DNA from: Phyllobates terribilis
Lineage: Eukaryota
Direction of reading: 5' to 3'
Assembly (NCBI RefSeq): GCF_046119375.1
Contig: NW_027362762.1
Coordinates: 109,802,001 to 109,866,000, forward strand
DNA length: 64,000 bases
Shown here piece by piece: positions 1 to 64,000 of this stretch. How positions within the stretch are numbered: position 1 is the stretch's first letter; every line of letters starts with the position of its first letter. A model generated the notes under the pieces. It searched no databases. It was not told the DNA's origin and was given only the letters and a program-made list of their open reading frames with translations. The translations under genes and the position numbers were made by a program.

Positions 1-1242
1 ACACTGGCCAATAAGCAAACAAAACCCAAGTTAAAAACAAAATAAGCAAATACCCTGCAGTAAATAAATAGCAATAGTGCATGAAAATAATATAGGGTGC
101 TTAGCTAATATAATTCTGATTAAAAAAAAAGGTAAAAGCCATCCCACCAGCGTCAAGGTGACCCTTTTCTGGACGGGCCTAACCTTTAGTATTAAAACCT
201 TACCATTTGTCGAGTGACACAAATTTGCTCTATGTACAAATAAGTATGTGGCTTCCCTTTTCTTTGAGCTGGACATTACATTCATCTAGTTCCCCAATGA
301 CTGGGTGTCCATTAGCCGGGTCTCGGTTCTTCTCGGCCCTTATTCACATGTATTTCACTTGACAAATGGTAAGGTTTTAATATTAGAGGTCAGGCCGAAT
401 AGGCTGACCTTAGCATTGTGTTGGGGTAACATGCCGCCTGAGACCAAGCCCGTGCACCATGGCATAAGTAGCATTAGCTGACATTTCTCATCCCCTGCAT
501 TATATAATAACACATGGATAAGCCTGAGGACTTGTCTTCTAATACACCAATATATTCTACAAGGCTAGCGGTCACATTTTAACCCGTTCAGCACTTGGAG
601 GCCATCTGTCACATAGGATTAAAGCTTTCATGTGCAGTTTATTTTTAATTAGGTGGCCCCCCCTTCATTGCAGGTGTCTGAGAAGTGACTTAACGTTTTT
701 GGACATATCGGACAGCGTTCTAGTGTAAGTAGAATAACAACTGCAAGGTACGGAAAATAATGGGCTGTAGTGTAAAGCGAGCCTCGCTGGGAGGAATCCT
801 GCAGAGAGCAGTCCCTTCTCACAATGAAGGCAGATTACTTGTAATAATGAGAGAAAAGGATACCCGTAGATGATCCTGGTACAGTAAATGGACCTGGAGT
901 AACCCGAACATTGGGCGCAGAGAGACTAGACTTCAGGGTAAAGTGGAATTGTACACATTGACTAAGTTACACACGACAAATAAATTTGTCCAAAGCCTGC
1001 ACTGCCATCATGGTTTCTAATTTTGGCTTCTTTTTTTCAGATCAGGGCTACCATTATGCGGTTATATTAAAGATGGGCCCATAGTTGTCTGTGGGGGTGC
1101 AAGTTACCCAACTACCTGGGTCCCCTATGTCCTCCTTCCTGCTGACCTTGATCCCTGCTGGGCTTCTCACTTCCTCTCTTTGGCAGGGAGCACCATGTGG
1201 CTGCAGCAGTGTGTGTGTGTGTGTGTGATATATAGATAGATA

Positions 1243-2848
<1,606 letters not shown>

Positions 2849-3275
2849 TAGAGAGATAGATATATAATCTCATTCTTCTTTTCAAACCACCATGGGCCCG
2901 TATTTATCCATGACTAAAGGGATTGTCCCTGCATGTTTTATTTTAGAGGTGGGAAAGCGCAGCCTTTTGTGGGTGTGCACAGACTAAAACACATGGACAT
3001 CTTCAAGATATATGGGAGAATCCTGCAACCATTGAGGCTGCAGATTTCTACATGAAAGTATCATGACGTGCATCATCAGATGTGAGCAAAACTTAGCAAC
3101 CTTTGCAGTATTGCAGGCAGCTACAGTTAAGTCTCTACTTGCATATAAATGTACATAAAAAATGTGCTACCTTCTGGTGCTGAATGGGTTAAGTGCACAG
3201 TATAATGGAAAGAAACCTGTTTTTATTGCAATTTTATCTACAATTTTTTATTTTATTTTTGTTTTTCTCCCACAG

Positions 3276-3405
3276 GCAAGAAAGAGAGCCCGGTCTTTGC
3301 CTTTCCGTTACTCCTTAGACTGGACCCCCTGACTGAGAACCTGTTCATGCATTCATTTATATGGCAATTTCAGTGCGAGGTCTGTGAGTACAGCTACCAG
3401 CAGAG
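3276..3405 (+). CDS. uspl1: USPL1 internal coding exon (USP domain)
   Basis: ttctcccacAG acceptor, GTGAGT donor; translates (G)KKESPVFAFPLLLRLDPLTENLFMHSFIWQFQCEVCEYSYQQR, matching recalled USPL1 ESPVFAFPLLL..CxxC; upstream exons incl. catalytic Cys lie outside the window. Confidence 0.93.
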
Positions 3406-5105
3406 GTGAGTGCGGGGGGCCCAGGGGCCCGTCTGTTACTGTGCACTCGGCAAACCGCATGAATGGTTTGTAAACTGGAGATAGATGTCGCTCCCAGCAC
3501 TGGACAATGTGCAGTATTTTCTGCATGATCCTGAAACGAGCGCTCTTGTAGAAATCCTGCAGAGAACACTGGTTAATGATCTGCTAACTGCTTCCATTTA
3601 CTGCTGGTAAAGTATGAGCCCAGTTGTTGTCCTATTGCACATAAGTTGTCAGAGTTTACTCACTTCTACTTTGGCCAGGTCCGTTTCGAGGATCAAATAC
3701 ACCAACAACGCCTGACTGCCATTTTAAACAGATTTTTATGACTTAATTTGGTACATAACATCTAACACCATGGATAACAAAGCATTTGGTGTAGCTCTAA
3801 AATCTCCCGTCACTTTTAGACTTTAGAGGACCTTTCCTGACTTACTTGATTTTTAGCAAACACTTGCATTTTCCTCCTAAAATAACAATTCTTGAGCTTT
3901 ATTTTTTTTTTTTTAGAACCTTTCAGTTGCTGTTCTTCTGTTATTCTTCCTGGAAATTTCAGATTAATTTGACTTCAAGCTGTTGCCAGTCTCCTTAAAG
4001 GGGACCTGAAAGGTGATCTGTGCAGCCCAATTTACCGGCGGCATGTATCAGGCACTTGCTGTATGATGTCAGCCATGTGAGGCTGCAGTGGTTCAGAGTT
4101 ACAATTTCTGAGAAAAACCACTTTAAAAGCTGCTGGAACTGAGCCGCACAGGAGACTAGTCTGGAAGTGCTTTTAGTGAACATAGCGCCCACATACTTGC
4201 TCATGTCAGCAGCTGCCCCTATCTCTGCTCTGCTTTATGGCTAACCAGGGATGGCACTCCTAACCGGGGACTATGGAGTTTGTCCATGGATGGCCTTTTT
4301 CAATTGTGAACTACTTGCAAGGTCACATTTTAGATTTATTTACTCTGCCTCCGGTTTAGTAGAACTGTAGGAGCTTTGGGTATTGCATCCTTATTACTGC
4401 AAGGTAAAGTCTGTGCGTTTTTAAAGGGAACCGGTCGCCAGGATCTTAAATTATAAAGCATGGCCACCAGCATTAAGGCCTCTTTTACAGCATACTACAA
4501 TCCAGTCTGCAGATCCCAAAAAAGACCGTTTATTATACTCACAGACAGTGCGGTCCGGTCCTTTAGGTGTCTCTGGTCTTGATCCGGCGCCTCTTTTTGC
4601 GATTGCCGTCCACCTTCCCTGCTTTTTGTTGATGATGCGTCCTACATCATCCACACAGTGCCCTAATCACGCTCCTGCGCATGCACACATCTCTCCGTCC
4701 TGCCGAGGGCAGAGCACAGTACTTTAGTTCTCATTACAGTACTTTGCTCTACCCTCAGCAGGACGGAGAGATGTGTGCATGCGCAGGAACGTGATGGGGG
4801 CACTGTGTGGATGATGTAGGACACGTCATCCACCTGAAGCAGTAAGGAGACCAGAGACTTCCATTTTACCGGACAGCGTCATCTGTGAGTATAATAAAAA
4901 AAAGGTTTTTTTGGATCTGCAGTCTGGATTGGGCACTTTCTTTACAACAGAATGGTGTGAAAATCCTGGTGACCAGTTCCCTAAACCATAAAACAGCACT
5001 TCAATATCACTCGTACAATTACATTTTAATTGCATGCATTGTCTGGATTTAATCAAGCTTTATCAATATTAATGCTGATATCTGTTTCTTCTTCCACCTT
5101 TGTAG

Positions 5106-5231
5106 ATGCCAAAAATCATTGACTACGTTCACAAAAGTAATTCCAGAATGGCATCCTCTGAACGCCGTACACTTGGGGCAGTGCAATCGGTGCCGACATC
5201 CAAAGCAGAAACGGAAAATGGTTCTGGAAAA
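5106..5231 (+). CDS. uspl1: USPL1 internal coding exon
   Basis: ttgtAG acceptor, GTAAG donor; CQKSLTTFTKVIPEWHPLNAVHLGQCNRCRHPKQKRKMVLEK, matching recalled USPL1 TFTNVIPEWHPLNAAHFGPCNNC..RKMVLEK; phases join neighbouring exons. Confidence 0.94.
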
Positions 5232-5288
5232 GTAAGATGATTCTCCTTCGTTTTTTAAACAATACTTTGAAAAATAGAAAACTTGTGA

Positions 5289-5585
5289 GGGTTGAGCGAG
5301 TATGTCCTGTCCGAGTATGCTCGGGCCGAGCTCCGAGTATTTACAGCTGCTCGGTGATATGGTTGAATCGCTCCCAGTGCATGATTTGCAACTGTTTGAC
5401 AGCTTTATTACATGTGAGGAATGTGTAAGAAATAGACATTCCTCCCATGTAATAAAGCTGTCAAACAGTCACAAATCATGCACACGGGAGCGATTCAACC
5501 ATATCACCGAGCAGCTGTAAATACTCGGAGCTCGGCCCGAGCATACTCGGCGAAAGGGTTAATAGAACGTACTCGCTCAACACTA
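5289..5585. mobile_element. hAT-type palindromic MITE (TAG(T/G)GTTGAGCG end family) in uspl1 intron
   Basis: Long inverted arms, right end CGCTCAACACTA; CTTGTGA present on both flanks (left end slightly eroded). Confidence 0.75.
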
Positions 5586-7027
5586 CTTGTGACCTTGCTG
5601 AGTGACAATTTGCAACTGTGGTCAGTGTTTGCGTGCTACAAGGGGACATCTTGCATGCACTCGGGATGCTTCCTTGCTGTAACAGTAGTGCTCGTCTAGT
5701 TCTGAGATTCCTCGCTGCCATCCTGCTTCACATGCGATCACAAGAGCAGCGCTCTCTGCTGAACTCCGGAGCTGTAGAGCAGGATTTAATGAGCAGGATC
5801 ACTTCTCGCTTCTTCTCTAGCGCTGCCCTGCCTATTACTGATGCCCTGATATATCCCGCTAGTGTCTGAACTCTTGCCTTGGTGGACAAAGAAGATCAGA
5901 AAACATTACTTCATGGGCAGTAAATATTGGCATGCACCATTTTTTTTATATATTTTTTTCACATCTGCTGATTTGCTGCAATTTTAAAAAAAACTGCAAC
6001 TTTTTTTAATGCAAATGTAAAAAAAATTTGATTAGCATCATAAATTTTGGTTAAGAAACCTATAAAATAGTTCATGTTACTAAATTTATGCAAGGCAGGT
6101 GAAGTGTTGCCGTAGAGAGGCGGCCTGGTGGTAGAACCGTGCAGGTGACAATAGGGTTTCTGACTCACCAGCCCACACGTTTAAAAGAAGGCAAGAAGTG
6201 TTGAAGGGAACCAGTCGCCTCAGAAAATGCTATTTACGGGAAGGTAAAGGGTTTATCTGCAGGTAAAATAGCTTACAAAGCTGCCCACCCGCCGTCGTAC
6301 TGAAAGGCTGGAGTCACAATAGTGTATGATCTCTCATGCTAGAGAATCTGGCCGATTATGCTAATGACACTCTGCTCGAACTCTGTCAGAATTTGAGCCG
6401 AGTGTCATCTGAGTGTGATCCTATTATCTCTTATGAGAAAATCGCAGCACAGGTGCGGAGAAGACTGAGAACTTAATTTTTCCATCTTCTCCATGGTACA
6501 TGGTGTGTACATCGGACTGCACTCTGATGAGATCATCGCACCCGTAGACTTGTATGGGCAAGTGCGATCCAATTATCAGATTCACCCGCAGTTTGCTATT
6601 ATTGTTCTCTTGTGCCGAATCAGCATGAGAAAATAACCGCACATCTGCACTGCTCCATAGTGTAACACTGGGCCAAGTGTTATCCGATAAATCATCTGAT
6701 AGCACTCAGCCGTGTTATACCCATGCACGTGCAAGCGAGCCCTAAGCCAGTGGCTCTGGCGAGAATACAATACTATTTCTTCTTGGGAGCCACTTGCTTC
6801 AGTCATATGGGTGTGCACGGAGCGGCTGGATATCATGAAAGGTTCATATTACACTGCATTATACGTTGTCTGTTTTGCAAACCCCTCACTGAATAATGCC
6901 CCATGGGGGGAGTAGAGGGGGTTTTCTTCTCCATAGCTGTGACCTCAATCTACAGAATATGAGATATAAGAATAACCGCGTTGCAGCACGCGTATTTTAT
7001 ATTTTCATAATTTTATTTTTTTTGTAG

Positions 7028-7182
7028 GTTGAATTCGCTTTTCATGGTTCACTTTGTGGATGGATCGCCGACAAATGATCTGGACAAATATTCATTTCAG
7101 TTTCAAGGCCATTTATATGAAGTGAAGGCCATAATTAAGTATAAGAATGATCACTTCTCTACTTGGATATTAAATAAAGATG
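7028..7182 (+). CDS. uspl1: USPL1 internal coding exon with catalytic His
   Basis: tttgtAG acceptor, GTGAGT donor; LNSLFMVHFVDGSPTNDLDKYSFQFQGHLYEVKAIIKYKNDHFSTWILNKD. Confidence 0.94.
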
Positions 7183-7447
7183 GTGAGTGTCAAAGGCGGA
7201 GAAAAAAAGCACATTACTATTCACTTATTTCTGTTCGTATAAAAAAATCAAAGGTAAACTCCTGGAAAATAACCATGCCCAGTGCCGTACACCTGGATGT
7301 ATTAACAGTCCACACTACGTAGATGTATACACACAAGTGCACAGTTTTATGTGCATACATCTATGTTGTGTGGACTGTTTCCATCCAGGCGTACTCTCCT
7401 GGGCATGGTTATTTTCCAGGAGTTTAGTTTCCTTTAGGGCTCCCAAC

Positions 7448-7758
7448 TAGTGATGAGCGAGCGTGCTCATTTAACCCTTTCACCGAGCATGCTCGGGTGC
7501 TTACCGAGCATCTTCGGTGTGCTCGTGTATTATGTTCGAGTCCCTGCGTCTGCATGATTTATGGCTGTAAGACAGCTTCAGCACATGACGTGATTGCTTG
7601 TTTGTTAGGGAATCCTCACATGTGTTGAGGTTGTCTTACAGCCGTAAATCATGCAGACACAGGGACTCGAGCATAATATACGAGCACACCGAAGATACTC
7701 TGTAAGCACCCGAGCATGCTCGTTGAAAGGGTTAAACGAGCATACTCGCTCATCACTA
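7448..7758. mobile_element. hAT-type MITE (TAGTGATGAGCG TIR) in uspl1 intron
   Basis: TIR TAGTGATGAGCGAG / CTCGCTCATCACTA; 8-bp TSD CTCCCAAC / CACCCAAC. Confidence 0.85.
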
Positions 7759-7895
7759 CACCCAACCCCTTGTGGCTTGTCCATGTTGCCTGTTTACTTT
7801 TTTGTGTTGCGTTGGGAACTGTCACCCATGTCTGATAACTGATGGCAACATTTCTACGGTTTCTGGAAACCTTAATTTTTCCCTTTTTCTTTAAG

Positions 7896-9454
7896 GCTCC
7901 TGGTTTGAATCAGATGGCCTTCGGGGCTCATTCTGCAGAAGATACCGGAAAATTAATGTACGAGCTGATGCTTTTCATATTGTCATCTGGGAGAGAAGCG
8001 GTGGAAAGTCATTTGAGGAGAATACGCAATTTGTTGCGGCTGAACAAGCTTCAGAGCTTAAGCCAGCAAATGTCTCCATGAAGCCTGAAGATCCTAGCTT
8101 TTCTCCAGTGGGGAGCGCTGAGCTTTCCCAGAGGGTTGCTCCTTCGGTGCAGTCTGTTGATTTAAACACATCAGATCCCCTTGCAGGAATGGAAGGTTAT
8201 GCCGATGATGACGTGATAACTCTGAACCTAGTTGCGATACCCACTGATGTAAATGGCTGTCCTATCGAAACTCCTGCTAATCTTCAGGCAACTGATACTT
8301 GCAGGTCTATCAAGGACCCTAGTCAGGAGGAAGGGACTAGCACTGCTCGCCTCGAAATGTCCACTAATGTGCAGCCAGAGGGTGAAGAAGATGCTACACT
8401 TGCATCAGCTGTCTCCTCGGACTCGAATGCAGAGACTGCCCCCCTCATAAATTGTAGTGTTGAGCGAAGTCCTTTGATACAAAGCCCCTTACATCCAGCA
8501 GGCGAAGCCATTGCAACTAGCACACCCTCTCAGCAACCCTACAACCACGAAAAGACGATAGCTGGCAACTGGATGAATCGATTAATGAGAAAAAATAATT
8601 CTGTTCTAAATTCTCCTCTTCTTTCTGCAAATGGGAAGATGCAAGCACTCAAAGCTCTTCCTCCTCTGAAGACAACGGATTCAAGCGATGCTCCCAAGAA
8701 AGCTCAGAACTTTAATGGCTTTTTAAACCGATCAACAAGTAAAACTGATTTTTCGGCATCTAATATATCTCCATCAAAAATTGCAAGTAAACTGTCCTTT
8801 AATGTTCTGAAAGAAAGGGTAACAGCGGTAGCTAAGCCAGTGGCAATGCCTGCAACTTCAGGCTTTAAGACACCTGCTAGCAATGGCTTAGATTATAGTA
8901 AAATGATAAAAGAAGGGAGCTCATCCAGCGAGGATAAAATTCGTAGACTGAGACTGAAGTTATTGAAAAAGCTAAAGGCCAAGAAAAATGAGCTAGCTAC
9001 ATTAGAAAAGTTAGCAAAAAAGCAGGAGAGTGGCCCCACTGGAGCCCAAGCTAATGGTGCTCCTCATGATGGTTTTAATCGGAAGGAGCATCTACGAGGC
9101 TTTCTACAGGAGCTTCAGGAGCACATAGACAATGCTGATAATGAATCTGTATGCACCATGAGCTCATGCAATTCTTTATGTAGTAGTCCTGGAGATGCCG
9201 AGTTCTTCACAGAACTTTTCTCACCATCTCCTGCTGACAGCCAACCAAATGACAGCAGGTATCTGGAGATGTTGGCTGATGGCTGTGGAATAGCGGCAGG
9301 TGGCGTCCTACATTCTGCCTCGGGAAGTAATTCCTGCCCTACAGTTAAGCTCAACACTTCTGCTGCAGATGGGTCTTTAGGGCGGATGTCAAATTCTACT
9401 GTAGATGTTCTGCGTGAAGACAATGACTATTTTGATTTTGATGATTATTTCTAG
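7896..9454 (+). CDS. uspl1: USPL1 terminal coding exon (catalytic Asp plus long low-complexity C-terminus)
   Basis: ctttttctttaAG acceptor; GSWFESDGLRG..FHIVIWER continues in frame into ORF 8078..9454, stop TAG. Confidence 0.93.
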
Positions 9455-9749
9455 GACATTATTCCTTGTTCTCACAGTGCACTGATGGTCACCTTTTTCC
9501 AGGTCCTTTCTCTTTGTTAAAAGTCAACTGAATCCTAATGGGGGATAAAGGTTTTAGGGTTCTCTTGATCAACTAGGTCTCGACCCAACTGGTGAGGTGG
9601 CCGCCGCATTGAAGAAGAAAATGAATGGATAGATGAGCTTCCATGTGCACTGATCTCAGTCCCTTCCAAGGGAGTCACAAAAATGGCCGGGCAAGCGTGT
9701 TTCCATAACTGCGCTCTTGTGGCATATCACGTCAATGACAAATGCTTAA

Positions 9750-10136
9750 AGGGAATCTGTCAGCAGGTTTGTGCTATGTAAACTGAAGACAGCATGCTGT
9801 AGGGGTTAAAACTTGCCTTTCTCCTCAAGCTCAGTGGTTTTTATTTGCTTGCAATGATTGTTTTAGCACCAGGAGCTTATCATTGCTGGGACTCAGCAGC
9901 TGTACTTCCTGGTTCGACATGCCCCCTCCTATGATAAGAAGCTCACTGTCTATGGACCAGAGATCCTGGTGTGGGTGGGATTAGCTTCCTCAGCTCTGCT
10001 GTGTTGCTAAATCTAAAATCTGTCTGAGAATGGCTGCACCGAGTAATCTAATTGATACATCGTTGGATTCAGCTTCTCTTTGTCTACATCAGGCTGCTCT
10101 CAGATAAGGTAGCAAAAACCTGCTGACAGATTCCCT
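9750..10136. mobile_element. T2/Kolobok-type MITE with TTAA target
   Basis: TTAA|AGGGAATCTGTCAGCAGGTTT ... AAACCTGCTGACAGATTCCCT|TTAA. Confidence 0.88.
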
Positions 10137-10241
10137 TTAAGGGGTTTCTAATCTCTAAAACAGGACATTCTCTTCAAAGCTAGGTCGTCTTTGCCTTAGT
10201 AAAATTGTGGCACACATGCTTCCTTTAGGTTTCCATGTGAA

Positions 10242-10247
10242 AATAAA
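10242..10247 (+). promoter_or_regulatory. Candidate uspl1 polyadenylation signal AATAAA
   Basis: First AATAAA I noticed downstream of the uspl1 stop (aaataaaataag). Confidence 0.4.
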
Positions 10248-10619
10248 ATAAGTTTAAAGGGCTTGTCCTGCTCCACTCTCTTCCGCATTGATAGGAGAGC
10301 TGGTTAGGCGGCATCACGTCTACTGATACTTGCCGGGATGCATGCACAGTTGGCAGGTATCATGTACCTTTCTCATTCATTAGAGTGGAGCAGACGTTTG
10401 ATACATCCCCACTGCACACTCATCTTTGCAGGTAAGACATGATGTCACCTGCCACTCACCACCTACTGAGTAGGTTAGCTGCACAGGACAAACTATTTAA
10501 ATTTGTTAAATAGGCGCGTCAATTTTATCCTCAAAAGTTGCAGTGATGCTGCAATTTAACTACACCTGACAAGTGGCTGGAAGGCGCCATGGAGCCCTAG
10601 CCTAGTAATCATCACTTAA

Positions 10620-11348
10620 AGGGATTGTTTACCTTTTTGGAGACATTTTTTTTTCTTACTTAAATGCATACAATTGGGGCTAAAAAAACATTTTTGAAAT
10701 TGGGTTTATTTAAGAACTTTGCACTGTTTGCCTCCTGTAGCTGCTATATTACACTATTGCTGGCTGCAGAATGAGTTAACGTGGTGGGCCACATTATCTC
10801 TACTTTATCAGTTGTGTTGGGGACATGCCCTGTGGCTCTTACCATTATATAGATAGGACAGGTTCTCCTCCTGCTCTTGGTGCAGCTTTGCACACAGACT
10901 GCACTGCTCTCTGGTCCATACAATGGCTGGTGGTGGTGGAGGAGCATGTGACCAGACCTGTCCATCAGTCTCCTCCAATAGAAAACCTCAGATGAGAGAA
11001 CTGTTTTTCTGTTGGAGGAGACTGATGTACAGGTCTGATCACATGCTCCTCCTCCACCACCAGCAGCCATTGTATGGACCAGAGAGCTGTGCAGTAACAA
11101 GAGCAGGAGGATCTGTGATATCTGTATAATAGTCAGTGCCACAAATCATGGCCCCAACACATCTGATAAAGGAGAGCGGATGTGGCCGACCCCATTAACT
11201 CATTCTGCAGCCAGCAATAGGCAGTGTGATACAGGATGCAAACGGTGGAAATTTTTCTAATGAAACCCAATTGCAAAAATTATTTTTAGCCCCCATTGCA
11301 TGCATTTAAGTAAGAAAAAAAAAATGTTCCCAAAGGTGGAAAACCCCT
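10620..11348. mobile_element. T2-type MITE with TTAA target and internal inverted repeats
   Basis: TTAA|AGGGATTGTTTACCTTT ... AAAGGTGGAAAACCCCT|TTAA; arms 10620-10810 and 11160-11348 are imperfect reverse complements. Confidence 0.8.
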
Positions 11349-12747
11349 TTAACTCAGCTGTGTGTTCTGACATCAGAGTGTGACTTTGCCAGTGTGTAGG
11401 GATCGTATCCATACTGCTCCGTGCATCTGTTCTTGGTTATCTCTTCTGCACTTCATAGATTGCGGACCACCCCACAATTGTTCAGTGGAAAGAAAGAACA
11501 AGTCGCCTCATGGGTCAAAAATGCCTCCTTGCCCATGCTAAAAAGGATCAAGGCAAATCAGATTTCTACTTTTCGGAGACCTTTTCACTCTTGCACCTTA
11601 TAGTTTGATAGTGCACTTCACACTGATTTAACTAGAAATGAAGTAACCCGTCTGCTGTCAGCGGAAATACTCCAAGCACTTCGGGGTATGGTCCCACATA
11701 GTGTCACAGGACCAGCGTTATGAAAGGTCTAACTAGATCTCATTCCCTCTCTGGAAATCCACCTGCTTTGCAGATTTGAGATCCCGCATGATAACTTATG
11801 CTGCAGATGTCAGTGCAATGTATAGGGAGAAATATGCATAAAATACAAGCCATAGCCACAGCATTAATTACCACACAATGAAGTCCAGCTCCTGTTTATG
11901 GTGTGGAAATCTGCACTGTGGGAACAGACCCTTAAAGAAATAAATGTTCCCACTGTAGGTCCAAGTAGTGCCGTGTAATTATTTGCATTGAGTTGTGGCA
12001 GCATTTTTAGTGTTTTGGATTTTGTTTTTTAATCCTCCCACACTTACATTATTGGTGCATTATTGGCCTTACTGTGAACCAGCACAAAACGGTGCAGTTA
12101 AGATCGAGTGTTGCGGCTGGGCTCACACTATTAGTGTGCAACTGGTAGGCCAATAATCACAGAAATTTCTGGAGAAACAAAAAAAAAAGTTACTGTTTTT
12201 TTTTTTGTTTTTTTTTCACATGTTTTACCATTTAAAACCCAAATACTACCACTGGGTGTGCCCCCCGCCTTCTTTTGACATTTGATTGTAGAGCCTCCAT
12301 ATTATCCATCCCTGTGTTTGCACGTCTGATCGCCTCCCCATTATCGGCTGATCGCCTCCCCATTATCGGCTGAGGCCGGTCTCTACATTTCCTGACTTGA
12401 CTTGAAAATTTGTATATTTTATATGTTTGGCGGCTTTTCTTTTTGTGATAGAGGTTCTGCTATATTAATATGTAAATTATTAATTCGTCTTTGTTTTATT
12501 GTAAATACTTTTCGATTTGCAATTTATGTTTTATGTATAATAAACATTACAAAAATGATGGCAGCGTCCAACGTATTCATGGGTCAGATCACATGTATGG
12601 ATGGATATCTTCTCAATGAGTCGGCAGTGTTCATCCCATGGTTTACATTTATAAAGGGCCCACAATTACTGTAACCGGTATCTCCAAAGTGATGCAAATG
12701 GGACATCTGTGTGTAATAAATATATAGTATGTACTTGTATGTGTAGA

Positions 12748-12778
<31 letters not shown>

Positions 12779-12809
12779 TGTGTGTGTGTGTGTATATATA
12801 ATATATATA

Positions 12810-13042
12810 CAGTACAGACCAAAAGTTTGGACACACCTTCTCATTTAAAGATTTTTCTGTATTTTCATGACTATGAAAATTGTACATTCACACTGAAGGC
12901 ATCAAAACTATGAATTAACACATGTGGAATTATATACTTAACAAAAAAGTGTGAAACAACTGAAAATATGTCTTATATTCTAGGTTCTTCAAAGTAGCCA
13001 CCTTTTGCTTTGACTGCTTTGCACACTCTTGGCATTCTCTTG
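12810..13042 (+). mobile_element. Tc1-like transposon terminal fragment
   Basis: TA|CAGTACAGACCAAAAGTTTGGACACACC terminus following a (TA)n/(GT)n microsatellite; truncated. Confidence 0.7.
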
Positions 13043-13062
13043 ATATATATTTCTTTTTAATT

Positions 13063-13109
<47 letters not shown>

Positions 13110-13129
13110 TACTAGCTATTGAGTTGGTA

Positions 13130-15715
13130 TCCCATGCTGGTATGTGCTGCCCCCCATCCTGGTATTTGTGCTCCCCAATCCTGTTCCCCCCCATCCTGTT
13201 ATGTGCTGCCCTCATCCCTATCCTGGTATGCATGGCACGCCTCACCCTCAATCCTGGCACGCATGGCACCCTTAATCCTGGTACGCATGGCACTCCTCAC
13301 CCCCAATCTTGGTACGCATGGCACCCCTCACCCTCAATCCTGGTATGCATGGTACCCCTCATCCCTATCCTGATATACATGGTACCCCTCATCCCTATCC
13401 TGGTATGCATGGGCCCTCATCCGAATCCTGGTATGCCTTGCCCCCCCCCCAGATCCCTATCCTGGTATGCATGGTACCCCTCATCCCCCAATCCTGGTAT
13501 GCGTGGTACCCTTCACCCCTGGTATGTATGGTACCCCCAATCCTGGTATGCATGGCACCCCACTATCCCCAATCCTGGTATGCATGGCACCCCACTATCC
13601 CCAATCCTGGTATGCATGGCACCCCACTATCCCCAATCCTGGTATGCATGGCACCCCACTATCCCCAATCCTGGTATGCATGGCACCCCACTATCCCCAA
13701 TCCTGGTATGCATGGCACCCCACTATCCCCAATCCTGGTATGCATGGCACCCCACTATCCCCAATCCTGGTATGCATGGCACCCCACTATCCCCAATCCT
13801 GGTATGCATGGCACCCCACTATCCCCAATCCTGGTATGCTTGGCACCCCACTATCCCCAATCCTGGTATGCATGGTACCCCTCATCTCCCAATCCTGGTA
13901 TGCATGGCCCCCTCATCTCCCCCAATCGTGGTATGCATGGCCCCCTCATCTCCCCCAATCGTGGTATGCATGGCCCCCTCATCTCCCCCAATCGTGGTAT
14001 GCATGGCCCCCTCATCTCCCCCAATCGTGGTATGCATGGCCCCCTCATCTCCCCCAATCGTGGTATGCATGGCCCCCTCATCTCCCCCAATCGTGGTATG
14101 CATGGCCCCCTCATCTCCCCCAATCGTGGTATGCATGGCCCCCTCATCTCCCCCAATCGTGGTATGCATGGCCCCCTCATCTCCCCCAATCGTGGTATGC
14201 ATGGCCCCCTCATCTCCCCCAATTGTGGTATGCATGGCCCCCTCATCTCCCCCAATTGTGGTATGCATGGCCCCCTCATCTCCCCCAATCGTGGTATGCA
14301 TGGCCCCCTCATCTCCCCCAATCGTGGTATGCATGGCCCCCTCATCTCCCCCAATCGTGGTATGCATGGCCCCCTCATCTCCCCCAATCGTGGTATGCAT
14401 GGCCCCCTCATCTCCCCCAATCGTGGTATGCATGGCCCCCTCATCTCCCCCAGTCGTGGTATGCATGGCCCCCTCATCTCCCCCAGTCGTGGTATGCATG
14501 GCCCCCTCATCTCCCCCAGTCGTGGTATCCATGGCCCCCTCATCTCCCCCAATCGTGGTATGCATGGCCCCCTCATCTCCCCCAATCGTGGTATGCATGG
14601 CCCCCTCATCTCCCCCAATCGTGGTATGCATGGCCCCCTCATCTCCCCCAATCGTGGTATGCATGGCCCCCTCATCTCCCCCAGTCGTGGTATGCATGGC
14701 CCCCTCATCTCCCCCAGTAGTGGTATGCATGGCCCCCTCATCTCCCCCAGTCGTGGTATGCATGGCCCCCTCATCTCCCCCAGTCGTGGTATGCATGGCC
14801 CCCTCATCTCCCCCAGTCGTGGTATGCATGGCCCCCTCATCTCCCCCAGTCGTGGTATGCATGGCCCCCTCATCTCCCCCAGTCGTGGTATGCATGGCCC
14901 CCTCATCTCCCCCAGTCGTGGTATGCATGGCCCCCTCATCTCCCCCAGTCGTGGTATGCATGGCCCCCTCATCTCCCCCAGTCGTGGTATGCATGGCCCC
15001 CTCATCTCCCCCAGTCGTGGTATGCATGGCCCCCTCATCTCCCCCAGTCGTGGTATGCATGGCCCCCTCATCTCCCCCAGTCGTGGTATGCATGGCCCCC
15101 CTCATCTCCCCCAGTCGTGTTATCCATGGCCCCCCTCATCTCCCCCAGTCGTGTTATCCATGGCCCCCCTCATCTCCCCCAGTCGTGTTATCCATGGCCC
15201 CCCTCATCTCCCCCAGTCGTGGTATGCATGGCCCCCCTCATCTCCCCCAGTCGTGGTATGCATGGCCCCCCTCATCTCCCCCAGTCGTGGTATGCATGGC
15301 CCCCCTCATCTCCCCCAGTCGTGTTATCCATGGCCCCCCTCATCTCCCCCAGTCGTGTTATCCATGGCCCCCCTCATCTCCCCCAGTCGTGTTATCCATG
15401 GCCCCCCTCATCTCCCCCAGTCGTGGTATGCATGGCCCCCCTCATCTCCCCCAGTCGTGGTATGCATGGCCCCCCTCATCTCCCCCAGTCGTGGTATGCA
15501 TGGCCCCCCTCATCTCCCCCAGTCGTGGTATGCATGGCCCCCCTCATCTCCCCCAGTCGTGGTATGCATGGCCCCCCTCATCTCCCCCAGTCGTGGTATG
15601 CATGGCCCCCCTCATCTCCCCCAGTCGTGGTATGCATGGCCCCCCTCATCTCCCCCAGTCGTGGTATGCATGGCCCCCTCATCTCCCCCAGTCGTGGTAT
15701 GCATGGCACCCCTCA
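13130..15715. repeat. C-rich minisatellite, 32/33/34-bp units
   Basis: Units cccaatcctggtatgcatggcaccccactatc (32), ccccctcatctcccccaatcgtggtatgcatgg (33), then a 34-bp variant; probably internal to a non-autonomous DNA element ending near 16130. Confidence 0.95.
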
Positions 15716-16189
15716 TCCCTTTCACGCTGCACACATACAAAAAAAATAAACACTTATACTCCCCTTTCTTCCCTGTGCTCCAGCGCTGCTGTGTCCTGTT
15801 CTGCCGGGCGAGGAGTGCGGCGCTAGAGCACCACGCTGTCTGGCGCCATTTTGCTGAAGACACACTGTAAATTTGTCTTCAGTAAAATGGCGCCGGATAG
15901 CGCTATGCGCATGTGCCGATTCCGACGCCTTCACGCCGTCCCGGTCTCCGGCCAGAAGAGAGGCACCGCGGCAACGCTCCTCCCAGTCAGGTAAGTATGG
16001 TGTCAGAGATCGCGGTATACGTTCAGTGTCTACGCATACTGCGATCTCCGGCGCCATACACTCTTACCTGTAACTGCTCCAAGCGTCGTTCTGTCTGGAG
16101 CCAGACTGCACGTCGCGCATGCGCAGTCTATTGAGGTTTCAGACAAAGAAATACAATATATACATGCACTATATACACATGCACTACAT

Positions 16190-16460
16190 AGAGCTCTGGT
16201 AAAAATTAAAAGACCGCTGCAAAATTTTCAGTTTCTCTGATTTTTCTCTTTATAGGTATATTTTTGAGTAAAATATACATTGTTGTTTTAGTCTATAAAC
16301 TACTGACAGCAGGTCTCCGAAATCCAAACTTAAAAATTTTTGTGTTTATTTGCAGCAAATGATAAAGCGTCAAAATACTAAAAAAGAAACAGTGCTTTCA
16401 GATCTCAAATTACTCCATGTTTTAACTCGGGAACAGTTCAGAAATCAATATTTGGTGGAC
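16190..16460 (+). mobile_element. Tc1-like terminal fragment
   Basis: agagctctggtaaaaattaaaagaccgctgcaaaattttcag resembles a Tc1-type TIR start; no matching right end seen. Confidence 0.5.
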
Positions 16461-17345
16461 TAAGGCAATGTGCCCACGATGCCGAAATGCTCCGGATTTT
16501 TTCCTGAGCGTTACTGCATCTCCCTGGCAGAAAAAAAGCATGCGGATTATACATGCGGATTATACATGCGGATTGTACATGCGGATTATACATGCGGATT
16601 GTACATGTGTTTTTCCTGCCAGGGACATGCGGATGTGAAGCGTTCTTCACATGCATTTCCGCATGCGGGTTGTCAAGCGCTTTCCAAGCAATTTTAGCGC
16701 GCGCATGCTTGCACTGTATACACACACGCATGCGTGTACTATATATTTTCGCCCAAAATATTGCAGGGATGGTCAATAACAAAACCAGATCAGTGATTGG
16801 CTGCAAAAGGCAAGGGACTGGAGCAGCAGCGGAAAGCCAAGGAATACAAGTACTATCTGGCTTTATTTTACATTTCTTTAAGCTCCTCCGGTCCACTTTG
16901 CTGAAAGTGAAAGATCCCTTTAAATAGAATGTAACCAAGCTGTGGACAGTTGCGCAAAAAATGTCCCAAACATATGGCACTGGCACTTCTAGCTACTCTG
17001 CCACCCCAAAAATGCACCAATCTTGTCCATGAGCTCATATTGCAGCTCAGATTCATTTACATGACTAGATTTTTCTTGCTGAAAACACTTTCAGCCAATC
17101 TGTCACTTTATCATTGTCATCATCCAGTTCCCATTTTAGATGTGGAGATTTGCTCACGACGACTGTAAGCTTTGAGGGCACATAAAGCATGCGATCAGAC
17201 GAAATGCTCACTTGGCAGCTGATTGTGGCCATGTTTAATGATCAAGAGTTTCATTTAACAGCTTAATTGGTGGAACGAGGGTTCATAAAGGGCCTTAATG
17301 GGAATGTGCCATAACAAATGATCTATTGGTAAAAATTAAGTTTAA

Positions 17346-17576
17346 AGGGGTATTCCCATCTCAAAGATCCTATTCCAATTTGTAGTAGGTGTAATAATGG
17401 GAATAGCAATTGCCTCCAATTAAAAATGTATAGTTTTTCTGATTCGCTATGTCTCTTGTCTCATGTGCAGGCATTTCAGGACCTTGGGTATCCATGGTTA
17501 CAACCAATAGCAACTAGCTAACTGTCACTATATCGGTGGTCATAACCATGGGTTACCTAAGGTCCTGCAATGCCTG
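17346..17576. mobile_element. T2-type palindromic MITE, left part (continues at 22465-22564 and 34027-34070)
   Basis: TTAA|AGGGGTATTCCCATCTC.. aligns to the intact copy at 55346-55707; interrupted by the LTR element and the hAT. Confidence 0.9.
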
Positions 17577-18741
17577 TGTAGCACCCTGAGGACTCGGCTG
17601 CTACAGGGGTATTGCACCTCAACCCAGAGGTGTGATATTCCACTCCCGGGTAAGGATGGAGTGTGGAACTGAGCTAGTAGGCTGCATGCACTACACACAT
17701 CCCATTTCCGAGGAACAGACCGATGGTACTCCCACTAGAGAAATGTGCAGGTACGACAGTGTCTGTTCCTGGCTGGAGTGGGAGGGGGGTGGAACATCCC
17801 AGTAGTGTAGGGGCAGATAGGGGGAGCAGCCTGGGTAAAGCTAGGAGCTCATTGGGTGCTGGTCACCTGAGCTCACACATAGAGGGAGTATATAAGGTGG
17901 GCACCATCTTAGATCAGGGTCAGTCAGTTGTCGGTCAGTCTGTCTGAGAGCCTGAGAAGCAGAGCAGAGGAGAAGGAAGAGGGACCCAGAGGCGCAGGAA
18001 GAGGGGACCCCAAGAGCCCATAAGAGAGCTAATAGGGTGAAGGGTCGGCAACAGGGTACCGGATCCCAAGCTGGTGGAGGCTACAGCACTAATCCTCAGC
18101 CAGAGACCGGAGGTCGTGGGCAGGATCTGCCACGACCACCCACTAAATCCACCCGGAAGGCAGACCAAGAATAGGGTCAGGGAGCCCAGAGGAGGCTTGA
18201 CCAACAAGAGGCCCGAGGGAGCCGGACTTAGGTGGATCCCTGGTGGGAACGGCCAGAAGAAGGGAGAGTCAGAAAGGAGCTCAGGACCACACTCCGGAGT
18301 TGCCTGGGAGTTGACCGAGTCCAGGACCTGGTGGACGCAGCACGGCTCGGGTGGTCACTGCTGTACACAGTGACCCGAACAACACCAGTAAGTAAAACCC
18401 TGGAACTGCATTTTATGCCTCTGAGTCTCCTTGCTGCACCTTCACAACCACCATCCTCCACGGCTGACCCCCTGAGGCTATACCCCTCCCGTTGGGGGTT
18501 ATACTACCAAAGCTGCACACATACCAACAGCCTCAGCGGACCCTGCTGCAGCGGCGGCCTTTTGACCGCAAATCAACGGGTGGCGTAGTCGACACAAAGA
18601 ACTCTAATAACATCTGTAGGACTGCCACACACTGAGTTTGACACCCTGGGCACGGACCGGGTCACAGCCACTCGGAGACTACAACCCCCATCTGATCCGG
18701 CTCCGGGTATCCCTAACAGCACTGGCCCAGGGGGTGCGTCA
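17577..18741 (+). repeat. 5' LTR (1165 bp)
   Basis: TGTAGCACCC...GGGTGCGTCA; TATA-like TATATAAG near 17888; AGTAAA polyA-like hexamer near 18392. Confidence 0.95.
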
Positions 18742-18745
18742 ACTT

Positions 18746-18763
18746 TGGCGTAGTCGGCAGGAT
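18746..18763 (+). promoter_or_regulatory. Primer binding site for tRNA-Ser (AGA/TGA)
   Basis: TGGCGTAGTCGGCAGGAT is the reverse complement of the vertebrate tRNA-Ser 3' end ..ATCCTGCCGACTACG-CCA; starts 4 nt after the LTR end. Confidence 0.92.
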
Positions 18764-18922
18764 AACGTGCCCGCAACAACCGGGTACTGCGTGCCTGAAG
18801 AAAAGTTCACCGTTACCTCAAAAAGAAGTCTCCCGCCGGTTCCAGAGGGTCCCCGCCAACGGACCCCATCACAGGTCGTTTCCCGCCGGTTGTCCGCCAT
18901 TTGCAGCTTTTTCCCGCCATCC

Positions 18923-20824
18923 ATGGAGTTTCCCGCCACTGGGAGACGATTCCCGCCATTTCCAAAGATTTCCCGCCTTGGAAGAGCGGACGCCATTATG
19001 GGTGTGCCAGAGGGTGGCAAGAGGCCACCTCCCATCGTGGGCCAGGTCGAAGAATGGCGCCAAAAACGGAAACCGCGCCCACCAACAGAGACTGTGATGC
19101 TGGAAGTGTCCATCAGCGTGAGAGAACTGCCTCTGGAACTGAAGTTGCCCCGGGACCACCCTCAATGTGGGCGGAGACAGAACGAGAGAACGAAGATGGG
19201 TGCAGCCTGGAGAAGTCTGGAGAGAGCGCACCCGGAGACAAGACGTCTGGAGGAGAGTCCAGAGAGAGCCTACCCGGAGATGGAGGGAGAGTCAGGCAGC
19301 ACCGACCCAGTGGTCAGGAGCCTGTTGCAGGTCGCCACTCCAGAAGGCCTGCTGGAGATCCAAGCACAGCTCCCCCGAGACCGGGAGTGTGCACAGACCG
19401 CGTTGGAGGGCCTCGCACGGAGGATGGCCCGGGTGCAGCGAGAGACGTTGGCGGAGTGGAGCCGAGAGATGGCCCAGCAGACCGGCACCCGTCAGCGGAG
19501 CACGCCACCTGAGACGAGGAGACAGACCGCCTCTGAGGATGGCGCAGGAGGAATGAAGGCAGGAGACGGCGCCGAGAAGGGAGCTGAACGGACGGAGGCA
19601 GGTAAAGGGGACGTCTCTACCCCGAGCCGGGAAACCGCGTGCCTGCCCCAGCTCCCCGTCGCAGAGCCCGAAATTCCCCCTGCCGTGCCCGTCGCTGCAT
19701 CGTCACCGCCGCCGACTAGGCCTCAACCGGAAACCGCGGCCGCGACCCCTGTGACGTCACACGCCTCGACCTCGAGCGTGGCCAAGCAGGAAATACCACC
19801 GGCCTGGTCGCAAGGCCTAGTACCCCCGGGCGCCGCTATTCCAACAGCGCCCCCACCGGCCTGGCCGCAGGGCCGAGTAACCACGGGCGCCGCCGTTCTT
19901 ACGGTGCCCTTTTCCTTTAGCGTGCCCCAAGCCTGGTCGCAAGGCCTAGTACCCCCGGGCGCCGCTATTCCAACAGCGCCCCCACCAGCCTGGCCGCAGG
20001 GCCGAGTAACCACGGGCGCCGCCGTTCTTACGGTGCCCTTTTCCTTTAGCGTGCCCCAAGCCTGGTCGCAAGGCCTGGTCAACCCGGGCGCCGCTACCAC
20101 CACAGCGCCCATAGCACCTAAAGTACCGCACCTGGGTGAGGACCTGTTGGCCCAGCATACGTGCCCGGATGGGCAGCCCTTCATATGGCCACCGGAGTTT
20201 CACCATCCCCGACTCCGGAAAGAAAGACCCCTAGATGAACCCCTGATTCCGGTTCCGAAGCCCGTCAGGAGGACCCAGCCCCCGCTAGAGGAGGCACAGT
20301 TTGAGTGGGACCCCACCGGAGGAGACCTCATGGGGTTCACTCAGGAGACTCGGGCAGCCGCAGCGGAGCGTGCAGAGTGCTGCCGCCAGCAGCTCGAGGT
20401 CTTCGAGAAGGAGCGGAGAGAGAGGCGGGTCCGGGAACAGCAAGCGCAGATAAGGAGCGCGGAGCAGAAGAGCCGGACCAGGAGGAATCCCCGTGCAGCT
20501 CATGGTCCCCCTTCCACCGGGACTGTGATAAAATTCAACATGCAGCATGGGTGGGGCTTCATTAGAGACCATCAGACCCCCGGCGACGTCTTTGTAACCC
20601 GCAGAGACGTAGAAAGCCATCTGCCGGAGGGACACAGAGGTCGTGACCTGTACGTAGGGGACGAGGTCACCTTCACCCGGCACAAGTGTGCCAAAGGACC
20701 CTACGCCCTCCATGTGCATCGCCTGACGGAGGAGGAGCTGCGGTGTGAGGAGGAGCAAGAGGACCCGGACGGGTCTGAAACTGAAACCAACCAACAAGAA
20801 AGAGCAGGAGGACGCCGTCGTTGA
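18923..20824 (+). CDS. 633-aa LTR-element protein: helical N-term, Pro/Ala/Thr repeats with 2x PTAP, coiled coil, C-terminal cold-shock domain (20516-20725)
   Basis: Uninterrupted frame 18638..20824; first ATG after the PBS at 18923 (true start may be a later ATG); TGTVIKFNMQHGWGFI..DVFVT..VGDEVTF..GPYALHV fits the CSD pattern. Confidence 0.85.
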   Translation: MEFPATGRRFPPFPKISRLGRADAIMGVPEGGKRPPPIVGQVEEWRQKRKPRPPTETVMLEVSISVRELPLELKLPRDHPQCGRRQNERTKMGAAWRSLERAHPETRRLEESPERAYPEMEGESGSTDPVVRSLLQVATPEGLLEIQAQLPRDRECAQTALEGLARRMARVQRETLAEWSREMAQQTGTRQRSTPPETRRQTASEDGAGGMKAGDGAEKGAERTEAGKGDVSTPSRETACLPQLPVAEPEIPPAVPVAASSPPPTRPQPETAAATPVTSHASTSSVAKQEIPPAWSQGLVPPGAAIPTAPPPAWPQGRVTTGAAVLTVPFSFSVPQAWSQGLVPPGAAIPTAPPPAWPQGRVTTGAAVLTVPFSFSVPQAWSQGLVNPGAATTTAPIAPKVPHLGEDLLAQHTCPDGQPFIWPPEFHHPRLRKERPLDEPLIPVPKPVRRTQPPLEEAQFEWDPTGGDLMGFTQETRAAAAERAECCRQQLEVFEKERRERRVREQQAQIRSAEQKSRTRRNPRAAHGPPSTGTVIKFNMQHGWGFIRDHQTPGDVFVTRRDVESHLPEGHRGRDLYVGDEVTFTRHKCAKGPYALHVHRLTEEELRCEEEQEDPDGSETETNQQERAGGRRR

Positions 20825-21269
20825 AGTACGGTAGAGAGAGACTGTACATAGTTACCCGTCAGGGTATAAGAACTGTTCTAGTTAAAATATAGTCCCCGTT
20901 GGGACCAGCCAATTGAACTGAAACCCGTGTGTCCCTATTCCCACTGACCGAGGACTGAGAGCGGTCATTCCTCCCTAATACCTGGCCGAGGACTGAGAGC
21001 GGCCATATTTCCCTTGTATATAGTTGCGCTTCCTAAAGCGCCCCCTACCAGTTTTATAGGGAACTGTTTTATTCCAAGAGAGACTGTCGCACTTTACCCG
21101 GTCACAAGTTGCACCGTGACCGGAGGAACCAGAAACAAGAATGTTATTTATATGAAAAGTTTATTGCTGATATATATATATGATGTTTTCTATGTTTATG
21201 AAAAAAAAAAAAAAATTGTATGTTTTGGATGTTTATATTTTACAGCCCGAGGACGTGCTGTGGTTTACC

Positions 21270-21278
21270 AGGGGGGAA
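21270..21278 (+). promoter_or_regulatory. Polypurine tract
   Basis: AGGGGGGAA immediately before the TG of the 3' LTR, preceded by a Gypsy-like cgaggacg.. motif. Confidence 0.85.
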
Positions 21279-22464
21279 TGTAGCACCCTGAGGATTCGGC
21301 TGCTACAGGGGTATTGCACCTCAACCCAGAGGTGTGATATTCCACTCCCGGGTAAGGATGGAGTGTGGAACTGAGCTAGTAGGCTGCATGCACTACACAC
21401 ATCCCATTTCCGAGGAACAGACCGATGGTACTCCCACTAGAGAAATGTGCAGGTACGACAGTGTCTGTTCCTGGCTGGAGTGGGAGGGGGGTGGAACATC
21501 CCAGTAGTGTAGGGGCAGATAGGGGGAGCAGCCTGGGTAAAGCTAGGAGCTCATTGGGTGCTGGTCACCTGAGCTCACACATAGAGGGAGTATATAAGGT
21601 GGGCACCATCTTAGATCAGGGTCAGTCAGTTGTCGGTCAGTCAGTCTGTGAGACGTCAGTCTGTCTGAGAGCCTGAGAAGCAGAGCAGAGGAGAAGGAAG
21701 AGGGACCCAGAGGCGCAGGAAGAGGGGACCCCAAGAGCCCATAAGAGAGCTAATAGGGTGAAGGGTCGGCAACAGGGTACCGGATCCCAAGCTGGTGGAG
21801 GCTACAGCACTAATCCTCAGCCAGAGACCGGAGGTCGTGGGCAGGATCTGCCACGACCACCCACTAAATCCACCCGGAAGGCAAACCAAGAATAGGGTCA
21901 GGGAACCCAGAGACAAGGGTTTACCAACAAGAGGCCCGAGGGAGCCGGACTTAGGTGGATCCCTGGTGGGAACGGCCAGAAGAAGGGAGAGTCAGAAAGG
22001 AGCTCAGGACCACACTCCGGAGTTGCCTGGGAGTTGACCGAGTCCAGGACCTGGTGGACGCAGCACGGCTCGGGTGGTCACTGCTGTACACAGTGACCCG
22101 AACAACACCAGTAAGTAAAACCCTGGAACTGCATTTTATGCCTCTGAGTCTCCTTGCTGCACCTTCACAACCACCATCCTCCACGGCTGACCCCCTGAGG
22201 CTATACCCCTCCCGTTGGGGGTTATACTACCAAAGCTGCACACATACCAACAGCCTCAGCGGACCCTGCTGCAGCGGCGGCCTTTTGACCGCAAATCAAC
22301 GGGTGGCGTAGTCGACACAAAGAACTCTAATAACATCTGTAGGACTGCCACACACTGAGTTTGAAACCCTGGGCACGGACCGGGTCACAGCCACTCGGAG
22401 ACTACAACCCCCATCTGATCCGGCTCCGGGTATCCCTAACAGCACTGGCCCAGGGGGTGCGTCA
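21279..22464 (+). repeat. 3' LTR (1186 bp)
   Basis: Copy of 17577-18741 with a 19-nt insertion near 21640-21660, a +2-nt divergent patch near 21905-21925 and a few SNPs. Confidence 0.95.
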
Positions 22465-23479
22465 CCTGTACATGAGGAAAGAGACATAGCGATTCAGAAG
22501 AACTACACTACATTTCTAATTGGAGGTATTTGCTATTATTATTCATTATCATTACACCTACTACTAGTGTTGAGCGATACCTTCCGATATCGGGAAATAT
22601 CGGATCGGATTGGATCGGACCGATACCGAAAAAGTATCGGATATCGCCGATTCCGATACCGGAAACCAATGCAAGTCAATGGGACATAAATATCGGAATT
22701 AAAATAAACCCTTTCTTTCCTTGTAGGTTATTTCTACATGAAGGAAAACAACTAAGAATAATGTAGAATGTATTGGGGGAGGTGGGGGAGACAATAAAGG
22801 CATAGAGGTTTAGCCCAGTCAAATGGAATAGCAGGAATTAATATTTTTTTATTATGTTCTGAGTTACGGAAATATTAACTATGTTAAGTATTTTTATATT
22901 TTGTCAGATATTTATGTTTCACTACTTCCATGCTCTTCACCTTCTTTTTTACTTCTCCCACACTTTCTCCTTCATCATCCTCAGCATCTTTTTCATCCAC
23001 TTCTTCTTCACCTTCTTCTTCTTCACCTTCTTCGTATTATTCTTTTTTTTACATTCTTCATATTCTACTTCTTCATCTTCTTCATATTCTTCTTCTTCAT
23101 CATATTCTTATTTGTGACAGGCATTCCTGTAGTTGTTATCTATAAAAGGTTGGACATTACACCTTTCGTTCTGCCCGTCACAAAAGATTTACAACAGGAT
23201 TTGTCCGCGTTCAGTTTGGCCTGCAGCAGCAGGTCTTTTCCAGGGGCACCACGAGGAGGAACGGACTCACCCCCATACACTGCTTAGTCATCTTCTGCTT
23301 ATAATTTAGATATTATCTTTTGCTCTGATTTTTAGTCTTATGCTTAATGTTCTTCCGCTTTTTGTTCTGCAGCTTCTTGTATTTCTGCTTCTTGGTTTTC
23401 TGTCTCTTGTTTTTCTGTATCTTGGTGCTTGTCTTCTCTTCTTTGTCTTCTTGGTCAACTTCTTCAGGGTCATCTTCTT

Positions 23480-23755
23480 GGTCTTCTTCGGGGTGGTCTT
23501 CAGGGTCGTCGTCTTCGGGGGTCGTCGTCTTCGGGGTCCTCGTCTTCTTCGGGTTGGTCTTCTGGGTCCTCGTCTTCGGGGTCCTCGTCTTCTTCGGGGT
23601 GGTCTTCAGGGTCCTCGTCTTCTTCGGGGTGGTCTTCAGGGTCCTCGTCTTCTTCGGGGTGGTCTTCAGGGTCCTCGTCTTCAGGGTCATTGTCTTCGGG
23701 GTCCTCGTCTTCTTAGGGTTGGTCTTCAGGGTCCTCGTCTTCAGGGTCCTCGTCA
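23480..23755. repeat. 15/30-bp tandem repeat (gggtcctcgtcttcttcggggtggtcttca) within the hAT
   Basis: Directly visible tandem units; reads poly-(EDHPEEDEDP) in one - strand frame. Confidence 0.85.
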
Positions 23756-23809
23756 GGGAGATCCAGAGTGATTACCAAGAACCATTTCAAAAAGCTTGAA
23801 CTTGGAAAT

Positions 23810-26520
23810 GTAGCAGAAGGTACAAGAAAGCTGAGGAACTACCGAGGACCAGCTGACGGTACTGGAACCCGGATGGATAGCAGAAGGTACAAGAGCCAAT
23901 GGAACTACCGAGGACCAGCTGATGTTACTGGAACTCGGTTACTAAGCAGGAGGTACCTGTGCCAGAAAGCACTACCAAGGACCAGCAGACGTTGGTGGAA
24001 CTTGGATACCGAGAAGGAGGCACCTAATCCAAAGGCACTGCCGAGAACCAGCTGACGGTACTGGAACCCGGATGGGTAGCAGAAGGTACAAGAGCCAATG
24101 GAACTACCGAGGACCAGCTGATGTTACTGGAACCCGGATGGGTAGCAGAAGGTACAAGAGCCAATGGAACTACCGAGGACCAGCTGATGTTACTGGAACT
24201 CGGTTACTAAGCAGGAGGTACCTGTGCCAGAAAGCACTACCAAGGACCAGCAGACGGTGGAACTTGGATACCGAGAAGGAGGCACCTAATCCAAAGGCAC
24301 TGCCGAGAACCAGCTGACGGTACTGGAACCCGGATGGGTAGCAGAAGGTACCCATGTAAAAAAAAAGTTCAAGGCCGCGAGCCGGCCGCAGTTACCAAAA
24401 CCCACAGTCCTACAGAGGGTGCTTGTCCTATTGGCACTATGGAACCAGCCTTCATTGCCAGATCCCGCAGCCCACATAGGAGTCACCTAAACTGCAGGCA
24501 CCATAGAGTCGGCTAACCCGACCGCAACACGACAGGACAACGCATTGGAGGCAAAGTGACGTTGACACTACCCGGAAACAGCTGGCGTGCTGGAACCAGG
24601 CTGGGCAGGAGGGAGTACCCGTGCCAAAGACACTGCCGAGAACCAGCTGACGGTACTGGAACCCGGATGGGTAGCAGAAGATACAAGAGCAAATGGAACT
24701 ACCGAGGACCAGCTGACGGTACTGGAACCCGGATGGGTAGCAGAAGGTACAAGAGCCAATGGAACTACCGAGGACCAGCTGATGTTACTGGAACTCGGTT
24801 ACTAAGCAGGAGGTACCTGTGCCAGAAAGCACTACCAAGGACCAGCAGACGTTGGTGGAACTTGGATACCGAGAAGGAGGCACCTAATCCAAAGGCACTG
24901 CCGAGAACCAGCTGACGGTACTGGAACCCGGATGGGTAGCAGAAGGTACCCATGTAAAAAAAAAGTTCAAGGCCGCGAGCCGGCCGCAGTTACCAAAACC
25001 CACAGTCCTACAGAGGGTGCTTGTCCTATTGGCACTATGGAACCAGCCTTCATTGCCAGATCCCGCAGCCCACATAGGAGTCACCTAAACTGCAGGCACC
25101 ATAGAGTCGGCTAACCCGACCGCAACACGACAGGACAACGCATTGGAGGCAAAGTGACGTTGACACTACCCAGAAACAGCTGGCGTGCTGGAACCAGGCT
25201 GGGCAGGAGGGAGTACCCGTGCCAAAGACACTGCCGAGAACCAGCTGACGGTACTGGAACCCGGATGGGTAGCAGAAGATACAAGAGCAAATGGAACTAC
25301 CGAGGACCAGCTGACGGTACTGGAACCCGGATGGGTAGCAGAAGGTACAAGAGCCAATGGAACTACCGAGGACCAGCTGATGTTACTGGAACTCGGTTAC
25401 TAAGCAGGAGGTACCTGTGCCAGAAAGCACTACCAAGGACCAGCAGACGTTGGTGGAACTTGGATACCGAGAAGGAGGCACCTAATCCAAAGGCACTGCC
25501 GAGAACCAGCTGACGGTACTGGAACCCGGATGGGTAGCAGAAGATACAAGAGCAAATGGAACTACCGAGGACCAGCTGACGGTACTGGAACCCGGATGGG
25601 TAGCAGAAGGTACAAGAGCCAATGGAACTACCGAGGACCAGCTGATGTTACTGGAACTCGGTTACTAAGCAGGAGGTACCTGTGCCAGAAAGCACTACCA
25701 AGGACCAGCAGACGTTGGTGGAACTTGGATACCGAGAAGGAGGCACCTAATCCAAAGGCACTGCCGAGAACCAGCTGACGGTACTGGAACCCGGATGGGT
25801 AGCAGAAGATACAAGAGCAAATGGAACTACCGAGGACCAGCTGACGGTACTGGAACCCGGATGGGTAGCAGAAGATACAAGAGCAAATGGAACTACCGAG
25901 GACCAGCTGACGGTACTGGAACCCGGATGGGTAGCAGAAGGTACAAGAGCCAATGGAACTACCGAGGACCAGCTGATGTTACTGGAACTCGGTTACTAAG
26001 CAGGAGGTACCTGTGCCAGAAAGCACTACCAAGGACCAGCAGACGTTGGTGGAACTTGGATACCGAGAAGGAGGCACCTAATCCAAAGGCACTGCCGAGA
26101 ACCAGCTGACGGTACTGGAACCCGGATGGGTAGCAGAAGGTACCCATGTAAAAAAAAAGTTCAAGGCCGCGAGCCGGCCGCAGTTACCAAAACCCACAGT
26201 CCTACAGAGGGTGCTTGTCCTATTGGCACTATGGAACCAGCCTTCATTGCCAGATCCCGCAGCCCACATAGGAGTCACCTAAACTGCAGGCACCATAGAG
26301 TCGGCTAACCCGACCGCAACACGACAGGACAACGCATTGGAGGCAAAGTGACGTTGACACTACCCGGAAACAGCTGGCGTGCTGGAACCAGGCTGGGCAG
26401 GAGGGAGTACCCGTGCCAAAGACACTGCCGAGAACCAGCTGACGGTACTGGAACCCGGATGGGTAGCAGAAGGTACAAGAGCCAATGGAACTGCCGAGAA
26501 CCAGCTGGCGGTGCTGGAGC
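23810..26520. repeat. 60-bp-based array with ~598-bp higher-order repeats within the hAT
   Basis: Core gaggaccagctgacggtactggaacccggatgggtagcagaagg; identical ORF blocks recur at 24334 and 24932 (598 bp apart) and at 26126. Confidence 0.9.
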
Positions 26521-28765
26521 CCAGGGTAAATACTAAAAACAGAAGAGCCAGAGGTGTATTTGGAGGAGGTTTTAAATCCGTACTACAGTGGATGTGGACA
26601 AAGCAGGAGAATTTGCCGGACACACAGCTGGGGATCAGCTGACGTTACTGAATCCCAATAACACTGGAGCAAGCGTTGACTGTGCAGACGGCACTTCTGA
26701 GCAGCAACTAGCGGTATTGGAGCCCAGGGTAAATACTAAAAACGGAGGAGCCAGAGGTGTAATTGGAGCAAGTTTTAAATAAGTAGCACAGTGAATATGG
26801 ACAGAGCAGGAGAAATTGCCGTGAACACAGCAGGGGAACAGCTGACGTTACCGAACCCCAATAACACCGCAGCAAGTGTTGACTGTGCAGACGGCACTTC
26901 CGAGCGCCAACTGGCGGTGCTGGAGCCCAGGGATAAGAATGAAAACAGAGGAGCCAGAGGTGTAATTGGAGCAACTTTAAAATCTGTAGTAGTGAGAATG
27001 TGGACAGAGCAGGAGAAATTGCCATCCGCACAGCAGGGGAACAGCTGACGTTACTGAACCCCAATAACATGGTAGCAAGTGTTGACTGTGCAGACAGCAC
27101 TTCCGAGCGCCAACTGGCGGTGCTGGAGCCCAGGGATAAGAATGAAAACAGAGGAGCCAGAGGTGTAATTGGAGCAACTTTAAAATCTGTAGTAGTGAGA
27201 ATGTGGACAGAGCAGGAGAAATTGCCGTCCGCACAGCAGGGGAACAGCTGACGTTACTGAACCCCAATAACACGGCAGCAAGTGTTGACTGTGCAGACAG
27301 CACTTCCGAGCGCCAACTGGCGGTGTTGGAGCCCAGGGTAAATACTAAAAACGGAGGAGCCAGAGGTGTAATTGGAGCAAGTTTTAAATAAGTAGCACAG
27401 TGAATATGGACAGAGCAGGAGAAATTGCCGTGAACACAGCAGGGGAACAGCTGACGTTACTGAACCCCAATAACATGGTAGCAAGTGTTGACTGTGCAGA
27501 CGGCACTTCCGAGCGCCAACTGGCGGTGCTGGAGCCCAGGGATAAGAATGAAAACAGAGGAGCCAGAGGTGTAATTCGAGCAACTTTAAAATGTGTAGTA
27601 CAGTGGATGTGGACAAAGCAGGAGAAATTGCCGTCCGCACAGCAGGAGAACAGCTGACGTTACTGAACCCCAATAACACGGCAGCAAGTGTTGACTGTGC
27701 AGACGGCACTTCCGAGCGCCAACTGGCGGTGCTGGAGCCCAGGGATAAGAATGAAAACAGAGGAGCCAGAGGTGTAATTCGAGCAACTTTAAAATGTGTA
27801 GTACAGTGGATTTGGACAAAGCAGGAGAAATTGCCGTCCGCACAGCAGGAGAACAGCTGACGTTACTGAACCCCAATAACACGGCAGCAAGTGTTGACTG
27901 TGCAGACGGCACTTCCGTGCGCCAACTGGCGGTGTTGGAGCTCAGGGATAATACTGAAAACAGAGGAGCCAGAGGTGTAATTGGAGCAACTTTAAAATCT
28001 GTAGTAGTGAGAATGTGGACAGAGCAGGAGAAATTGCCGTCCGCACAGCAGGGGAACAGCTGACGTTACTGAACCCCAATAACACGGCAGCAAGTGTTGA
28101 CTGTGCAGACGGCACTTCCGAGCGCCAACTGGCGGTGCTGGAGCCCAGGGATAAGAATGAAAACAGAGGAGCCAGAGGTGTAATTCGAGCAACTTTAAAA
28201 TGTGTAGTACAGTGGATTTGGACAAAGCAGGAGAAATTGCCGTCCGCACAGCAGGAGAACAGCTGACGTTACTGAACCCCAATAACACGGCAGCAAGTGT
28301 TGACTGTGCAGACGGCACTTCCGTGCGCCAACTGGCGGTGTTGGAGCTCAGGGATAATACTGAAAACAGAGGAGCCAGAGGTGTAATTGGAGCAACTTTA
28401 AAATCTGTAGTAGTGAGAATGTGGACAGAGCAGGAGAAATTGCCGTCCGCACAGCAGGGGAACAGCTGACGTTACTGAACCCCAATAACATGGTAGCAAG
28501 TGTTGACTGTGCAGACAGCACTTCCGAGCGCCAACTGGCGGTGCTGGAGCCCAGGGATAAGAATGAAAACAGAGGAGCCAGAGGAGTAATTGGAGCAACT
28601 TTAAAATGTGTAGTACAGTGGATGTGGACAAATCAGGAGAAATTGCCGTCCGCACAGCAGGAGAACAGCTGACGTTACTGAACCCCAATAACACGGCAGC
28701 AAGTGTTGACTGTGCAGACGGCACTTCCGAGCGCCAACTGGCGGTGTTGGAGCTCAGGGATTACA
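26500..28765. repeat. ~203-bp tandem array (~11 copies) within the hAT, ending ~60 bp from the transposase stop
   Basis: ORF starts recur 203 bp apart (27000/27203, 27591/27794); unit contains cagctgacgttactgaacccc and gagcccagggataagaatg. Confidence 0.92.
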
Positions 28766-28825
28766 GTTCAGGTGGTAGAAACATGAACAGAACAGGAGAC
28801 CTGGATACTGTTGCCAACCAATTAT

Positions 28826-31800
28826 TTATTCTGGAAGAGGACTGGCAAATTCATGAGAGATCCAGGCCTTGTTCATTTTGAGAAAAGTAAGCCGGTCAAC
28901 GTTATCGGAGGATAGTCGCATGCGACGGTCTGTTAGTACACCACCTGCGGCACTAAAGACGCGTTCCGATAATACACTAGCAGCAGGGCAAGCTAGCACC
29001 TCCAGTGCATACTGACTAAGCTCTGGCCATGTATCCAGCTTACAGACCCAAAACTTGAAGGGAGAAGAGCCGTCTGGGAGTACACTAAGAGGGCAAGACA
29101 TGTAGTCTGTCACCATCTGACGGAAACGTTGCCTCCTGCTGACTGGAGCTGTCTGTGATGGTGTAGACATTTGTGGCGGCGGGGACACAAAACTTTGCCA
29201 CATTTCGGCCATACTGGTCTTGCCTTGTGCTGAGGCGCTGCTTCTGCTCCCTCTTTGTGCAGAGCTTCCTCCACTGCCTCGACGCACTGAGATGCTTTGT
29301 AAAGCACTAGCAGCACTGCTCTCGGTTGGAATGGAGAACATGATGGAATGCACCAGTGCGTCTTGGTACTCCCGCATTTTACGCTCCCGGTTCAATGGTG
29401 TTATGAGGCTTTGTAAGTTGTCCCGGTAGCGAGGATCTAGGAGGGTGGACACCCAATAATCAGCCGTGTTGAGAATGTGGGCGATGCGGCGGTCGTTTCT
29501 GAGGCACTGCAGCATGAAATCAACCATGTGCTGCAGACTGCCAACTGGCCAAGAAACGCTGTCCCCTGCTTGAGGCGTGATCTCTGCCTGCTCTGCATCA
29601 CCCCACCCTCGCTCTAGATACTGACTACTAGAGCATTGTGTACCTCCCTCCTCTGGACAGATGTCTTCCTCATCCATTGACTCCTCCTCATCCTCCTCAC
29701 AAAGTGTCCCCTGCCTAGGCCTTTGTGAGGAACCACATTGCGCAGACTGTAGAGAAGCAGATGGCATTTGTGACTCCTCATCCTCCACCTCTTCCAAAAC
29801 CTCGTCCCTTAGTGCTTGCAGTGTTTTTTCAAGCAGGCAGATAAGGGGGATAGTCATGCTGACTAGTGCATCATCTGCACTCGCCATCCGCGTGGAATAA
29901 TCGAAGGCACGCAAAACGTGGCAAATGTCCTTCATAGAGGCCCACTCAGTGGTGGTGAAGTGTGAACGGCGCGCACTGCGACTTGTTTGCGCCTGCTGCA
30001 GCTGGTACTCCATTACTGCTGCCTGCTGCTCACACAACCTCTCCAACATATGTAACGTTGAATTCCACCTGGTGGGTAGGTCACATATGATGCGATGTTC
30101 CGGAAGACATAATCGGCGCTGCAGAGCTGCAATGCGTGATCTTGCATTGCTGGAACGCCGCAAGTGAGCGCACTCTATGCGGACCTTGTGAAGCAGTGCA
30201 TCAAGATCCGGATAGTCCCTCAAAAAACTCTGCACGACCAAGTTGAGCACATGTGCCAGACATGGGATGTGAGTGAGGTTGCCTAGGCCCAGAGCTGCCA
30301 CCAGATTTCGGCCATTGTCACACACTACCATGCCTGGCTGGAGATTCGCTGGCACAAACCACACGTCACTCTGCTGCTTGATGGCATTCCAGAGCTCCTG
30401 CGCTGTGTGGCTTCGATTCCCCAAAGAAATTAATTTTAATACGGCCTGTTGACGTTTGGCCACGGCTGTGCTCATATCGGTCATCATAACAGGTAACCGT
30501 TCACGGGTCGATGTGGAGGTAGACCGTGACGGCTCCTGCAGCGCTGATTCAGAGGAACTGGAGTATGAGGAGGAGTCAATGTGTACAGACTGGATTCCTG
30601 CAATCCTTGGAGTTGGCAGAACACGTACAGCGCCACTCTCAAGATCTGTACCCGGCTCCACAACATTTACCCAATGGGCAGTGAGGGAAAGGTATCGTCC
30701 CTGTCCATGCTTACTGGTCCACGCATCAGTGGTCAGGTGGACCTTGCTACTGACGGCGTTTTGTAGCGCATGTTTAATTTTTCCCTCCACATGATGTTGC
30801 AGGGCAGGGACGGCTTGCCTGCTGAAATAAAAGCGGCTGGGCACGTTGTATTGTGGGACTGCCAATGCCATAAAGTTACGGAATGTGTCAGTCTCCACCA
30901 GCCTGAATGATAGCATTTCAAGGGCCAGTAGTTTAGCAATGCCAGCATTCAGAGCCTGTGCTCGGGGGTGGTTTGCCGAGTATGGGCGCCTTTTCTCCCA
31001 TGCCTGTGCTAACGATGGCTGTAGACTGGCCTGGGAGTGTGAGGATGACTGGGAAAGTGGTGCTGTGGGTGGAATTACACTGTGTCTCTGTACAACAGTG
31101 CCAGAGATTCTTCCATGGCGATCCTGTGAGGAAGCCGAACCAGCTGTGTGTGAGCTGGAGGAAGAGGCTACAACACGAGCTGAAGAGGTGGTAGGTGGCG
31201 CTGTAGGTTGGCCTAGGTCTTCAGTGTGTTTGTGTAACTCCACCACGTGCTTGGTCCGCACATGTTTCCACATATTTGTGGTATTGAGGTTGCTGACACT
31301 TTTCCCTCTTTTCACCTTCTGATTACACAGCTTGCATTTGACAAAGCAAATGTCATCTGCAACTGTGTCAAAAAAGGACCAGGCACTGCAAGTCTTGGGA
31401 GCGCCCGCTTTGGATTTTGGAAGAGCCATGCTCCTAATGGGTGCCGAAGTGGAGGCTACAGGCAACCAAGTCTGCCCCCTCCCTCTCCCTCCTTTTTGGG
31501 CCGTTCGGGGAATCTCTTCCTCAGAGCTGCTCCCACCACCTTCCTGTCCCTCACGCCATGATGGGTCAAGGACCTCATCATCTACACCACCCTCTTCAAA
31601 CAACTGCTTCTCCTGGGTAGTCTCGACAGCACAGTACGCACCAGAAAGTGGCACCTGAGTCTCATCATCAGATGCGTACTGAGGTGTGCTGCTGACCATA
31701 GGCACTGGCCCACCCGCCTCTTCAGATTCAGAGAGACAAAACGGTTGCGCATCACTGCATACTACCTCTTCTTCAAATTCTCGAATTCTGCTTGGCTGGC

Positions 31801-32218
31801 CCCCTCTTTCCAAGCCAAGAGATTCAGAGAACAGAAGTAGAGATGGCTCCTGTCCAGGGCTCTCTGACTGCCTGGGCAATTTGGCAGGTGGTGAAGAGAC
31901 AGATGGGTGCTCTTCAGTGCTCAGGACCTGAGAGGATCTGGAACTAATTGAAGTCGATGCGTTAGCTGCCATCCATCCGACAACGGCTTCAATTTGGTCC
32001 TCGCGCAGCAGTGGGGTACGGCTAGCTCCTACAAAGCTGCGCATAAAGGACTGTTCCCTGGTAAAACTGGGGGATGCTGAGTCACTGGTGCCCGCAGCAG
32101 GCACAGAATCCCCACGTCCTCTCCCTGCAGGCACAGAATCCTCACGTCCTCTCCCTGCAGAAACTCCACGCCCACGCCCACGACCACGACCACATGCCTT
32201 ACTCCCTGCCTTCTTCAT
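28826..32218 (-). CDS. hAT transposase, 1130 aa (BED zinc finger, RNase H-like DDE, hATC dimerisation domain)
   Basis: Intact ORF; BED AWSFF..CKLC..MWKHVRTKH; LTTDAWTS (D), VCDNGRN (D), CLAHVLNL (CxxH), TRWNST, SERVFSAAG (E). Confidence 0.96.
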   Translation of the reverse strand: MKKAGSKACGRGRGRGRGVSAGRGREDSVPAGRGRGDSVPAAGTSDSASPSFTREQSFMRSFVGASRTPLLREDQIEAVVGWMAANASTSISSRSSQVLSTEEHPSVSSPPAKLPRQSESPGQEPSLLLFSESLGLERGGQPSRIREFEEEVVCSDAQPFCLSESEEAGGPVPMVSSTPQYASDDETQVPLSGAYCAVETTQEKQLFEEGGVDDEVLDPSWREGQEGGGSSSEEEIPRTAQKGGRGRGQTWLPVASTSAPIRSMALPKSKAGAPKTCSAWSFFDTVADDICFVKCKLCNQKVKRGKSVSNLNTTNMWKHVRTKHVVELHKHTEDLGQPTAPPTTSSARVVASSSSSHTAGSASSQDRHGRISGTVVQRHSVIPPTAPLSQSSSHSQASLQPSLAQAWEKRRPYSANHPRAQALNAGIAKLLALEMLSFRLVETDTFRNFMALAVPQYNVPSRFYFSRQAVPALQHHVEGKIKHALQNAVSSKVHLTTDAWTSKHGQGRYLSLTAHWVNVVEPGTDLESGAVRVLPTPRIAGIQSVHIDSSSYSSSSESALQEPSRSTSTSTRERLPVMMTDMSTAVAKRQQAVLKLISLGNRSHTAQELWNAIKQQSDVWFVPANLQPGMVVCDNGRNLVAALGLGNLTHIPCLAHVLNLVVQSFLRDYPDLDALLHKVRIECAHLRRSSNARSRIAALQRRLCLPEHRIICDLPTRWNSTLHMLERLCEQQAAVMEYQLQQAQTSRSARRSHFTTTEWASMKDICHVLRAFDYSTRMASADDALVSMTIPLICLLEKTLQALRDEVLEEVEDEESQMPSASLQSAQCGSSQRPRQGTLCEEDEEESMDEEDICPEEGGTQCSSSQYLERGWGDAEQAEITPQAGDSVSWPVGSLQHMVDFMLQCLRNDRRIAHILNTADYWVSTLLDPRYRDNLQSLITPLNRERKMREYQDALVHSIMFSIPTESSAASALQSISVRRGSGGSSAQRGSRSSASAQGKTSMAEMWQSFVSPPPQMSTPSQTAPVSRRQRFRQMVTDYMSCPLSVLPDGSSPFKFWVCKLDTWPELSQYALEVLACPAASVLSERVFSAAGGVLTDRRMRLSSDNVDRLTFLKMNKAWISHEFASPLPE

Positions 32219-32573
32219 CTTGGTAGACTGATAAAGATAGGCAGAAAAGTACTAAGGGCTTAGTGTGCTTATTCCTGAACAGCTGCTAACAGGTATAAGA
32301 AACACTAATTTTATAAAGTGTGGACTAGACTTTAATATGAGCTAATGTGGCCTACACAACTGTAAAGTGGAGTGTTTGGTGAACTTTATTTAGGTTTTTT
32401 TTGTCACAAAAAGACACTGGATGTGCCTAAAGATGTAATAACGATAGTATCACAAACTTTTTGTAGCTATTACAATGTAGGAAGGTAACCTACAATGCAA
32501 TAGATGAGGCTGCAAAAAATAGGCTAATACTAATCTGGCTGGGGCTGCAGGGCCCAATGCTGCAGAAAGGCTC

Positions 32574-33610
32574 CTCTATCTACTCCTATATAGTGTGTTT
32601 GGAATCAATTTAGCTGAATATGGATGGAACCACCACACTAATAGGAGATATCAGGAAAAATTATGAATTGGCAATAAAGGACAATGTATGAGGCAGTGAC
32701 ACACACTGAGTGCACTACAACCAGACGGGGTTGAAGCACACACTACAGGGTGAGCTGCACTCACACACCAGACCTTGCAGACAGCGGTGAACAGTACAGA
32801 TGCAGAGCACTGTGCACTAGTGCTGCAAGACGGAAAAAAAATTCTCTATCTACTCCTATATAGTGTGTTTGGAACCAATTTAGCTGAATACAGATGGAAC
32901 CACCACACTAATAGGAGATATCAGGAAAAATTATGAATTGGCAATAAAGGACAATGTATGAGGCAGTGACACACACTGAGTGCACTACAACCAGACGGGG
33001 TTGAAGCACACACTACAGGGTGAGCTGCACTCACACACCAGACCTTGCAGACAGCGGTGAACAGTACAGATGCAGAGCACTGTGCACTAGTGCTGCAAGA
33101 CGGAAAAAAATTTCTCTATCTACTCCTATATAGTGTGTTTGGAACCAATTTAGCTGAATACAGATGGAACCACCACACTAATAGGAGATATCAGGAAAAA
33201 TTATGAATTGGCAATAAAGGACAATGTATGAGGCAGTGACACACACTGAGTGCACTACAACCAGACGGGGTTGAAGCACACACTACAGGGTGAGCTGCAC
33301 TCACACACCAGACCTTGCAGACAGCGGTGAACAGTACAGATGCAGAGCACTGTGCACTAGTGCTGCAAGACGGAAAAAAATTTCTCTATCTACTCCTATA
33401 TAGTGTGTTTGGAACCAATTTAGCTGAATACAGATGGAACCACCACACTAATAGGAGATATCAGGAAAAATTATGAATTGGCAAAAAAGGACAATGTATG
33501 AGGCAGTGACACACACTGAGTGCACTACAACCAGACTTGGCTGAAGCACACACTACAGGGTGAGCTGCACTCACACACACAGACCTTGCAGATAGCGGTG
33601 AACAGCACAG
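32574..33610. repeat. 270-bp tandem repeat (~3.8 copies) upstream of the hAT transposase
   Basis: ctctatctactcctatatagtgtgtttgga recurs at 32574, 32844, 33114, 33384. Confidence 0.92.
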
Positions 33611-34438
33611 GGAACTGTGCACTAGCACTGCAAGGCACAGTGATTTAGAAAGTAGCTTGGGTAAAGCAGTATAGAGCAAATAGGTAGCTAAAACTGTCCC
33701 TCAGAACAACAGCGTCCTATCCCTAACTGAATTCACAGCAGAGTGAGCTCAAAATGGCGGCGGTGGCTTTTATAGTGCATCATGACATCATTTCAGCAGC
33801 CAATCACAGCCATGCCATTAGTTAAGATGCCTACATGCCTAACAGGATGTGCCCACACTTCTTAGGATCCTCATTGGCTGAATAAAATGAAAATGGCTCA
33901 TTGCATTATGGGAACTTCCGATTCCGGTATACGATATTGCAATAGTATCGGAATTAAGTATCGGAATTCCGATACCGCGAATATCGGCCGATACCCGATA
34001 TTTCAGTATCGGAATGCTCAACACTACCTACTACATATTGGGCAAGGATCTTGGAGATGGGATTACCCCTTCAACATAAAAACTTGGTCTAAAATGTTTG
34101 GACAACCCCTTTAACAAAAAAAAAATCTGTATCCCAGGCATACTGACAGGGTAGGTTATCAATAGCAGATTGGTGAGAGTCGGGAGCCCCATCTAATCAG
34201 CTGGTATTTGGGCAGTGGATGTATGTGAATCCTTTGGGTCAGATACATTGTTCACACAGGTCTTGATGAGGAGATGGGCTAAAGGTGTAAGCCATTGATC
34301 TGCCATTGATGCCCTAATCTGTAGATATCTCTTCAATATTGTATACCTGATAAGCCCTATAATTTTCCATTTCACTGTATTTAAAAAAAATTAATTACAT
34401 TTTCACACTTGGGTTTTAACAAAAAAAAATTGATTTAA

Positions 34439-34940
34439 AGGGAACTTGTCATCAGATTTGTGCTGTGCTAACCATGAGCCTGGCTGCCAGGTATGTTTCA
34501 CTATGAAACGTGCATCTTTTCAGAGAGCATAGTTTGAAGATCCATCTGGGGATTATTAGGAGCGATCGTACTATCCGGTGCAGTGCCCTGCCGGCTTCTC
34601 CCTCTTCTCTCCCTGCCCTGCCGGCTTCTCTTTCTGCCCCGTCGGCTTCTCCCTCTTCTCTTTCTGCCCCGCCGACTTCTCCCTCTTCTCTTTCTGCCCC
34701 GCCGACTTCTCCCTCTTCTCTTTCTGCCCCGCCGGCTTCTCCCTCTTCTGTTTCTGCCCCGCCGGCTTCTCTCTGCCCCTCTCCAGTTCACTGCCATGTG
34801 TCTCTACATTTATAAAGAGACCTGACATGAACTGGAGTAGCTGCTCGAGCGCTGCATCGGACTAGTCCAATTTTTCCCAGCCAGGCTCCGATCCATGCTG
34901 CCTGCGGTTTGGACAGCATAAATCAAATGACAGGTTCCCT
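34439..34940. mobile_element. T2-type MITE with internal pyrimidine-rich 30-bp repeats
   Basis: TTAA|AGGGAACTTGTCAT ... ATGACAGGTTCCCT|TTAA. Confidence 0.82.
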
Positions 34941-35589
34941 TTAAAGAATAGGTAATTTTATTTAAGTGCTTATGAGCGTTATCGAGATACTACTCGTGCA
35001 TTTCCTAAATACAATACTTTACGTACGGGCAGCAGCTGCTTCTGGACATCTCCTTTTCATCGCAGTTTCCCACGGCTGATATGTGGCCGATATGTTACTT
35101 CATTTGGTCGATTTTAAAGGAGTTTTCAATTTTATATATTTTTTTTACATGTCTTTCAGTTTGCTGCTGTTACATATGATCTCCATGTTGGTCACAGCCT
35201 TCTGCTGGTCCGCCTTTATTCTCTAGTGTTTCGCAGGTCCCAGTGGTGATATCACAACTACAGCGCATGTGACCTCTGCAAACAATCCAATGACTTTGTG
35301 GCTTTGCCGATGTAAATGGCACAAACAGCCGAGCCCAATGCGTGGTTAATATGGTCCTGTTCACTGTAGTCTGTAGTTGCTGGAGTAAAGGGTAGGCAAA
35401 CAATGCTGAGCTTATTTTTTTTACATGAACCGTTTGATGGGGTGTTAAATACCTGATTGCTTATGTTTTAAATAATAAACTCGCAAATTCTCTCTCAAGC
35501 GAGGACTAGAACTTCAGCTTCACCTATTGGGGGTAGCAAACCTAAAAGTCTATATCGACCGTTGCCACATGACTTCGGGAAAAAAACAG

Positions 35590-35652
35590 AATCTCAATTT
35601 GCAGACACGTGTTTCGGTGTGTTGCCCCTCATCAGTGTAAAGCATGAGATCT
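35590..35652 (-). ncRNA. Minimal type I hammerhead ribozyme (Penelope-like/retrozyme type)
   Basis: Minus strand ..atctcatgctttaca CTGATGA gggg caacaca cc GAAA c acgt GTC tgcaaa ttgagat: intact core, short stem II, palindromic ACGT loop on a 2-bp stem III, stem I tttaca/tgcaaa extended by atctca/tgagat. Confidence 0.75.
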
Positions 35653-59414: not shown

Positions 59415-61869
59415 CAGGGGTGGATTAAGAGTAGCAAGGGGCCCAGGCAGTTTAGAAGCCCCCCCCCACACACACACCTGATTTATCACGTGACATGTCA
59501 CATGATCCCCTGTGATAGATCATGTGATGGTTCACGTGAAATTAATTTGGCACAATATTAATTATAATATTTTTTTTTAGGCTGTGTGTCCACTATGCGT
59601 TTTTTAAGCGTTTCCGCAGCGGCAATTCCGCTGCAGAAACGCTTAAAAAACGCTTGGTAGAAGGTCTGCCATGTTCCCCAATGATAATCCGCATGTTCTG
59701 TGTACGTGCTGCGGAAATTTCCGCTGCTGATTATCATTGCGGAAAAATCCGCAGCATTACCAATTATTTTGCGGAAGCGCGGCGTTTTTGCCGCCATTGA
59801 CTTGCATTAGAACGCATGGAATCCGCATCCCTGCATCTGTAGATGCGGAATCCATGCGTTTCAATGTGCGGATGGTACCCGGGTGTGGAGGACAGGAGAC
59901 TCTCCTCCGGACCTGGGTACCATAGAACTTGTAAAAAAAAGAATAAAATAAAAAATAAATATTATACTTACCTTCTGATGGCCCCCGGTGTCTTTATCCG
60001 ATGCGTCCTGGCTTGCCGGCAGCTCGCGATGGTCTGAAAAGGACCTGCCGTGACGTCATTTAGTCATGTGACGGGTCACGCGACCGCTGACGTCGGCAGG
60101 CCATCAGAAGGTAAGTATATATTTTTTATTTTTTACTATTATTTTACGGTCACATTATATAAATCCATGCTGGTTGCATGGATTTATATAGTGTAACCAA
60201 GTTGTCAAGCACTTTCCAAGTGATGCTAAATTCGCTTGGAAAGCGCTTGTCAACCCGCATGCGGAAATGCAAGTGAAGAACGCTTCACATCCGCATGTCC
60301 CTGGCAGGAAAACGCATGTACAATCCGCATGTACAATCCGCATGTAAAATCCGCATGCGTTTTTTCTGCCAGGGAGATGCAGAAACGCTCAAAAAAAATC
60401 CGGAACATTTCTGTATCGTGGGCACACAGCCTTACATTAATTGTATGACTCAATATTGAGCACACGTAGCCATCTATACACAGCGGGAGGCTGCACATAG
60501 CCATCTATACACAGCGGGAGGCCGCACGTAGCCATCTATACACAGCGGGAGGCCGCACGTAGCCATCTATACACAACGGGAGGCCGCACGTAGCCATCTA
60601 TACACAGCGGGAGGCCGCATGTAGCCATCTATACACAACGGGAGGCCGCACGTAGCCATCTATACACAGCGGGAGGCCGCATGGCGCCCCCCCCCGAGAC
60701 AGCAGGAGGCCGCACGGCGCCATCTATACTCAGCAGGAGGCCGCACGTAGCCATCTATACACAACAGGAGGCCGCACGGCGCCATCTATACACAGCAGGG
60801 GGCCGCACGGCGCCATCTATACACAGCAGGGGGCCGCACGGCGCCATCTATACACAGCAGGAGGCCGCACGGCGCCATCTATACACAGCAGGAGGCCGCA
60901 CGGCGCCATATACACACAGCAGGGGGCCGCACGGCGCCATCTATACACAGCAGGGGGCCGCACATCGCCATCTATACACAGCAGGGGGCCACACGGCGCC
61001 ATCTATACACAGCAGAGGGCCGCACGGCGCCATCTATACACAGCAGGGGGCCGCACGGCGCCATCTATACACAGCAGGGGGCCGCACGGCGCCATCTATA
61101 CACAGCAGAGGGCCGCACGGCACCATCTATACACAGCAGGGGGCCGCACGGCGCCATCTATACACAGCAGGGGGCCGCACGGCGCCATCTATACACAGCA
61201 GGGGGCCGCACGGCGCCATCTATACACAGCGGGAGGCCGCACGCCGCCATCTATACATAGTGAGAGGCCTCACGGCGCCCCCCCAGAGACAGCAGGAGGC
61301 CGCACGGCGCCAACTATACTCAGCAGGAGGCCGCACGAAGTCACGCATGCAGTCACGCACACACAAACATATACAGACATATACATACACGCATAAACAC
61401 CTTTGAAACACAAAAATACATATAAACAGACATCACACAATGATATCTGCCTACACACACACACACACACACATACACAGACTCACCATCCCCCGGCTCC
61501 ATTCCTCCTGCCTGCTCTGACTTCTCCGTTGCAGCAGTGCAGGCCGGGCGCGCACTGCGTGACGTCACAGCTAGGAGACACGGCCGCGCACAGGGCCGTG
61601 TCTCCTAGCAGTGACGCGGCCGGGCCAGCACAGGGAAGTTAACTGCTGCAGTGCTGGCCCGGCCAATGAAGATGTAGCGGCCGTGCGCCGCTGCTGGGGG
61701 AGCGGTCCGGGGCCCCCCTTCCCGCCACTGCTACCGGTATGTGCCGCGGCGGCCCGCACATATAATGAGGGCAATCCGGCATTAGACACCCCGCCCGGAG
61801 CCGTGGGCCCCCTGCAGGCTCGGGGCCCCGGGCGGTAGCCCGGATTGCCCTCATTATAATCCGCCTATG
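59415..61869. mobile_element. Non-autonomous hAT with nested Harbinger-like MITE (59580-60431) and 31-bp minisatellite (60470-61330)
   Basis: Ends CAGGGGTGGATTA / TAATCCGCCTATG; perfect 8-bp TSD GGCAGGAT (59407-59414, 61870-61877); inner TTA|GGCTGTGTG..CACACAGCC|TTA. Confidence 0.85.
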
Positions 61870-62169
61870 GGCAGGATGAAGACATGGGGGCAGAATGGAG
61901 ACAAATGAAGACAAATGTGGGCAGGATGGAGACATGGGGCCAGGATGGAGACATTGGGCCAGGATGGAGACATGGGACCAGGATGTGGGACATTATTACT
62001 GTAGGGTCTAATTAAAGGATGTTATAACTGCTGTGATGTATTTTATTTTTGAGGATACTGTTTTCAGTGGGGGGGCGGGGGACCTGTTACTGTGCAGGGC
62101 GGCACTATGTCGCTTTTTTTTTTTCATCTGGTGAGTATTCTTTTTGTGTTTATTTTTATTTTTCCTATG

Positions 62170-64000
62170 GGGGGGAGTATGCTACAGACTCTGCTACAGA
62201 TTCTGCCTATGGGGGGGGGGGTTACGCTACAGACTTTGCCTATGAGGGGGGAGGTTATACTACAGACTCTGTTTATGGGGGGGATTATACTACAGACTTT
62301 GCCTATGGGGGGATTATACTACAGACTCTTCCTATGGGGGGGATTATGCTACAGACTCTGCCTATGGGGGAAATTATGCTACAGACTCTGCCTATGGGGG
62401 GATTATGCTACAGACTCTGCCTATGGTGGGATTATATTACAGACTTTGCCTATGGGGGGATTATACTACAGACACTGCCTATGGGGGGGATTATACTACA
62501 GACTCTGCCTATGGGGGGATTATGCTACAGACTCTGCCTATGGGGAAAATTATGCTACAGACTCTGCCTATGGGGGGGGGGGTTATGCTACAGACTCTGC
62601 CTATGGTGGGATTATATTACAGACTTTGCCTATGGGGGGGGATTATACTACAGACTCTGCCTATGGTGGGATTATATTACAGACTCTGCCTATGGGGATT
62701 ATACTACAGACTCTGCCTATTGGGGGGATTATATTACAGACTCTGCCTATAGGGGGATTATACTACAACTCTGCCTACGGGGGTGAGGATTATACTACAG
62801 ACTCTGCCTATGGGGGGGATTATTATTCTTATTATTTATTATTATAGCGCCATTTATTCCATGGCGCTTTACAAAAAAAGGGGTATGCATAGCAAAAACA
62901 ATTACAATAATCTTGAACAAAACGTAACGGCCACTGGTACAGGAGGAGCGAGGACCCTGCCCGCGAGGGCTCACAACCTGCAAGACTACAGACTCTGTCT
63001 ATGGGGGGATTATACTACAGACTGTGCCTTTAGAGGGATTATGATACAGACTCTGCATATGGGGGAGGGGATTATACTACAGACTCTGCCTATGGGGGGA
63101 ATTATACTACAGACTCTGCCTATGGGGGGGGGATAATACTACAGACTCTGCCTATGGGGGGGGTTATACTACAGACTCTGCCTGTGGGGGGATTATACTA
63201 CAGACTCTGCCTATGTGGGGTGATTATACTACAGACTCTACCTAAGGGGGGGGGGATTATACTACAGACTCTACCTAAGGGGGGGGGGGATTATACTACA
63301 GACTCTACCTATGGGGGGGGATTATACTACAGACTCTACCTATGGGGGGGATTATACTACAGACTCTGCCTAAGGGGGGGGAGGATTATACTACAGACTC
63401 TACCTATGGGGGGGGATTATACTACAGACTCTGCCTATTGGGGGAGATTATACTACAGACTCTGCCTGTGGGGGGATTATACTACAGACTCTGCCTATGT
63501 GGGGTGATTATACTACAGACTCTGCCTATGGGGGGGAGGATTATACTACAGACTCTACCTAAGGGGGGGAGGATTATACTACAGACTCTGCCTAAGGGGG
63601 GGGAGGATTATACTACAGACTCTACCTATGGGGGGGATTATACTACAGACTCTGCCTATTGGGGGGAGGATTATACTACAGACTCTGCCTATGGGGGGAT
63701 TATAGTACAGACTCTGCCTATGGGGGGATTATAGTACAGACTCTGCCTATGGGGGGATTATACTACAGACTCTGCCTATGGGGGATTATACCACAGACTC
63801 TGCCTATGGGGGGGGAATTATACTACAGACTCTGCCTATGGGGGGGTGATTATACTACAGACTCTGCCTAAGGGGGAAGGGGGGGAGGATTATACTACAG
63901 ACTCTGCCTATGGGGGGGGGAGGATTATGCTACAGATTCTGCCTATGGGGGGGGGATTATACTACAGACTCTGCCTATGGGGGGAGGATTATACTACAGA
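62170..64000. repeat. ~30-bp minisatellite with variable G-run (gattatactacagactctgcctat(G)n), runs off the window end
   Basis: Directly visible; interrupted at ~62820-62980. Confidence 0.95.

Follow-up and report, generated by a model that had tools for sequence, protein, structure and literature searches.

What does an LTR retrotransposon without Pol gain from a gene for a cold-shock domain (CSD) protein? As a rule, non-autonomous LTR elements either have no coding capacity or retain gag. The element at 17577-22464 of the window, the 64,000-nucleotide stretch of Phyllobates terribilis DNA analysed here, instead carries a single long ORF that ends in a CSD. We asked what this protein is, whether it is under selection, and how the element may move.

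Architecture of the element

The LTRs of the element begin with TGTAG and end with CGTCA. Aligning the 5' LTR (17577-18741, 1165 bp) with the 3' LTR (21279-22464, 1186 bp) shows 7 substitutions as well as two gaps, one of 19 bp and one of 2 bp. Flank comparison places the target-site duplication (TSD) CCTG on the left at 17573-17576 and on the right at 22465-22468. The LTRs, primer-binding site, leader, ORF and polypurine tract (PPT) are all on the + strand, and the duplications carry no strand. Within the 5' LTR, a TATA-like TATATAA at 17889-17895 may serve as a promoter element, and AGTAAA at 18391-18396, found in 24/24 copies, is likely the poly(A) signal. The primer-binding site TGGCGTAGTCGGCAGGAT (18746-18763) is complementary at 18/18 positions to a CCA-ended tRNA 3' end, and the PPT AGGGGGGAA is located at 21270-21278. 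Thus, all the cis-elements listed by an earlier sequence-only reading are present: the TG..CA LTRs, CCTG at both ends, the 18/18 primer site and the PPT.

The assignment of the primer to tRNA-Ser in that reading is less secure than the complementarity itself. A tRNA 3' end matching the primer site is found in the same frog genome. Of the three tRNA loci read, one fits Ser, having a long variable arm as well as TGA in its anticodon loop; another matching locus was called Ala by ARAGORN, and Rfam called none, so the Ser label of the primer tRNA is tentative. A search of the whole element against Rfam gave no match at E<=1. Pfam and ORF searches of the window element revealed no RT, RNase H, protease or integrase, in agreement with the claimed lack of Pol motifs.

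The open reading frame

The interior of the element is occupied by one ORF. It is stop-free, as had been claimed, but the proposed length of ~633 aa is not retained. It is 633 aa long if counted from the ATG at 18923, a Met that other subfamilies have not retained. Conservation points instead to the ATG at 18998, whose context is GCCATTATGG in 23/24 copies. The ORF therefore probably starts there and spans 18998-20824, encoding 608 aa. Upstream of this strong, invariant start, the likely 5' leader is poor in AUGs, with 2.5 compared to 13 in shuffles (n=24).

The encoded protein contains an N-terminal helical segment (19307-19498) of two short helices and a 39-aa helix. An Ala/Pro-rich disordered region harbors an in-frame 129-bp tandem duplication (19802-20110), which is missing from most other copies. 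A conserved WD..GxDLMGF motif and a 45-aa charged helix (20288-20506) run into the CSD (20507-20722), and the protein ends in a short acidic tail of 33 aa (20723-20821; 12 D/E, 5 K/R). About two thirds of the AlphaFold2 model of the ORF is below pLDDT 50. The profile of the N-terminal helical segment has no match in the PDB (best E 1.1), and the N-terminal helix found nothing in the ESM Atlas. A search of a shorter-protein database gave 0/253 matches. An alignment-profile search recovered just 2 of its own members among 8000. As the protein searches covered the shorter proteins, a fused form may exist among longer database entries. The leads from the ESM Atlas were CSDs, all below 0.9; one weak CSD match was found among viral contigs and one among plasmids.

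The position of the ORF suggested a Gag, and the sequence-only reading had proposed the CSD as a nucleocapsid substitute and a test of the N-terminal helical part for a capsid fold. Comparison with the Gag of a helper element described below indicated no homology (hhalign probability 0.2%). A profile search found no capsid family in 35 members. The predicted model contains no capsid fold, and the Foldseek matches listed are all CSD folds. Judged by homology and by the predicted model, the ORF is not a Gag, and with neither Gag homology nor a capsid fold the element does not belong to the gag-only (semi-autonomous) elements. A nucleocapsid-substitute role is also unlikely, because a CCHC knuckle is already present in the helper Gag.

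The cold-shock domain

PF00313 is the only Pfam family in the ORF (aa 532-599; E 1.1e-8; 35 bits, with the cut-off at 27), and AlphaFold2 and Foldseek predict a five-strand CSD barrel. The claim of a C-terminal CSD is thus supported by a match above the curated cut-off and by the predicted fold. The equivalents of F74 and F85 are each kept in 30/32 alignment rows. In the window element W65 is replaced by K and H87 by T, and the domain gains an extra W at Y72 and a Y at E121; W65 and H87 are each replaced in 31/32 rows. W65 and H87 are canonical stacking residues in YB-1 (PMC7498358), so their replacement suggests that the affinity or the target of the CSD may differ. The protein likely binds the element's own RNA.

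Among profiles, the CSD scores best with YBX1/YBX2 (51.7 bits), compared to 44 for CspA and 20-25 for LIN28. It is 31% identical to host YBX and 38% identical to a bacterial Csp. CSD and YBX are not joined in three trees built on about 75 columns; rows with several CSDs, incomplete LIN28 rows and P0009 were excluded from the second and third. Descent from YBX is not rejected by the AU test (p=0.24). A Y-box origin of the domain is plausible from these comparisons. Y-box proteins have a long alternating basic/acidic C-terminal domain, which is not present in this ORF. The Y-box-like layout noted previously is hence limited to the CSD, because the tail is 33 aa and acidic and the 45-aa helix is inserted between the Ala/Pro-rich region and the CSD. 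Three diverged CSD ORFs, one of them broken, are located at C4:791.48-791.52 Mb of the frog genome and fall inside the element-type CSD clade. No LTRs were found at this cluster, which we examined as a possible host donor.

A high-copy family and its helper

An exact pattern matched 49,034 LTR/primer junctions in the frog genome. The first 80 on one chromosome arm, a non-random sample, comprise 35 family members with the CSD, 5 family members without it, 38 copies of a Ty3/gypsy helper and 2 unclassified elements. None of the sampled elements (0/80) carries both the CSD ORF and gag-pol. Family and helper stand at 40 : 38 in this sample, and the satellite family is very high-copy, at roughly 20,000 copies. 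It is young and very abundant in a large frog genome, with a median LTR-pair divergence of 0.3% (n=37), compared to 0.5% (n=19) for the helper.

The helper encodes gag with a CCHC knuckle, followed by PR-RT-RH-IN, and no env. Its Gag matches zf-CCHC, and PNMA at E 1e-4, below the curated cut-off. U5, primer site, leader, PPT, TSD length, target preference and age are common to family and helper. The shared region in the window element covers the likely U5, the LTR end, the primer site and the first leader bases (18444-18805). From the likely U5 to the leader the two are 75% identical over 383 bp, rising to 86-93% in the first 61-77 bases after the LTR. CCCGCCAT-type repeats in the leader (18828-18979), a candidate packaging signal, are also found in the helper leader, and the helper PPT is alike. 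A 4-bp TSD flanks 18/19 family copies tested, the remaining one not being scorable, and TG is present at -6,-5 of the target site in 16/37 family copies and 20/36 helper copies.

An autonomous partner with the same LTR ends and primer site, which had been suggested as a target for searches of the frog genome, is thus found. These sequence similarities suggest that the family is likely mobilised by the Ty3/gypsy helper. The earlier proposal that Pol is borrowed in trans is consistent with an element that has no pol and a matching gag-pol helper. Since the ORF is not a Gag and the helper Gag has a CCHC knuckle, both Gag and Pol are likely borrowed.

Against the satellite reading, 5/40 family copies lack the CSD. 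In L032 and L045 the TSDs are 4 bp long and the LTR identity exceeds 99.8%. If the CSD-less deletions predate insertion, a CSD of its own is not required for the RNA to move. In favor of the reading, four CSD-less copies have a clear internal deletion, and their breakpoints are all different.

A second Pol-less LTR family with unrelated LTRs also keeps a CSD at a dN/dS of 0.12; no helper with matching ends was found in its 18 sampled junctions. Relatives are present in other frogs, with homologues in Bufo, Ranitomeya and Anomaloglossus, and the long ORF has been retained in several families and several frog genera.

Selection on the ORF

Across all 35 CSD copies, including broken ones, dN/dS is 0.12 [0.07-0.18] in the CSD and 0.11 in the motif and helix preceding it, where pairwise values are not independent and the interval comes from resampling codons only. 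The N-terminal helical segment has a dN/dS of 0.29. In the helper, values are 0.04 for RT and 0.19 for Gag. Purifying selection on the helix and CSD is as strong as on helper Gag. Shifted reading frames over the CSD give 1.8-2.1. CSD variants shared between copies have a pN/pS of 0.14, compared to 0.68 for singletons, which indicates that selection acts on transposing lineages. The frame from the start to the CSD is intact in 26/35 copies. The suggestion that the ORF is under selection is borne out by these values, and a dN/dS near 1 with mostly disrupted copies is not observed.

Proposed mechanism and alternatives

We propose that the element is a satellite retrotransposon and that its RNA-binding protein works in cis, on the RNA of the element itself, a reading to which we give an even chance. 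Transcription would be driven from the element's own U3, and the full-length RNA would be translated from the ATG at 18998. The CSD would bind single-stranded RNA through the kept F74/F85 surface. The protein may then protect its own RNA and deliver it to the replication cycle of the helper, which would supply particles, reverse transcriptase and integrase. It could aid RNP formation, packaging or priming, and its conserved helices may be surfaces for contact with proteins. Action in cis is favored because a product pooled by thousands of copies would escape amino-acid selection. Host YB-1 is known to aid HIV RNA metabolism and virion output (PMC6040738).

A wider account is more tentative, and we lean somewhat against it. 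An old, undescribed satellite LTR lineage in frogs (poison frogs, probably toads) would have dropped gag/pol for a captured CSD gene. Its product would be a cis adaptor that loads the RNA into helper particles. In a 10-Gb genome the satellite would thereby match the helper in copy number, account for ~1% of the sequence and contribute some 16,000 intact CSD genes.

FRGY2/YBX2 mask and store RNA in oocyte mRNPs. The frog protein may act similarly, or shield its RNA from small-RNA silencing and decay, without contacting helper particle proteins. The best profile match to YBX1/YBX2 is consistent with this, the ova of poison frogs express gypsy elements at high levels (PMC6278860), and selection in cis would be equally accounted for. 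However, the protein has no long Y-box charged tail, and constraint on the preceding helix equals that on the CSD itself, a sign of a specific protein partner. We consider such masking unlikely but credible.

Amplification of helper and satellite together and the existence of CSD-less copies would also fit a trans-acting cofactor shared by both, of the 'cooperative complex' type argued for wheat Wilma/Sabrina/WHAM (PMC9744471), or a general silencing suppressor. The product of thousands of intact copies should then decay, yet shared variants are constrained, and no deletion derivative recurs among the four. Selection could persist if each germ cell expressed few copies, but overall a trans cofactor appears improbable. 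There is a slim chance that the CSD does not coat genomic RNA but binds ssDNA or the tRNA primer while reverse transcription or nuclear import takes place. The YB-1 CSD binds ssDNA via the same surface (PMC7498358), but this would need prior co-packaging and is thus a subset of our main reading. A diverged Gag, with the CSD replacing the zinc-knuckle nucleocapsid in particles of its own, would fit an ORF in the gag position with helices upstream and a C-terminal nucleic-acid-binding domain, but is very improbable and already largely refuted by the absence of helper-Gag similarity, the absence of a capsid family in 35 members and the intact helper knuckle.

Implications

In our favored satellite reading, selection retains a non-Gag, host-type RNA-binding protein, and does so as strongly as for the helper capsid, in two or more families whose LTRs are unrelated. 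The system presents a case for how a parasite competes for helper particles. In the D. tinctorius genome, 39% of repeats are unclassified (PMC11152451); the family puts a name to part of the unclassified LTR content in giant poison-frog genomes. Among frog gene models that carry the label 'Y-box-binding protein-like', some may be copies of elements of this kind.

Comparison with known systems

Our search, which covered published papers, found none on a Gag-less, Pol-less CSD satellite with a helper. TRIM, Cassandra, Helenus and Ajax elements are under 1 kb and non-coding, with a small-RNA-derived LTR segment (PMC10886601). The frog element, 4.9 kb with a selected ORF and no Rfam match at E<=1, is not one of them. 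Wheat RLG_Sabrina variants with their RLG_Wilma helper are similarly high-copy non-autonomous Gypsy elements that have unrelated ORFs instead of gag and share terminal motifs alone (Wicker et al., PMC9744471). The wheat ORFs described there are short, have a capsid-like or unknown fold and differ between variants, whereas the frog ORF is long, has a host-type RNA-binding domain and is kept across families. The helper resembles Gypsy12_DR/PNMA-type Ty3/gypsy elements (PMC3789554) in its Gag, with zf-CCHC and PNMA below cut-off, and its PR-RT-RH-IN. This makes a PNMA-type clade a lead for the helper only, as the window element has none of those genes.

Like YBX1/YBX2 (FRGY2) and LIN28, the protein has the CSD fold, the RNP1/RNP2 phenylalanines and a longer loop after RNP2. 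In LIN28, the CSD is followed by two CCHC knuckles, and a Pfam search found none in the ORF. Unlike these host proteins, it has lost W65 and H87, has neither a long charged tail nor zinc knuckles, contains a long helix before the CSD and is encoded without introns. LINE-1 ORF1p and hepatitis delta antigen, the latter from a helper-dependent satellite, also combine a helical segment with an RNA-binding domain serving their own RNA. The likeness is not known to extend to a sequence or fold relation with the frog ORF.

The closest parallel in domain content comes from birds, where 46 scattered ERVs, found by RT, have a CSD at varying positions (He et al., 2025; PMC12287698). Like the frog element, these are vertebrate LTR retroelements with a PF00313 domain. 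The authors suggest repeated CSD capture that aids proliferation, and the parts of the paper considered here contain no selection test. Unlike in the bird ERVs, the frog CSD gene is the sole gene of a Gag-less, Pol-less Ty3/gypsy dependant and has a dN/dS of 0.12. With the frog satellite, the sporadic captures seen in birds become a case in which the role of the CSD in retroelements can be tested.

Organization of the element and fold of its protein

The LTR retroelement (17577-22464) is flanked on both sides by CCTG. Its LTRs, 1165 and 1186 bp long, start with TGTAG, end with CGTCA and are 7 substitutions and two gaps apart. The primer site is complementary at 18 of 18 positions to a CCA-ended tRNA 3' end, found at 36 places in the 10.6 Gb host assembly. 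The anatomy described in an earlier sequence-only reading is thereby borne out. One of three tRNA loci read has a TGA anticodon loop and a long arm, another is called Ala by ARAGORN, and Rfam made no call for either of the two loci submitted; the Ser identity, in part our own assumption, is therefore only likely. The host site is an older palindromic MITE-like element of ~250 bp, whose arms (17402-17576 and 22465-22537) flank the insertion. Elsewhere in the window are a stop-free hAT transposase of 1141 aa with a BED finger and a dimerisation domain (28826-32251, minus strand) and, ~8 kb upstream of the element, the long last coding exon of a gene that we take to be USPL1-like (7895-9454, plus strand; Peptidase_C98 end and DUF4650).

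The 2537-bp interior contains one long ORF, in which the cold-shock domain (CSD) is the sole Pfam family (E 1.1e-8, above cut-off). The start conserved across copies is the ATG at 18998, which 23 of 24 copies have in the context GCCATTATGG; the likely leader (~1.1 kb) has 2.5 AUGs vs 13 in base shuffles (3 of 27 copies, with no TATA match, were left out of this set). An overlapping frame of 237 aa (18799-19512, plus strand) runs across the 5' part of the main ORF, recurs at 264-289 aa in several copies and has no Pfam match. Over the first 75 codons one shifted frame has a dN/dS of 0.66, similar to the main frame, so this probably reflects RNA-level constraint.

AlphaFold2, with a 32-row alignment, predicted a five-strand barrel (pLDDT about 90) preceded by a 45-residue helix. 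Foldseek matched the CSD model to CspA (E 3e-7, target TM 0.88) and YB-1, which together with the Pfam match confirms the CSD recognized earlier. In the whole-protein model, 404 of 608 residues are low-confidence; it has one other helical stretch, close to the N-terminus, and nothing resembling a capsid bundle. The N-terminal profile, covering the helical part for which a capsid fold had been considered, has no PDB match. When profiles of the ORF (35 rows) and of the helper element's Gag (4 rows) were aligned to each other (hhalign-type), the probability was 0.2%, and no ORF family member matched capsid families. These results largely rule out the ORF as a Gag.

Abundance and a probable gag-pol helper

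Exact matches to the LTR-end/primer pattern number 49,034 in the assembly, against 0 for the control. With a 100-aa CSD query, a first look gave 37,587 candidates; 150 were scored, of which 144 are 100% identical. We classified the first 80 of 100 junctions listed, a non-random sample all on one sequence (C1). Family A, to which the window element belongs, accounts for 35 with a CSD and 5 without; 2 were unclassified. The other 38 carry gag or gag-pol, the partner with the same ends and primer site anticipated by the sequence-only reading. A CSD was never found together with gag or gag-pol in one element (0/80). Scaling up this non-random sample gives estimates of roughly 21,000 CSD-bearing interiors, ~1% of the genome, and about 16,000 with an intact start-to-CSD frame (26/35 copies).

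The helper is a Ty3/gypsy element with a PNMA-like Gag (E 1e-4, below cut-off) containing a CCHC knuckle, followed by protease, RT, RNase H and integrase. Compared with the window element, its LTR is alike only in a near-identical start and in the 3' ~300 bp, from which the match runs on through the primer site into the leader (75% over 383 bp). Both also have CCCGCCAT repeats in the leader and share the PPT. Of 19 family A copies tested, 18 have 4-bp target-site duplications and one could not be scored; among six helper copies, three were scorable, with duplications of 4, 4 and 5 bp. Both prefer TG at -6,-5, present in 16/37 family A and 20/36 helper targets. Median LTR divergence is 0.3% and 0.5%, respectively, and both are young. 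From the matching ends, primer site, leader, PPT, duplications, target preference and age, we infer that family A is mobilised by the helper. A second primer-site core, GTGGCGTAGTCG, is located within U5 of the window element (18577-18589 and 22300-22312), and the helper U5 has one too; it may act as a decoy or offer an additional place for annealing.

Selection on the ORF

In a set of 41 intact ORFs, the CSD and its preceding helix both have a dN/dS of 0.14; the N-terminal helix is at 0.33, and the N-terminus and low-complexity stretch are at 0.63. Shifted frames across the CSD give about 1.8. When broken copies are counted as well, the full sample of 35 CSD copies gives 0.12 [0.07-0.18] for the CSD, and none has a stop or frameshift inside it. 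The proposal that the ORF is kept under selection agrees with this value and with the proportion of intact frames. The helper gives 0.04 for RT and 0.19 for Gag. CSD pN/pS is 0.68 for variants seen once vs 0.14 for shared variants, a pattern expected if copies decay after insertion and only lineages with a good protein go on transposing.

Putative binding face and origin of the CSD

The element-CSD profile scores 51.7 bits with YBX1, 44 with CspA, 20-25 with LIN28, and 19 each with CARHSP1 and CSDE1. The host's own two Y-box CSDs score 54, higher than bacterial rows (35-46), and YBX has the same long loop after RNP2. In sequence identity, however, a bacterial Csp is closer (38%) than host YBX (31%). 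Three trees place element CSDs in their own group apart from YBX, with one metagenomic CspA within; an AU test does not reject a topology that unites element CSDs and YBX (p-AU 0.24). A Y-box origin is plausible on these comparisons but unproven.

An intronless, partly duplicated copy of what is presumably a CSDE1/UNR-like gene, broken by LINE-like sequence, lies at C1:734.436-734.450 Mb (L111-L116), and an intron-bearing copy at C2:702.79 Mb.

Residues were compared with the YB-1 binding residues in the available text of PMC7498358, equivalences being taken from the profile alignment. F74 and F85 equivalents are kept (30/32 rows each), W65 and H87 are lost (31/32 rows each), Y72 is W in 28 of 32 rows and E121 is aromatic in 30. 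This suggests a remodelled binding face that would still be aromatic and basic.

Related elements

Subfamilies extend down to 43-47% protein identity. A second Pol-less CSD family (L173-L175, L177, L181-L199, with L198 as an additional subfamily) uses the family A primer site; its LTRs (TGTAATAG..CCTTACA, ~1030 bp) are unrelated, and its CSD has 34-38% identity with the one in the window element. It has 592 junctions in the assembly. Among 18 sampled, 14 have a CSD match, one of these also with a family A neighbour, and none has a gag-pol of its own; dN/dS is 0.12 (n=17). At L179 (2180-5514), ~620-bp direct repeats enclose a CSD ORF, and the primer-like site, which we take to be tRNA-Ile-like, is a different one. 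This is possibly a third family with another helper. The primer site of related old elements at L131 and L171 is of another type (TGGCGTCACGAACAGGAT), which suggests that the primer was switched. Three diverged CSD ORFs (L133, L166, L168) are found 17-19 kb apart on one strand at C4:791.48-791.52 Mb; no LTRs were found around them, and they may be remnants that were domesticated or spread by segmental duplication. At L163-L165 the genome contains tRNA 3' fragments with a terminal CCA, apparently reverse-transcribed primer read-through.

The nearest match in protein databases is from Phyllobates terribilis (78%; one of 3065 candidates). We looked up 19 of the 150 representatives listed. Seven are frog proteins, known here as proteins alone, from Phyllobates, Ranitomeya (3), Anomaloglossus (2) and Bufo bufo. 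An unnamed Logan protein is also of this type; the rest are a dinoflagellate protein, bacterial CspA-family proteins and unnamed CSD proteins. No fish or non-frog vertebrate match was seen among these 19 of 150. The Bufo bufo 'Y-box-binding protein 2-A-like' (XP_040278526.1, entry P0129) groups with element-type CSDs, not YBX, and is probably a mis-annotated mobile element.

Discussion

The family is real, young, very abundant and strongly selected. We are highly confident that the element depends on a helper and that transposition is what its CSD is selected for. How the CSD acts is less certain, with about an even chance that this is a satellite LTR element whose protein binds its own RNA and aids its entry into helper particles. 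The element would be transcribed from its own U3, and the full-length RNA translated into the CSD protein. The protein would bind the RNA that encodes it, its conserved helices helping that RNA to survive and get into the helper's particles, where the helper RT and integrase would work on the U5, primer site and PPT common to both elements.

Oocyte-style masking or anti-silencing by the CSD protein, both raised already by the sequence-only reading, is the foremost alternative, though an unlikely one. A shared cofactor acting in trans is more doubtful still: amino-acid selection persists despite thousands of copies in one genome, which argues for action in cis. Among the CSD-less copies, four have a clear internal deletion, with breakpoints all different, and the fifth is truncated; two of the deletion copies appear freshly inserted, which would speak against an absolute need for cis action if their deletions are older than the insertions. 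A CSD role on single-stranded DNA or the primer is slightly less probable again. Substitution for Gag is very improbable, and the nucleocapsid role proposed earlier was wrong, the ORF having neither Gag homology nor a capsid-like fold.

Returning to a satellite whose protein accompanies its own RNA, literature searches turned up no paper on a CSD-encoding non-autonomous LTR element, in frogs or elsewhere; Repbase/Dfam, supplements or subscription journals could list it under a code name. Searching the text of two poison-frog genome papers (PMC11152451, PMC6278860) gave no relevant 'cold' or 'Y-box' passage. In birds, 46 ERVs are reported to carry CSDs that were captured several times over (PMC12287698), and wheat Sabrina variants resemble the present element in carrying unrelated ORFs in place of gag (PMC9744471).
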